A stretch of DNA of 64,000 nt from Candidatus Latescibacterota bacterium (GCA_965215195.1 CBDCDC010000002.1:4798219-4862218); one strand, 5' to 3'; shown: positions 1-64,000, numbered from the stretch's first letter. The notes: generated from the sequence alone by a model not told the origin. A program made the numbers and translations.

Positions 1-965
1 TGCCAGAATGGGAGCGGGCGATCCAGCGCCAAATCGGCCTGCTCGCGGGTCTGAGCAGCGGGGAGGTAGCAGCGCACCTAGACGCGCCGCTCGACACCTT
101 GTTGGATTCCCTGATGGCGGTGGAGTTCGCCGCGTGGCTCGGCCAGCGGCTGGGGACTCAAGTCGATAAGCTCTTGCAGCCACAGGACACGCTCCGCAGC
201 GTCTTGGCGCGCATAGAGGCCCACTTGCGCGATGGGGTGGACTGGGAGGTGGAGCAGTCGCCCGCGTACTGGTCGGGCATTTTGCACGCCGAGCCAAGTG
301 CCGAGCCAGAGAGCGAGGCCGGTAAAAAGATGCTGCAAGAAATCTTGTGGGAGACCGGCGGCCCCTTGTTCCGCCGCTTTTTCGACCTCCGAGCCGGCGG
401 CTTAGAGCACCTGCCGCAAGATCGGCCCTACCTGATTGCCGCCAACCACGCCAGCCACCTCGACGGTGCTTGCGTGTACGCGGCCGTGCGCTCCCATGTG
501 GATCACCTCAATATCGCAACCAGCGAGCACTACCTCGCCGACTCCGAGTTTCGCTGGTTTTTGTCCACCTTTGCCAACGCCATCCCCTTCGACGGCCGCG
601 GCGATTTTGCCGCCGGCTTGGTGCGGGCGCGGCAATTGATGGGGGTGCGCCGCCCGCTGCTGGTCTTTCCTGAAGGCACGCGCTCGGTCAATGGCCAGCT
701 ACAGCCGTTTAAGGCGGGCGTGGGGCTTTTGGCTTACGAGCTAGATGCGCCCGTAGTGCCCCTGCACATTGCCGGCACCCGCGAAGCCCTGCCCAAGGGG
801 ACGCGCACACCAACGCGCCACCCCTTGCGCCTGCTCTTTGGCTCCCCCGTGGCAACCACCTCTTTCAAGGGGTGCGCCACGGCATTGAGCCCCTATGAGA
901 TTTACTACGAGATCGCCGCGGCTCTCAAGCGACAGATCGAGGCGCTGGGCCGCAAAAATATCTGA
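1..965 (+). CDS. C-terminal part of an acyl-carrier/PlsC acyltransferase fusion (5' end outside window)
   Basis: Frame is open from the window start. ACP-like LDSL motif, then PlsC motifs NHASHLD, FPEGTRS and PFKAGVG. Confidence 0.8.
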   Translation, partial: PEWERAIQRQIGLLAGLSSGEVAAHLDAPLDTLLDSLMAVEFAAWLGQRLGTQVDKLLQPQDTLRSVLARIEAHLRDGVDWEVEQSPAYWSGILHAEPSAEPESEAGKKMLQEILWETGGPLFRRFFDLRAGGLEHLPQDRPYLIAANHASHLDGACVYAAVRSHVDHLNIATSEHYLADSEFRWFLSTFANAIPFDGRGDFAAGLVRARQLMGVRRPLLVFPEGTRSVNGQLQPFKAGVGLLAYELDAPVVPLHIAGTREALPKGTRTPTRHPLRLLFGSPVATTSFKGCATALSPYEIYYEIAAALKRQIEALGRKNI

Positions 966-967
966 TT

Positions 968-1720
968 ATGTACCCCTATCTATTCGAAATCGGCCCCATT
1001 AGCATCGGCACGTTTGGCCTCATGGTCGCCCTCGGCTTCCTAGCGTCCCTGCACGTGCTCAACCGCGAATTCGAGCGCCAAGGGCTGCACCCAGAGCTGG
1101 GATCGACGATTGTCACCACCGGCATGATCGGCGGGCTCGTCGGGGCCAAACTCTACTTTGTGCTATTTGAAACCTCGCCTGAGACTTGGGGCGAGGTATT
1201 CGACCTGACATTTTCCGGCTACGGCTTGACTTGGTACGGGGGGTTTGTCGTGGCCGCTGGCGGCGTGCTTTGGCAAATTCGCCGCCGCGATGCGCCGCTG
1301 GGCCAAGTTGCCGACTCAGTGGGCATTGCCCTTGCCGTGGGCTACGGGGTCGGGCGGATCGGTTGCCAGCTCGCCGGCGATGGCGACTACGGGGTGCCGA
1401 CCGATCTCCCTTGGGGCATGGCCTATCCCAACGGGGTGGTGCCGACCCTTGAAAAGGTCCATCCCGCGCCAGTGTACGAAACCCTCGCGCACTTGGGAAT
1501 CGCGGCCTTGTTGTGGAAGATGCGGACCCGCGTTGAGCCTCCGGGCCTGTTGTTCAGCTTCTATCTCGTCCTCGCCGGGCTGGCGCGGTTCGCAGTGGAG
1601 TTCATTCGGATCAATCCGCGCGTACTGTGGGGCCTGAGCCAAGCCCAGCTTCTCAGCATCGCCATGATTGTCTGCGGCTTGGGGCTGATGCTGTATCTGC
1701 AACGCCGGAAGGCTTCTTGA
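968..1720 (+). CDS. lgt: Prolipoprotein diacylglyceryl transferase
   Basis: GL-WYGG, GRIGC...GD-YG, HP-P-YE and RFAVEFIR motifs; multi-TM. Confidence 0.9.
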
Positions 1721-3177
1721 TGGCCAAGGCGCGCTACCCGCGCATCTCCAGCTTTAAGCAGGCAGCCGACTTTCGCGCCCACTTGGCTCATTTGGGCGCG
1801 GAATTGCCCTGCGACGATCAGATCAAAACCGCTCCCACTTCCCCGCTGGCCCAAGCGGCCCACGCCGGCCGCATCTGCATTGGCAACCGCTTTGCTATTC
1901 AGCCGATGGAAGGGTGGGACGGGACTGAAGACGGTCAGCCCAGCGACTTGACGCGCCGGCGCTGGCGGAATTTCGGCCGCAGCGGGGCCAAGCTGATATG
2001 GGGCGGGGAGGCTTTTGCCGTGGTGCCCGAGGGCCGTGCCAACCCGAACCAGCTCATGGCGTGCGAGGAAAACCGCGCTGGCATGGCCGAGTTGCGCGAC
2101 ATCCTCCTGTCGGCGCACTGCGAGCGATTCGGCACCACCGACGACCTGCTCCTCGGCCTGCAACTGACGCATTCCGGGCGCTTTTGCCGGCCCTATCGCA
2201 AGGACCAAGCCGCGCCGGCCATCCTCTATCACCACCCGATCTTGGATCGCAAATTCGGCCTTGCCGCGGACCATCCGCTCCTGACCGACGCCTATATCGA
2301 GGCGTTGATCGACCGCTACGTCGCCAGCGCGCAAATCGCCCACGAGCTGGGCTACCACTTCGTGGATATTAAGCATTGCCACGGCTACCTCGGGCACGAA
2401 TTCCTCAGCGCGTTTACCCGGCCCGGCCCCTTTGGCGGCTCCTTTGCCAATCGCACGCGCTTCGTCCGCTGCATCATCGAGGGAATTCGCAATCGAGCAC
2501 CCGGCCTCGGCATCGGGGTGCGGCTGAGTGCGTTCGACTTGGTGCCCTTCCGGCCCGATCCAACCGCGAGGAGGGGGCGCGGGGTGCCCGAGCCTTATCA
2601 AAACTGCCTGCCCTACGAGTACGGCTTTGGGGTTGATCAGGGCGACCCGCGGCAAATGGACCTGTGTGAGGCCGAGCAGTTCATCGCCTTGTTGGAGAGC
2701 TTGGGCGTGGACCTGTTTAACGTGTCCTGCGGCAGCCCTTACTACAATCCGCACATCCAGCGGCCGGCGCTCTTTCCCCCGTCCGATGGATACCTGCCGC
2801 CAGAAGACCCGCTGTGCGGGGTGGCGCGGCAAGTGGCGGTGGTCGCCCGGCTCAAGGCGCGCTTCCCGCGCAGCCTGTTCGTCGGGTCGGGTTATTCCTA
2901 CTTGCAGGAGTATCTGCCGCACGTGGGGCAGGCCCTCGTGCGGGCGGGCATGGTGGATTTTATCGGCTTGGGGCGGATGGTTCTGTCCTATCCCGACCTG
3001 CCCAGCGACGTGCTGCAAACGGGCCAACTGCAACGCCGCCTCATCTGCCGCACGTTTTCCGATTGCACGACCGCGCCGCGCAACGGCATGATTTCGGGTT
3101 GCTTTCCCCTCGACTCGTTTTACAAGCAGCGCGAGGAAGCCCAGCGCTTGCAGGCACTCAAAAAGGGAGCGCAATGA
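1720..3177 (+). CDS. NADH:flavin oxidoreductase (Old Yellow Enzyme family)
   Basis: [22 protein letters not shown]...[17 protein letters not shown] at 1720 overlaps the lgt stop. Confidence 0.85.
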
Positions 3178-3908
3178 TGCGGCAATTCGCCGACAAAGTC
3201 GTCCTAGTCACCGGCGCGGGCACTGGGATCGGCGCGGCCATAGCGTGCGGTTTTGCTGACGCAGGGGCGCGGGTGGCGTTTGTCGGGCGACGTCCCGAGC
3301 CGCTCGCGGCCGCGGCCGCCGGCCTCGATGCTGACCGGGTCCTAGTCCGCGCCTGCGACGTATCCGACCGCGGTGCCGTCGCGGCCTTAGCGTCGGCTGT
3401 CGCGGCCGAGTGGGGTGCCGTTGATGTGCTAGTCAACAACGCCGGCATCAACACCAATCCGCGCTCGGTCGGCGCAGTAGCACCCGCGGACTGGGACCAG
3501 ACCATTGCCATCAATCTCACCGGGGTGTACAACATGGTGCGGGCGGTGTTGCCGGGAATGCGGCAACAAAACGACGGCCTCATCATCACCATTTCGTCCA
3601 TTGCCGGCCTGCGGGCCAGCAAGCTAGCCGGTGCCGCGTATTCGGCCTCCAAGCACGGGGCAGTGGCCCTGACGAACTCGATCAACGAGGAGGAAGTCGC
3701 GTCCGGCATCCGCGCCTGCGCGATTTGCCCTGGCGAGGTAGAGACGCCGATTTTGGCCCAGCGGCCCGAACCCGTCAGCGCCCAACGCCGGGCCGCCATG
3801 CTGCAACCCGAAGAGTTGGCCCAAGCCGCGCTCTTCGTGGCTGCGCTGCCGCCCCGCGCCTGTGTGCCCCTCTTGGTGATCAAGCCGACGGTGCAGTTGT
3901 TTCAGTAG
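3174..3908 (+). CDS. Short-chain dehydrogenase/reductase
   Basis: [12 protein letters not shown] and YSASK motifs. Start overlaps the upstream stop (ATGA). Confidence 0.9.
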
Positions 3909-3910
3909 GG
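3853..3910 (+). repeat. 58-bp direct repeat copy 1 (3' end of SDR gene)
   Basis: Matches 5642-5699 with 3 mismatches; includes the stop codon. Confidence 0.95.
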
Positions 3911-4037
3911 CGTTACTAGAAGTATCTCGTAAATATCACCACTAGTTATATTGTAATAGTCTTTACTCCTTGTCACAAACATCATGCTTGCTGGCACAGG
4001 AGCTCATGTGAGGCGCATATAGCCGAATGAGGATGTT

Positions 4038-5117
4038 ATGACTCTGACAAAAGTAAAATTGAGACGCTTTACTGCGTTCTCGAACTTGGAATTGGAGCTT
4101 TGCCCCGGCATTAACGTTTTAGTGGGTGCAAACGGCACAGGCAAGACCCATTTGATGAAGGTCCTATATGCGGCATGTGACTCTTCTAAAGCAGACGTCC
4201 ACTTTGCCGAGAAGTTGATGCGGGTGTTACTTCCGTCGGGCCGCTTCCTAGGGCGACTAGTCAAACGGCAGCCGGGCAGTACCAAGAGAGCCAAAGAAAA
4301 CAAGGAAGCCAAGGAAATCCATGGCCTGATTGAGATATTAGCTAGCAGTCCGGTCGCATTCGTGGATGTGTATCGCGGCGACCGGCGATTGAGAGTCCAG
4401 TTCTCCAATCGCATCAAATTACCAAATTCCGCCTACGTTTCTATAAGTGGTGCTGATTCTTGGAAAGATTCTTCATTAAAAAGTATCTATATTCCAGTGA
4501 AGGAGATGCTCTCTAACGCACCCGGCTTTCGCTCACTTTACTCGGAACGCGAAATTCACTTTGAAGAAATTTATGCGGACATTCTGGACCGGGCTTACAT
4601 CCCATTACTGCGCGGCAAATCGGATGCTTTACACAGGCGTTTGCTCACTCGTCTGCAAAAAGAGATCGACGGAAAAGTGATGATCAAAAATGAGGAGTTT
4701 TTTCTAAAAAATAAAAAAGGAACCTTGGAGTTCACCCTGCTTGCTGAGGGCATGCGCAAGCTGGGATTGTTGTGGCTTTTAATACAAAATGGCACTTTGC
4801 AGAGCGGCTCAGTACTGTTTTGGGATGAGCCTGAGACCAACCTGAACCCGAAGCTGTTAGGTACGCTAATTGATGTCCTGCTGCAACTGCAACGCGCTGG
4901 TGTTCAGGTATTCTTGGCGACCCACGATTACGTCATTCTCAAGGAGATTGATCTCCGTATACGCGATGAGGATGCGGTAGCCTTCCATTCATTTTACTTT
5001 GACGAGATGGGCGAGATAGCCTGTCACACGGCAAGTAACTATCTCGACATCCATCCCAACGCGATTGCGGATACCTTCACCGATCTTTACAACCGGGAAA
5101 TTGAGCGCGACCTATAA
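4038..5117 (+). CDS. ABC/AAA_21-type ATPase (putative defence or TA component)
   Basis: Walker A GANGTGKT, signature LAEGMRK, Walker B LFWDEPE, H-loop ATH; lower GC than flanks. Confidence 0.8.
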   Translation: MTLTKVKLRRFTAFSNLELELCPGINVLVGANGTGKTHLMKVLYAACDSSKADVHFAEKLMRVLLPSGRFLGRLVKRQPGSTKRAKENKEAKEIHGLIEILASSPVAFVDVYRGDRRLRVQFSNRIKLPNSAYVSISGADSWKDSSLKSIYIPVKEMLSNAPGFRSLYSEREIHFEEIYADILDRAYIPLLRGKSDALHRRLLTRLQKEIDGKVMIKNEEFFLKNKKGTLEFTLLAEGMRKLGLLWLLIQNGTLQSGSVLFWDEPETNLNPKLLGTLIDVLLQLQRAGVQVFLATHDYVILKEIDLRIRDEDAVAFHSFYFDEMGEIACHTASNYLDIHPNAIADTFTDLYNREIERDL

Positions 5118-5638
5118 TGACCGTTCTTGAGGAAGGGGATCTGCAAATTACCATCGGCGACGCGATCAATGCGCGAAAGTTCGACGATGCCAACCACGGA
5201 CTGAACAACTGTATGAAAGCGGTGGATTTCATCGTTGAGCTTCTTGACTGCTACCTGTTCATTGAAGTCAAAGACCCACAAGATCCTCAGATACCTAAGC
5301 AAAGTCGCAACAACTTTCTTCGCAAAATTAAAAGCGGTGAGCTTGACGAGGATCTCAAATACAAGTACCGAGATTCCTTTCTCTACGAATGGGCGTCGGG
5401 CCGAGCCAACAAGCCCATTGACTACCTAGTACTGATTGCCATGGACGCCCTAGATAACGCCCTTTTACTGAATAGGACGGAAGATCTGAAGCGGAAGCTG
5501 CCCTTATTGGGACCGAGGGCACGTCCTTGGCCTCGCCCGACTGTTCGGAGTTGTGGCGTATTCAACATCGCGTCGTGGAGCAACCGCTTCCCGCAGTATC
5601 CTATCAGGCGACAGAGTGCGGGAACGACGCATCCTTAA
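5117..5638 (+). CDS. Hypothetical protein, probable PD-(D/E)XK nuclease fold; partner of the ATPase
   Basis: AVDFIVE...FIEVKD motif; translationally coupled to the ATPase (TAATG). Confidence 0.55.
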   Translation: MTVLEEGDLQITIGDAINARKFDDANHGLNNCMKAVDFIVELLDCYLFIEVKDPQDPQIPKQSRNNFLRKIKSGELDEDLKYKYRDSFLYEWASGRANKPIDYLVLIAMDALDNALLLNRTEDLKRKLPLLGPRARPWPRPTVRSCGVFNIASWSNRFPQYPIRRQSAGTTHP

Positions 5639-5641
5639 TCG

Positions 5642-5699
5642 CCCGCGCCTGCGTGCTCCTCTTGGCGATCAAGCCGACGGTGCAGTTGTTTCAGTAGGG
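5642..5699 (+). repeat. 58-bp direct repeat copy 2 (duplicated SDR 3' end)
   Basis: cccgcgcctgcgtgctcctcttggcgatcaagccgacggtgcagttgtttcagtaggg vs 3853-3910. Confidence 0.95.
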
Positions 5700-5841
5700 A
5701 GGGACAGTGGCGTCGGAGAAGATGCCGACTAAAGAGCGATACTGTACTATACTTGCTGAACGTTCTCTTGCGTCTAGAAGAATTCCGCAAAGTAAAATTC
5801 GGTTGTGCATCGCCCTATGACAACGCAGACGAAGCCGATTG

Positions 5842-7089
5842 ATGATAACACTAGTTGAAGCCTTGAATTATCGCTGTTTGCGGTATGTGCATAGGCCGCT
5901 GCGCCCTTTTCACGTCCTCGTAGGGCCGAATGCCTCTGGCAAGACAACCTTTTTGGACGTTATCGGTTTTCTCTGTGATTTGTTGTATGAAGGCTTGGAT
6001 ACGGCGATCGCAGAACGCACTCAGAACCCCCAAGACCTCTTCTTCCGGCGTCAGGGTGATAGACTAGAGATAGCAGTGGAGGTACGCATTCCCGATAAGC
6101 TACGTTCTCAGACAATAAAACCAGATTTGGACACGGCGAGGTATCAGGTAGCGATTGGGTTTAACGAAACACACCGCCAATTCGAGTTCAAGTCCGAGAC
6201 GGTTTTACTAAAAAAATTTGCGGACTTTGCAATGCCACAACGCTCTTTATTTCCAGTGTTAGCAGACGCCCCGAATTCATTATTGGAGCGCATTGGGCGG
6301 AAAGACAGCAAGGTCGTCATCAATAAGACAGCAGGAGGAAACGACAGCTTTTATAGCGAAACAGATAAAGGCTGGTCACCATCGTTCAAATTAGGGCCGC
6401 AGACATCGGCTTTCGGCAACCTGCCTGCTGATATAGAGCGATTTCCCGTTGCCACATGGTTTCTAGAGTATCTAACCGGCGGTGTCCAAGAGTTTGTACT
6501 GCATAGTAATGCCATTAAGCGCCCCAGTTCTCCAATGAGGGGGTCTGGTTTTCTGCCGGACGGTTCAAACCTGCCTTGGGTGGTCTCTCATTTGCGAGAA
6601 AAAACTCCCCAGCGGCACCAAGACTGGATTGCACATTTGCGCACGGCCCTGACCGACTTGGTCAACATCGAGACATTCGAGCGTCCAGAGGACAGGCACT
6701 GCTACATGATCTACGAGTATGAAGGCGGGCTAAAGGTGCCTTCGTGGATGGTTTCCGACGGTACGCTGCGACTGACAGCACTCACTCTGCCCGCATATTT
6801 GGCCGATCTACGAGGTATCTATCTAATAGAGGAGCCAGAGAACGGGATACATCCTCGAGCGGTCGCCACTGTGTATGATTCGCTCTCTTCAATGTATGAG
6901 GCTCAGGTCTTATTAGCGACTCATTCGCCGGTAGTGCTGAGCGCGGCCAGCATGGATGACGTATTGTGCTTTGCCAAAAACGACGACGGCTCAACCGACA
7001 TTGTTCTAGGCACCGAACACCCCACGCTACGGCAATGGCAAGGCCAAGCCGACCTTGGCACACTACTTGCCTCTGGGGTTTTGGGATGA
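5842..7089 (+). CDS. ABC/AAA_21 ATPase, MAD3-like
   Basis: Walker A GPNASGKT, signature VSDGT, Walker B LIEEPENGIHP, ATHS. N-terminus recalls MADS Mad3. Confidence 0.7.
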   Translation: MITLVEALNYRCLRYVHRPLRPFHVLVGPNASGKTTFLDVIGFLCDLLYEGLDTAIAERTQNPQDLFFRRQGDRLEIAVEVRIPDKLRSQTIKPDLDTARYQVAIGFNETHRQFEFKSETVLLKKFADFAMPQRSLFPVLADAPNSLLERIGRKDSKVVINKTAGGNDSFYSETDKGWSPSFKLGPQTSAFGNLPADIERFPVATWFLEYLTGGVQEFVLHSNAIKRPSSPMRGSGFLPDGSNLPWVVSHLREKTPQRHQDWIAHLRTALTDLVNIETFERPEDRHCYMIYEYEGGLKVPSWMVSDGTLRLTALTLPAYLADLRGIYLIEEPENGIHPRAVATVYDSLSSMYEAQVLLATHSPVVLSAASMDDVLCFAKNDDGSTDIVLGTEHPTLRQWQGQADLGTLLASGVLG

Positions 7090-7739
7090 ACGAGAAAGAC
7101 CTCGTTGTTCTCGCGGCCGACTCCAATATAGAACAGGTACTAATTGGGTTGTTTACGCGACCAGAGGCATTGGGTATTCGCCCGATTGACGTGAACATTT
7201 CCGTTCATCCGCAACGCGATCCCGGCTGTGCTACACGCGGCGTTGATTTCCTATCCAATCTATCGGAACTGTATCTCCACGGATTGCTCATTTTCGATCG
7301 CGAAGGCAGTGGCAGAGAACAGAAGCAGCCCCAAGAAATGCAGAAAGAACTCAACCGTGAGTTAAAGGATTCGGCGTGGGGCAAACGAGCGAGGGCCATC
7401 GTGCTCGACCCAGAACTGGAGGCGTGGGTCTGGAGCGATTCGCCTCATGTCGACGACGTAGCGGGATGGAAAAATCGACGACCTCCGCTGCGTCGCTGGC
7501 TGACCAGTCAGGGCTATTTGCAAGAAGGGGCAACCAAACCCGAGCGGCCCAAGGAAGCATTGCAAGCGGCTTTGCGCACGGTGCGAAAGCCTCGCAGTGC
7601 CTCCTTGTATCGGCAGCTTGCAGAAAAGGTTTCCCTGCGCCGCTGCAATGATCCATCGTTCTTGGAACTCAAAACGGTCCTAACAGCTTGGTTTCCAGCA
7701 GGCAGCCCAGTGCTCGGCGAGGTCGAAAGAGCAAGGTAA
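7086..7739 (+). CDS. MAD4/DUF4276-like (TOPRIM-like) ATPase partner
   Basis: KDLVVLAAD, HPQRDPG, IFDREG, PELEAWVW and PKE motifs; ATGA overlap with the ATPase. Confidence 0.6.
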   Translation: MNEKDLVVLAADSNIEQVLIGLFTRPEALGIRPIDVNISVHPQRDPGCATRGVDFLSNLSELYLHGLLIFDREGSGREQKQPQEMQKELNRELKDSAWGKRARAIVLDPELEAWVWSDSPHVDDVAGWKNRRPPLRRWLTSQGYLQEGATKPERPKEALQAALRTVRKPRSASLYRQLAEKVSLRRCNDPSFLELKTVLTAWFPAGSPVLGEVERAR

Positions 7740-7741
7740 AA

Positions 7742-7993
7742 ATGACAACGCGGAAAATCGCAATCGATGTTCCAGAAAGTGTGCTGCTGGCTGAAAAGAC
7801 CGACGAGCGCACTTTTGCACGTGAACTTCGCATGCTGGCCGCGGCCAAGCTCTATGAGCTCGGCCGTCTTTCGTCCGGGCGAGCTGCGGAGCTTGCTGGG
7901 ATGGCGCGCGTGGAATTCCTATTGACGCTTGATCGCTACAAGGTCTTTCCACTTGAGACGGAGTTGAATGACCTAGAACGCGAGCATGTCTGA
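7742..7993 (+). CDS. UPF0175 family protein (putative antitoxin)
   Basis: AAKLYELGRLSSGRAAELAGMARVEFL pattern. Confidence 0.85.
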   Translation: MTTRKIAIDVPESVLLAEKTDERTFARELRMLAAAKLYELGRLSSGRAAELAGMARVEFLLTLDRYKVFPLETELNDLEREHV

Positions 7994-8033
7994 GTTCATC
8001 AGCAACACGTCACCGCTGCTGTATCTTTATCGC
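7986..8033 (+). pseudogene. Truncated DUF3368/PIN toxin (N-terminal ~16 codons only)
   Basis: MSEFISNTSPLLYLYR overlaps the UPF0175 stop, as in UPF0175-DUF3368 pairs; similarity is lost after that. Confidence 0.65.
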
Positions 8034-8082
8034 AAATCCATCGTCATGCGTCTTTCGTGGAATGAAATAATTGGAGAATACC

Positions 8083-9588
8083 ATGAGCGAACAACAGAAG
8101 CCGCAGAAAAAACACCCATTTAAGTTGCTTGCCTTGATCTTAGGCATGGTTGCTCTTTTGGGCGTTGGGGGCAAAATGTATGTCGATTACGCCGAGAAGC
8201 AACGTCAGGAGGAGGTATTTGTCGCAGAGGTGGGGCGTATGCCACATCCGAAGGGTGCGAACAAGGGAGAGCCTGACCTACATATTGCAGCGAGACTGAA
8301 CTTGCCCGCGCTGACAGTATCCCTGCTTAATCAGGGGGCCGATGTCCATGCTAAAAACAGCGATGGCTGGACATTGCTACACTGGGCGGCGCGTAATGAT
8401 GCTTCTTCGACGGCTGCGGTATTACTTGAGTCGGGGGTTGATGTCCATGCTAAAAACAACACTGGCTGGACGTCGCTATACATAGCGGCGCGCAATGATG
8501 CTTCTTCGGTAGCAGGGTTGTTGCTCAAGCAGGGGGCCGATGTCCACGCTAAAGACGACTACGGCAAAATGCCACTACACGCTGCGGCGGCGCATAATGC
8601 TGCTGCTGTGGCTGCGGTATTGCTCAAACAGGGGGCCGATATTCACGCTAAAGACGACGGTGGCGAAACGCCACTGCACGCTGCGGCGGCGCATAATGCT
8701 ACTGCTGTTGCTGCGGTGTTACTTGAGTCGGGGGCCGATATCCATGCCGAAAACAACGATGGCGAAACACCACTGCATAACATTTTTGGCTATGACATGA
8801 ATGCAGCAAGAGTTGCTGGAGCAGCCGGATTTTCTGAGGTGGCCGCTCGTTTTCTCAAAAAAAGACGGGGGGTGACACCAACTGACGCTGTCAATACACC
8901 GCTGCACCATCTGACGACATCTGAGGATGCTGCTGCTGCTGCTGTTGCTGGTATGTTGCTTAAGGCAGGAGCCGACGCCAATGCCAAAAACAATGATGGT
9001 TCTACGGTTCTGCACTGGGCGGCGGCGCATAATGCTGCGGCTGTTGCTGCGGTATTACTTGAGTGGGAGGCCAACGTCAACGCCAAAGACAACTTTCACA
9101 TGGGCTGGACACCACTGCACTGGGCGGTGAGTGAGGATGCTTCAGGTCTTACCGGTATGTTGCTTGAGTGGGGGGCCAACGTCAATGCTAAAGATAGCCG
9201 TAAGGGCTGGACACCGCTGCATGTTGCGGCGCAGCAGAATGCTTCTGATACGGCCGAGATATTGCTCAAGGCAGGAGCCAATGTCCATGCCAAAGCCGAC
9301 TTCTTAGACTTCATGCCACTACATGTTGCGGCGGAGTATAATGCTTCTGATACGGCCGAGATATTGCTCAAGGCAGGGGCCGACGCCAATGCCAAGGGAA
9401 TCTATGGTACTACACCGTTACACTGGGCGGCGCAGCAGAATGCTTCTGATACGGCCGAGATATTGCTCAAGGCAGGGGCCAATGTCCACGCCCAAACAGA
9501 CAACGGCAGGACGCCGCTGAGATGCGCGATAGAGGAGGAGGATTTAGAGACAGCCGCGGTTTTGCGTCGTTACGGTGCCCATAGGTGA
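8083..9588 (+). CDS. Ankyrin-repeat protein with N-terminal membrane anchor
   Basis: About 11 G-TPLH-AA...LL--GA-VNA repeats; hydrophobic LLALILGMVALLGVGG segment; GGAG RBS before ATG 8083. Confidence 0.92.
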   Translation: MSEQQKPQKKHPFKLLALILGMVALLGVGGKMYVDYAEKQRQEEVFVAEVGRMPHPKGANKGEPDLHIAARLNLPALTVSLLNQGADVHAKNSDGWTLLHWAARNDASSTAAVLLESGVDVHAKNNTGWTSLYIAARNDASSVAGLLLKQGADVHAKDDYGKMPLHAAAAHNAAAVAAVLLKQGADIHAKDDGGETPLHAAAAHNATAVAAVLLESGADIHAENNDGETPLHNIFGYDMNAARVAGAAGFSEVAARFLKKRRGVTPTDAVNTPLHHLTTSEDAAAAAVAGMLLKAGADANAKNNDGSTVLHWAAAHNAAAVAAVLLEWEANVNAKDNFHMGWTPLHWAVSEDASGLTGMLLEWGANVNAKDSRKGWTPLHVAAQQNASDTAEILLKAGANVHAKADFLDFMPLHVAAEYNASDTAEILLKAGADANAKGIYGTTPLHWAAQQNASDTAEILLKAGANVHAQTDNGRTPLRCAIEEEDLETAAVLRRYGAHR

Positions 9589-9631
9589 AATAAGATGATT
9601 CTATTTCTAATCGAGTCGGAGGCGGATGTCC

Positions 9632-9782
9632 ACACTCGCCGATCTTACGCCCTAGACGCAATGCTGCCCGATCTGCGCTGGTACGCTTCGCCTCGGAGCG
9701 AGAACGCGTGGAACATCTGTTTGCGCTTTACGAGCGGCTGCAAGCTCCGTTGGCGGCGGAAGCAGAGGGGAAGCGGAGGTGA
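9632..9782 (+). pseudogene. Degenerate 3' end of an MmeI-like type IIL restriction-modification gene
   Basis: Across frameshifts it reads TLADL/YALDAMLPDLR/RFASERERVEHLFALYERLQAPL...*, resembling the MmeI-family C-terminus. Confidence 0.65.
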
Positions 9783-9818
9783 GGAGGCGAAAGATAAAGA
9801 AGCGTTGAGCTTGCTGCG

Positions 9819-12800
9819 CTACCGGGAGTCCCACCGTCGCTTCAATTCGAGAAATTTTTCGTTAGTTTTCAGAGTAGGATCGGCTTTGATTATCGACGCT
9901 AGTATATCTTCTATACCAAAGGGCCAATATAAAATGTTGTCCGGCAGCACTGCATACAAGAGATCTAGCGTCTGACGAGGGTGTTTTTTGGCGATGTTCT
10001 CAGACAATGGCAAATGAAGGTGCTCTGCCTTAGTAAGAAGCGGGAGAATTGTTTCTACTAATTCTGGAAATAGCTCTTCTTTGCAGAACGCTAAGTCAAA
10101 TAAAGATGCGGACATTGCTGGCGAGTTCGCCTTTCTCTGACGAGGCCATACATCTCTCAAGAACTCTGGCAACAATAATGTCCATTTGTCTCTAGTCCTT
10201 TCTTCTGTGCATGACCTCCTCATAGCATGTAACACATGAGATCGAAATTCATCATCCGTCTGCACCAGCACATCCCTGAGTTCCTCATTGGAAACACAAC
10301 GATTGCTTGTTCCTTCAATAAAGCTCCCCCACCCGGACAAAATAATACTTGAAAGCCCTTGGCGATACTCGCGGCGAGTTTGACCATCCTCTCTTGCAAG
10401 CTGAAGCAAATGCGTCTTTAAGCGCATAAATAGCTCTTGGCATGGCGTGTACGCGAGAGAGCCTCCCCAAAAAGCCTCCCTATCGAGCCCACTGGAATCA
10501 AGAGCCGAAAGTAGATTATCTTCTGACCATTCGCGATTATTCGTATAAAACCAATTTATCCGGTATGTGAAAATTGCTAACGCGTACCGGCGCAGATCAC
10601 CGGGCAGAGCAAGCAGTTCATCTGCATACTCTAGATGCTCTAGAGGAAAGTCCCCATCCATCTTCATGCCGTTTGTCTGCGAATTACGAAAGAGAGCTTG
10701 TGCAATCTGTCCTACCGGTGCATTAAGTGCCGTCGTCATCCAGTCCCGGACTCCATCGACCTGCCAGACCCCCGAATCACTACTTTCCGGTTCTTTTGCT
10801 AGGGCTTGGATCAGCGCACTCGTTACCTTGTGAAAACCTGCTGGATATTGATCGAAGAGGCGATCACTCACGTTCATAAGCCAGCTTGCTGCTGGCCAGA
10901 CGAGTTCCGTAGCACCATTACCCAGATAACCAGCTAAACGCTCGGCGATCAACGCCATAAATCTGGGCTTGTCGGTCTTTCGCTCCTCCGCATTCAGAAA
11001 GATGCTCCACTCCCAATCTGGAAAATCTCCCCTGCTGGCCGCTGTCCTGAGAGCAGAAAATGCTCTGACAGGACGGGCATTCGACAATCCGCTGAAGGGG
11101 TTGTATCCGACGAAAGGCTCATCTCGTCTCCCACTCAGACTTTGTGCCTCTGACAGCACTGAAGCAAGAGGTATATCCAATAATGCTGAATAATCAGTTT
11201 CAGTGTTCATTGTCCCAATTCTAGTTCCCCAATATGCTACTATTTTATCGACATGTTCCGGCTTCCAATCCGGTACGAATCCCCGAAGCCGATCGGTTTC
11301 TTCCGCAAGATTGAGATGTAATTTGCATCCTTTTTGAGACAACCAAGTTATCCGAGCTAGTATTGACAAAGTACGCTGTTTCTCGAAATCCTCTTCTTGT
11401 TTTCGGCGCGAACGTCCTTTCAGAAGCCGTTTTTCGATCGCGACACGAGTATCGGCACTCAATCTATCCCACCGAGCCAACAGCGTATGCAACAAATCCC
11501 ACTCGTGGCTACGGTCCCAAAAGATGTCATCACTCATATCGACAAGCATAGAACCAAACTGATCATCCGACACCAAGTCGGGTTTGCCTGCGGCCCATAT
11601 TCGCAGCCTTGCAAATATCGCGTCGTCTTCACTCAACCATTTTGAAAACTCGTGCCTTGCCGCCTCTATGTCGATCCGTATGAGACGCTCAAAGACCGAT
11701 GTAAATTCAATGACGGCTCCAGACAGCCTAAGTTTGCGATCGCTGGCTGTATTCTGGTCTAGAACAATAGAGCTTATATGACCAAGGCCACCTCTGTCGA
11801 TTTCGGTCTCAAGCTCGAGAGCAGTCTCGAGATTCTTACGCAATACTACTACAACAGGAGCAACCCATTCATTAGGAATGTCGATTCTTTCACTGTTATC
11901 TGCCGGATACACCACATCCAAACCAATAAGCTCGCTGCGACCTATCTCTCCCTGCTTTTCAGGTGGCTTGGGATTGCCCAAAAGTGGCTCCACCCGCAAA
12001 TAAGGGCGAAAACATGCAGCATAGGCGCGAACAACGCTTCTGCTCCAACCGTCCTTTGAAATTCGTCTTTTCAATTCATTCCAACCGACTAAATCGGCAT
12101 CCCTATTTCTACCTTGTTCCCAGTATTCGAGCAGATAGTACCAAGCCTCACGAACAGCGGGAGATATGGGCCGTTGTGAGCGTGTAAGAGTCCAACGTAT
12201 TCCGCTTCGAATTTCGGGATGCAGAGGGGTTGTTCGCACTGCCCACCAAACAGCCGCGGGCTGGCTCGCAACACCTCTTATCCACGCACCCATTTGGCGG
12301 AGCCGCGGAGGAAGAGGCAGCACGTTGTACGCCCAACGACCTGTTATCGACGGAAAATTGTCATTCCTCAAGGTGGTTTTGTCGATGCGGCTCAGATTAA
12401 AAGCATCCCAAGCATCGGTTGGCACCTCACGTTCAGAGGAATGACCTGCAGGATCAGATCTGTCTGGCGGCATGTCTGAGTCGATGTGGTAAAGATCAAA
12501 TGGATCGACGTATGGTCCCTCCTGCAAAAAGCCACCTAACTTTCCCGGTTCACCATAGCGCCTGTACTTATCGAAAACACACAGCCACTCTGCCGGAGGC
12601 AGTTTTTCTCCCTCCGAGAATTTTTTGACTCCCTCAACCGTCGAGACGATGTGAGCAACTTGCCCTCGTTCATGTGGCGAAAGACTTTTGGGACCTTGCT
12701 TCGCTTTATTGATGACCTCCGAATACCACTTATCGAGATCTCGCGCTCTCTGCGCCCACGCCTCTAGCGTGTTCCAAAGAGCAGCATGGTCGGAATCTTC

Positions 12801-13616
12801 TGCATAGGAAATGGCCTTAACCCCTCTGTGCCCCCATTTAGAGGCGGCATCGTCCGCATTACCCGGTTGAAAAGCATAGACTTGGCGTTCATTGATCTGT
12901 CTGTTTAGTCCTTCTAACAGATAATGAACAGGAGGATCGTCCGCCGCGTAGCCGATGAAGACAACGACGTACCTGTCAATGATTTCCCGAAAGAAGGAAG
13001 TAGCCCAACCCTCCGAAAGATACGCCTGTCCAAATTGGGAACTGGACAGAACAAATCCATCGTCTTCAGCCCTTTGGTAATCAGGTGTAGCCTTACCGTG
13101 AAGATAGATAATGCCGTTCATATCATTCGGCCGCGACGGATCAGGCAAACGAGGTCGTTGCCACGATGAAAGGCCGCGATCACAATCATCAAACAGGCGA
13201 TCAAAGTTGGTCGTTACGACATGAACCAAACCTTCCATAGTGGTTGCGAGGTCGAGGATTATGCGATGGGCCGTCAAATCCGGTTCATTATCCGGTCGCA
13301 GCGCGAAAGCCACCGCCTCTTCTATAACGTCCATGGAAAACTCGCGCTCAAGCAGGCCGAATATCCGGTCTGCGGGGATTACACCAGCGACACTGGTTTG
13401 GGCCTCAATACTACGCGCTTCATCAAGTAGCTTCCGGGCTGGGCTATCAGCTAGGACCCCAAGTGTCTCCATAACTTTTTTTGCCAAACCAAAGAAGTCC
13501 GGCAGCTTTGCCTTAGCCCGTGAGACCCCAGCCCCACAGAAGAAAACTACTCGGCCCTCATCGCGGGCATGGAGCAGCTCATCTGGAATCGCCGGGCCAT
13601 TGTCCAAAAACCGCAT
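9819..13616 (-). CDS. Defence-associated sirtuin, Dsr1-like (SIR2 NADase + long C-terminal region)
   Basis: GP-IPDELL-A-DEGRVVFFCGAGVS N-terminus, TTNFD, YLHG, FIGY-ADDPPV; 1265 aa; lower GC. Confidence 0.8.
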   Translation of the reverse strand: MRFLDNGPAIPDELLHARDEGRVVFFCGAGVSRAKAKLPDFFGLAKKVMETLGVLADSPARKLLDEARSIEAQTSVAGVIPADRIFGLLEREFSMDVIEEAVAFALRPDNEPDLTAHRIILDLATTMEGLVHVVTTNFDRLFDDCDRGLSSWQRPRLPDPSRPNDMNGIIYLHGKATPDYQRAEDDGFVLSSSQFGQAYLSEGWATSFFREIIDRYVVVFIGYAADDPPVHYLLEGLNRQINERQVYAFQPGNADDAASKWGHRGVKAISYAEDSDHAALWNTLEAWAQRARDLDKWYSEVINKAKQGPKSLSPHERGQVAHIVSTVEGVKKFSEGEKLPPAEWLCVFDKYRRYGEPGKLGGFLQEGPYVDPFDLYHIDSDMPPDRSDPAGHSSEREVPTDAWDAFNLSRIDKTTLRNDNFPSITGRWAYNVLPLPPRLRQMGAWIRGVASQPAAVWWAVRTTPLHPEIRSGIRWTLTRSQRPISPAVREAWYYLLEYWEQGRNRDADLVGWNELKRRISKDGWSRSVVRAYAACFRPYLRVEPLLGNPKPPEKQGEIGRSELIGLDVVYPADNSERIDIPNEWVAPVVVVLRKNLETALELETEIDRGGLGHISSIVLDQNTASDRKLRLSGAVIEFTSVFERLIRIDIEAARHEFSKWLSEDDAIFARLRIWAAGKPDLVSDDQFGSMLVDMSDDIFWDRSHEWDLLHTLLARWDRLSADTRVAIEKRLLKGRSRRKQEEDFEKQRTLSILARITWLSQKGCKLHLNLAEETDRLRGFVPDWKPEHVDKIVAYWGTRIGTMNTETDYSALLDIPLASVLSEAQSLSGRRDEPFVGYNPFSGLSNARPVRAFSALRTAASRGDFPDWEWSIFLNAEERKTDKPRFMALIAERLAGYLGNGATELVWPAASWLMNVSDRLFDQYPAGFHKVTSALIQALAKEPESSDSGVWQVDGVRDWMTTALNAPVGQIAQALFRNSQTNGMKMDGDFPLEHLEYADELLALPGDLRRYALAIFTYRINWFYTNNREWSEDNLLSALDSSGLDREAFWGGSLAYTPCQELFMRLKTHLLQLAREDGQTRREYRQGLSSIILSGWGSFIEGTSNRCVSNEELRDVLVQTDDEFRSHVLHAMRRSCTEERTRDKWTLLLPEFLRDVWPRQRKANSPAMSASLFDLAFCKEELFPELVETILPLLTKAEHLHLPLSENIAKKHPRQTLDLLYAVLPDNILYWPFGIEDILASIIKADPTLKTNEKFLELKRRWDSR

Positions 13617-13665
13617 TTACTCTCCTAGTTGGAGCCTTGACTCACCTTTGCTCTTCTTCTAAAAT

Positions 13666-13775
13666 TTTGTCATTCGCCTTGTCAAAGTCAATGACATATC
13701 TTTTTTTATTTATTAAAGATAAATATCATTAACTCTTTTATAACAATGAGTTATGATGACAAAAGCCATGACAAA
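13666..13775. promoter_or_regulatory. AT-rich divergent control region with TTGTCA/TGACAA repeats
   Basis: tttgtcattcgccttgtcaa (13666-13685) is an imperfect inverted repeat of atgacaaaagccatgacaaa (13756-13775). Confidence 0.45.
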
Positions 13776-14940
13776 TAAGCGGCCATACGAAGCGTCGCAT
13801 CCTTGGCTTACCTTCGCTCTCGACCTATCGCATCTAGACTACAAGACCTGGATCGCGCTCGGCGCGGTGGCGGCAAAATGCGATCACATCGCCAATGCGA
13901 TGATGGATCCTGAGGTAGCGCAGAGTGTTCACAGGCTGTATCTGGCAAAGGGCGCGTTGGCCACCACAGCGATCGAAGGCAATACGCTGTCCGAAGAAGA
14001 AGTCACAGGGCTGCTCGCAGGCTCGCTCAAACTGCCGCCGTCGCGGGAGTACCTCGGCCAAGAGATCGAAAACATCGTCAATGCCTGTAACGCACTGACC
14101 GACGATATTGCCACAAGCGGCACCAAGCCGCTTACAGCCGCGATCATCAAAAAAATGAATCGGGCTGTACTAAACGAACTCGAAGGCGAAGCCCATGTCG
14201 CGCCCGGAGAAATCCGCACCACAGATGTGGTCGTAGGTAGATACAAATGTCCTCCGCATCAGGATTGCGTCTTTCTACTAGATCGCCTGTGCGACGTATT
14301 GAACAAATTTCCGCTCGCCGAGGACCACCCCATCGCCTATGCGGTCCTGAAGGCCATTTTCGCGCACCTCTATCTGGCTTGGATCCATCCCTTCGGCGAT
14401 GGCAACGGCCGCACGGCGCGATTGCTGGAATTTTACATCCTAATTGGTGCTGGCCTACCGCAGCCGGCCTGCCACCTATTGAGCAACCACTACAACCAAA
14501 CGCGGTCGGCCTATTACCGCCAACTAGACCGCGCTCGCCAAACGGACGACGGCGTTGTGCGCTTCATAAGCTATGCCATTGAGGGGTTGGTGGACGGCCT
14601 AAGCGAACAAATCGGCCTAATCCGCGAGCATCAATGGGATGTCGCATGGATCAACCACGTACACGAGACTTTCCGTACGGTCTCAGGCTCTGCGGCGAGC
14701 CGCCAACGGACGCTGGCGTTGAGCCTATCTCGCGCAAAGGCACCGGTCCGCATCGCCGATATTCCCACGCTAGATGCCGATTTGGGCCGTGCCTATGCAA
14801 CTGTCACGCCCCGCACGCTGCACCGCGACATCGAAGCCCTAATCGGTTTGGAACTTGTGGTGTATGAAGATAGAACGGTGCGGTCCCACCGCGAGCGGCT
14901 GTTGGCGTTCCTGCCCTGGCGCAACCTAGCCAGCCGCTGA
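13756..14940 (+). CDS. Fic family protein with probable C-terminal HTH
   Basis: HPFGDGNGRTAR motif, TTAIEGN inhibitory motif, C-terminal RTLHRDI. Start may instead be 13768. Confidence 0.9.
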   Translation: MTKAMTNKRPYEASHPWLTFALDLSHLDYKTWIALGAVAAKCDHIANAMMDPEVAQSVHRLYLAKGALATTAIEGNTLSEEEVTGLLAGSLKLPPSREYLGQEIENIVNACNALTDDIATSGTKPLTAAIIKKMNRAVLNELEGEAHVAPGEIRTTDVVVGRYKCPPHQDCVFLLDRLCDVLNKFPLAEDHPIAYAVLKAIFAHLYLAWIHPFGDGNGRTARLLEFYILIGAGLPQPACHLLSNHYNQTRSAYYRQLDRARQTDDGVVRFISYAIEGLVDGLSEQIGLIREHQWDVAWINHVHETFRTVSGSAASRQRTLALSLSRAKAPVRIADIPTLDADLGRAYATVTPRTLHRDIEALIGLELVVYEDRTVRSHRERLLAFLPWRNLASR

Positions 14941-16218
14941 AACCCGCAGTGCCTGCCGCGTCCCCACCAAGTCGAAACAGGCCTCTTGGTTGCCGCGCAT
15001 GAAGCGGGTCGCCAGCTCTATGGCTGCGGCCTCGGTCAGCAGGCCGTCGTCTATCTCGCCTTGGAGGGCGCGGGTGAGCCAGCGACGCGCCTGCATTGCG
15101 TAGGCCACCGAGCTGGTCGGCCAGCCCGTGTCGCCGCCAAAGGCGAAGAGCTTGGACGCGGGAGCCGCGTGGATAAAGCGGCGCACAAAGTCGCACGCGC
15201 TGTACGGGTCAATGGACCACGCCCAGCAGAGATCCGCGTACACATTGCGGTAGTGCTTGGCCAGCGCGACCAATTCGTTGGAATAGGGATAGGCAATGTG
15301 CATCAGCACAAAGCGGCAATCGAGGTAGCGGGCCAGCAAGGGGCAGAGGTGGCCGCTTTTGATGCGGTCAACCGGCATGCGGTCGTTGCCAGCGTAGTAG
15401 CCGGTGTGGATCTTGAACGGCAGCTCGTATTCGATCGCCAGCTCAGTGCCCCGCGCCCAGCACCAATCGCCCAAAAGCAATCGGCTCGGCTCGTCGAGTT
15501 CTGTGCCTTGGAGCAGGCGTTGGAGCACGCGCTCGGCATCGGCGTCGGTGCGCTCTTCCCAGCGCAGTGTGCGGTTGTACGCATGTTGGGCTTTGACCGC
15601 GATGGCATGGGGGCCATGCTGGGCGAAGATAGCTTCCATGCCCTGCTTGAGGCTAGCCAAGTCGGTGACGGCCACGCCGGTTTCTCGCTCAATGGCCTCG
15701 GCGTCGACTTGGCCGTTGCAAAAGCCGGCCCAGGACAAGTCGTAGAGGAAGAAATCCACGCCGGACTCGTCGGGCGGGCAGGGCCAGCAGAAGTCGTCGG
15801 TCTGCACGTGGTCTAGCCGGCCTATTTGGCTGAGCAGCGTGCGCCGACCGCCGGGCCGACGCCAAGCATTGAGCTTTTCTTGCGCCTTGTGCAGCTCGTC
15901 GTCGCTAAAATCGGCCATGCCATAGACTTCGTGCGCGAGGATGCGCACGGCCTCGCCGTAGCCGGTGAAGCGAATGGCCGCAAAGGCCGAGCGGATGCGG
16001 TCAAAGCGCGCACCCAAATCCGGGTCGGACGCGTCGTTGAGCTTGTGTAGGTCTTCTGCGGTGGCACCGGCCGCGATCAGGTCGGCGGGCACGTAGTTGC
16101 CGAAGAGGTCTTGCAGGATGTCCGGGCCGTTCTCGACCCAGTCTCGCTCCTTGCGCAGGTGCTCGTGCGTGTCGATTAGCAGCGCGTCGGCGATGTGTTG
16201 GCACAGGTCCGTAGCCAT
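14926..16218 (-). CDS. Amidohydrolase family protein
   Basis: IDTHEH, KIHTG, LMH and FGGD motifs. Confidence 0.8.
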   Translation of the reverse strand: MATDLCQHIADALLIDTHEHLRKERDWVENGPDILQDLFGNYVPADLIAAGATAEDLHKLNDASDPDLGARFDRIRSAFAAIRFTGYGEAVRILAHEVYGMADFSDDELHKAQEKLNAWRRPGGRRTLLSQIGRLDHVQTDDFCWPCPPDESGVDFFLYDLSWAGFCNGQVDAEAIERETGVAVTDLASLKQGMEAIFAQHGPHAIAVKAQHAYNRTLRWEERTDADAERVLQRLLQGTELDEPSRLLLGDWCWARGTELAIEYELPFKIHTGYYAGNDRMPVDRIKSGHLCPLLARYLDCRFVLMHIAYPYSNELVALAKHYRNVYADLCWAWSIDPYSACDFVRRFIHAAPASKLFAFGGDTGWPTSSVAYAMQARRWLTRALQGEIDDGLLTEAAAIELATRFMRGNQEACFDLVGTRQALRVSAAG

Positions 16219-16274
16219 GGGGCATGCTCCGGTTTGAGGTGTTGCGTTTCCAAGCTGTCATTAACAATAACAAT

Positions 16275-16703
16275 ATGGACTGGCATCCCTTCATCGTCCA
16301 CTACCCCATCGCGCTCTTGTCGCTGAGTCCGCTGTGCGATCTAGGCGCGCTTTTGCTGAGACGCCGCGCCGGGCATCACTTAGCGTACGGCTTGCTGGTG
16401 GTGGGCGTACTAGCGGCGACGGCCGCCGTGCTCAGCGGCAACGCGGCCGCAACCGAGGCTTGGGAGGGGCCGGCCGCCGCGCCCTTAGCCACGCACGAAT
16501 CCCTCGCTACTTGGACCTTGCTGTTGGGGTTGGGGGCTGTCTTAGGGCGCTTGCCCTTGCATCTCAAGGGGCGGCTTGAAGGATGGCCGCTCTATGGGTG
16601 GATCGCGGTCGGCCTGCTGATCGGCGGCTTGGTCTTGTGGACGGGCTACTGCGGCAGCGAATTGGTCTATGTACACGGCTTGGGCGTGCGGGCCGATGGC
16701 TGA
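16275..16703 (+). CDS. DUF2231-like membrane protein
   Basis: HPFIVHYPIAL and TGY-G-ELVY-HG motifs. Confidence 0.75.
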   Translation: MDWHPFIVHYPIALLSLSPLCDLGALLLRRRAGHHLAYGLLVVGVLAATAAVLSGNAAATEAWEGPAAAPLATHESLATWTLLLGLGAVLGRLPLHLKGRLEGWPLYGWIAVGLLIGGLVLWTGYCGSELVYVHGLGVRADG

Positions 16704-16779
16704 TCGGCGGCTGGTTGGCGGAATTTTTTTCGCTTATCTTCGCCCGCAATTCTTCACATCTGTAAACTAGGAGCAACCC

Positions 16780-18180
16780 GTGAACCGCCCCAACATACTG
16801 CTCATTATGACGGACGAACACGCGCCCATGTACAGCGGCCCCTACGGGCATCCGCTCGTGCAGACGCCCTTTATGGATCAATTGGCGGCCGAGGGCGCGA
16901 CCTTTGCCAACGCCTATTGCAACTCTCCGCTCTGCCTGCCGTCGCGGATGTCGTTTATGACCGGCCGCTACATCAGCCGGATCGCTGCCTTTGACAATGC
17001 CAGTCCCCTGCCATCGGATGCGGTCACTTGGGCCCATCGGCTGCGCGCTGTCGGCTACGATGTGGTGCTATCGGGCAAGCAGCACTTTTGCGGCCCGGAC
17101 CAACTACACGGCTTCCGCGCCCAGCTAGCGCGCGATTTGCACGCCGAGCTGTGGACCAAAGATGGCGTTCTGCGCGGTACGCCCGACTGGAGCAAGGGTA
17201 CGCTGCCAGCCGACAAGCCTTGGGGCGGCGTGGCTGAGGCCGGGCCGGGGACGACCTTGGAGATCGAAGTCGATGATCTGGTGGAGGAACGAGCACTGGC
17301 TTACCTACGCGACCCGGCCCGCAAGGAGCGGCCTTGGGCACTGAATGTCTCGTTTATTGCGCCGCATTTTCCACTCGTAGTGCCCGAGCGGTTTTTCAAT
17401 CTCTATCCCCTCGACCAGATCGACATGCCGGAGATTCCCCCCGGCCATCTCGAAAGCCAGCACCCCGTACACCAGCGGATGCGGGCCATGTTCGGGGCGG
17501 TCGATTTCCCCGCAGAACAGGTGCGCCGCGCCCGCGCCGGTTACTACGGGCTGATTACTTATCTCGACGAGAAGATCGGCCGCCTGCTCGCCGCCCTAGA
17601 GGAAACCGGACAGCGCGACGACACGCTCATCGTGCATTTCAGCGATCACGGGGAAATGAACGGCGAGCACGGCATGTGGCGGAAGTCGAGCATGTACGAG
17701 GCGTCCGCGAGGGTGCCGCTGCAAATGGTCTATCCCGGGCACATCCCGGCCGGTCGGCGCATCAGCGGGGTGGTGTCGTTAGTGGATCTAGTGGCGACCA
17801 TCGTCGAACTCGCCGGCGCGTCCAGCGCGGGGCCGCTGGACGGCGGCAGTCTGGTGGGATTGCTGCAAGGGCAAGACGCAGGCTGGAAGGACGAAGCATT
17901 TTCCGAGTACCTAGCCCACGGCGTGGCGCGGCCCACGGCCATGCTGCGGCGCGGCCGCTACAAGCTCCACTACAGCTTGGGAGACCCACCCCAGCTATAC
18001 GACGTAGAAGCCGACCCCAACGAATTCGACGATTTAGCAAACCATCCATATCACGCGGCCACCTTAGCCGCCCTGCAAGAGCGGCTGTTGTCCGAGTGGA
18101 ACCCGGTCGCCTTAGAGACCCAAGTGCGGCAAAGTCAGCAGGATCGGCTCTTGATTGAACGGGCCGCACGATTCGCCTGA
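16780..18180 (+). CDS. Sulfatase (choline-sulfatase-like)
   Basis: PNILLIMTDE, CLPSR (CxPxR), GKQH, SDHG, K-SMYE-SARVPL. Confidence 0.9.
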   Translation: MNRPNILLIMTDEHAPMYSGPYGHPLVQTPFMDQLAAEGATFANAYCNSPLCLPSRMSFMTGRYISRIAAFDNASPLPSDAVTWAHRLRAVGYDVVLSGKQHFCGPDQLHGFRAQLARDLHAELWTKDGVLRGTPDWSKGTLPADKPWGGVAEAGPGTTLEIEVDDLVEERALAYLRDPARKERPWALNVSFIAPHFPLVVPERFFNLYPLDQIDMPEIPPGHLESQHPVHQRMRAMFGAVDFPAEQVRRARAGYYGLITYLDEKIGRLLAALEETGQRDDTLIVHFSDHGEMNGEHGMWRKSSMYEASARVPLQMVYPGHIPAGRRISGVVSLVDLVATIVELAGASSAGPLDGGSLVGLLQGQDAGWKDEAFSEYLAHGVARPTAMLRRGRYKLHYSLGDPPQLYDVEADPNEFDDLANHPYHAATLAALQERLLSEWNPVALETQVRQSQQDRLLIERAARFA

Positions 18181-18212
18181 GCGTTTAGTCAGTGGCTAGC
18201 GGCCGTACGCCT

Positions 18213-19295
18213 CTAGGTGTCCGGCTCGTACTTGGGCTGCCGCGGTGCGCGAGCCCGCTCCAGTCGGTACTTGCTCCCGTCAAGCGGTAGCCCTATGCGA
18301 GCACCGCCGCGCTGGTGCGATTCGACAAACGCGAAAATTAGCTCGGTATTGGCCCGCGCCAGCTCGGCGCCGCCGCGTGGCGGCTCGCCCGTATCGAGCG
18401 AGTGGACCAGATCCTCGACCAAGCAGAGGGTCGAAGCCCGGTGCTCGAAAGCAGGAAATTCCACCGAGCCTAAGGTATCGCGGCCCCGATGATCGCGTGC
18501 TACCGGGGCCCGCAACTGCCACTCTTTATCGTGGCCCAGTGCCGTCACCACGCCCTTTTCGCAGACAGCCTCCACTTCCAATCCCCGACCCGAATTGAGC
18601 GCGTACGCGGTGACCCCGTTGGCGAAGTGGATGATGCCGTGCCCGACCGGATCCTCGCGCAGAATAGCCCCGTCGATGATCGCGTCGCCATTGGGCAAAT
18701 GCGCTTGCACCCAAGCGGCCGGGGTATCGGAGTTGAGGCGCTGGAGCAGGTCAAAGCTGTGGCTGGCACCGTTGAAGAGTGCACTGGTCTGGTGGATGAT
18801 GAGGGTTTGCAACGCGCCGATTTCCCCGGAGTCAATGACGGCCTTCATCTGGTCGTAGCCGGGGTGGAAGCGGCGATTGGTGCCCATGTTGAGCGCGACG
18901 TTGTGGCGCTGGCAGGCTTGGACCATGCGGTCGGCTTCGGCCAGCGAGGCCGAGAACGCTTTTTCCGCGTAGATGGCGCGGGCCCCTGCTTCGGCTGCCG
19001 CGATGACGATCTCGGCCCGCTGCTCGGGCTGGGTGGCGACGCTGACGATGTCTGGCTCTTCGCGGGCGAGCATTTCTCGGTAGTCGGTGTACTGCTTGTC
19101 CGCGGGAATGCCGTAGCGCACACCGACCTTTTCCATTACATCGGGGCGCAGGTCCGAACAGGCGATGAGGTCCGTGCGTTCACAAGCCTCGTATCCAGCG
19201 GCGTGAGAGTACGGGCGCATCGCGGGCGGGACTTCGTTGTCGATGAAAGCCCCCATGCGGCTACAGCCGATGAGGACAGCTTTGTATTGGTGCAT
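18213..19295 (-). CDS. Gfo/Idh/MocA oxidoreductase
   Basis: IGCSRMG, YTDYREML-EEPDIVSVAT, EKA motif; AGGAG RBS. Confidence 0.85.
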   Translation of the reverse strand: MHQYKAVLIGCSRMGAFIDNEVPPAMRPYSHAAGYEACERTDLIACSDLRPDVMEKVGVRYGIPADKQYTDYREMLAREEPDIVSVATQPEQRAEIVIAAAEAGARAIYAEKAFSASLAEADRMVQACQRHNVALNMGTNRRFHPGYDQMKAVIDSGEIGALQTLIIHQTSALFNGASHSFDLLQRLNSDTPAAWVQAHLPNGDAIIDGAILREDPVGHGIIHFANGVTAYALNSGRGLEVEAVCEKGVVTALGHDKEWQLRAPVARDHRGRDTLGSVEFPAFEHRASTLCLVEDLVHSLDTGEPPRGGAELARANTELIFAFVESHQRGGARIGLPLDGSKYRLERARAPRQPKYEPDT

Positions 19296-19306
19296 TTTCT
19301 CCTCCT

Positions 19307-20944
19307 TTACCAAAATTTGGCGACGTTTTCTTCCGCCTTGGTCATCGCCTCCACCAAAGCGGCGCGGCCTTGGCGGTTGGCCGCGAGGGCGCGTTGGATG
19401 GCCGCTGCCAAGTTCGGGGGGGCTTCGACGCGCTCGGCGTGGGCACCGAGGGCCTCGGCCACCTGTGCGTAGTGGCCACCGAGCCGGTTGCTCTGATAGT
19501 GCTCGCTGGCGTAGGGCATGTGCTGGTCGTAGTGGGTCATTACGCCGTTGTTGAGCACCACCGTGAGAATGGGAATTTCTGCGCGCACAGCGGTCTCTAT
19601 GTCGAGACCCGCCATGCCAAAAGCCGCGTCGCCCATGACGTTGATGACCTGCTTGTCCGGCGCGGCTAACTTGGCCCCCAATGCCAGGCCCAAGCCGTAG
19701 CCGAGCTGAGTCGATTTGCCCCAGCCGATGTACCCTCTGGGGATTTGGGGCCGCCAGAACGGCACGAGCTGATCGCGGGGATAGCCCGAGTCGTGGGTGA
19801 TGATGGTGTTGGGCACATCCACGGCGCGGGCGAGCTCGGCGAAGACCCGGTAGGGGTTTATCGGCACCTCGTCCGAGCGGAATTTAGGAGCCCATGTGGC
19901 GTTGAACTCAGCGCGGATGGCTGCGATCTCGGCCGCAGTCCCGCGCCCATCGGCCCGCCCGTCGGCCCCGAGCTGCCGGCGAACTTCCTCGACGATCTGA
20001 TCCAGCACGATCCGCGCATCGCCGATGGCCCCGAAGTCGATCCGGTAGTCCTTGTTGAGATCCTCGGCGCAGTTGGTCACCTGCGCCAAGACAGCGTCGC
20101 TGGGCATGGGGGCATTGAAGGCCGAGATGGTAAAGCTGGTGCCCACGCCCAAGACGAAATCGGTCTTTTGCAGGAAGCGATCGACCATCAGGGTGCCGGT
20201 GTGGCCGCCAGTGCCCAGCGCGAGCGGATGATTTTCGGGAAATGCGCTCTTGCCGGCCAAGGTGGTCATAACGGGTGCGTTGAGCAGCTCGGCGAGGGCT
20301 ACGAGTTGCTCGGTAGCCTCGGCCCACAGCACGCCGTGCCCGGCGTTGATGACCGGGCATTCGGCCTTGACCAGCGCGGCAACCAAGTCGCGCACCGCGT
20401 CTGGGTCGGCCCCGGACTTGTAGGCTTTGATTGGTTGGTAGTCGAGATCACCGGAGAACTCGGCGGCTCCTAAATCGCTGGGGATTTCCACCAGCACCGG
20501 CCCGGGGCGGCCGTGGGCGAGCTGGCTAAAGGCGCGGCGCATCAGCTCGGGAATGCGCTCAACTTGGTTGATGTTGGCGGCCCATTTGGTAATGCCGCGA
20601 TAGTTGGCCACCGCGTCAAAGTTGGGCGGCACTTGCGTGCGGGCCGTGGGCACGCCGCCGGGTAGGAGCAGCAGGGGAATGGAATCGGCGTACGCCTGAG
20701 CTGCGCCGCCAAGGGCGTTTTCAGCCCCCGGCCCGGTCTGCATGGTGAAGACGCCAAGGGGGTGGCCATTGGTGACGCGGCTGAAGCCGTCGGCCATGTT
20801 GACGCCCGTCCGCTCTTGGCGGCAGATAACGGGCCGAATCCCAGCGCGGGCCGCCTCGTCGATGAGCGACTGGGCGGGAAAAGCCGACAGCCACGCAACG
20901 CCTTCGGCCTTGAGGATGTGGGCAATGGCTTGGTTGCCGTTCAT
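19307..20944 (-). CDS. Thiamine pyrophosphate-dependent enzyme (AHAS-like)
   Basis: RQE...MADG, GPG, GRPGPV, GDAAFGM...NN ThDP motif. Confidence 0.9.
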   Translation of the reverse strand: MNGNQAIAHILKAEGVAWLSAFPAQSLIDEAARAGIRPVICRQERTGVNMADGFSRVTNGHPLGVFTMQTGPGAENALGGAAQAYADSIPLLLLPGGVPTARTQVPPNFDAVANYRGITKWAANINQVERIPELMRRAFSQLAHGRPGPVLVEIPSDLGAAEFSGDLDYQPIKAYKSGADPDAVRDLVAALVKAECPVINAGHGVLWAEATEQLVALAELLNAPVMTTLAGKSAFPENHPLALGTGGHTGTLMVDRFLQKTDFVLGVGTSFTISAFNAPMPSDAVLAQVTNCAEDLNKDYRIDFGAIGDARIVLDQIVEEVRRQLGADGRADGRGTAAEIAAIRAEFNATWAPKFRSDEVPINPYRVFAELARAVDVPNTIITHDSGYPRDQLVPFWRPQIPRGYIGWGKSTQLGYGLGLALGAKLAAPDKQVINVMGDAAFGMAGLDIETAVRAEIPILTVVLNNGVMTHYDQHMPYASEHYQSNRLGGHYAQVAEALGAHAERVEAPPNLAAAIQRALAANRQGRAALVEAMTKAEENVAKFW

Positions 20945-20982
20945 GGGTATGGCGTCCCTTTCCGGGGTTTGTTGTTGGGTCA

Positions 20983-21042
20983 GGGCCGCCACAAGGGACG
21001 GCCCCTACGGGATTTTGTAGGGGCAACCCCCTGTGATTGCCC
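20983..21042. repeat. Inverted pair of GTAG-type REP palindromes (REPIN-like)
   Basis: Minus strand GTAGGGGCCGTCCCTTGTGGCGGCCC (20983-21008) and plus strand GTAGGGGCAACCCCCTGTGATTGCCC (21017-21042). Confidence 0.8.
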
Positions 21043-21086
21043 ACCCGCAAAATTTGCATAGAACGTTGGACACAGACCTAGCTGCG

Positions 21087-22364
21087 TCAAGAGGCTCGCC
21101 GCCCGCGCCCGATGCTCCACCAGACGACCAAGGCCTCCACGGTGTGGCCGCTAATTAAGGCCCCCACGGCCTGGGTCGCGCCGTGGAGGTCGAAATTGGC
21201 AAGCAGGGCCAGCATCAACAAGACGGTCGCCACCCGCGACGGAGCGCTCGGTGCCATGGCTTGGGTGCGGTGCTGGAGCAGGCCAATGCCGTGGAAGTAG
21301 CTGCGCAGGCTGACGACAAAAGGAAAGCCCGTAAACAGGAGCAGGGGCGTCTTGCAGTCGGCGATCAACTCCGGGCCGATGCCGATCCAAGCGCCGAGTA
21401 TGTAGTGGACAGCCGGCGTCCAAAACAGCACCACCATCCACGCACAGGAAAACAGACAACAGCCCCAGCAGAAGCGGCGAATTTTGCCCAAATCCCCTTC
21501 TTGGCGAAAGGCCGTCGGCAGGTTGCGCAGTTCGTTGAGCCAGCCATAGGGGATGTGGCCGAGCGCATAGACGATGGTCAGCACGGCCAGTGCTTGGGTG
21601 CCGTCGGCACTGCGGGCGACGAACACGTTGATCAGCGGCCGGGTGCCGGCCTGCACGGCCATGATCAGGGCCAAGGGCCAAAAGAAGCGCAGGACGTAGA
21701 GGTAAGTCAGGGCCGGTGCCGTAGCTTGAGCAGGCCAGCGCACCAAGCGCCAGCGGCCCCACGCGACCACGCCCAGCTCGGCGAGGGCACCTGTGTACGT
21801 GGCGAGGACCGGCAGTAAGATGGGGGTCTGGCGGACGAAGCCGAGCGGCAGCAGCGCAAAGACCGCGAGGATGCTAAGAGAGATCCCGGTGATGGTGGCG
21901 TAGGCGGGGATGTCGGTGCGGCGGATGCGGATGAGTGCGCCGCTGTAAAAGCGCGTCATCCCGTGCAGGACGGGGAAGGGAACGAGCCACAGCAGGGCCA
22001 CGCGCACGGCCTCCCCGAGCGCGGGATCGACCCCGTGCAGATCGTTGATGATCCAAACCCCCAAAGGCGTCAGGGCCAAGCTGGCTAAAATGCCGGCCAA
22101 TAGCAGCCCGGCCGCGAGCACGAAGCGGCAGCAGACTCGGTAGCCTTGGGTGTGCTCGACGAGGACTAGGCCGAGCTGTCGCACTTGGGACAGAGTGCCG
22201 GAGAGGAATAGAGCCAAGCCAAAGGCCAGGCCAAAGGCGGCCAGCGTTTCGACCGCCCGCGGCATGCGCGCCATGCCGCCGTTGAGGAACTGGCCGCTAA
22301 GCTCTTGCACCAGCGCCGTTACCACTAGGGGCAACATGAAGCGGGTTAGCTGGGCATAGGTCAT
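21087..22364 (-). CDS. MATE/ANKH-like membrane transporter
   Basis: About 12 TM segments; F-LPL...GMAR...ETLAAFGLA pattern. Confidence 0.65.
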   Translation of the reverse strand: MTYAQLTRFMLPLVVTALVQELSGQFLNGGMARMPRAVETLAAFGLAFGLALFLSGTLSQVRQLGLVLVEHTQGYRVCCRFVLAAGLLLAGILASLALTPLGVWIINDLHGVDPALGEAVRVALLWLVPFPVLHGMTRFYSGALIRIRRTDIPAYATITGISLSILAVFALLPLGFVRQTPILLPVLATYTGALAELGVVAWGRWRLVRWPAQATAPALTYLYVLRFFWPLALIMAVQAGTRPLINVFVARSADGTQALAVLTIVYALGHIPYGWLNELRNLPTAFRQEGDLGKIRRFCWGCCLFSCAWMVVLFWTPAVHYILGAWIGIGPELIADCKTPLLLFTGFPFVVSLRSYFHGIGLLQHRTQAMAPSAPSRVATVLLMLALLANFDLHGATQAVGALISGHTVEALVVWWSIGRGRRAS

Positions 22365-22421
22365 CTACGCATCCGAGCGGTTATACGTCCCACAAAAGCG
22401 GCGATGCGGTGTAGATTAACT

Positions 22422-25055
22422 TCAATTGTTCGCCGGGATGATCTTTTCTACTAATTGCTGCCGCATGTCCTTCCCATCAACCATTTTTTCTACGACCACG
22501 AACAGGCCCTTACTGTTGCTTTCCCGCTCCCACAATGCGCCAATGGTCCGCTTTTCGTTGGTATCTGATCCTTCGGCGATATGTGCGCCCTTGTATTCGA
22601 CGACGAGGAGACGACCGTCGTCTAGCAAGGCGACAAAGTCCGGGTAGAATTTGTCTGTTGCGGTGGGCAGCCAAAACGAGTTGGGATGACGCGCTACATT
22701 GCGAATCCAGTACTTCACTACCGACAGACTGTCGATGATCTGAGCGCATTGCACTTCCTCGCCGTCGTCCGCACCGTCAAAGGCGGGAACGCGATCCGGG
22801 CCCAAAAAATGCTTGCGCGGTTTCCAGCTACCGCGATAGTGCCGTTGATCCCAGTACATGTCGTCGGCAAATGTGAAGGCCGTGTCGAACGAGACCGTTG
22901 TGTTGGCCTCGGATTCAAAGAGGTACTGCTGATAGACATTGCTCCGTTCCGCTTGGCGAATGGCCGCGATCTTGTTCTCGATTTTCTTGGCGAGCAGAAA
23001 TTTGCAACGCATTAGCACGGCAATGGACATGCCGCGTGTGTTGAGCAGGTGATCGACTAGTTGGCGCAGCCATTTGAGCAATTCGCTCTGGTGAATATCC
23101 ATCTGGCGCACCTGCCGGTCGAGCCACAGGACGAGCGCCTCGGCGGTCCAGCCTTCGACGGCAATGTCCAGTGCCAATTGCTCCTCTTCGCTGGCGAACT
23201 GGTAGGTGATGCGGTTGCCGTCGAGGTCAATTTCAAAGCTGCGCGCCGTCTCGCGGATAGTGAACTCCTGCTCGTCCATTTTTGGCGAATAACCGGACAG
23301 GGACCAGTCGTGGTATTCCATGAACACATCTGTATCGGCGAATTCTAGGGTGCCCTCGATTTCCGCCATGAGACGCGGAATTTTGAATGGCTGCCCTTGT
23401 TCGACCGGGGATAGGTGCTCTTTGACTGCGGCGCGGTGTTGGGCAATGGCTGTGGCAAATCCTTTTCGCTCCTGCTCGGACAACGTCTTGTAGATTGCCT
23501 GCTCGCGCTCTTGATTGATCCAGCCGGTAAGCGCGATTTCGACCTGTCCTTCAGCGGTTTCGCGCACTAGCAATCCCTCGTGTTCAGCCTCTTTGAGTTC
23601 AGACAGGATTTCCGGGGTTGCCGGGGTCGTATATCTGAATACCGGCTCCAGCTTTTCCTGCGGACCAAACAAGTCTCTCTGAAAGTCAAGTGTGTGCTGC
23701 ACCGGCTCGATATTGTCGAGAGCTTCGTCTTCCTCAAAGCCCATGTCCACCAATTTGTCGGCCAAGGCGCGTGCCGCCTCGCCAAAAGACGGCTCGGACA
23801 GGAAGGCGTAGGCTTTGTTGAGGTCGGCTGTTTGGCGTTGCTTGGCGTAGGGCATCCGCAGTACGCGGCCGAGCAGTTGCTCGACGTCGGTTGCGCTTTG
23901 GATTCGCGATACCGAGCAGAAAATGTAGGCGAAGGAGCAGTCCCATCCTTCTTTGAGCGCCTCGACTGTAATGACGTATTCGATAGGACAGGTGCGGTCG
24001 AACAAGTCGATGCCGTTGAGTTCGCGCTGGTCGCCCGTGGCGATGGCGATTTTACTTTCGGGGATCTGCTCAATATCCATCAGGTGCTTTTTCAGGGCTG
24101 CGACTGTTACCTCTTGGTTTTTCGGCTGGGCTTGGAACAAGACGATGGGACGGATGTAGTCGGCATCGTTCTTGGCGGTCTTGGCAAGCGAAGCACAGGC
24201 GGAGATGGCTCCGCTCACCGCGCTTTGCCAAGCGTCGTGCTCGGCAAGCATGATGGGCAGTTTGATCATTTCCTCGCGCTTGAGTTCTTGGGCGGCGACG
24301 CTGTACAGGATGTTCGACTTGCGCTGTGGGGTCGCCGTGAACTCGACGATGGCACAGGGATTTACCCGCACCTGCATTTCCCGCGTCAGGCCGGTGACCG
24401 CGTTGTGCGCCTCATCGACGATCATCAACGGACGGTGCCGGTGCAGCAGGTTGGCAAAGGAGAATTTGACGGTGCCATTGTCCAGCGTTTCCAAGCCCGG
24501 CGCTGTTTGCGGCACCGCGGCAAAGTGCGGTTCCATATCCTCATTGTGGGCATACACCTTGCGCCCTTCGGTGCTCTTCACCCGCAGCGTTTGAATGGTG
24601 CCGACCACAATGCAGCAGTGGTCGTGCAAGTCGTGCGGGCGGATATGGGTGAAGTCGGCGATGTCGAATACACGCACCCGGCCGTCGAAAGCCTCGTCTA
24701 GCACTTGCCGATAAGCATGGCGGGTGTTTTTCAGGGCTTCGGCTGTCTGCCGGCGGATGGTGTTAGTCGGCACTAGCCACAGCACCAGTGGATAGTCCTT
24801 TTCGATATAGGCATTGCGGGCGATGGAGACAGCGTGGGCGGCGAGGACTGTTTTGCCGCCACCAGTAGGTAAGCGCAGGCAGACGTAGGGAACGCCTGGC
24901 AATTCTTTTAGCGGTGCGTAAGATTCGAGCCGCGTAGTCTGCTCGGGCTCTTTTGTTATAGCTTCGTAGGCGTTTTTGGGACCGGCGATACGCGTTTCCT
25001 CAAAGAAGCGGCGCAGGATGGCGAGGGTGTCGGCTTGATATTGTTTTAGCTGCAT
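22422..25055 (-). CDS. Type III restriction enzyme Res subunit (SF2 helicase + nuclease)
   Basis: PTGGGKT, DEAH, TAT, LKEGWD, QLLGRVLR; C-terminal YPDF...VEYKG. Confidence 0.88.
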   Translation of the reverse strand: MQLKQYQADTLAILRRFFEETRIAGPKNAYEAITKEPEQTTRLESYAPLKELPGVPYVCLRLPTGGGKTVLAAHAVSIARNAYIEKDYPLVLWLVPTNTIRRQTAEALKNTRHAYRQVLDEAFDGRVRVFDIADFTHIRPHDLHDHCCIVVGTIQTLRVKSTEGRKVYAHNEDMEPHFAAVPQTAPGLETLDNGTVKFSFANLLHRHRPLMIVDEAHNAVTGLTREMQVRVNPCAIVEFTATPQRKSNILYSVAAQELKREEMIKLPIMLAEHDAWQSAVSGAISACASLAKTAKNDADYIRPIVLFQAQPKNQEVTVAALKKHLMDIEQIPESKIAIATGDQRELNGIDLFDRTCPIEYVITVEALKEGWDCSFAYIFCSVSRIQSATDVEQLLGRVLRMPYAKQRQTADLNKAYAFLSEPSFGEAARALADKLVDMGFEEDEALDNIEPVQHTLDFQRDLFGPQEKLEPVFRYTTPATPEILSELKEAEHEGLLVRETAEGQVEIALTGWINQEREQAIYKTLSEQERKGFATAIAQHRAAVKEHLSPVEQGQPFKIPRLMAEIEGTLEFADTDVFMEYHDWSLSGYSPKMDEQEFTIRETARSFEIDLDGNRITYQFASEEEQLALDIAVEGWTAEALVLWLDRQVRQMDIHQSELLKWLRQLVDHLLNTRGMSIAVLMRCKFLLAKKIENKIAAIRQAERSNVYQQYLFESEANTTVSFDTAFTFADDMYWDQRHYRGSWKPRKHFLGPDRVPAFDGADDGEEVQCAQIIDSLSVVKYWIRNVARHPNSFWLPTATDKFYPDFVALLDDGRLLVVEYKGAHIAEGSDTNEKRTIGALWERESNSKGLFVVVEKMVDGKDMRQQLVEKIIPANN

Positions 25056-25058
25056 GGG

Positions 25059-26585
25059 TCAGGTGCGCGCTTTGATATCGTAGGGCGTCTGTTTGAAGAC
25101 AATGTCCTCCCGGTCAAGCGTCGCTGGCGTCAAGCGCGACTGCTCGCCATAGACCGTGAGCGGCCCGGCGAAATGGGCATCCTTGCGCGCAATTTCTTCC
25201 CGAATTACAGCGAGTGTTGCACGGGTCAAGACATTGCCTTTGTCGCCGAGGATGCCGTTGTACAGCAGGGCATAAGCGCGACCGTCGTGCAGGCCGAGGA
25301 AAGGCGAATCGCCGTTGCCGCGCCACGGACGCCCGGTCTCGCTGAAATAGACGTGGGCGGCCAGCACGGAAAAGCGAATGTCCGAGCGGATATGCCCTTC
25401 CTCGTCGAACACGGGCGGGCCGAGGCGGTAGAAGCGAAAGCCGCCGCCGCCTTGCCAGCCGACGCTTTTGGAGATGCCGCCTTGTTCGCCTTCTATGACT
25501 TTGTTCAGGCGCGGGACGCAATGGCTGATGGTATGCTCGCCCATTTCAATGCCGATGTAGCGGCGACCCATTTTGTGCGCGACGGCTGCGGTGGTGCCGG
25601 AGCCGAGGAAGGAGTCGAGGACGAGGTCGCCGGGGTTGGTGGCGATGTGGAGGATGCGTTGGATGAGGCGTTCGGGCTTGGGCGTTGGAAAGACATTATC
25701 GAGATTAAATTCCTTGACCTCTTTCTTTGCATCCTGATTATGACCCACCTCAATATGAGGCCATATTGTAACCGGGGTAATGCCATCCTGAGTTTCTGAA
25801 AGAAACTTCTTAATTCTTGGAACATTATTTCCCTTCCTGCCAAACCATATTCGATTGTCCTCGACAAGATCAATAAACCGTTCTTTAGAAAATTGCCAAC
25901 TTCTGCCCTTCGGCGGCCAAAATTCTTTCCCAGATAGATTTTGAATCGGATAAATATATTTTTCATTCGGTGTTTTAACTTGTATAGGCTGTGATGCCCA
26001 CGGCCCTCGGGGATCATCATCAGGATTGGAAAAACCTCCCCTCTGTTCTTCACTTCGAGGAAGCAAGTTGATCTTCCAGTTTTCCTTCCTCTTTGCATGG
26101 ACAACTATATGGTCATGATTATCGCTGAACCACCGCGCATCATTGGCACGAGTGTGTTTTTTTTGCCATACCACATTTGCTACAAAGTTACCCCGTCCGA
26201 AAATTTCATCCATAATGATTTTTAGGTAATGCCCCTCGTCGTCATCAATAATTACCCAGATAGATCCTTCCTCTGTTATCAGTTCACGCAATAATTCCAA
26301 GCGGGGATACATCATCTCCAACCACTGAGCATGTTCCAAATTGTCGTCGTAATGCTCAAAGTCCTTGCGAGTGTTATAAGGCGGATCAATAAAAACGCAC
26401 CTCACCTGTCCGGCGTAGAACGGGAGCAACGCCTTGAGCGCGTCCAGATTGTCGCCTTGGATGAGCATGTTGCCAGCGTCCGGGTCGCCGGCCGACAGGT
26501 CAGGGGCTTCTGCGAGGAGACGATAGGGGACGTGTGAGGCGGCGTGGATGTCGGCGTCGCGTGTTAGCCAGTGTAGGGTCGGCAT
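25059..26585 (-). CDS. Type III R-M Mod subunit (N6-adenine methyltransferase)
   Basis: IQGDNL, DPPYNT, TPKPE, DSFLGSGTT; directly upstream of Res. Confidence 0.92.
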   Translation of the reverse strand: MPTLHWLTRDADIHAASHVPYRLLAEAPDLSAGDPDAGNMLIQGDNLDALKALLPFYAGQVRCVFIDPPYNTRKDFEHYDDNLEHAQWLEMMYPRLELLRELITEEGSIWVIIDDDEGHYLKIIMDEIFGRGNFVANVVWQKKHTRANDARWFSDNHDHIVVHAKRKENWKINLLPRSEEQRGGFSNPDDDPRGPWASQPIQVKTPNEKYIYPIQNLSGKEFWPPKGRSWQFSKERFIDLVEDNRIWFGRKGNNVPRIKKFLSETQDGITPVTIWPHIEVGHNQDAKKEVKEFNLDNVFPTPKPERLIQRILHIATNPGDLVLDSFLGSGTTAAVAHKMGRRYIGIEMGEHTISHCVPRLNKVIEGEQGGISKSVGWQGGGGFRFYRLGPPVFDEEGHIRSDIRFSVLAAHVYFSETGRPWRGNGDSPFLGLHDGRAYALLYNGILGDKGNVLTRATLAVIREEIARKDAHFAGPLTVYGEQSRLTPATLDREDIVFKQTPYDIKART

Positions 26586-26653
26586 GGGTTAGTAAATGTG
26601 CTTTCAGGAGAAAGTTTAAAAATTCTATTAAACGGACCCTAAGGTAGTGTTTT

Positions 26654-27310
26654 CTAGCGTCTCGATCTCGCTACTCTCTCCATCTCTTGAACTTCGTCTA
26701 AACAACAACTCTTGTACTTTGCACCGCTACCACAGGGACAAGGTTCATTTCTTCCAGCTTTATGTCGAGCGATATGGAATATATTCCTTGCGTGTTCCAT
26801 GAATCCCAAATCTCCATGTGAATACTCATCCCACAGATTCTTTCGAGCCGCTTCGATCCCAAACTGATCGGTATATGACATTCGATACAAGAAGGGAATA
26901 ACCAAATCATAAAGAAAACGGGCAATCGTCAGATTTTTCTCACGCGCATACCTAATACCTAAACAGCATGAATCGTCACAGGGGTTAACGTGTAAATCGA
27001 TCTTCTTTACGCCGCATTTCTTCGCAATCGCATTGGATCTTCCACCTATCTCAAACACTGTAGGCCAGCCATTGGGATGTACGGCATCAGTGTCTAGACG
27101 GATCTCAATCTCAAACACGTCGCAAATAACACTATCTGAGTTTCTAATAGTATCATCGCGCTCAAGTCTTTCGATTAGCATCCTTTTGGTTACACCATCA
27201 AAGCAAGCGCAGAAGTCCAATTCTCCAACGATCCTCTGAGCATTTTGATCGTACACCAAACTAGGGAAAGAATATCTCAGCCACTCGACATCGCTATTCG
27301 TCAACTTCAT
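26654..27310 (-). CDS. E2/UBC-like protein fused to a C-terminal SEC-C zinc finger (CBASS ancillary)
   Basis: WPTVFE...LHVNPCDDSCCLG resembles the E2 HPN..C motif; GRNEPCPCGSGAKYKSCC is SEC-C; ATGA overlap with the CD-NTase. Confidence 0.65.
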   Translation of the reverse strand: MKLTNSDVEWLRYSFPSLVYDQNAQRIVGELDFCACFDGVTKRMLIERLERDDTIRNSDSVICDVFEIEIRLDTDAVHPNGWPTVFEIGGRSNAIAKKCGVKKIDLHVNPCDDSCCLGIRYAREKNLTIARFLYDLVIPFLYRMSYTDQFGIEAARKNLWDEYSHGDLGFMEHARNIFHIARHKAGRNEPCPCGSGAKYKSCCLDEVQEMERVARSRR

Positions 27311-28281
27311 CGCGCATACGGCTTCCTAGGCGTTACCGTGACGGTGCCTACCCCTGTTCCTCGACGGCCCCCACTATTCCCACCGCCACCATCACCTCGC
27401 CTTTTCCCAAAACTATCTCCAAACACGTCGCGCCACTTTTCGATGCTGTCATCATGTTCTACGGCATCGAAAGCTTTGTTGATCTTGTCGTTGTAGATTT
27501 TGAACAGAGCCCTGAAGTGAGCGTACTTCTTTTGATCCCAGTGCCGCGTGAAATCTTCTTTCGGTAAGACGGGATTGGTGATCCTCGGCATCACTGGGTT
27601 GCTTTGCAAGAAATCGTTTATGCGATTCGAGACCGTCTTCAGGGCATCAGGCAAAGTTCTGAAGAGGTAGCCATCATTTTCACCATACACGGTGTGACCT
27701 ATAAGCGTGGTCAAGAGAATTGATTTCGCAGTGAAATTCCCCTTGTGGTCTCTGAGATATTTCAAGAGCCTCGTGACCCGTTTGAGGTTTCCGTGTGTGA
27801 CCGTGGTCTTATCGTTGAACCAATCCCTGTACCCTGTTCCATCGGTTGGCTCGAATTTGTTGGTCTCGTTATTGCAGATGTACTGATCCCTGTTTCTCGA
27901 AGGTATGCACGGGACAATGTCTAGGTGGAAATCGCCCGCATAGTCTAGGACCACGCATCTGGTTTTCCGACGCGCTTTCTCCGCATATACCCCGTTTTCT
28001 CTGAGGCATTGGTATAGCTCGTTGATGTAGTCCCTAGGATATTTGCTTATATACTTTATATACAGCAATACGTCGGCATCATATTCTTGGTTCTCTCTGA
28101 CGGGTTTGATGATCGTACGTAGGGCATACGACCCTTGGCGTTCGATCTTTATGTAAGAGTCCAAGTTTCTGGACAAAAATTCGCTGATAGCCTTCACACT
28201 ATCATTTAATCTGTCGAGCCGTGAGGGATTGAGATTTACCTCACCGTCGAGAAAGTCGTTGAAGAACTGAGTATGCTTCAT
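27307..28281 (-). CDS. cGAS/DncV-like nucleotidyltransferase (CD-NTase, SMODS) of CBASS
   Basis: QGSY...EYDADV, FHLDIVP, RLLKYLRD, SILLT, NPV; Gly-rich tail ending PRKPYAR. Confidence 0.88.
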   Translation of the reverse strand: MKHTQFFNDFLDGEVNLNPSRLDRLNDSVKAISEFLSRNLDSYIKIERQGSYALRTIIKPVRENQEYDADVLLYIKYISKYPRDYINELYQCLRENGVYAEKARRKTRCVVLDYAGDFHLDIVPCIPSRNRDQYICNNETNKFEPTDGTGYRDWFNDKTTVTHGNLKRVTRLLKYLRDHKGNFTAKSILLTTLIGHTVYGENDGYLFRTLPDALKTVSNRINDFLQSNPVMPRITNPVLPKEDFTRHWDQKKYAHFRALFKIYNDKINKAFDAVEHDDSIEKWRDVFGDSFGKRRGDGGGGNSGGRRGTGVGTVTVTPRKPYAR

Positions 28282-28367
28282 GTCGAAGATCCTCCTATTG
28301 GGTGTTCTTTATGGTGAATGCTGGAGCGGAATTTACAACAAATGGATGGTAGTAAGCAATTGGTATT

Positions 28368-29351
28368 TTATTCACTGTGGCTACCCCTTTCGATAGCGAG
28401 GAATTCGGCAATCCTTGGTGATTGGTGGGTAAAGATATGGTCCGCCTTTGAGATCCAATCGTCTCGCTTTCGCACATCGTCCAAGGGCAATGGCTGGTCC
28501 GATTCAAAGGTCAACCGAAAAATTTTCTCTGACCTGAGCGGGCTCTCACCCATGAGTAAGCAAAGCATGTTGTGGGCACTTTCGGACTGAAGGTTGAAGA
28601 TAACGTTGATGAACTTGCTGCGCTGCCAGCGAGTCAGCAGGCCCCACCCTTGCCAGCTATAGAGTAAACAGTCTTTCCATTTACCTTGGCTCCGAGGATA
28701 GAATACCTTGCTCTTACCAGTGCCAATGGAGAGGACTCGCACTCTTTTAAGCGGAATTTTGAGGCGATAATGAGCATCAATGATCGCCACGAGAGATGGA
28801 TTATTGGCCCAAAGGCCACCATCAGCGAGTTGGTACTTGTTATCAACTACGACAGGGTCGAAGTACGTCGGAGCAGAGCAGGAGGCTAAGACCGCATCCG
28901 ACACACGCACATTAGGATCCCGAACAAAGTCGTCGTGGTATTTTGTTTTGAAAACATGTACACAACCGTTGCCAATGTCAACGGAAGGTAGGATAAGTGG
29001 GATTTCAACTTGACCCAAAGTCATCTCGCCCAACATTTCCTCAAGGCGCGTCTTGAGGTTTTTACTCGAATATCGGCTCGTGAAAAGCTGTAAGGGACCG
29101 AGACTGGCTCGTAGTCGAGGGGCGAAGATCGCTTTGCCATGAGTTTTATAGAAGTCGGCCAATTGCACGGCCGTCTTGCCACAGGCCAGCCCGGCGGCCA
29201 GAATCGCTCCTGTACTGGTGCCAGCCAATAGGTGAAAGTGGCTTCTCCAATCGAGTTGCCACTCCTCTTCCATTCTTTTTAATAGATGGGCAGCAAAGAG
29301 TCCTCGAAATCCACCCCCATCAATAGCTAGGATGTAAAATGGCTCATTCAC
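28368..29351 (-). CDS. Patatin-like phospholipase, CapV-like CBASS effector
   Basis: DGGGFRG, GTSTG, SAPTYF, DGGLWANNP; GTG start after GGAGG; adjacent to the CD-NTase. Confidence 0.88.
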   Translation of the reverse strand: MNEPFYILAIDGGGFRGLFAAHLLKRMEEEWQLDWRSHFHLLAGTSTGAILAAGLACGKTAVQLADFYKTHGKAIFAPRLRASLGPLQLFTSRYSSKNLKTRLEEMLGEMTLGQVEIPLILPSVDIGNGCVHVFKTKYHDDFVRDPNVRVSDAVLASCSAPTYFDPVVVDNKYQLADGGLWANNPSLVAIIDAHYRLKIPLKRVRVLSIGTGKSKVFYPRSQGKWKDCLLYSWQGWGLLTRWQRSKFINVIFNLQSESAHNMLCLLMGESPLRSEKIFRLTFESDQPLPLDDVRKRDDWISKADHIFTHQSPRIAEFLAIERGSHSE

Positions 29352-29371
29352 GATAATCGCCTCCAAAATTA

Positions 29372-29412
29372 CGCATCAGATCGCGAAAACTGGTAAGCCT
29401 CGATCTGATGCG
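29372..29412. promoter_or_regulatory. Perfect 12-bp inverted repeat with 17-nt spacer
   Basis: cgcatcagatcg (29372-29383) and cgatctgatgcg (29401-29412). Confidence 0.6.
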
Positions 29413-29424
29413 ATACCTCGCCAC

Positions 29425-29880
29425 CTACTCGGCAAGAAACCCGTCGGCGTCTTCGAGAGTCAGGTAGCCGGCCTTGATTAATTTCAACACCAAGTCCTCC
29501 GTCTGATAGATTACCAAGTCTCTACGCCGGCGTTGCCCTTCAACGCATGCCCTTCGGTCCTGAAGTCCGGCGACCCAATTCCGCGTAAGCGCAACGGCCA
29601 GAACGGCGCACTCGCCGGCTCCAAGCCGCCCACCTGCCCGAAGCTCAGCAAATAGGGCGACCTCCACCGGATTGCGAACACTTTGTAAATCAAGTATGCC
29701 CTCAGCCACAGCATCTTCAACCGCCTCTTTTTGTTCTGGACGCCTTATTTCACCAAGCACTTGGTCGGGCAACACGACCGGTGTGCCAAGCTGACCGAGT
29801 AACTCAACACGACCGATTTTCACGAAATTCAGCAAGACCGACGCATCGAGGACAATCGGCACCGCGCTTGTCTGCTGCAT
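29425..29880 (-). CDS. PIN-domain (DUF3368-like) protein, possibly prematurely stopped
   Basis: VLDASVLLNF, LGAGECAVLAVA, QDRRA. Frame stays open past the TAG to 29344. Confidence 0.75.
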   Translation of the reverse strand: MQQTSAVPIVLDASVLLNFVKIGRVELLGQLGTPVVLPDQVLGEIRRPEQKEAVEDAVAEGILDLQSVRNPVEVALFAELRAGGRLGAGECAVLAVALTRNWVAGLQDRRACVEGQRRRRDLVIYQTEDLVLKLIKAGYLTLEDADGFLAE

Positions 29881-29890
29881 TCAAAGTACC

Positions 29891-31120
29891 TCAATCCGAA
29901 TCCGCCAAATCGAACATCGTCTCGTCGTCAATATCCAACAATCGCCCCACTTCGAGTAGCCGGCCCTGCGAAATTTCCCCACGCCACCACGCTTCCAGAA
30001 CCAGCGACAGAATCTGCCAATCCAATTCGCGGTCCCAATGTGCCTCGTCTGCGGAATTTTCTACATCGGAAAATGCTCTTACCGCACGCTGGTATTGATT
30101 AGCCTCTGCGGTCTGGTCGAGAAGCGTTTGGGCTTGTTCTAGGCTCACGAGGTTCAAGCCGCGCAACCGCCAAACCGCCGCGGCATAGCTCACCTCAAAA
30201 TGCCAAGCCAAAAGTGCCACGTCTGCGTAGGTTACATGCTGTGAGCGCGCCGGGCTACGCAACTGACCTTGGATACCCTCTTCGGTGACCGCATCCAGCG
30301 CCGCTTCCTCGCGACGCGTACCCCTCCCTTTGCCCAAGTTGTGCAGAAAATCTCGTACGCCCTCTTCGGGCATGAGGAAGGCGGCGGCAAAGGCATTGGC
30401 CCGCTGCTCGGTTTTCGTCTTGGCATTGTGGGCACTCGTAACCGTGGCCGGCTCATCGCGGTCCATGAGTGCGTGACCGTGTTCGTGGGCGTAGGAAAAC
30501 CGCCGCCGCACCGGTGCTTGGGTGAGGTTGGCCAAAATCGCCAAGCCAAAGTCGGGACTGCTCAGAAAGAGACCAGAGATTTCATCCGGCAGAGGCAACG
30601 CGGCCGCCCATATATTCTGGTGGGCTAAGGTCTCAGGCACTTTAACGGGCGCATGGCCCAAATCGAGACGCCGACGCTCCTGCTCGGCTACGAGTTGACC
30701 TTGGTCAATGGCCTGTCCGACCGATCGAGGGGGCGGCAACTCGTAACGTGGCAGGGAAACGACGGCCCTGCGGCCAATTAGCTGTCGCAACGACGCCCCT
30801 TCTCTGAGCAAGCGCAAACAACGCGACGCTTGCTTTTGAACGACCTCGCCTTGCAAGCCGGGTTCGGCGCGAAAGAGCGCGACGACCGGGTCTTCCTTTT
30901 GGACCGAGATATGCGGATCGACGAACCACTCGATCGGCCGACCGTACAAATCCGCAAGACGAGTTAGCTCGAGCGTGGAAACCTGCCGCTGGCCGGATTC
31001 CATGAGGCTGATCGCCGATCTCCGTAGGCCGAGTGCCGCACCGGCGACCTCCTGCGTGAGTTGCCGACTTTCCCGTGCCACGCGCAATCGCCGCCCGATT
31101 TCTTCAAGGGTAATGAGCAT
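29891..31120 (-). CDS. XRE HTH + ImmA/IrrE metallopeptidase fusion
   Basis: RLRVARE...TQE...ISLMESGQR HTH; RRRFSYAHEHGH (HExxH); EQRANAFAAAFLMP. Confidence 0.9.
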   Translation of the reverse strand: MLITLEEIGRRLRVARESRQLTQEVAGAALGLRRSAISLMESGQRQVSTLELTRLADLYGRPIEWFVDPHISVQKEDPVVALFRAEPGLQGEVVQKQASRCLRLLREGASLRQLIGRRAVVSLPRYELPPPRSVGQAIDQGQLVAEQERRRLDLGHAPVKVPETLAHQNIWAAALPLPDEISGLFLSSPDFGLAILANLTQAPVRRRFSYAHEHGHALMDRDEPATVTSAHNAKTKTEQRANAFAAAFLMPEEGVRDFLHNLGKGRGTRREEAALDAVTEEGIQGQLRSPARSQHVTYADVALLAWHFEVSYAAAVWRLRGLNLVSLEQAQTLLDQTAEANQYQRAVRAFSDVENSADEAHWDRELDWQILSLVLEAWWRGEISQGRLLEVGRLLDIDDETMFDLADSD

Positions 31121-31150
31121 GGAGCACCTCCGAGTCAATGACGGCAGTAG

Positions 31151-31179
31151 AGTTTAGATTATCGAACGAATCTTGTCAA
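31151..31179 (-). promoter_or_regulatory. Sigma70-type promoter for the XRE-PIN-CBASS block
   Basis: Minus strand TTGACA-17 nt-TAAACT; an AGATT-N8-AATCT palindrome overlaps the spacer. Confidence 0.6.
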
Positions 31180-31373
31180 ATATAGACATATTCAAAGCGA
31201 AAGAGATGTACGAGATATTTTTAGTTATTGCAGTAATCCGCGTTACGCCTGTTGACATAAATCTCGCGGCGGGCGGGGGGATCAGTGAGCTAGGGGGTCT
31301 CTTGGCTTGGTACGACGCGAGACCGCAAAGCTGGTCCGTCCCCCGCCACCCGTGTAATTTTCAAAGTGACCCA

Positions 31374-31525
31374 CCTACTACACGACACCAGCCCTCAGCC
31401 TGCCAAGGATCGAGGGCATCTTGCCCTCGGCGAGGGCGGGACGCCCGCGATCCCGGACCCAGCGGAAACCGCAGAAAAGGCGTACTCAAAGTAAGGGGTG
31501 CCTACTTTAGGTGGCGTGTACTAAG
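31374..31525 (+). mobile_element. 152-bp MITE copy 1
   Basis: Imperfect 16-bp TIRs (CCTACTACACGACACC / GGTGGCGTGTACTAAG); 8-bp TSD GTGACCCA at 31366-31373 and 31526-31533. Confidence 0.88.
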
Positions 31526-31543
31526 GTGACCCACTACCAACGC

Positions 31544-31697
31544 CCGGTGCGGCCCGGACGATCTGTCCGGCGCGGCTGTTGGCTATTTCGCCTTGTTCAA
31601 CGGCGATCCGCCCATTGACGATTACCCAGTTGATGCCCTGCGGATAGCGGTAGGGATCGGCAAAGTCGGCGCACTCGCCGATAGCTGCGGGATCGAA
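31544..31697 (-). repeat. 154-bp duplicated 3' end of the D-aminoacylase gene
   Basis: Near-identical (about 6 mismatches) to 32308-32461. Confidence 0.95.
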
Positions 31698-31707
31698 GAA
31701 AGCTGTC

Positions 31708-31920
31708 TCAAGTGTCTGCAACAAGCTGCTGAGCCTGTTGGTCAAGCACCCTAATGGTGCCCTGAATTGCGTCGACCTCGCGCTCCTCGAAGTACGCCTC
31801 ACCGCACTGAGCGCAGACCCAAGCCGGGACTGTGTCGAGGACCAAGTGATAGCCGTTGCGGTCGACGTGGAAGGGTGCTTTCGCGCGCTTCATCTGCCCA
31901 TGACAGTGGATGCAGTTCAT
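31708..31920 (-). CDS. YgiT/MqsA-type zinc-finger protein (putative antitoxin)
   Basis: MNCIHC...VPAWVCAQCGE pattern. Confidence 0.85.
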   Translation of the reverse strand: MNCIHCHGQMKRAKAPFHVDRNGYHLVLDTVPAWVCAQCGEAYFEEREVDAIQGTIRVLDQQAQQLVADT

Positions 31921-32249
31921 TTTGGTCTCCTTGTTCGCAAGTCTTGTTCCCACTCGGCCTCTGTGGGAAGGTACGCTGTGATTACTGCGAGAAAATCCTC
32001 CTTAGGCGCACAAACTACATGGATATCTCGCTGGTCAACTCCGTGGCCATGCAGCAGGCAGCTATGGCCGCGTGCGTTCTCGGGATAGTCCTCAATTAGC
32101 TCGCCCTGCATGATAACAACTCTAATCTCATTTGGTCTAATCATTCTGTCCGGTCGTGCCATTTGGCGAACTGCATGGGGAAGAAAGAGCACACGTTGAG
32201 TAGCGGCGCGTTGTACTTGTTCAAGAAATTCTTGTGAAGCCATTCCCAT
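31917..32249 (-). CDS. DUF4258 domain protein (putative toxin)
   Basis: HAVRQM, ELIEDYP, IHVVC, VITAYLP...W; ATGA overlap with the zinc-finger gene. Confidence 0.82.
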   Translation of the reverse strand: MGMASQEFLEQVQRAATQRVLFLPHAVRQMARPDRMIRPNEIRVVIMQGELIEDYPENARGHSCLLHGHGVDQRDIHVVCAPKEDFLAVITAYLPTEAEWEQDLRTRRPK

Positions 32250-32296
32250 ACTCGCCTAAAATTTCGGCAGCCGACATCAGTACCTCAAAGGCTAGC

Positions 32297-33916
32297 TCAG
32301 GTCGAAGCCGGTGCGGCCCGGACGATCTGTCCGGCGCGGCTGTTGGCTATTTCGCCTTGTTCAACGGCGATCCGCCCATTGACGATTACCCAGTCAATGC
32401 CCTGCGGATAGCGGTAGGGGTCGGCAAAGTCGGCGCACTCGCCAATAGCTTTGGGATCGAAAACCACGAGGTCGGCCCAGTAGCCCTCGCGCAATAGACC
32501 GCGTGCGCCTAGGCGGAAGCGGGCAGCCGGGTGGCCGGTGAGCTTGTGGATGGCCTCTGCCCAGCGCAGCGCACCCTGCTCGCGGACGAAGCGGCGCAGG
32601 AAGTAGGGGAAAGCCCCATAGGAGCGGGGGTGGTGCTTGCCCTCGGCCAAGGTGCCCTCGGGCACCAGCGAGAAGCCGTCGGAGATGACGCCGCCGGCCG
32701 GATGGCGGGCGATGTTGAGGAAGTCCTCCTCAGACACGTCCTCGGCCAGCATCCACGGCCGCGCACGCTCTTCGACGAGGATGTCGCAGACCGCGTCGTG
32801 GGGCTGCTGGCCGCGCCGCCGACCGATCTCGGCAAAGCTCAAGCCAACTAGGGCGGCGTTTTGCTCGGCGCTGCCCAGCCAGATCTTGTCCCATTGCCCA
32901 TCCCGCGCCAAGTTGCGCTTGCGGCTGCCGCCGCTCTCGGCCCCGTACTGCCGGGTGTCCTGCTCGATCTGGGCGCGGGTCTCCGGGTCTTGTAGCCGCC
33001 GGAGCAGGGCCTCGTCGCCGCCGGCCAAGGCCCACGGGGGCAACAGCGACTTTAGGGTAGTGCTGCCAACCGTATAGGGAATGGCGTCGCAGCTAATGTC
33101 GCAGCCTGCGCGGCGCTTCTGGTCAATGGCGGCGAGCAGGTCGCGGGTCGCGCCGATCATGGGCGCACCAGGCTGCATGTGCGAGACGTGGGCGGCAACC
33201 GCAGCTTGCTCGCCAACGGCCATGACCTCGCCGACAGCTTGGGCAATCGACTCGGTCTGGTTGCGGATGTGCGAGGTGTAGATGCCGCCGTACTCAGAGA
33301 CGACCTTGCCCAACTCGACGAGTTCCTCCAGCGCCGCATACGGGCCGGGCGCGTAGGCCAAGCCCGACGACAGCCCCATTGCGCCGTCTTCCATTGCGCG
33401 GGCCACGAGTGCCTTCATTTGCTCCATTTCGGCCGCAGTCGGCGGGCGATCTTCGTAGCCCATGGCAGCGACGCGCACATTGCCGTGGCCGACCAACGTC
33501 GCGGCATTCGTGCCCAGTCCATGGGCTTCGAGCCGTTGGAAGTAGTCGCCGAAATGGGTCCAGTCGCACGCCAAGCCGCGGGTCATGGCCGGGTCGAGCG
33601 GGCCGTAGTACGGCTCGTAGTCGCGGGTGGGCGCGGCCGAGACGCCGCAGTTGCCCATGACTTGGGTCGTAATGCCCTGCATCAGGGAACTGAGCGCGCG
33701 GCCGTCGAGGGCGATGGTCAGGTCCGAATGCGTGTGGATGTCGATAAAGCCGGGGCAGGCGATGCGGCCCTCGGCGTCAATGGTGCGGCTTGCTTCGGCT
33801 GTAGAAAGATCGCCGATGGCCACGATGCGGCCCTGCTCAACGGCGATGTCGCCGCTAAAAGCCGGCTGGCCGCTGCCGTCGAGGAGCTGGGCGTTGCGGA
33901 CTAACAGGTCGTACAT
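32297..33916 (-). CDS. N-acyl-D-amino-acid deacylase (D-aminoacylase family amidohydrolase)
   Basis: PGFIDIHTHSD, GITT..GNCG, HPRSYG-F, ADLVVFD. Confidence 0.9.
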   Translation of the reverse strand: MYDLLVRNAQLLDGSGQPAFSGDIAVEQGRIVAIGDLSTAEASRTIDAEGRIACPGFIDIHTHSDLTIALDGRALSSLMQGITTQVMGNCGVSAAPTRDYEPYYGPLDPAMTRGLACDWTHFGDYFQRLEAHGLGTNAATLVGHGNVRVAAMGYEDRPPTAAEMEQMKALVARAMEDGAMGLSSGLAYAPGPYAALEELVELGKVVSEYGGIYTSHIRNQTESIAQAVGEVMAVGEQAAVAAHVSHMQPGAPMIGATRDLLAAIDQKRRAGCDISCDAIPYTVGSTTLKSLLPPWALAGGDEALLRRLQDPETRAQIEQDTRQYGAESGGSRKRNLARDGQWDKIWLGSAEQNAALVGLSFAEIGRRRGQQPHDAVCDILVEERARPWMLAEDVSEEDFLNIARHPAGGVISDGFSLVPEGTLAEGKHHPRSYGAFPYFLRRFVREQGALRWAEAIHKLTGHPAARFRLGARGLLREGYWADLVVFDPKAIGECADFADPYRYPQGIDWVIVNGRIAVEQGEIANSRAGQIVRAAPAST

Positions 33917-34238
33917 GTCTTACCTCGCGTTTCGGATCGGAGTGGTGTTTGTATGAATAACTGCTGTTACGCCGCCTCAGGTATCGCTTCTGCATTTGCA
34001 GAGCCGGTCGGGCATGACGCCGGCACGCCGGCCAGAGACCAAGAGCTCGCAAGCCTGCGCAATCAGTACATAACCAAATATAACCCAAACCGCACTGAAG
34101 AAGCCGCCGACTCTTTCGCGGTGGTGGCCGCGTTGGACGGGTGAGCGCACTCGGCGACCAAGCGTGTTCAAATGACGGGCAACGATGGCTACTCAACGAA
34201 AGCGCAGAAAATCCCTTCCCACAATTTTAAGGGGCATG

Positions 34239-34390
34239 CTTAGTACACGACACCTAAAGTAGGCGACCCTTACTTTGAGTACGCATTTTTTGCTGTTTCC
34301 GATGGGTGCGGGATCGAGGGCGTCCCGCCCTCGCCGAGGGCAAGATGCCCTCGATCCTTGGCCGGCTGAGGGCTGATGTCGTGTAGTAAG
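34239..34390 (-). mobile_element. 152-bp MITE copy 2 (inverted relative to copy 1)
   Basis: Ends CTTAGTACACGACACC...GATGTCGTGTAGTAAG; flanks GGGGCATG / GAGGCATG (8-bp TSD, 1 mismatch). Confidence 0.88.
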
Positions 34391-34701
34391 GAGGCATGTT
34401 TTTGTGCGCGGTCGGATAGCTGAGCGTCCATCGTCGCACTTGAACCAAGGCGGCTCGCAACGCAACAAGCCCAACTCGCTCCCGGCGAGACCATACAACG
34501 CAGGCGGATTGGCGGCTTCGCTCAAGTTGGTTGACCCTCCCAACGCGCATTGATACGTTTTGGCGGCCCCTGCAAACCGACTTTCCGCGGCTGAGGCGTT
34601 ACACCGCCCAAGTCGAGGACTTTGCAACCAACGCGAAGTTATAATGAGACGGTTTGCTCGCGCTCAATCGCCTCTCACTCGAAATCAATGCGAGGTCTAA
34701 T

Positions 34702-36471
34702 ATGAAACGCAGCATTTGCCCCTTGCTCAGCGCGTGGCTGCTCAGCGGCTGCGGCGATAGCCCCTCCCACCAAGCACCCAGCGAGGGCACGGACGTCGCG
34801 GAATCGGCGCTTATACAGGTCCCGCGAAACCGCACCCTAATCATGGATTGCGCCGAAAGCGGCACGTGCGCCGGGCAGATCCAAGACTACAACTCGTTCA
34901 ACCCCTATCTGCCGGAAACCACCTCGCGCACCGGATACAATTTCGCCTTTGAGCCCCTGTACTTTTACAATGCCTTCGAGGGCAAGCTGATTCCCTGGAT
35001 CGCCACCGCTCACCGCTTCAACGACGCCTATACCCAAGTGGAAATCACCCTTCGCCCGGGGGTTGAGTGGAGCGACGGGCAGCCGTGGACGGCGCACGAT
35101 GTGGTCTTTACGATCAACATGCTCAAGGACAACGCGCCCCTGTTGTCCTATTCGACCGACATGAAAAACTGGGTTCGGGAGGCCGTGGCGGTCGATAGCC
35201 TGACGGCGCGCATCGCCCTGACGGCCCCTAACCCGCGCTTTGTCTTTTCGTATTTCACCCACAACTTCGGCAATGGGGTGCCGATTGTGCCCAAGCACGT
35301 GTGGGAAGGGCAGGCGCCCGATACCTTTGCCAACTTCGATCCGCCAAGCGGCTGGCCGGTGTTTTCCGGGCCGTACAAGCTGACGCTCTCCACGCCGCAG
35401 CAGCGGATATGGGACTTGCGGCCGGACTGGTGGGCTGCCCAGAGCGGCTTCCAAGCCCTGCCCAAAGTTGAGCGCATCATCTATCTGCCGTACATGGAGG
35501 AAGCCCAGCGCGTCCAGAACCTGATCACCAACCACCTCGATACCTGCCTAGACCTCCGGCCGCCCAACATCCTGACCGTGCTCGACCGCAACCCCCGCGT
35601 TACGACTTGGACCGGGCGGGAGCCGCCGTATGGGTACGTGGATTTCTGGCCGATTTCGCTGGGCTTTAACAACTTGGAGGCCCCCTTCTCAGACGTGGAC
35701 GTGCGCCGCGCCATCAACTACGCCATCGACCGCACCCAGCTCGTGGCGATCGGCTGGCAGGGAGCGGGCACCGCCACACTCCTGCCCTTTCCCGCATACC
35801 CCGCCCTGCGGCCGTACTTCAGCGAGGTCGAAGATTTGCTGGCGCAACACGAGATTGGGGTCTTTGACTTGGCCAAGAGCGCGGCGCTGATGAAGCGCAT
35901 GGGCTGGCAGCGACCCGAAGGCGGCTATTGGACGAAGGAGGGCGAGCCGTTTAAGATGGTCATCGACATCTCCTCGATTTTCCAAGACATAACGCCGGTC
36001 TTAGTCGCGCAGCTAGAACGAGCGGGTTTTGACGCGGACTTCCGCAACACCCCGGACACCTACACCCGCATGTCGCACGGCACGGCGCGCGCCTTTATCG
36101 AAGGGCACGGCGGCAGCGTGCGCGACCCGTACTTTACCCTGCGGCTCTACCACAGCCGCTTCGTGCAGCCCACCGGCCAGCCAGCCGAGTACTTCTGGCG
36201 CTGGAAAAACGAGGAGTACGACCGGATCGTCGATCAGATGGCCGAAATCGCGCCGCGCGATCCCCAGCTCGTGCAATTGTATCGCCAAGCCATGCAAATC
36301 TGGCTGGCCGAACTGCCGTCGATTCCGCTGTTGCAGTGGTATCACCGCATTCCCCACAACCAGACCTACTGGCGCAACTGGCCTTCGCAATACAGCCCGT
36401 ACATCAACAGTGCCTATTGGCACCGGGTGTGGCTGTTGGTGCTGCTCAATTTGCAGCCGACGCAGGGATAA
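34702..36471 (+). CDS. Peptide/oligosaccharide ABC substrate-binding lipoprotein (family 5)
   Basis: Lipobox LSGC; LRPGVEWSDG-P-TA-DV-FT, GPYKL, VRRAINYAIDR. Confidence 0.88.
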   Translation: MKRSICPLLSAWLLSGCGDSPSHQAPSEGTDVAESALIQVPRNRTLIMDCAESGTCAGQIQDYNSFNPYLPETTSRTGYNFAFEPLYFYNAFEGKLIPWIATAHRFNDAYTQVEITLRPGVEWSDGQPWTAHDVVFTINMLKDNAPLLSYSTDMKNWVREAVAVDSLTARIALTAPNPRFVFSYFTHNFGNGVPIVPKHVWEGQAPDTFANFDPPSGWPVFSGPYKLTLSTPQQRIWDLRPDWWAAQSGFQALPKVERIIYLPYMEEAQRVQNLITNHLDTCLDLRPPNILTVLDRNPRVTTWTGREPPYGYVDFWPISLGFNNLEAPFSDVDVRRAINYAIDRTQLVAIGWQGAGTATLLPFPAYPALRPYFSEVEDLLAQHEIGVFDLAKSAALMKRMGWQRPEGGYWTKEGEPFKMVIDISSIFQDITPVLVAQLERAGFDADFRNTPDTYTRMSHGTARAFIEGHGGSVRDPYFTLRLYHSRFVQPTGQPAEYFWRWKNEEYDRIVDQMAEIAPRDPQLVQLYRQAMQIWLAELPSIPLLQWYHRIPHNQTYWRNWPSQYSPYINSAYWHRVWLLVLLNLQPTQG

Positions 36472-36474
36472 CGC

Positions 36475-36495
36475 CTTAGTACACGACACTATAGG
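36475..36495. mobile_element. Collapsed MITE footprint
   Basis: CTTAGTACACGACACTATAGG flanked by GATAACGC direct repeats (36467-36474 and 36496-36503). Confidence 0.75.
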
Positions 36496-36528
36496 GATAA
36501 CGCAACAACACGCTCAGAGAGGTACACA

Positions 36529-37515
36529 ATGAAATTGCGCCGATGGACTATCGCGGCTGTTTTGGGACTAGTCGCCCTAAGCTGCGGCGATCAACAAGAA
36601 GCTCCTGAAAAGAAAAAACTCAAGATCGCCGGGATCGTCTTTCAGGAGGACCAGTTTTTCCGCCTGATCCAGTTTGGAATGCAGGACGCGGCCGACAAAG
36701 CGGGCGTCGAGCTGCTGCTGGCCAATAGCGCGAATAAGCCGGACAAAGAGATTCAGCTAGTCAATACCTATATCGCGCGCGGCGTTGATGCCATTGTAAT
36801 CTCGCCCCTGAGCGCCAAAGCCTCGGCTACTGCATTGCAGCGGGCCAAGGACGCCGGGATCGTGGTGGTGACCTACAATTCGACGGTAGAAGGGGATATT
36901 CCCGTCGCCTATATCGAGAGCGACCAAGGGGACTTGGGCCGACAGACCGGGCTTGTGGCGCGGCGCTACATCGAAGAGCAGCTAGGAGGACGAGCCAAAA
37001 TTGCGACTCTCGCCTTCAAGTCGCAGCTCGCCGAGCAAAGCGACGCACGTCGCAACGGCTTCGTCGAGGTGGTGGGGCAGTTGCCGGGCGTGGAATTCGT
37101 CGCCGAGCAGGACGCCTGGTTGCCGGCGATGGCCCTCAAGAAGGCCGGGGACATTCTCACGGCCCATCCAGAAATTGACATCTTATGGTCGGCCAACGAA
37201 GGCGGCACCGTCGGGTCGGTGATGGCGGTCAAAAACGCCGGGCGGGAGGGGCAGGTCGCCGTCTTTGGCACCGATGCTAGCCAGCAGCTCGTCGAGTTCG
37301 TGCTCGCCGATGACGGCATCTTGCAGGCGCTTACCACCCAGACCCCTTTTGAACTGGGCGCAAAGGCCATCGAGCTGGCCGTCGGGGCGCTCAAGGGCCA
37401 AGAGGTCGCGGCCAAGGTGGTGATGGACGGGGTGCTTTTGGCGCGTCAAGACTCGGCCGGAGTGCGGGCCTTTGGCACGCGGCTCGCGGACCTGATCGCC
37501 CTCGGCAACCAGTGA
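36529..37515 (+). CDS. Sugar ABC transporter substrate-binding lipoprotein (RbsB-like)
   Basis: Lipobox ALSC; GVDAIVISP; periplasmic binding protein type I pattern. Confidence 0.88.
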   Translation: MKLRRWTIAAVLGLVALSCGDQQEAPEKKKLKIAGIVFQEDQFFRLIQFGMQDAADKAGVELLLANSANKPDKEIQLVNTYIARGVDAIVISPLSAKASATALQRAKDAGIVVVTYNSTVEGDIPVAYIESDQGDLGRQTGLVARRYIEEQLGGRAKIATLAFKSQLAEQSDARRNGFVEVVGQLPGVEFVAEQDAWLPAMALKKAGDILTAHPEIDILWSANEGGTVGSVMAVKNAGREGQVAVFGTDASQQLVEFVLADDGILQALTTQTPFELGAKAIELAVGALKGQEVAAKVVMDGVLLARQDSAGVRAFGTRLADLIALGNQ

Positions 37516-39014
37516 GCCAATCCCCCTTCAAACTAGCAGTCGAAGACCTCGGCAAGGACTACCCGGGGACCGTGGCGCTCGACGGAGTTTCAGTGGGGTT
37601 TGCCCCCGGCGAGGTCCACGCGCTGATCGGCAAAAACGGCGCGGGCAAGAGTACGCTGGTCAAGATCCTAGCCGGATCGGTCGCCCCAAGCAGAGGGCGT
37701 ATCCTCTGCGATGGGGTGCCGGTCGCGCTGCGCTCGCCGCAGGACGCCTTTGCCTATGGCATCGCCATGGTCTATCAGGAGCTGAGCTTGGTGCGAGGGC
37801 TAACGGTGGCCGAGAATATCCTGCTCGGCCGGGCAGCGAAACGGCGCGGGCTCATCGACTGGGCGGCAACCTACGCACGGGCCGGGAACGTGCTGGAGCG
37901 GCTGGGGGTGGCCATTGATTTGCGCGCGCACACTGGCGATCTGGGGGTGGCACAGCAGCAGATCGTAGAAATCGCCAAGGCCATGTCCTTGGACCCGGCC
38001 GTGCTCATCCTCGACGAGCCAACCTCGGCGCTGGCAACGCACGAGACCGAACAACTCTTCCGCTTGGTCAAAGGGCTGGCGGCCGCGGGCGTGGCCATCA
38101 TCTACATCTCTCACCGCTTACAGGAATTGCGCTCTATCGCCGACCGAGTCACGGTCTTGCGCGACGGGCATCGCATCGGCACGGTGCCGATGCGGGAGAC
38201 GAGCGTCGCCGAGATCGTGCAAATGATGTTTGGCGAAATCGCCCAGCGGGAGCGGCCGGATGATTTGCGGCCGGGCGCGACTCCAGTGCTGGAGGTGCAG
38301 GGCTTGTCGTGCGGGGATGCGTTCGCCGATGTGAGCTTCGCGCTCTACGAGGGCGAAATCCTCGGCCTTGCCGGGATGCTGGGCGCGGGCCGCACCGAAC
38401 TGCTGCGCACCCTCTTTGGTGCTGATGCCGGCGACCGCGGGCAGATCTGGGTCCAAGGCCAGCGCGTAGAAGCGCCAACTCCCCCGAAAATGAAGGCACA
38501 GGGCTTGGCCTTTACCCCTGAAAATCGCAAGGAAGAGGCCCTGATCCAAGCGCATAGCATCCGCGCCAATATGTGCTTGGCGAGCATGGGTCGGATCGCC
38601 CGCCGGGGGTATATCACCCGCGTGGAAGAGCAGGCTGTAGTAGAAGCGCTGGTGGCGCAGCTCGAAATCAAGGTCGCCGACACCGAAGCCCCGGTCTCGG
38701 CCCTGAGTGGCGGCAATCAGCAAAAGGTGGTGTTGGGCAATTGGCTGGGCAATCGCCCGCGAGTCATCCTCTTTGACGAGCCGACGCGCGGCGTGGACGT
38801 GCAGGCCAAGCAGCAGATCTTCGAAGCCATGTGGGATTTGAGCCGCCAAGGTATTGCCTCGCTTTTTGTATCGACCGAGTTGGAAGAGTTGGTCGAAGTC
38901 TGCCACCGAATTTTAATCATGCGCGAGGGACGGATCGAAGGCCAAGTGCGGCCCGGAGAAATCAGCGCCGACGAGTTGGCGCTGCGCTGCATGGGGGCGG
39001 GCCGCAATGCGTGA
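37512..39014 (+). CDS. Sugar ABC transporter ATP-binding protein (RbsA-like)
   Basis: GKNGAGKS, LDEPT, LSGGNQQK; two ABC domains. Confidence 0.92.
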   Translation: MSQSPFKLAVEDLGKDYPGTVALDGVSVGFAPGEVHALIGKNGAGKSTLVKILAGSVAPSRGRILCDGVPVALRSPQDAFAYGIAMVYQELSLVRGLTVAENILLGRAAKRRGLIDWAATYARAGNVLERLGVAIDLRAHTGDLGVAQQQIVEIAKAMSLDPAVLILDEPTSALATHETEQLFRLVKGLAAAGVAIIYISHRLQELRSIADRVTVLRDGHRIGTVPMRETSVAEIVQMMFGEIAQRERPDDLRPGATPVLEVQGLSCGDAFADVSFALYEGEILGLAGMLGAGRTELLRTLFGADAGDRGQIWVQGQRVEAPTPPKMKAQGLAFTPENRKEEALIQAHSIRANMCLASMGRIARRGYITRVEEQAVVEALVAQLEIKVADTEAPVSALSGGNQQKVVLGNWLGNRPRVILFDEPTRGVDVQAKQQIFEAMWDLSRQGIASLFVSTELEELVEVCHRILIMREGRIEGQVRPGEISADELALRCMGAGRNA

Positions 39015-39963
39015 ACGGCTTTTGGCGTGGGTGAAGCGCTCGATTATGGAAATCATCCTCTTCGTCCTCTGCGCAATTTTGGCGTTTGAGGCCGAAGGGT
39101 TTTTCTCGGTTGACAATCTGCTCAACGTGCTGCGCAACGTATCCATGCAGGGCATTATCGCCTTTGGCATGACGATGGTCATCATCTCCGGGGAGATCGA
39201 CCTGAGCGTGGGGTCGGCGGTGGCTTTTGCCGGTTGCCTGACCGCCTATTTGACGCAGCACTTGGCCGGGACTGGGCTGGCGGTGGAATTGGCAGTGCCC
39301 GCGGCCATACTAGCGGCCTTGCTAGTCGGCCTGAGCGTCGGTGCCCTGAGCGGGTTTATTCGCGTGCGCTTCGGAGTGCCTACCTTTATCACCACCCTAG
39401 CGTGGATGACGGTCTTGACCGGCTCGGCCCAGCTCATCACCGGGGGGTTTCCGCTGACGCCGTTTCCCGAGTGGTACAATTTCTTGGGCGGCGGTTATCT
39501 CTTCGGAGTGCCCTTTCCGGCGCTGGTCTTCGCGCTGGTCTTTCTAACGACTCATTTCCTGATGGGCTATACCACGCTGGGGCGCTCGATCTACGCGGTG
39601 GGTGGCAATGCCGAGGCCGCGCGACTCAGCGGCATTGAGGTCGGCAAAATCAAGATCGCCGTCATGGCAATTGTCGCCTTTTTGGCAGCGCTGGCCGGCA
39701 TCATGCAGTCGGCCGAGATCATGTCTGGCGCGGCCACGACGGCCAGAGGGTGGGAGTTGGATGTGATTGCCGCGGTTATCATCGGCGGCACCAGCCTGAT
39801 GGGCGGCGAGGGTCAGATACGCGGCACCCTGATCGGCGTGGTGTTCTTGGGCATCTTGGTCAACGGCATGACCCTGATGAACATCAGCGAGTACTGGCAA
39901 CTGGTGGTGCGCGGGGCACTGATCCTGAGTGCGGTGCTGATTAACCGGGCGCATCAACAGTAG
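39007..39963 (+). CDS. Sugar ABC transporter permease (RbsC-like)
   Basis: IDLSVGS, GRSIYAVGGN-EAARLSGI, IAAVIIGGTSL. Confidence 0.92.
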   Translation: MRERLLAWVKRSIMEIILFVLCAILAFEAEGFFSVDNLLNVLRNVSMQGIIAFGMTMVIISGEIDLSVGSAVAFAGCLTAYLTQHLAGTGLAVELAVPAAILAALLVGLSVGALSGFIRVRFGVPTFITTLAWMTVLTGSAQLITGGFPLTPFPEWYNFLGGGYLFGVPFPALVFALVFLTTHFLMGYTTLGRSIYAVGGNAEAARLSGIEVGKIKIAVMAIVAFLAALAGIMQSAEIMSGAATTARGWELDVIAAVIIGGTSLMGGEGQIRGTLIGVVFLGILVNGMTLMNISEYWQLVVRGALILSAVLINRAHQQ

Positions 39964-40092
39964 GGAAGAGCGACTCCAGACAGCCCCTATCTCTGGCCCC
40001 CGCAAGCAAGTGCCGCCAACGGTTGAGACGACGGGTCGGTTCCATGGAGCAGCCGACTAAAAAAGCTCTCGTCCACTTGATGCTCGACAACC

Positions 40093-40371
40093 TCAATTTT
40101 GCGAATGATCCGTCGCGTCGCGCTCGGGAGCGGGGTCTATGTGCGGGCCATCCTCGGCATCGCGCAGGGCGTTGCGAGCGTCGTGGAAGCGGCGGATGCG
40201 CCGCACAAAAATGAAAATCAGGCCCGCTAGTGCCGCGTAGAGCAAGTACTGATAGATCGGCTCGGTCCAGCCTAGCACCACGGGCCAGAGGCTGGCAATG
40301 CAGAGCAAGATGAAGATATCTTCGATCAGCTTGTGCCTTTTTTCTCGCTTTTCTTCTCGTTCAGGCGTCAT
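40093..40371 (-). CDS. Small hypothetical membrane protein
   Basis: Two hydrophobic helices; start overlaps the end of slt. Confidence 0.6.
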   Translation of the reverse strand: MTPEREEKREKRHKLIEDIFILLCIASLWPVVLGWTEPIYQYLLYAALAGLIFIFVRRIRRFHDARNALRDAEDGPHIDPAPERDATDHSQN

Positions 40372-42502
40372 CAGATAGGGCCTTGTAAATGGCGTAGTTT
40401 TTGAGGACTAGCTTGACGTAGAGACGGGTCTCCTTGTAGGGAATGCGCTCGACGAAAGCGTCCGGGTCCTCCGCGGGAAAACTCTTGAGCCAGCGGCGGG
40501 CGTTGTGCGGGCCGGCATTGTACGCGGCTAGGCCCAGTTCAAAGCCTAGGTCCGCGCCCGGGCCGGCCGCGAATTGGCGCACTTGATCCCCGAGAAAGTA
40601 ACTGCCCAAGCGGATGGAGACGGCCGGGTCAAAGAGCGCACGCAACTCAAAGGGTTTCATTTCCAACGTCCGCGCGAGGGTGAGGCCGGTGTGGGGCATG
40701 ATCTGCATCAGGCCCCTCGCACCCGCCCGCGATACCGCGTTTTCGTTAAACGTACTCTCTTGGCGAATTACCGACAGGACCAGATAGGGGTCGATTTGGG
40801 CCTCGGCCCCGGCCGCCGCAATCTCTTCCCAGTAGTACGTCGGGTAGATGCGCGGCAGTTCCTCCGGGTCTTGCCCGTCAAACAGGCGCAGCGACAGCCG
40901 CAGGGCTTGGTCGCGAAAGCCGAGCGCCTCATAGTAGTCGCGGATGACCTTTAGCGCGGCCTTGTGGCCCTCGTAGTCGCGGACGGCCTGCTCCATCTCG
41001 GCTGCCGACCAATCCCTCAGCCCCAATTGATTCAACAAGCCGGCGCGCTCGAGGTGTGCCCTGTGCGCCAGCGCGGGGACGTCCTGCGAGCTTGGCGCAC
41101 TGGCGGGCCGCCCCTTGAGCAGCACCTGCTCTCTATGGCCCAACTGGACGGCGCGGGCCGAGTAGTACGAGCGGGGAAATCCGGCGGCCGCGCGGCCATA
41201 AAACGCGGTGGCGGCCTCTGCTTGGCCTAGCTGGGCCGCGCTCTTCCCGGCCCAGTACAGGGCTTGGTCGATGATGTGGGGCTGGCGCGCCTGCTGACTC
41301 GCGCGCTCAAAGGCCGCTAGGGCTTGGAGGTATTGCTCTTGGCAGTAGAGCGCGAACCCGACGCTCCAACGCGCTTCGTCGCCGTAATCGGTTTGCGGGT
41401 AGTGCTCGGCTAGGCGGCCATAGAGCGTTTCGGCGCGGGCGAACTGGCTGTTGCGCTCGGCCGCTTTGGCGGCCTGCCACAGGGCGTCGTCGGCCAAGTC
41501 GTGCTGGGGGTAGCGCTTGACAAAGTTAGCATAGGCCGCAATGGCCTTGTCTTCGCGATTTTTGCGGACTAAGAGGCTGGCAATGCGATAGAGGGCCGCC
41601 GGGCTGCCGTAGCGCTCGTGAACCGTCCGAAAAACCTGCTCGGCCTTGGCGTAGTGCCCAGCAGACAAGTAGGAGCGGCCGAGCATGAAGTGCGCTTTGG
41701 CGACGCGCTGGTCGCTGCTATGTGCGCGGACGAAGTGGCGAAAGCTCTTGATGGCTTGGTTGAACTGCTTGTGGCTGTAATAGGTGTGAGCCTTGGCATA
41801 AGCCGTGCGGGCGTCGAGCTGCTTAGGCAGGTGCGACAGGCTATTGCGGGCGTGCTTGGAGCGGGGGTGTTTTTCCAGCAGATCCAAACGCCACTTTTGC
41901 GCCCGCGCCGAGTCGTGCTTTTGGCTGGTGGTTGCGAGCAAGTAGAGAACCCGCGCTGGATCGGGATCTCGTGCGAGTTGTTCTTCGTACAGGGCGAGGG
42001 CCTTGGCGGGTTGGCCGTCGGCCCGGTACAGGGAAGCCAAGCGCAGGCTGGCCGGGTTGCGGAGAATCGGGTTGGCCGAGGTCGCGAGAAAGTTTTCGTA
42101 CGCGGCCATGGCCTCTTCTGTCTGGCCCATGTCCTCTAGGGAGCGGGCCATCCAGAAGCGGCGGTAGTCGTCCAAGGCCGATAGGTCGAGGTCGCGCAAA
42201 CGAGCGTACGCGCGGCTTGGCTCTTTGAGCACGCGCTCGCAAAACGCCCGCTGGAACTCGAGGTGAGCTTGAGCGGTCGGCTCGTGTTGGATCGCGTTTA
42301 GCGCAGTCAGTTGGGGATAGGCGAGGTCGCAGCGGTCCTCGGCGATCAGCTCGGCGATTGGGCTAGGCGGCGCCGGCGCAGGGGCCTCGGGGGGCGGCTC
42401 CTCGCTGGGGATGGGTGCCGAAAGGTAGAAATAGGCTGCTGGCAGCAAGGCCAGCAGGCTCAGGCATAGCGTTGTCCAAGCCCATTTGGCTTTGTTGGTC
42501 AT
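40361..42502 (-). CDS. Soluble lytic transglycosylase with TPR repeats
   Basis: IRQES, GARGLMQIMP, AAYNAG, ETRLYV; TPR-like N-terminal region. Confidence 0.88.
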   Translation of the reverse strand: MTNKAKWAWTTLCLSLLALLPAAYFYLSAPIPSEEPPPEAPAPAPPSPIAELIAEDRCDLAYPQLTALNAIQHEPTAQAHLEFQRAFCERVLKEPSRAYARLRDLDLSALDDYRRFWMARSLEDMGQTEEAMAAYENFLATSANPILRNPASLRLASLYRADGQPAKALALYEEQLARDPDPARVLYLLATTSQKHDSARAQKWRLDLLEKHPRSKHARNSLSHLPKQLDARTAYAKAHTYYSHKQFNQAIKSFRHFVRAHSSDQRVAKAHFMLGRSYLSAGHYAKAEQVFRTVHERYGSPAALYRIASLLVRKNREDKAIAAYANFVKRYPQHDLADDALWQAAKAAERNSQFARAETLYGRLAEHYPQTDYGDEARWSVGFALYCQEQYLQALAAFERASQQARQPHIIDQALYWAGKSAAQLGQAEAATAFYGRAAAGFPRSYYSARAVQLGHREQVLLKGRPASAPSSQDVPALAHRAHLERAGLLNQLGLRDWSAAEMEQAVRDYEGHKAALKVIRDYYEALGFRDQALRLSLRLFDGQDPEELPRIYPTYYWEEIAAAGAEAQIDPYLVLSVIRQESTFNENAVSRAGARGLMQIMPHTGLTLARTLEMKPFELRALFDPAVSIRLGSYFLGDQVRQFAAGPGADLGFELGLAAYNAGPHNARRWLKSFPAEDPDAFVERIPYKETRLYVKLVLKNYAIYKALSDDA

Positions 42503-42647
42503 TGGTCTTAAGATGGTTTGAGGTGGGTGGTTATCCGGGTACGCTAGCGGCACATCCTTCTCTTAAAATACAATAGTATCGCAGCGGGCCAAGCGGAAAA
42601 TCGCCGTGTAGCGGTGCAAAAAACAGGGCCAAGGAGGGCCATGCAAA

Positions 42648-43361
42648 ATGAAGAGGCGCGATTATTCGAGTTTGCTGCATCGCCTGCAGGCGGTGGGACC
42701 GGTACAGCGAGTAGCCGAGTGCGGTGGATATCCGGTTTGCGCCCTAGTGCTAGGGAGCGGTACTGAGGCACGAATTCTGCTGACGGCTGGATTGCACGGG
42801 GACGAGCCGGCCGGGCCAGAAGCCGCGCTGCGCTTTGCCGAGGGGCTGAGCCCGCGCCTCGCCCAGCGTTGTCAGTTCTCGATCTTGCCCTGCCTCAATC
42901 CGCACGGCTATGTCCACAATACCCGCGAGAATGAATCCGGCTTGGATTTCAATCGGGAGTTTGGCGGCGATGCGGTTCCACTCGTTGAGCAAGTCAAGGC
43001 GTTTCTAAGCGGTCGGTGCTTTGATTGCGCGCTGGACTTTCACGAGGACTGGGAGGCGTCCGGGTTTTACTGCTATGAGGCCAAGCGCGACGAGCAGTGG
43101 CTCGGGCCGGCCATGGTCGCGCAAGTGCGCGAGGTGATGCCCATTGACGGGGAGGCCGGCGAAAACGACAACGTGATTGCCGAAGGCGTCTTTCTCATGG
43201 ACCCAGCGTGGGGCGAAGCCGGGTTGGCACCCTACTTGTACGCGCATCACACCGAACACGCCCTGATCAGCGAGACGCCCAGCGAATGGCCGCTAGCGGT
43301 GCGGGCGGAGGCGCATCTCAGGGCCTTGGACGCCGTGCTTCAGCGGCGTTTGGGCGCGTAG
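42648..43361 (+). CDS. M14 metallocarboxypeptidase / succinylglutamate desuccinylase family
   Basis: HGDE, NP-G, DFNR, DFHED, SETP motifs. Confidence 0.8.
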   Translation: MKRRDYSSLLHRLQAVGPVQRVAECGGYPVCALVLGSGTEARILLTAGLHGDEPAGPEAALRFAEGLSPRLAQRCQFSILPCLNPHGYVHNTRENESGLDFNREFGGDAVPLVEQVKAFLSGRCFDCALDFHEDWEASGFYCYEAKRDEQWLGPAMVAQVREVMPIDGEAGENDNVIAEGVFLMDPAWGEAGLAPYLYAHHTEHALISETPSEWPLAVRAEAHLRALDAVLQRRLGA

Positions 43362-44755
43362 AGGTGTGCGCTCGGGCCGTAGTGGCTTTCGGCCGCTTCC
43401 ATGAGGGTTTCGGAGAGCGTGGGATGGGGGTGGATCGCAAGCTGGACATCGGCTGCGAGCGCGGCCATTTCCACGGCCAAGACGCCCTCGGCGATCAGCT
43501 CGCCCGCGCCGCTGCCGGCAATGCCCACGCCTAGAATCCGGTCGGTCTGAGGGTCGATGAGCAGCTTGGTGAGCCCGTCGCTGGTGCCTTGGGTTGCGGC
43601 GCGGCCGGAAGCCGACCAGGGAAAGCGCGCCACCGCGACCGAGCGCCCCTGTGTTTTGGCCGCTTCCTCGGTGAGGCCGCACCAAGCGATTTCCGGGTCG
43701 GTATAGACGACGTTGGGAATGGCGTGGGGCGCGAAAACCTGCTTGTCGTGCCCGGCCACGACCTCGGCGGCTAGGCTCCCTTGGTGGGCGGCCGTGTGGG
43801 CGAGGGCCGCGCCTACGAGGTCGCCAATGGCGAAAATCGAAGGCGCGGCCGTGCGCAGCTGGTCATCGACTTGGACGTAGCCGCGCTCGTCGAGGCCGAC
43901 GGCCGTGCGTTCCAAACCCAAGTCTTCGCTGTTGGGAACCCGGCCAACGGCGAGCAGGATTTTGGCGTAGGTCTTGGAAAAGCTCTGGCCATCGCTGTTG
44001 TGTAATTGCACCGCTAAGCCCTCGTCGCTCTCTGCGAGCGCGGTCACTTGGGTGTTGAGCATGATGTCGTCAAAGCGCTCGGCGGCCTTGTTGTGCAGCG
44101 GTTTGACCAAGTCGCGGTCGGCCGGGGGGATTAGCCCGGGGAGCATTTCGACGACCGATACCCGGGTCCCCAGTGCCGCGTACACCTGCCCCAGCTCCAT
44201 GCCGATGATGCCGCCGCCGACGACGAGCATGGAGGCGGGTACGTCGCCGAGTGCGACGGCCGCGGTCGAATCCATGATGCGGTCACTCGGCTGGTCGAAG
44301 AGCGCCGGCACGGCCGGCCGCGACCCGGTGGCGAGAATGGCGTGCTCAAACTGCAACGCGCCTTGGCTGCCATCGGCTTTGTCGATTTGCAGGGTGTGGG
44401 GGTCGAGGAAGCGGGCGCGCCCCTGCACGTAAGTCAGCTTGCGCGCCTTGACGAGCTGACCCAAGCCTCGCGTCATCTTGGCGACGACCTCGTCCTTCCA
44501 AGTCCGCAACTTGTCGAGGTCGATCTCGGGCGCGGCGAATTGGATGCCCCAGTGCTCGGCTTCCCTCGCTTCGTAGAGGAGCTTGGAAATGTGCAGGAGG
44601 GCCTTGGAGGGGATGCAGCCTCGGTAGAGGCAGACGCCGCCGGGATGGGCTTCGGGATCGATCAAGGCGACATCCAACCCCAAATCCGCGGCCTTAAAGG
44701 CGGCGACGTACCCGCCCGGGCCGCCGCCGATGACCGCTAGCTGGGCCTTGTCCAT
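43340..44755 (-). CDS. lpdA: Dihydrolipoyl dehydrogenase (E3)
   Basis: GGGPGG, GGVCLYRGCIPSK, HPHPTLSE. Confidence 0.95.
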   Translation of the reverse strand: MDKAQLAVIGGGPGGYVAAFKAADLGLDVALIDPEAHPGGVCLYRGCIPSKALLHISKLLYEAREAEHWGIQFAAPEIDLDKLRTWKDEVVAKMTRGLGQLVKARKLTYVQGRARFLDPHTLQIDKADGSQGALQFEHAILATGSRPAVPALFDQPSDRIMDSTAAVALGDVPASMLVVGGGIIGMELGQVYAALGTRVSVVEMLPGLIPPADRDLVKPLHNKAAERFDDIMLNTQVTALAESDEGLAVQLHNSDGQSFSKTYAKILLAVGRVPNSEDLGLERTAVGLDERGYVQVDDQLRTAAPSIFAIGDLVGAALAHTAAHQGSLAAEVVAGHDKQVFAPHAIPNVVYTDPEIAWCGLTEEAAKTQGRSVAVARFPWSASGRAATQGTSDGLTKLLIDPQTDRILGVGIAGSGAGELIAEGVLAVEMAALAADVQLAIHPHPTLSETLMEAAESHYGPSAHLYAPKRR

Positions 44756-44762
44756 AGCTGTC

Positions 44763-46007
44763 TCAGCCTTCCAAGAGCGCGATAAAGGGGTCTGCCAACG
44801 CCGTGCAGATCCAGCGGAGGAAGCGCGCGCCATCGGCTCCGTCGATCAGGCGGTGGTCGTAGGACAGCGACAGGGGCAGGAAGGTGCGCGGCTGGAGCTG
44901 GCCGTCGATATAAGTGGGTTCGACGTGCGAGCGCGCCACCCCGAGAATCGCCACTTCGGGCGGATTGACTATCGGCGTAAAAGAGGTGCCGCCCATGGTG
45001 CCGACATTGCTGATGGTCATGCACCCGCCTTGCATGTCGGCCGGCCCGATCTTGCGCTCGCGCGTCTTTTGCGCCAACTCGCTCAGCTCAACCGCTAGCT
45101 CGACGATGTTCTTTTGATCCACGTCGCGCACTACCGGCACCAGCAGGCCGTGGGGGGTATCGACGGCAATGCCGATGTGGAAGTAGCGTTTGTACACGAC
45201 TTCCCTGTGGGCCATGTCAATGCTGGCGTTGAACTGCGGGAAGACCTTGAGGGCGATGCCGAGCACCTTGATGAGGATCGCGGTCGGCGTCAGCTTGCCG
45301 CCAGCTGCTTCGGCCTTTGCTCCGTATTCTGCGCGCCACTTTTCCAAGCTGGTGATGTCGGCCTTGTCGAATTGGGTGACCTGCGGAATGGTGGCCCAAG
45401 ACTGCGCGAGGCGCTCGGCCGTTATCTCGCGCACTTTGGTCATGGCTTGGCGCTCGACAACGCCCCATTGGCCGAAGTCGGGCAACGGGGTGGCGGCGGC
45501 CGGGGCGGCGGCCCGCGCTGCATGCAGCTTTTTTGAGTGCGCCTTGACGTCGTCGATTGAGATGCGCCCGCCCGGCCCCGTGCCTTGGACCTGCGCAATA
45601 TCGACGCCGATTTCGCGGGCTAGGCGGCGCGTCGATGGCGCGGCTGGGACGGGGTCGTCTGTAGGTGTGGGAGGGACTTCTTCGACAACCGGGGCGGCCT
45701 CTCGTGCAACCGGGGTGGGGGCCGGTTCTGGTTCTGCTACAGGCGCTGGGGGCGTTTCCTCGGCGGCTGCGGCCGCCTCGATTTCGAGAATGGGCTGCCC
45801 GACGGCAATGGTGTCGCCCTGTTGGACGAGAATCTCGGTGATGGTGCCGTCTATGGAGGAGGGCACCTCAATGACGGCCTTGTCGGTTTCGAGCTCGATG
45901 ACGATCTGGTCTTCGGCGAGGTGCTCGCCGACGTTGACGAGGATGCGGATCACATCGCCGCTTTCGATGTTTTCTCCCAAGTCGGGCAGGGCAAATTTTA
46001 CGGGCAT
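44763..46007 (-). CDS. aceF: Pyruvate dehydrogenase E2 (dihydrolipoamide acetyltransferase)
   Basis: Lipoyl ETDKA, E3-binding GTGPGGRI, catalytic DHRLIDG. Confidence 0.92.
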   Translation of the reverse strand: MPVKFALPDLGENIESGDVIRILVNVGEHLAEDQIVIELETDKAVIEVPSSIDGTITEILVQQGDTIAVGQPILEIEAAAAAEETPPAPVAEPEPAPTPVAREAAPVVEEVPPTPTDDPVPAAPSTRRLAREIGVDIAQVQGTGPGGRISIDDVKAHSKKLHAARAAAPAAATPLPDFGQWGVVERQAMTKVREITAERLAQSWATIPQVTQFDKADITSLEKWRAEYGAKAEAAGGKLTPTAILIKVLGIALKVFPQFNASIDMAHREVVYKRYFHIGIAVDTPHGLLVPVVRDVDQKNIVELAVELSELAQKTRERKIGPADMQGGCMTISNVGTMGGTSFTPIVNPPEVAILGVARSHVEPTYIDGQLQPRTFLPLSLSYDHRLIDGADGARFLRWICTALADPFIALLEG

Positions 46008-46021
46008 AGTGTGGTTTGAGC

Positions 46022-48682
46022 TCACAGGTAAATGGGATTGGGTTTTGCCGGATCGATTGCTAGGTCTTTCATGGCTTGGACGACGGCGTCGCATTCGATT
46101 TGCCCCTCGCGCGCCAGCGCGCTCAAGGCCCCTAGGGCGATGAAGCGGTAATCGACCTCAAAGTGATCGCGCAGGGCCTCGCGGCTCTCGCTGCGGCCAA
46201 AGCCATCGGTGCCGAGGCAGACGGGCGGGTTGGGAAACCAGCGGGCAATGGACTCCGGGAGGGCCTTGACGTAATCCGAGGCCATGACGTACACGCCGCG
46301 CTCCTCGGCTAGGCATTGTTCTATGTAGCTGAGACGGGGCTTTTCGCCGGGGTGCAGGCGGTTCCAGCGCTCGGCATCGAGCCCGTCGCGGTGTAGGGCC
46401 TTGTAGCTGGTGATGCTCCAGACATCCGCGCTGACTTGGTATTTTTCCTCGAGGATGCGCTGCGCTTTGAGGGCACTGTTGATGATGGCGCCGCTGCCGA
46501 AGAGGTGGGCCTTGAGCCGGGTGCGCTCCTCAGCCGAGGGCTTGAACTTGTACAGGCCCTTGAGAATGCCTTCTTCGACTCCGTCGGGCATGGCCGGCAT
46601 AGTATAGGGTTCGTTTTCGACCGTCAGGTAGTAGAATATGTCCTCCTGCTCGGCGTACATGCGGCGGATGCCCTCGCGGATGATGACGGCGATCTCGTAG
46701 CCAAAGGCCGGATCGTAGGCTTCGAGATTGGGCACTGGATAGGCCAAGAGGTGGCTGTGCCCGTCCTCGTGTTGCAGCCCCTCGCCGTTGAGCGTGGTGC
46801 GCCCAGCCGTGCCGCCGACCATGAAGCCCTTGACCCGCATGTCGCCGGCTAGCCAGACCAAATCGCCGATCCGCTGCATCCCGAACATTGAGTAGTAGAT
46901 GAAGAAGGGGATGGTATTGATGCCGTGGGTGGCATAGGCCGAGCCCGCGGCGATAAAGGAGGACATAGAGCCGGCCTCGGTGATACCCTCTTCGAGGATC
47001 TGGCCATCTTTGGCCTCTTTGTAGTAGGTGATGACCTCTTTGTCAACCGGCTCGTATAGCTGGCCTTGGCTCGAATAGATCCCGAACTGGCGGAAGAGCG
47101 GCTCCATGCCGAAGGTGCGCGATTCGTCGGGGACGATGGGGACGACTAACTTGCCGATTTGCTTGTCTTGCATGAGTTTGCGCATGATCGCGACAAAGGC
47201 CATGGTGGTGGCAAACTCGCGCTGGCCCGAGCTCTTTTTGAATTCTTCCCACAGTGCTTCCGGCGGCATGGCCAGCGGGGGGGCCATCACCTGCCGCTGG
47301 GGCACGTACCCGCCGAGGCTTTCCCGCCGCTGGCGAATGTACTGCATTTCCGGGCTGTCGTCCGCGGGCCGGTAGAAAGGTGCTGCCGCGACCTCGTCGT
47401 CCGAGATGGGAATGCCGAAGCGGGTGCGGAAAAGGCGGATTTCGTCCTCGTTGAGCTTTTTTTGCTGGTGGGTGATGTTTTTGCCCTCGCCGGCCTCGCC
47501 CATGCCATAGCCCTTGATGGTCTTGGCGAGGATGACGGTGGGTGCGCTCTGGTGGGCGATGGCTTGCTGGTAGGCCGCATAGACCTTTTCTGGATCGTGG
47601 CCGCCGCGCCGCATTTTCTGGAGTTGTTCGTCCGAGTAGTGCTCGACCATCGCGGCTAGCTGCGGGTCAGTGCCGAAGAAGTCGTGGCGGATGTAACTGC
47701 CATCGGAGACCGAGTACTTCTGGTACTGGCCATCGACGACCTCGTGCATGCGCTGGGCCAAGCGGCCCTCGGCGTCCTGTTCCAAGAGCGGATCCCAGTC
47801 GTCGCCCCAGATCACCTTGACGACGTTCCAGCCGGCGCCGCGGAAGACCGCTTCGAGCTCCTGTATTATTTTTCCATTGCCGCGCACCGGGCCGTCGAGG
47901 CGCTGTAGGTTGCAGTTGACGACCCAGATGAGGTTGTTGAGCTGTTCGCGCGCAGCGAGGGTGAGCGCGCCCAAGCTCTCGGGCTCGTCGCACTCGCCAT
48001 CGCCCAAAAAGGCCCACACCTTGCTGTCGTCAACGGGCTTGAGCCCGCGATTTTCGAGGTAGCGGTTGAAGCGGGCCTGATAGATCGAAAGGATTGGCCC
48101 CAGCCCCATGGACACAGTAGCGAACTGCCAAAAGTCCGGCATCAGCCAGGGGTGCGGATAGGAGGCGAGGCCGCCGCCTTGTTGCAACTCGCGGCGGAAA
48201 TTTTTCAACTGGTGCTCGCTGAGACGCCCCTCGAGAAAGGCGCGGGCGTACATGCCGGGGGCGGCGTGCCCTTGAAAGTATATTTGGTCGCCGGCATGGC
48301 CGTTGCTGGGGGCGCGGAAAAAGTGATTGTACCCGACCTCGTAGAGCGTGGCCGAAGAGGCGTAGGTCGAGATGTGGCCGCCGAGGTTGGCGTTGTCGCG
48401 ATTGGCGCGCACGACCATGGCCATGGCGTTCCAGCGCACGATGCTTTTGATCCGCCGCTCGACCTCGCGGCTGCCTGGATAGGGGGGCTGCTGGTCGCGG
48501 GCAATGGTGTTGATGTAGGGCGTATTGACGCTGAAGGGCGTACCGACGCCGGCTTCTGCGGCGTGGGTTTGGAGCTGCTGCAGGATATTGAGAACCTGCG
48601 CGGGCGTCCTATGGGCCAGCACGTAGTCGAGGGATTCGAGCCACTCGCTCATTTCGGCTTGTAGTTCACGGGCGTTGCTCAT
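46022..48682 (-). CDS. aceE: Pyruvate dehydrogenase E1, homodimeric type
   Basis: GGHISTYAS, SYPHPWLMP, GDGECDEPES, GEGLQH. Confidence 0.97.
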   Translation of the reverse strand: MSNARELQAEMSEWLESLDYVLAHRTPAQVLNILQQLQTHAAEAGVGTPFSVNTPYINTIARDQQPPYPGSREVERRIKSIVRWNAMAMVVRANRDNANLGGHISTYASSATLYEVGYNHFFRAPSNGHAGDQIYFQGHAAPGMYARAFLEGRLSEHQLKNFRRELQQGGGLASYPHPWLMPDFWQFATVSMGLGPILSIYQARFNRYLENRGLKPVDDSKVWAFLGDGECDEPESLGALTLAAREQLNNLIWVVNCNLQRLDGPVRGNGKIIQELEAVFRGAGWNVVKVIWGDDWDPLLEQDAEGRLAQRMHEVVDGQYQKYSVSDGSYIRHDFFGTDPQLAAMVEHYSDEQLQKMRRGGHDPEKVYAAYQQAIAHQSAPTVILAKTIKGYGMGEAGEGKNITHQQKKLNEDEIRLFRTRFGIPISDDEVAAAPFYRPADDSPEMQYIRQRRESLGGYVPQRQVMAPPLAMPPEALWEEFKKSSGQREFATTMAFVAIMRKLMQDKQIGKLVVPIVPDESRTFGMEPLFRQFGIYSSQGQLYEPVDKEVITYYKEAKDGQILEEGITEAGSMSSFIAAGSAYATHGINTIPFFIYYSMFGMQRIGDLVWLAGDMRVKGFMVGGTAGRTTLNGEGLQHEDGHSHLLAYPVPNLEAYDPAFGYEIAVIIREGIRRMYAEQEDIFYYLTVENEPYTMPAMPDGVEEGILKGLYKFKPSAEERTRLKAHLFGSGAIINSALKAQRILEEKYQVSADVWSITSYKALHRDGLDAERWNRLHPGEKPRLSYIEQCLAEERGVYVMASDYVKALPESIARWFPNPPVCLGTDGFGRSESREALRDHFEVDYRFIALGALSALAREGQIECDAVVQAMKDLAIDPAKPNPIYL

Positions 48683-48824
48683 AGCTGAAACAATTCCTTT
48701 GCGTAAGCCGTTTTATAGGTTGAAAAAAGATAATAAGCACGTGTTTTCTTGGCAAAAAACCGTTTTGTTACAATCATTTATAGATTGCCACACGCGCTGA
48801 GCGGCGCAGAAAGAGAGGCTCCCA

Positions 48825-50579
48825 GTGCATAGACACAAAACTGCCTATATCTGTTTGCTGGCGTCGCTGCTTTTGCATCTCACCGCGCTTTACCTAGGGG
48901 ATTACCTGTGGCGCGACGAGCTGGACGCGGAGACCTTTCGCGTGCGTCTCGCCCGCATCCCGCCGCAGTTCAAGCCCCGCCGCCTGAGTCCCCTGCCCCG
49001 CTTAGACCTAGAGGCGTTGAACGTGGAGATGGAGTATCTGCGGGCCGACCAGCCGGCTGTGGATGTCCGCGACCCCAATCTAGAGAGCGAGGCGATTCCA
49101 CCCGCGATAGAGGCCCCGACGGCCCCCTTGGCCCTGCGCGAGACAGCCAGCGGTGCAAAGGAAGATGCGCCAATTTTGGAGCGCGAAAAGATGATCTCGC
49201 CCTCGTCGTTGGGCTTGGCCGATAGCGTGGGCATTGCCTCCATGGATCTCTTGCGGCTGGAGGACATGGCCCGCGCCAACAAGGACCACGCCGCCGTCAT
49301 CCCCAGTCGGGCGACTCGCCGCGACTTGGCCGGCTACGTGAACTTCACCCAGTTGCGCGTCTATGGGGCCGGCTCGGGGCGCGGTGCGCTCGACGCCCTG
49401 AGCCGCTACCTGCGCGACCACACCCACCTGCTGGCGCGGGTGCGGGACAAGACCTACGAGTACTTCCTGTCCGAGCAACTGCTCAAAGACCCCGTTCACT
49501 TCCTCTTCCAAGACACTTTGTCTGCCTACGACGAGAGCGTCCTGACCAAGTTTAGCCCGGAGGAGAAGGCGCTGTTGGGCCGCTATCTGCGCGCGGGCGG
49601 CTTCCTGTTTATCGAGGGCGGCAACCGCTATTTGCGCGAAATGACCGAGCACCTGCGCGATATCTTGGGGTCTGAGGTGCGCTTTGCGCCCATCCCAACT
49701 TCGCATCCGATATATCACTCCTTTTACGAGTTCGGCGGCGGCTTCCCCGGAGAGGACAAATCGCGCATCGTGGACGTGGGGGACAACCGCTCTTGGTATT
49801 ATCCAATCAACAATCGAGACGATCTTTTGGCCTTGCAGCAAGCACAAGCAGCCACTTTCTCCGGGGCTAGCGCTGGGGGCGAGGGGTTGCCGCCGCCAGA
49901 GGGGCTGTGGGGAGTCGAGATGGACGGCGAACTGGTGGCCGTGCTCAGCGACTTGATGTTGGGGGGGATTTGGCTGGGCAGCTTCAACACTGAAGAAGAA
50001 AACACACAGCCGACGACGTACGCGCTGATGGCCGGGACCAACATCTTGGTGTATGCCCTGACGCGCAAAAGTGGCATGACGCCCCAGTTGCCGCCGCCCG
50101 CTTGGATGCCGGGTCAAAGGCCCGTGGCCGCCCTGCAAGAGCCACCGCTAGCCGAGCTAGTCGGCGACGAGGAAGCCCTGTTCGACGATCTAGACGCTTG
50201 GCTGGCCTTGGTGTTGGCTCCTATCGGCAGCGAGATCACAGAGGATCTCACGGTGCGCTTGGACGGCCGCTACTCGCTCGAATTGCTCAAGCGCGGCTAT
50301 CAGGGGCTGCTCTTCCACAATCTGCCCGCCGGCGCACACTGGGTCGAGTTGAACTATGGAGGGCAGACCCAACAGCTAGAGGTCGATCTGAAGGGGGGCG
50401 AGGTCACCACGCTGACGTTCGCGCTCAATCGCTTTGCCTTTGTGGTGCGGCTGCGGATGCAGGAGCAGGAGGGGCGGGCCGATTGGCAGCGCTGGTCTGC
50501 GGCCTTTGCCGACTTGGAGGTCGAGGAGATTTACTTGGCCGCAGACCGCGAGTGGTTGGAAGGCGGAGACGCTCCCTAA
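48825..50579 (+). CDS. DUF4159-like domain protein
   Basis: N-terminal TM SLLLH; YL-AGGFLFIE, HPIYHSFY, GTNILVYALT. Confidence 0.6.
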   Translation: MHRHKTAYICLLASLLLHLTALYLGDYLWRDELDAETFRVRLARIPPQFKPRRLSPLPRLDLEALNVEMEYLRADQPAVDVRDPNLESEAIPPAIEAPTAPLALRETASGAKEDAPILEREKMISPSSLGLADSVGIASMDLLRLEDMARANKDHAAVIPSRATRRDLAGYVNFTQLRVYGAGSGRGALDALSRYLRDHTHLLARVRDKTYEYFLSEQLLKDPVHFLFQDTLSAYDESVLTKFSPEEKALLGRYLRAGGFLFIEGGNRYLREMTEHLRDILGSEVRFAPIPTSHPIYHSFYEFGGGFPGEDKSRIVDVGDNRSWYYPINNRDDLLALQQAQAATFSGASAGGEGLPPPEGLWGVEMDGELVAVLSDLMLGGIWLGSFNTEEENTQPTTYALMAGTNILVYALTRKSGMTPQLPPPAWMPGQRPVAALQEPPLAELVGDEEALFDDLDAWLALVLAPIGSEITEDLTVRLDGRYSLELLKRGYQGLLFHNLPAGAHWVELNYGGQTQQLEVDLKGGEVTTLTFALNRFAFVVRLRMQEQEGRADWQRWSAAFADLEVEEIYLAADREWLEGGDAP

Positions 50580-50583
50580 AGCC

Positions 50584-52112
50584 CTACTTATACCGCTTCA
50601 TCTGACCGCTTTGCAGCCGGCCCCAGTACTCTTGTAGGCACGCCTTGATCTGCGGGCTGAGGATGACGCCGCCGATGATGTTGGGGAAGGCCATGCCCAA
50701 AATCATCATGTCGGAAAAGCCGAGCACGTTGTTGAGGGCGGTGACCGATCCGACGAAGACAAAGCAGACGAAAATGACGCGAAAGACAATGGTCGTCCGG
50801 GTGCCAAAGAGGTATTCCCAAGCGCGCTCGCCGTAATACGACCAAGAGATCATGGTCGAGTAGGCAAAGAGCATGACCGCCAGGGCGAGGACGTAGCGCG
50901 AGCCGGGAATAAAGGACTCAAAGGCCGCGGCCGTCATTTTGACGCCGACGATAGAACCTTCGCTGGCTTGGAATTGGGGATCGGCATAGACGCCGGTAAT
51001 CATGCAGACCAGACCCGTCATCAAGCATATAATAATGGTATCTATGAACGGGCCGAGTCATGGCCACCATGCCCTCGCGGGCCGGCTCGTCGGTCCTTGG
51101 CGGCGGCGTGGGCAAAAGCGGCCGAGCCAAGCCCGGCTTCATTGGAGAAGGCGGCGCGTCTGACGCCCATGACCAAGACGTACAAAAAGCCGCCGCCCAC
51201 GGCTTGGGGCGAAAATGCCTGATCGATAATGTTGAAAATCATGGCCGGCACGTCGGTGATATGGGAGAGAATGATCAGTATGCAGGTTGCGACGTAGAGC
51301 AAGCACATGAAGGGCACGATGCGCGAGGTCACCCGGCCAATGCGGCGAATGCCACCGATGATGACCACGGCCACGAAATGCGGCGAAGAGAATCCCCATC
51401 AGCCAGTTGTACTCTTGGAAAAAGGGCGAGACCGTGCCGAGAATTTCCAAGGTCTGGTTGGCTTGGAACATATTGCCCCCGCCCAAGCTGCCGCCGACGG
51501 TGAGCACGGCAAAGAAGACGGCTAGGGTGCGGCCAAATTCCTTCAGTCCCTTGGCTTCGAGGCCGCGTTCGAGATAGTACATCGGGCCGCCGGAGACGCG
51601 GCCATCGGGGTGAATTTTGCGGTGCATGACGGCGAGGGTACACGAAGCTAACTTGGAAGCCATGCCGAAAAAGGCCGCAATGAATCATCCAGAAGATCGC
51701 CCCAGGCCCGCCGAGGCTTCACGGCAATGGCCACGCCGGCGATATTGCCCAGCCCAACGGTAGCCGAAAGGGCGCTGGTAAGGGCTTGGAAGTGGGAGAC
51801 CTCCCCGGGATCGTCTGGGTTGTCGTAGTGCCCGCGGATGACGTCGATGGAGTGCCGGAGGCCGCGCAGGCTGATCCAGCCAAAGAAGAAGCTGTAGTAA
51901 ATGCCGCCGGCGAGCAGAATGGCGACGATGGGGACGCCAGCGACGCCGGTGCCAAGTTCGGCAAACAGGACGAGGGCGAGGACTTCGACAATGGCCCCAA
52001 ACGCAGCATCCAAACCGGCGATGTGGTCTTGGATCCAGCTTTGTTCGGCGTCTTGAGCTAGGGTGGGAATGGCAAGGGCGAGCGTAAGCACTAGAATATA
52101 AAGTAAGCGCAT
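50584..52112 (-). CDS. Alanine/glycine:cation symporter (frameshifted in this assembly)
   Basis: Consecutive fragments SHFQAL...GLGNIAGVA, GGPMYY, RAAFSNEAGLGSA, FAYSTMISWSYYG lie in different frames. Confidence 0.85.
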
Positions 52113-52133
52113 GGAAAATTTCCTCTCCAAAGA

Positions 52134-53035
52134 TCAGTGATTCTGCTCGTTATCGCGGAGCAGTTTATCTAGTTGAGCGCGTTTTTCCGGGGCCATGTGC
52201 GCTGCGTTTTCGGCCGTGGGGAAGCGGCCTTCGGCGACTTCGCGGCAATACGTTCTGAACATTTCGATCCAGTCTCGGCGCGCTTGGCCGTAGGCTTTGG
52301 TCAGGATCAGGTCTTCCGAGTTGAGGCCGACGAGGTCGTGGACGATCAGCACTTGGCCGTCGCAATAGCGGCCGGCGCCGATGCCGACGACCGGAATTTT
52401 TGAGCCGCTCGGCAACAGCTCCGGGCCGCTTCTTCGGTGACTAGTTCGAGGACTAGGGCACACGCGCCGGCATCCTCCAAGCACCGGGCTTGCTCGAACG
52501 AGGGCTTTGGCCCCCTTCGGCCCCTTGCCGTGAAATTTGGGCACAGTGCCGCGCCGGTCGCTGAACAAGTAGAATTCGCGGGCCTGGGACTGCGGGGTAA
52601 ATCCGAGGTGGCCGACGACCGGAATGCCGGCTTCGACGATGGCTTTTAGCTGGGGCAAGACCGGCAGGCCGCCCTCTAATTTGACGCCTTCGGCCCCGCC
52701 TTCCTGCACCAAGCGCCCGGCGTTTTTGGACCGCGGTCGCAACCGACGGCTGAAAGGACATGAAGGGCAGGTCGGCGAGGAGAAAGGCCCGGCGCACCGC
52801 CCGGCGCACCGCCCGCAGGTGGTGGAGGATGTCGTCCATGGTCACCTGCTGGGGGCCGCGATAGCCCAAGACGTTGGGTCCCTACCGAGTCGCCGACCAA
52901 GATCACGTCGAGGCCAGCTTCGTCCTGCAGCGCGGCCGTGGGGTAGTCGTAGGCCGTCAACATGCAGATCTTCTGGCCCCGCTCCTTTTTGGACTGGAGC
53001 GAAGAAACAGTGATTTTATTGGTCGTCGGCACCAT
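52134..53035 (-). CDS. panB: 3-methyl-2-oxobutanoate hydroxymethyltransferase (frameshifted)
   Basis: [33 protein letters not shown] and GIGAG..CDGQVL across frames. Confidence 0.9.
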
Positions 53036-53146
53036 GGCAGCGGAAGGACAAGTTCAAGGCGATAGTATAGAGCGGCGTACCTTGTGGGGCAAGCCTGTAG
53101 GCGGCTTACCTTGCCCGTGTGAATCATTTGCCACAGCTTCACCTTT

Positions 53147-54313
53147 ATGCAGGCGAAATTCGATTTTATTCGCGCCGAATTGGCGCGGCGGCAGCAGGCC
53201 GGGCAGATGCGGTCTTTGCGCACCTATGAGCCGTGCGGCAACGCGCGAGTTCGCGCCCATGGCCGCACCTTGGTCAATTTTAGCTCCAACGACTATCTCG
53301 GCTTGGCCTCGCACCCGCTCTTGCAGGCGCGGGCCATTGAATTCGTCGAGCGCTACGGGGCTGGCGCCACGGCCGCGCGCTTGGTTTGCGGCTCTCAGCC
53401 GGGCTTTGCACAAGTGGAGCAGACCTTGGCTAGGCTCAAGCAGGCCGCGCGGGCACTGGTGCTCAATTCCGGCTATCAGGCCAATGTGTCGCTGCTGCCG
53501 ACGCTGGTCGATCGGCGCGCCCTCATCCTGCTCGACCGGCTCTGCCACAATAGCTGGGTCCAAGGGGCGCTCTTGGGGCGCTGTCGGATGCGGCGCTACC
53601 GCCACGGCGACTTGGATCACCTGCGCACCCTGCTGGCGGAAAGCACCGGGGCCGCGCACTCGCGTCGGGTGATTGTCACCGAATCGGTGTTTAGCATGGA
53701 CGGCGACGTCAGCGACATCGACGCGCTCGTGGAGTTGGCCGGGGAATTCGACGCGCTACTGGCCATCGACGAAGCGCACGCCACGGGCGTTTTGGGCGAG
53801 CGGGGGATGGGGCTAACGTGCGGCAAGGCCGTGGACGTCTGCGTCGGCACGTTTGGCAAGGCCCTCGGGTCCTTTGGGGCGTACGTGGCCTGCGGCGAGG
53901 ATCTGTGGGAATACTTGGTCAATTGCTGCGCGGGGTTCATTTATACGACCGCGCTTCCGCCAGCCGTCTTGGGCGCGGTGGATGCGGCGCTAGAGCTGGT
54001 GCCGCAAATGGACGCCCAGCGCCGAGCGCTGCTCGCCCATGCCGCATACTTGCGCGGCGCACTCCGGGCGCAAGGCTGGGACACCGGCGCGGCGACCGCG
54101 CAAATCGTGCCGCTGATGGTGGGCGCAGAGGGCGAAGTGCTGGCCCTGAACGCCTATCTAGAGGAAAACGGCGTTCTAGCCGCGGCCATTCGCCCGCCCG
54201 CGGTTGAGCCGGGCCGGGCGCGGATTCGCTTGGCGCTCAGCGCCCGGCACCAGCACAGCGACCTCGACATGCTGATCGAACTGCTACGGCGGTGGCGCGA
54301 TGGCCGGCGTTGA
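53147..54313 (+). CDS. bioF: 8-amino-7-oxononanoate synthase
   Basis: FSSNDYLGL, SGYQAN, ESVFSMDGD, DEAHA, GTFGKA. Confidence 0.93.
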   Translation: MQAKFDFIRAELARRQQAGQMRSLRTYEPCGNARVRAHGRTLVNFSSNDYLGLASHPLLQARAIEFVERYGAGATAARLVCGSQPGFAQVEQTLARLKQAARALVLNSGYQANVSLLPTLVDRRALILLDRLCHNSWVQGALLGRCRMRRYRHGDLDHLRTLLAESTGAAHSRRVIVTESVFSMDGDVSDIDALVELAGEFDALLAIDEAHATGVLGERGMGLTCGKAVDVCVGTFGKALGSFGAYVACGEDLWEYLVNCCAGFIYTTALPPAVLGAVDAALELVPQMDAQRRALLAHAAYLRGALRAQGWDTGAATAQIVPLMVGAEGEVLALNAYLEENGVLAAAIRPPAVEPGRARIRLALSARHQHSDLDMLIELLRRWRDGRR

Positions 54314-54963
54314 CGTGGTGGCCCAACACGGGTGGGGCTTTGGCGCTTGGTGCTGGGACCGCTGGCGCGACGCCTTGCCCGCCGGCTTTGCCCTGCACTG
54401 CCCAGATCGAGGGTATTTTGGCCCAGCCGTGGCGGTCGCGGCCCGGCCGCGCATCGTCTTGGCGCACTCCCTTGGCTTGCACTTGTTGTCATCGCAGCTG
54501 TGTGCGACGGCCGAATTGATCGTGGTCATCAGCGGATTTCGCAGCTTTCACGCCTCGTGCGCCCGCCAGGCCCGGCGCTCGCGCCGCACAGTAGAGCAAA
54601 TGCTCGTGCGCTTGGAGCGCGAACCAGCGGCCTTGTTGGCCGATTTTTTACGCCCGTTGTGGCGCACCGCCAGACAGGTGCTGGCCTAGGGCCGTTGACG
54701 TGGGCGGCCTGCGCCGCGATTTGCAACTGTTGCAAGAGAGTGCGCTGGAACTATCCGCGATTCCGGTCGCCGCACAGGTGCTCATTTTGCACGGCAGCCG
54801 CGACCGGGTGGTGCCCGTGGAGCGGGCCGAGGAGCTGGGCGAGATGCTGCCCAACAGCGCGCTGGCCATCGTCGCCGAGGCAGGCCACGCCCTGCCCCTG
54901 ACGCATCCCTATGCGTGTTGGGAGCGGGTTGAACGGGCTTGGCGCGGGATGCGGCCTGTATGA
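54300..54963 (+). CDS. Alpha/beta hydrolase, BioH-like (frameshifted)
   Basis: HGWG, HSLG nucleophile, HG-RDRVVP, GHALP; lies between bioF and bioC. Confidence 0.75.
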
Positions 54964-55766
54964 CGGAAGCGAGTTTCAAAGCGCGCGTCGTCGAGAATTT
55001 TTCCCGCAGCGCCTCAACGTACGACCGCCACGCCGAGGCGCAGTGCGCTAGTGCCGCCACTTTGGCCCAATGCGCGGCCGAGTGCGCCGGAAATTTAGTA
55101 GAAGGCCCGGTGCTCGAAATCGGGTGCGGCACGGGCTTTTTGAGCGCGTCCTTGGCCGCGCTCTTCCCCGAGCGGCGTTTGGAGTTGACCGACCTTGCGC
55201 CGGCCATGGTCGCGCATTGTCGGCAAAAAATGGCCGCCGAGGCCGCCCATCCACACATCTGCTACCGGGTCTTGGACGGGGAGCAGCTAGCAAGCGCGGG
55301 ATGCTACGCCTTGATCTGCGCCAGCTTTGTGGTTCACTGGTTCGCCGATTTGCGCGCCGGGCTACAGCAGCTACTGGCCGCGCTCAAACCCGGCGGGCAA
55401 TTGCTCTGCTCCTATCCGGGGGCGGGTTCATACGCCGAATGGCAGCGCCAATGTGTGCGCCAAGGCGTCCCCTACAGCGCCAATGCCTTGCCCGACTTAG
55501 CGTCCGTGGCCCGCGCATTCGCCGCCCAGCCGGTCGCAGTGCGCCAATGGGAACAGGTGCTCGCGCTGCGCTTTCCAACCGCGTGCGCCTTTTTGCGCCA
55601 CCTCAAGCGCACGGGTGCCCACACGCCGACGCGGCTTTTTGCCCTCGGCCCAGCGCAATTGCGCCGGCTCTTGCGCGGCTGGGACCGCGACTGCCCCAAC
55701 GGCGTGGAGATTACATGCGTTGTTCATTACTTAGTTGTCGAGAAAGCGGGAGGCCGTGGCGGCTGA
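54960..55766 (+). CDS. bioC: Malonyl-ACP O-methyltransferase
   Basis: FSRSA-TYD-HA..Q, LEIGCGTG, HW; context. Confidence 0.85.
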   Translation: MTEASFKARVVENFSRSASTYDRHAEAQCASAATLAQCAAECAGNLVEGPVLEIGCGTGFLSASLAALFPERRLELTDLAPAMVAHCRQKMAAEAAHPHICYRVLDGEQLASAGCYALICASFVVHWFADLRAGLQQLLAALKPGGQLLCSYPGAGSYAEWQRQCVRQGVPYSANALPDLASVARAFAAQPVAVRQWEQVLALRFPTACAFLRHLKRTGAHTPTRLFALGPAQLRRLLRGWDRDCPNGVEITCVVHYLVVEKAGGRGG

Positions 55767-56379
55767 ACTTCCCTCGCGCTTGTTTGTCACCGGTACGGAT
55801 ACGGGCGTTGGCAAGTCCTATGTCGCGGCCCTGCTGGCCGCCGGGCTGGAGGCTGCCTATTGGAAGCCCGTGCAAAGCGGGGCCGATGCAGACGCCGATT
55901 GGGTGCGGCGCGTCGCCGGCCTGCCGGCCGAGCGCGTCCTGCCGGAGACCTACCGCTTGTGCGCACCCCTGTCGCCGCACGAGGCGGCCCGACGCGAGGG
56001 GGTGCAGATCGAGATGAGCCGCTTCGCGCTGCCCCAGCGGAAGCGCTTGATCGTCGAAGGGGCCGGCGGGGTTATGGTCCCGCTCAACGGCCGGCACCTG
56101 ATGGTCGATCTGATGGTTGCTCTGGCCCTGCCGGTGCTGGTAGTGGCGCGCAGCGAATTGGGCACCATCAATCACACCCTATTGACGCTGGACCAATTGC
56201 GCCGCCGCGATTGCCCGCTCTTGGGCGTAGTGGTCAATGGCCCCCCCAACCCAGCCAACTGCCGAGCTATTGCCCACTACGGGGAGGTGCCGGTGCTGGC
56301 CGCAATCGACCGCCGGGTAGAGCTGTCGCCGGCCAAGGTCCGGGCACTCTTTGCCCGCTATTTTGGCGGCCGTGGCTGA
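55756..56379 (+). CDS. bioD: Dethiobiotin synthase
   Basis: FVTGTDTGVGKS, YWKPVQSG, VEGAGG, LGTINHT. Confidence 0.93.
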   Translation: MAAELPSRLFVTGTDTGVGKSYVAALLAAGLEAAYWKPVQSGADADADWVRRVAGLPAERVLPETYRLCAPLSPHEAARREGVQIEMSRFALPQRKRLIVEGAGGVMVPLNGRHLMVDLMVALALPVLVVARSELGTINHTLLTLDQLRRRDCPLLGVVVNGPPNPANCRAIAHYGEVPVLAAIDRRVELSPAKVRALFARYFGGRG

Positions 56380-57646
56380 GCGCGTTGCTTCCCACGTGTG
56401 GTCGCCTTTTACCCAAATGAAGGCGACGCGGGCGGTGCAGCAGGTGCGCGCGGGGTCGCGGGGCCGTGCTGGAGCTGGAGGATGGGCGGCAGATACTCGA
56501 CTGCATTTCGAGCTGGTGGGTGACCTTGCACGGCCACGGCCAGCCCGAAATCGCCGCGGCCTTGGCCGAGCAGGCCAAAGAGCTGGAACAGGTAATAGCG
56601 GCCGGGTTTACCCATCGCCCGGCCGAAGAGCTGGCCCGGCGGCTGGTGGAGGCCTTGCCGGCGCCGCTAAAGTGGGTGTTCTACTCGGACGACGGCTCAA
56701 CGGCCGTGGAAGTGGCGCTCAAGCTGGCCTATCAGTTTTGGCGCAACAAGGGCGAGTGCAATCGCACGCGCTTTCTGCGCTTGGAAGGGGCCTATCACGG
56801 CGATACGTTCGGGGCGATGTCGGTGGGGGAACGCTCGCTTTTTACGCGCCCTTTTGCCGACTTGCTCTTTCCGACCGACGCCGTGCCCTTTCCGGCCACT
56901 TGGGAGGGCGATGGGGAGGTAGAGGCCAAAGAGGGCGGCGGGCACTTGCGCGACTGGAGGAACTGTTGGCACGCCGTCCTGGCCAGTACGCGGCCATGAT
57001 ACTCGAGCCGCTGGTGCAGGGCGCTGGGGGCATGCGAATGTGCCGCCCGCACTTTCTCGCGGCCGTGCAGGCGCTTTTGCGCCAATGCGACGTGTTGGCC
57101 ATCTACGACGAGGTTGCTGACCGGGTTTGGGCGCACTGGGGCGCTCTTCGCCTGTGAGAAAGCCGCGACCCAACCCGATATCATCTGCTTGGCCAAGGGA
57201 CTGACCGGCGGCTTTTTGCCCATGGCAGCCACTGTTTGCAGCGAGCGGGTTTTCTCGGCCTTCTATTGCGACGACCCGGCTAAAGCCTTCTATCACGGGC
57301 ACTCCTATACGGCCAATCCTCTGGGTGTGCGCGGCTGCGCTGGCTTCGCTGGATCTGCTCGCTGACAAGCCCTTCCGCCGCCTAGCGGCTTGGCAGCGCG
57401 AGGGAAGCGGTGCGCCTGCGCGGGCACCAGCGACTCCGGCGGGTGCGAGTGTGCGGTACGATTGTGGCGGCGGACGTGGTAGCCGAGGGCGAGGTGGGGC
57501 CGCTGCTGAGGGAGCGATTTTTGGCGCGGGGATTCATGCTGCGGCCGCTGGGCAATAGCGTGTACGTGCTGCCGCCCTACTGCATTGAGCGGCCTCAGCT
57601 AGCCTCGATCTACGACTGCTTCTGCGAGCTGATCGACGCGCTCTGA
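56372..57646 (+). CDS. bioA: Adenosylmethionine-8-amino-7-oxononanoate transaminase (frameshifted)
   Basis: [45 protein letters not shown] across frames. Confidence 0.9.
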
Positions 57647-58604
57647 AGCCCCTTGCGGCGGCCGCGCTTCTAGGTCGAGCAGGTCGAAGAGGGCTTGGTC
57701 GGCGTCGGTGCCGGGGTGGGGGGGTAGTCAACAGGCGGTCGCCCGAGAAGATGGAATTGGCCCCGGCCAAAAAGCACAGAGCTTGTTCGGCCACCGAGAG
57801 CTGATCGCGGCCAGCCGAGAGGCGCACCATAGCCGAGGGAAAGAGGATGCGGGCGCAGGCGATCATGCGGACGAGCTCCCACGCGGTCGCCTTTTCGCGG
57901 TCGCCGAGCGGTGTGCCGGCGATGGGTACTAGGGCGTTGACCGGTATGGATTCCGGCGGCGTTGGTAGCTGTAAGAGCGCGCAGAGCAGGTCGATCCGGT
58001 CTTCGTCGCTTTCGCCCATGCCCAAGATGCCGCCGCAGCAGACCGAAATCCCGGCGCGGCCGACGTGGCCTAGGGTTTCGAGGCGGTCGCGATAGGTGCG
58101 GGTGGTGACGATTTCGGGGTAGTAGTTTTCCCCGCTGTCCAAGTTGTGGTTGTACGCGTGGAGGCCGGCTTCCCGCAGTCGGCGGGCTTGGTCGGCGTTG
58201 AGCATGCCCAAGGTGCAGCAGACTTCCATGCCGGTGGCGGCGACCGCGCGCACCATGTCCAACACGCGGTCGAACTCCGCGCCATCGCGGACTTGGCGCC
58301 AAGCCGCGCCCATGCAGAAGCGCGTGCTGCCGGCGGCCGCGGCGCACTCGGCGGCCTCTCGCACGGCGGCTAGCGACAGCAGGTCTTGGCGTTCGAGACC
58401 CGTATCGAAGTGGGCCGACTGCGAGCAATAGCTGCAATTTTCAGGACAGCCGCCGGTCTTGATCGAAAGCAGGGTGCAGACCTGTACTTGCCGCGGATCG
58501 TGGTGCGCACGATGAACGGTCGCGGCGCGGTACGCGAGGTCGAGTATGGGGCTTTTGTAGAGGGCGGCGATTTCCTCGCGCGTTGCGGGCGCATTCAGGC
58601 TCAT
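57599..58604 (-). CDS. bioB: Biotin synthase (one frameshift near the C-terminus)
   Basis: CPENCSYC, YNHNLD, VRLSAGR, GANSIF. Removing one G from the run at ~57718-57724 restores TPHPGTDADQALF and a stop at 57599. Confidence 0.92.
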
Positions 58605-58878
58605 AAGTCCTCGATCGGTTTGGTGGATGAGCGTCTAAAATCCGAGGTTTCGCCCGGCTTGGCAAGTTCGGCCGGAACGCGACTGCCGCGCAAATGGCTT
58701 GCTCCATCGCGCTCATTGGCTTTTATTTTGAGGCTGTTTGCGGGAGGTGAACGGATGTCTGGCCGATTGCAAGGCACTAAAGACTTTCGGCAGCGAATCA
58801 GGGCCCTGTTTTTCTCGACAGGTGGGGCTGGCTTAAACAGGGGCGTTTACTTTTGAAAGGGGTCGCGCAGTACGCATA

Positions 58879-60228
<1,350 letters not shown>

Positions 60229-60237
60229 GCGCATTCA

Positions 60238-61455
60238 ATGAAGGTTTTGCGAGATCTGCTCGACCAAGCCGAGCCTCTTTTCCACAAGGGGGGGCGGCTG
60301 GAAAAGTTCTACGCTCTATACGAGGCAGCCGATACATTTTTATATACGCCCGGTCGCGTCACTGAGGGGCCGACGCACGTGCGCGATGGCATTGACCTCA
60401 AGCGCACCATGATCACGGTCGTCGTCGCGCTTGTGCCCTGTATCTTCATGGCTATGTGGAACACTGGCTATCAGGTCAATCTGGCCATGCAGCAGATGGA
60501 GGCCACCACGACGGGCGAATGGCGCGGGATCATCATCGACATCCTCGGCATCGGCTACAATCCCGACAGCGCACTGGCCAACGTATTCCACGGCTTTCTC
60601 TATTTTTTTCCGGTCTTTTTGGTGTGCAATATGGTGGGCGGTCTGTGGGAGGGGCTTTTCGCGATGGTTCGCAAGCACGAGATCAACGAGGGCTTCTTGG
60701 TCACGGGCATGCTCTTTCCCTTGACCCTGCCGCCGACGATCCCACTGTGGCAGGTGGCCATCGGCATCAGTTTCGGGGTGGTGCTGGGCAAAGAGGTCTT
60801 CGGCGGCACCGGCAAGAATTTCCTCAATCCAGCGCTGACCGGGCGGGCCTTCCTCTATTTTGCGTATCCCGCCGAGATCACCGGCGACGCGATCTGGGTC
60901 GCGGCCGACGGCTTTACGCATGCTACTCCATTGGGGGCGGCTGCGGCCGACGGCATGGCGGCCTTTACCGGCTCGGTGACTTGGACGCAGGCCTTCTTGG
61001 GCGCGATCCCCGGGTCCATGGGCGAAACATCGACCCTCGCCTGCCTGATCGGCGCAGCCATCCTCATCGCGACTCGGGTCGGCTCTTGGCAAATCATCGC
61101 CAGCATGACGGTGGCTACGGTCGTCTGCGCTGAGTTGCTGTACGCGATTGGCAGCGATACCAACCCGATGTTCGAGATGGACGCGAGCTGGCATTTGGTG
61201 CTGGGCGGATATGCCTTTGGCTGCGTCTATATGGCGACCGACCCGGTGTCGGCGTCCATGACCCCGGCCGGCCGTTGGGTGTACGGGGCGCTCATAGGCT
61301 TTATGACCGTGCTGATCCGCGTGATCAACCCGGCCTTTCCCGAGGGCGTAATGCTGGCGATTCTCTTTGGCAATGTCTTCGCTCCCGCAATCGATCACGT
61401 GGTAATACAAGCCAACATTAAGCGCCGGCTGGCCCGCACCGCTGTCAGCTCTTAG
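60238..61455 (+). CDS. nqrB: Na+-NQR subunit B
   Basis: [33 protein letters not shown]. Confidence 0.95.
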
Positions 61456-61469
61456 GAGAGATAGACAAA

Positions 61470-62261
61470 GTGGCTAACGATTCAGTAGGTAGAACATTCG
61501 GCGTAGCGCTCGGCGTTTGCCTCGTCTGCTCGGTGCTGGTATCGGCGGCGGCCGTGTCGCTGCGGCCGACCCAGGCGATCAACAAGACGCTCGACAAGAA
61601 GCGCAATATCCTAATGGCTGCCGGCCTGCTCAAATCCGGCGAGGTCGCAGGCGGCGAGCGCGTCGAGGAGTTGTACCATAATATAAATCCCCGCGTCGTC
61701 GATTTGGCGACCGGGGAATACGTCGATGGAGTGGACCCTATCGCCTACGACCAGCGGCGGGCGGCCAAAGACCCGGCGCAGAGCGAGGTAGTTCCGGCCG
61801 ATGTGGATATCGCCAACGTCAAGCGCCGCGCCCTCCATGCCTCGGTGTACCTCGTTTCGCAGAAGGGCAAGATCAAAAAGGTCATCCTGCCCGTCCACGG
61901 CTTAGGGCTGTGGTCAACGCTCTATGGATTCGTGGCCCTCGATGCCAAGGATCTCAATACTATCCGCGGGCTAGTGTACTACGAGCACGCCGAGACTCCG
62001 GGTTTGGGGGGCGAGGTCGATAACCCGAGCTGGAAGGCCCTGTGGGACGGCAAAAAGGCCTTCGACGAAAGCGGCGCAGTGCGCATCGAGGTGATCCGGG
62101 GCAAGGTCGTTCAGGGACGGCCCGAAGCCCAGTATCAGGTTGATGGGCTGTCGGGTGCCACCATTACCTCGCGCGGCGTCCGGGACATGCTGCGCTACTG
62201 GCTGGGTGCAGAAGCCTTTGGGCCGTACTTGGCCAAGCTCAAAGAACGAGGAGTTAGTTAA
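61470..62261 (+). CDS. nqrC: Na+-NQR subunit C
   Basis: GLWST-YG, ETPGLGGE, VDGLSGATITS (FMN site). Confidence 0.95.
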   Translation: MANDSVGRTFGVALGVCLVCSVLVSAAAVSLRPTQAINKTLDKKRNILMAAGLLKSGEVAGGERVEELYHNINPRVVDLATGEYVDGVDPIAYDQRRAAKDPAQSEVVPADVDIANVKRRALHASVYLVSQKGKIKKVILPVHGLGLWSTLYGFVALDAKDLNTIRGLVYYEHAETPGLGGEVDNPSWKALWDGKKAFDESGAVRIEVIRGKVVQGRPEAQYQVDGLSGATITSRGVRDMLRYWLGAEAFGPYLAKLKERGVS

Positions 62262-62888
62262 ATGGCTGACAAACCAAGAGACGTCCTCTTCAGGCCGCTC
62301 TTTGACTCTAATCCCATTGCCTTGCTGAGCCTCGGTGTATGCTCGGCGCTGGCGGTGACGACCAAGTTGGAGACCACCGTCACCATGTGCCTTGGCGGTC
62401 ATTTTCGTGCTCTGCTGCTCCAACGTGGCCGTCAGCCTGATTCGCAACTTCATCCCGGCCAATATCCGCATTATCGTGGAGATGACGATCATCGCCTCGC
62501 TGGTGATTATCGTCGATCAGTTTCTGCGCGCCTATGCCTTTGAGATCAGCAAGCAGCTTTCGGTCTTCGTCGGGCTGATCATCACCAACTGCATCATCAT
62601 GGGGCGGGCCGAGGCTTTCGCCTTGCAGAACGGCCCCTAGGCTGAGCTTCCTCGACGGCTTGGGCAAACGCCTTGGGCTACAGCGTCATCCTGATGGTCG
62701 TCGGCGTGTTGCGCGAGCTATTTGGGTCGGGTTCGCTCTTGGGGGTGCAGATGTTCGCCTTGGCTGCCGAGGGGGGTTGGTACGCGCCCAACGGCCTGAT
62801 GCTCTTGCCGCCGAGTGCGTTCTTCATAATTGGCTTGTTTATATGGGTGCTTAGAACTTGGAAGAGCGAGCAAGTCGACAAGGAGTAA
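62262..62888 (+). CDS. nqrD: Na+-NQR subunit D (frameshifted)
   Basis: [35 protein letters not shown] across frames. Confidence 0.9.
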
Positions 62889-62894
62889 CCGAAC

Positions 62895-63506
62895 ATGGTC
62901 GAAGCCTATCTGAGCATATTTATGAAGTCCGTGTTCGTCGAGAACATGGCACTGGCCTTCTTTTTGGGGATGTGTACTTTTTTAGCTGTCTCCAAGGAGG
63001 TGCAGACGGCCTTCGGGCTTGGGATCGCCGTAATCGTGGTACAGACGGTTACCGTCCCGGCCAACAACCTAATCTACCAGTACCTGCTCAAGGAAGACGC
63101 CTTGGCGTGGGCGGGCTTGAGTGGGGTAGATCTGACCTTTGTAGGGCTGATTAGCTACATCGGCATCATCGCCGCCATGGTGCAGATCCTCGAGATGTTT
63201 CTCGACAAGTTCGTGCCGGCCCTCTACAATGCGCTGGGCATCTTCCTGCCCTTGATTACCGTCAATTGCGCGATTTTAGGCGGTTCGCTGTTCATGGTCG
63301 AGCGCGACTACAACTTCGGCGAGAGCGTGGTTTTCGGCTTTGGCTCGGGTTTTGGCTGGGCGCTGGCCATTGTCGCGCTGGCCGGCATCCGCGAGAAGAT
63401 GAAGTACAGCGACGTGCCCCCAGGGCTGCGCGGCCTCGGGATCACCTTCATCACAGTGGGCCTGATGTCTTTGGCCTTTATGTCCTTTTCCGGTATTCAG
63501 CTCTAA
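62895..63506 (+). CDS. nqrE: Na+-NQR subunit E
   Basis: [27 protein letters not shown]. Confidence 0.95.
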
Positions 63507-63522
63507 AAGAAAAGAGCGTTTT

Positions 63523-64000
63523 ATGACTGAAGTCATTTCCGGCGTCGGCATGTTCACGGGCGTGGTGCTGGCCCTAGTGGCCATCATCTTGATCGCGCGC
63601 TCCCGGCTGGTGCCCAGCGGCAACGTGCGGATCCTCATCAACGACGATGAGAGCAAGGCCCTCTCCGTTCCAGCCGGAGGCAAGCTGCTCAACGTGCTGG
63701 CCGACAACAAGGTTTTCGTGTCTTCGGCCTGCGGCGGCGGCGGCACCTGCGCCCAGTGCAAGGTCAACATCTACGAGGGCGGCGGCGATATCTTGCAGAC
63801 CGAGACCAGCCACATTACCAAGCGCGAGGAGCGCGAGGGCGTGCGGCTCTCCTGCCAAGTCAACGTCAAGCAGGACATGAAGATCGAAGTGCCGCCCGAA
63901 GTGTTCTCGGTCAAGAAGTGGGAGTGCGAAGTCGTATCCAACGACAACGTGGCAACCTTTATAAAGGAATTTATCGTCAAGCTCCCCGAGGGCGAAACGC
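63523..64000 (+). CDS. nqrF: Na+-NQR subunit F (runs off the window end)
   Basis: [12 protein letters not shown] 2Fe-2S motif, [17 protein letters not shown]. Confidence 0.93.

Follow-up and report, generated by a model that had tools for sequence, protein, structure and literature searches.

A lone E2 enzyme with a SEC-C zinc knuckle in a probable E2-only CBASS operon of a Latescibacterota bacterium

The window, a 64,000 nt stretch from a Candidatus Latescibacterota bacterium, probably carries an intact E2-only (type II short) CBASS operon, in which residue C116 of a lone E2 enzyme is proposed to capture the cyclase without an E1, and in which a SEC-C zinc knuckle would serve as a structural part of that enzyme. 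This reading is carried by gene content, protein folds, conservation, synteny and a complex prediction run with controls. E2-only CBASS is a known and partly characterised class, so the locus is less atypical than was first thought. What is new relative to SmE2, the enzyme of Serratia marcescens, is the SEC-C module, an Ala where the Serratia cyclase has Gly, and a compact cyclase that lacks a C-terminal E2-recruiting fold.

Gene content and flanking genes

The three genes of the operon lie on the (−) strand. The first (28368–29366; 332 aa, TTG start) encodes CapV, a patatin-like phospholipase effector, with matches to Patatin (Pfam, E 1.5e-32), to a PADLOC phospholipase effector (1.3e-88) and to the NCBIfam model 'CBASS cGAMP-activated phospholipase' (232.8 bits, cut-off 200). 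Its translation contains the motifs GGGxRG, GTSTG and DGG, and by family match CapV would be the nucleotide-activated effector that adjoins the cyclase. It is followed by the CD-NTase, an oligonucleotide cyclase of 324 aa (27307–28281), and by the E2 + SEC-C protein of 218 aa (26654–27310). The stop codon of the CD-NTase gene overlaps the start of the E2 gene in the sequence ATGA (27307–27310). A patatin, a tailed CD-NTase and a coupled 218-aa E2-like/SEC-C protein had been described in the first-pass annotation, and each of them is present.

The same annotation had read the locus as a CBASS in which the E2 stands alone, with neither E1 nor JAB, and this holds within the window: no E1 (ThiF) or JAB gene was found among the genes flanking the operon (Pfam, PADLOC). 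The sole ThiF and Prok-JAB matches of the whole genome are at least 1.17 Mb from the operon. The order CapV, CD-NTase, E2 is repeated in all of the related genome loci (10/10), a recurrence far beyond chance. A survey of the neighbours of E2 homologues gave the same picture, with a CD-NTase directly upstream of the E2 or fused to it in 26/27 related loci (10/10 and 16/17); the exceptional 17th locus of the second set has no upstream DNA.

The operon is flanked by a type III R-M system, by a PIN-like gene and by a gene that encodes an HTH-M78 protein (Pfam, PADLOC). The last of these (29891–31138, (−) strand; 415 aa) combines an HTH_3 domain (8e-10) with a Peptidase_M78 domain (7e-14), carries HEHGH in its translation, and matches the PADLOC profiles RmrA (1.1e-22), capP (4.5e-17) and capH (1.3e-4). 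An HTH module and an HExxH-containing M78 module beside a defence operon are features of the CapH/CapP pair, found here within a single protein. As in the described pairs, in which an HTH repressor and an M78 metallopeptidase adjoin CBASS (Lau et al., bioRxiv 10.1101/2022.04.27.489752), the two modules adjoin the operon, whereas the locus differs from them in having one 415-aa protein, encoded on the operon's strand, and a PIN-like gene between regulator and capV. Both CapH–CapP fusions and a vapC-like neighbour are mentioned by Lau et al., who describe CapH/CapP as DNA-damage-responsive regulators of CBASS. Related operons are also flanked by HTH and M78 genes, and divergent pairs of separate genes are found among more distant loci. 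Judged by its sequence, the HTH-M78 protein resembles a CapH–CapP fusion and is a probable transcriptional regulator of the operon, which is probably either cotranscribed with this upstream gene or controlled by its product.

The PIN-like gene (29425–29880, (−) strand) lies between the regulator and CapV genes and matches PDC-S70 (PADLOC, 1.1e-11), with a weak PIN_6 match (E 0.08 here, 0.011 in a relative). It is truncated by a TAG at 29425–29427, where relatives have Trp (four same-genus orthologues aligned). A scan of the locus for promoters and terminators gave sites no more numerous than in shuffled sequence. One site, TTGACA-17-TAAACT, is situated just 5′ of the regulator gene.

The E2 domain, the cyclase tail and their predicted complex

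Residues 1–175 of the 218-aa protein (26786–27310, (−) strand) form a UBC-like domain. The protein matches the PADLOC E2 profile PDLC00872 (3.1e-26), as does its N-terminal domain alone (1.1e-17), and the structural model has a pLDDT of 92.7 and a pTM of 0.88. In an exhaustive VIA search of 48,161 chains, its top match was 8hsb_B, the Serratia CBASS E2 (rmsd 3.3 Å, 127 residues aligned, identity ~13%), at a Z of 7.2 that is 'middling' on the VIA scale; the following rows were mostly UEV, UFC1, FANCL, BubCD, UBC and Cap2 chains. A UBC-like fold, as had been suggested, is thereby supported at the level of structure. Other comparisons gave little: Foldseek of the model against the PDB returned no match at E ≤ 0.001 (best UFC1, E 0.047; SmE2 at rank 11), a PDB sequence search with the single E2 and with a 65-sequence profile returned SEC-C peptides only and no E2, and Pfam UQ_con gave no match at E ≤ 0.01.

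Three residues of this domain are proposed to be catalytic: H107 (26990–26992), C116 (26963–26965) and H165 (26816–26818), all (−) strand. They are 100% conserved in an alignment of 88 sequences, comprising the window's E2 and 87 divergent representatives that are 23–49% identical to it. Residues 106–117 read LHVNPCDDSCCL. The E2-like motif pointed out earlier in this segment stands insofar as H107 and C116 are conserved family-wide; C111 is not conserved and C115 is conserved in closer relatives only, and both were rejected as the catalytic Cys on the wide alignment. The canonical HPN motif is absent: D105-L106-H107 is followed by V-N-P, and the His alone is conserved.

The closest studied system is the E2-CBASS of Serratia marcescens, for which SmCdnG–SmE2 structures are available (PDB 8hsb, 8yjy). 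There, removal of E407 exposes G406 of SmCdnG and the cyclase is captured without an E1; the catalytic residues of SmE2 are C101 and H87, and H152 is also conserved (Yan et al., bioRxiv 10.1101/2022.05.25.493364). H107, C116 and H165 would parallel H87, C101 and H152, an equivalence that we infer from fold-level alignment ranges and not from residue superposition.

The cyclase matches SMODS (2.5e-29) and DncV-like NTase (8.9e-11) in Pfam and the PADLOC cyclase PDLC00793 (2.9e-112), and its active site is intact, with G50-S51, D68-x-D70 and D121 invariant in 65 homologues. The model (pLDDT 89.6) shows a compact core of ~295 residues, and Foldseek matches it to CdnC, CdnD, CdnG and CdnB, all at ~1e-15, a tie that precluded assigning a clade by structure. 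The best sequence matches, both distant, are 9woo, a 'cyclic GMP-AMP synthase' (9e-14), and SmCdnG (9.3e-12), and the NCBIfam cGAS model scores 83.5 bits, below its cut-off of 150 bits. Cleavage of internal cyclase loops by a phage protease is reported as a trigger in clades A, D and G; an activation loop of this kind seems unlikely for the present cyclase, the model of which has no low-confidence internal loop. The last helix of the model ends at residue 287, and the cyclase is without the C-terminal helix and three-stranded sheet that, according to Xiao et al. (mLife 2026, PMC12948482), are conserved in E2-CBASS and recruit the E2, so recognition of the E2 must differ from that of SmCdnG.

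In place of that fold is a tail, residues 296–324 (27310–27396, (−) strand; GDGGGGNSGGRRGTGVGTVTVTPRKPYAR), with a Gly-rich linker followed by V-T-V-T-P-R-K-P-Y-A-R, that is, ending in KPYAR. Residues 298–324 are predicted to be disordered (pLDDT <50). The motif P-x-x-[PQL]-[YWFH]-X is found in 119/120 cyclase homologues, the residue after the aromatic being Ala in 112 of the 119, and exactly one residue trails the Ala position in 105 of the 119 (R in 77, Q in 14, K in 4). The conserved C-terminal Gly of E2-only CBASS is not present; Ala takes its place, in the same geometry, and Ala is accepted as a conjugation residue in Cap2 systems (Jenson et al., PMC10097602). A323 is proposed as the candidate processing and attachment site, with R324 leaving. 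A conserved small residue that is penultimate rather than terminal implies that the E2 itself primes the tail by proteolysis. Some distant members have no Ala after the aromatic (…PPWLSY, …KPWLNDEI, …RPYYAYFNQK); the scissile bond may differ, and the aromatic may be the true anchor.

Prediction of the cyclase–E2 complex, another check proposed in advance, placed tail residues 310–324 on the active-site face of the E2, where a single strand of the tail adds to the E2 sheet. The ipSAE was 0.67 (runs 0.68, 0.55 and 0.67), whereas the best control scored 0.00. This ipSAE mark was reached by 58/80 solved complexes and by 2/110 mismatched pairs, a calibration that holds only roughly because custom alignments were used for the complex; with a solved CdnG–E2 complex in existence, part of the score could also be memory, although the two E2s are only ~13% identical. 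Between runs, ≥58% of contacts agree, with a partner pLDDT of ≥84. The predicted interface consists of cyclase residues 310–324 and E2 residues 42–50, 104–111, 116–120, 159–166, 195 and 197, the last two of which are SEC-C residues that touch the cyclase; it also takes in the cyclase N-terminus and cyclase residues 274–276 and 293–298.

An interface this extensive, reaching beyond the tail, would also suit an E2 that is mainly a brake, keeping the cyclase inactive in a covalent or tight complex until infection, with the tail as an autoinhibitory tether rather than a conjugation handle that activates. The findings of Krueger et al. on the type II CBASS of B. cereus, where conjugation prevents activation, agree with such a role, as does a copy with a stop within the E2 in one relative (G026). 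In the sole E2-CBASS that has been studied, however, E2-mediated conjugation is reported to activate cGAMP synthesis, and natural cyclase–E2 fusions are frequent, which under a brake would stay permanently inhibited unless cleaved. A main role as a brake seems rather unlikely on this balance.

The SEC-C knuckle and its distribution

The SEC-C motif occupies residues 187–204 (26699–26752, (−) strand) and matches PF02810 with an E of 6.5e-09, scoring 35.9 bits (cut-off 20.4). It shows the CxC...C[CH] signature, in which C191, C193, C202 and C203 are the predicted zinc ligands; C191, C193 and C202 are invariant in 65 sequences. A C-terminal helix (residues 204–217) follows. In the model, the motif is placed confidently (pLDDT 82–92 over residues 160–218) and packs on the UBC domain, so that SEC-C appears as an integral part of the E2 and not as a tethered, independent module.

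The knuckle is not peculiar to this protein. A profile restricted to the E2 domain retrieved 357 protein clusters (E ≤ 1e-10); SEC-C is present in most of the full-length ones. The motif is present in 87 of the 98 representatives of 195–300 aa, and in 15 of 17 cyclase–E2 fusions, though the query was without SEC-C. These CD-NTase–E2 fusions account for 17 of the best 150 E2-domain representatives, and all 17 have CD-NTase Pfam domains; the tail motif is retained at the junction in 10/18 fusions, which fits cleavage in cis. A contig scan with the full-length alignment was dominated by the SEC-C pattern and gave, among the 80 loci listed, a single full-length relative (L001), for which reason later searches used the N-terminal domain only. 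The public record of one homologue (P0058) gives it no name but 'SEC-C metal-binding domain-containing protein', so its link to defence is easily missed.

These results alter how the locus had been classed. The terms 'atypical' and 'fusion' in the first-pass annotation were overstated, as SEC-C is constant in a large E2 clade, and the architecture is not new to classification either, since six E2-labelled PADLOC profiles already include the SEC-C segment. No publication linking SEC-C to a CBASS E2 was found in the searchable literature, and within that scope the statement that the architecture has not been characterised stands.

SEC-C of the E2 matches the C-terminal zinc-binding peptides of SecA, and also YchJ, in PDB sequence searches, and the pattern CxCxSGxKYKxC[CH] is common to all of them (PF02810; 1ozb, 1sx0, 1tm6, 9l6b). 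It differs from these in being fused to a UBC-fold enzyme in a defence operon, in a genome without a SecB match. The first-pass annotation had proposed that SEC-C adds a targeting or sensing function. The known partners of the SecA C-terminal motif are SecB and the ribosome. By analogy, the knuckle could be an independent targeting module that docks the E2 and cyclase on a cellular partner or at the membrane on which CapV acts, and conjugation would then be confined to a particular site or a particular target. We consider docking of this kind unlikely, and its consequence for conjugation equally so. One of the matching SecA peptides was crystallised with SecB (1ozb), Krueger et al. describe type II CBASS cyclases as conjugable to the membrane-associated PspA, and SEC-C often carries the basic residues K198 and K200. 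A search of the genome (95.2% complete) for the SecB family gave no match, which makes docking on SecB itself unlikely; moreover, the knuckle is modelled confidently against the UBC domain with no flexible tether, its residues 195 and 197 contact the cyclase in the complex model, and related loci have no partner gene conserved beside the operon. Very doubtful is a sensor switch, by which loss of zinc from the knuckle or oxidation of its four cysteines in infection would alter the E2 and free or activate the cyclase, making the E2 the infection sensor: the knuckle adjoins the active-site face in the complex model, the title of PDB entry 9l6b calls the SEC-C protein YchJ a ROS-sensing factor, and no trigger of E2-CBASS was found described in the publications consulted, but zinc knuckles are mostly structural, SEC-C is conserved here as an ordinary motif with S195 as the only clade-specific extra residue, and a different trigger, the phage protease acting on cyclase loops, has been reported.

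Proposed mechanism and related systems

Trimming of the terminal Arg followed by E1-free conjugation, suggested in the first-pass annotation, fits the work on SmE2, the aromatic-Ala-X tail, the residues H107, C116 and H165, and the complex model; we infer all of the chemistry, including which bond is cleaved, and likewise the product of the cyclase and what SEC-C does. The disordered tail of the cyclase would lie along the E2, with V314–T317 as an added strand beside E2 strand 43–46, and the terminal K-P-Y-A-R would reach the H107/C116/H165 site. There, C116, helped by H107, would attack the A323–R324 peptide bond in the manner of a cysteine protease or transpeptidase, releasing R324 and forming a cyclase~E2 thioester without E1 or ATP. 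A lysine, either of the E2 or of a second cyclase, may then accept the acyl group, and cyclase activity would be tuned in this way. Upon infection, the cyclase would make a cyclic dinucleotide, probably a cGAMP, which would activate the CapV phospholipase and lead to cell death. In this E2 clade SEC-C would be a permanent structural element, packed beside the tail-binding groove; most likely it stands in for the C-terminal tail (H152...K159) that is unstructured in SmE2 and gives the active site its shape, and it perhaps offers an acceptor lysine, K198 or K200. A bolder version, in which SEC-C closes over the tail at C116/H107/H165, supplies K198 or K200 as acceptor and, through its four-cysteine zinc site, gates conjugation by zinc or redox state in infection, appears improbable. 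Were it true, CBASS would gain a new means of sensing or gating infection by phage, and the catalytic role would be the first for a SecA-type zinc knuckle.

The preferred reading, of E1-free capture by an E2 with a structural knuckle, places the locus beside SmCdnG–SmE2. Each operon pairs a cyclase with a lone UBC-fold E2 and has no E1 or JAB; in each E2, one Cys and two His are conserved near the active site; both cyclases end in a small residue and then one last residue that can be removed (G406–E407 in SmCdnG); and cyclase–E2 fusions are known in both branches. In contrast to SmE2, which has ~160 aa and an unstructured tail (K159), the window's E2 has 218 aa, with a helix and SEC-C at its end. 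SmCdnG is a clade G enzyme of ~407 aa with a recruiting C-terminal fold, whereas the window's cyclase has 324 aa and a disordered tail only. SmCdnG is attached through Gly, whereas attachment through the Ala after the aromatic is proposed here, and the two E2s are not connected by sequence profiles.

Canonical type II CBASS shares with the locus a cyclase C-terminus that is a ubiquitin-like handle with a Gly or Ala end (Ledvina et al.; Jenson et al.). CapV effectors are common in these systems, and the E2 domain of Cap2 is a weaker structural match to the window's E2 (7to3_A, Z 5.2). Unlike canonical systems, which have Cap2 (E1–E2) and Cap3 (JAB), the window has neither an adenylating E1 nor a JAB isopeptidase, and the small residue that is terminal in those systems is penultimate here.

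E2-only CBASS is the simplest ubiquitin-like conjugation known, with one enzyme acting as protease, E1, E2 and ligase, and Serratia is the sole example studied so far, although published counts of E2-CBASS operons run from 406 to 616. The locus is part of a second, large and widespread branch that is characterised by a zinc knuckle, an aromatic-Ala-X handle and a cyclase without a recruiting module. Comparison of the two branches would reveal which features are essential for E1-free conjugation, and SEC-C, which occurs widely in bacterial proteins whose role is unknown, would gain a testable function.

The operon and its surroundings

Three genes run head-to-tail on the minus strand. They encode the patatin phospholipase CapV (28368–29366, 332 aa; Pfam Patatin, 1.5e-32), a 324 aa CD-NTase (27307–28281; Pfam SMODS, 2.5e-29; PADLOC cyclase, 2.9e-112) and a 218 aa E2 (26654–27310), in which Pfam recognises only a SEC-C motif (residues 187–204, 6.5e-09) and PADLOC E2 profiles cover residues 54–215 (PDLC00872, 3.1e-26). 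CapV scores 232.8 bits against the NCBIfam model 'CBASS cGAMP-activated phospholipase' (cut-off 200), and the E2 start codon and cyclase stop codon share ATGA. The GC content of the three-gene stretch is ~47%, compared with ~64% in the flanks. A genome search found no match to ThiF or JAB less than 1.17 Mb from the operon, so that the first-pass annotation of a patatin, a CD-NTase and a translationally coupled 218 aa gene, with neither E1 nor JAB, was correct in every item. Outside the window, 1.2 Mb off (G000:C2:3621540–3622568), one 765 aa frame matches both ThiF (E1-like) and Prok-JAB; it probably represents an unrelated system.

Directly 3′ of the CBASS genes, and inside the same low-GC island, is a type III restriction-modification pair (25059–26585 and 22422–25055, minus strand; together 22422–26585) with Mod of 508 aa and Res of 877 aa (PADLOC 3e-185 and 4e-182). 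This pairing recurs in the related locus L098.

Upstream, a minus-strand gene (29891–31138) encodes a 415 aa protein in which HTH and M78 peptidase domains are joined, matching PADLOC capP and capH. A PIN-like gene (29425–29880, minus strand) separates it from capV. The same order, with PIN-like genes of 172–179 aa, precedes the operon in three loci of the same genus (L095–L097), while in L098 the PIN-like gene is present and the contig ends beyond it. Split, divergent HTH and M78 pairs lie beside the operon in L001, L100, L101, L113, L125 and L127 (of the near-identical L099 and L100, the flanking-ORF scan covered L100), and an M78 gene alone was detected in L123. Lau et al. report that CapH/CapP controls CBASS; they count 15 fused forms and note a vapC-like gene next to a fusion. 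The PIN-like gene ends at a TAG (29425–29427), a position occupied by Trp in four orthologues from the same genus; conservation continues through the following 26 codons, and read-through would finish 23 nt within capV, as in relatives. Either the TAG arose recently by nonsense mutation or it is an error of sequencing. A 154 nt direct repeat (31544–31697 and 32308–32461, 96% identical) is a copy of the 3′ end of an amidohydrolase gene (32297–33916). It brackets a DUF4258 gene (31917–32249) and an MqsA-like gene (31708–31953), and the arrangement resembles insertion of a small toxin-antitoxin cassette that duplicated its target.

Related loci and spread of the SEC-C form

The E2 N-terminal domain was matched in 9 of 61 related genomes (the window's own included) and in 10 of 168 genomes of the phylum sample, a patchy distribution typical of defence genes. 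The E2 homologues are linked to CD-NTases: the order CapV, CD-NTase, E2 is maintained in all ten genome loci (L001 and L095–L103, of which L099 and L100 are near-identical), and among 17 further loci (L110 and L113–L128; L114 and L115 near-identical) the CD-NTase is immediately upstream of the E2, or fused to it, in 16, the 17th (L128) being without upstream DNA. For these further loci 17 E2 ORFs were listed: 14 have a SEC-C signature, and of the three that lack it, one is truncated at the locus end. Patatin is the main effector in these loci, with Cap15-type effectors in L121 and L124 and an HNH-SAVED effector in L114.

L114 and L115, both metagenome contigs, carry two E2-SEC-C CBASS units in tandem: a cyclase fragment, E2 and HNH-SAVED effector, then patatin, cyclase and E2. 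In the same-genus genome G026 (L095 and L102, both on G026:C13), the E2 of the orthologous operon is broken by a TAA, leaving a 154 aa ORF; a second, divergent CapV, CD-NTase and E2-SEC-C operon is intact and lies beside DUF499 and DUF1156 genes.

A word-indexed search gave 318 relatives of the whole E2, with PF02810 in nearly all of the 120 matches listed. To guard against circularity, a profile of residues 1–175 only was searched against 1.84 billion cluster representatives, giving 674 matches at E ≤ 0.001, of which 357 reached E ≤ 1e-10. Among the best 150, the CxC...C[CH] signature was found in 87 of 98 proteins of 195–300 aa, 15 of 17 longer proteins (all 17 being CD-NTase-E2 fusions) and 8 of 35 shorter ones, mostly fragments. 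Searched alone, the SEC-C segment of the window's E2 also matched six PADLOC profiles labelled E2, at their C-terminal ends. The architecture is therefore common and is already represented in a defence-annotation database, and its supposed novelty to defence tools does not hold. That the fusion is uncharacterised agrees with the literature searched, where no publication was found tying a CBASS E2 to SEC-C or to zinc; the single paper containing both 'SEC-C' and 'CD-NTase' concerns unrelated systems. Elsewhere in the genome, SEC-C motifs at G000:C2:435562–435618 and G000:C2:3966434–3966490 lie in frames of 448 aa and 208 aa, neither matching the E2-domain profile, and another lies in a 1091 aa frame that is probably SecA.

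E2 fold, cyclase tail and predicted complex

The whole-chain E2 model is confident (AlphaFold2, 65-sequence alignment; pLDDT 92.7, pTM 0.88). The suggested UBC fold gave only weak rows with Foldseek, but was recovered in an exhaustive ranking of 48,161 PDB representatives: the Serratia marcescens CBASS E2 (SmE2, 8hsb_B) ranked first (Z 7.2, rmsd 3.3 Å, 127 residues), followed by UEV, FANCL, BubCD, UFC1, numerous UBC E2s and Cap2. A Z of 7.2 is middling by the alignment tool's own warning; the match list is nonetheless consistently UBC-like. When aligned with 87 cluster representatives (23–49% identity), H107, C116 and H165 are 100% conserved, C115 is conserved in closer relatives only, and C111 is not conserved. 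C191, C193 and C202 likewise reach 100%, in sequences selected for the SEC-C motif; Lys occupies the K198 position in 77% and the K200 position in 61%.

The modelled cyclase (pLDDT 89.6) is a compact CD-NTase with residues 298–324 disordered, and CdnC, CdnD, CdnG and CdnB match its structure equally well, at ~1e-15. The C-terminus follows P-x-x-[PQL]-[YWFH]-X in 119 of 120 homologues; of these 119, 112 have Ala after the aromatic and 105 have a single trailing residue (R 77, Q 14, K 4). The motif is retained at the cyclase-E2 junction in 10 of 18 natural fusions. In distant loci more residues trail the motif, and Leu, Ser or Tyr can follow the aromatic, leaving the aromatic anchor as the only general feature of the tail.

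Modelled together (65-row alignment for each partner), cyclase and E2 gave an ipSAE of 0.67 (runs 0.68, 0.55 and 0.67), whereas none of three controls scored above 0.00. Of 80 solved complexes, 58 attain this ipSAE mark, as do 2 of 110 mismatched pairs. Runs share at least 58% of contacts, with partner pLDDT of at least 84. The confident interface comprises cyclase residues 1–6, 274–276, 293–298 and 310–324, and E2 residues 42–50, 104–111, 116–120, 134–143, 159–166, 169, 173, 195 and 197, the best-defined contacts being between E2 strand 43–46 and tail residues 314–317. From these predicted residues, the tail would cross the E2 to the H107/C116/H165 site, bordered by the SEC-C knuckle. The model is support for cyclase-E2 binding rather than proof of it, and part of the score is possibly memory of a related solved complex, although the E2 is ~13% identical to the one there.

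Likely mechanism and relation to Serratia E2-CBASS

E2-CBASS is a recognised class, with 616 operons in the account of Yan et al. For Serratia, the published section 'Cysteine protease activity of E2' describes removal of E407 to expose G406, interconversion of a G406-C101 thioester and a G406-K159 isopeptide, a catalytic H87, and H152 as pH sensor. The mechanism put forward by the first-pass annotation, trimming of the terminal Arg and conjugation without E1, is the Serratia one transferred to a sister clade. Most likely, C116 with H107 would cut after A323 and, with no E1 involved, bind the cyclase in a thioester; transfer of the acyl group to a lysine would follow, modulating cyclase output, and the nucleotide product would activate CapV.

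Three features distinguish the window's system from that of Serratia: the SEC-C knuckle on the E2, Ala following an aromatic residue where Serratia has Gly, and a cyclase of 324 aa without an E2-recruiting fold. According to Xiao et al. (mLife 2026), the cyclases of E2-CBASS are longer, belong mostly to clade G, recruit E2 through a C-terminal helix and three-stranded sheet, and conserve the terminal Gly alone, SmE2 being 18 kDa; Jenson et al. show a C-terminal Gly or Ala for cyclases from Cap2/Cap3 operons. The SEC-C most likely stands in for the loose C-terminal tail of SmE2, forming a rigid wall to the active site, and the acceptor lysine may lie within it, K198 and K200 being the candidates. 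Alternatively, SEC-C may be a zinc or redox switch, or the E2 may be mainly inhibitory. SEC-C may also have a docking role, although a search of the genome (95.2% complete) turned up no SecB. The locus is real and intact, and belongs to the known class of E2-only CBASS, within a clade that bears SEC-C and is widespread.
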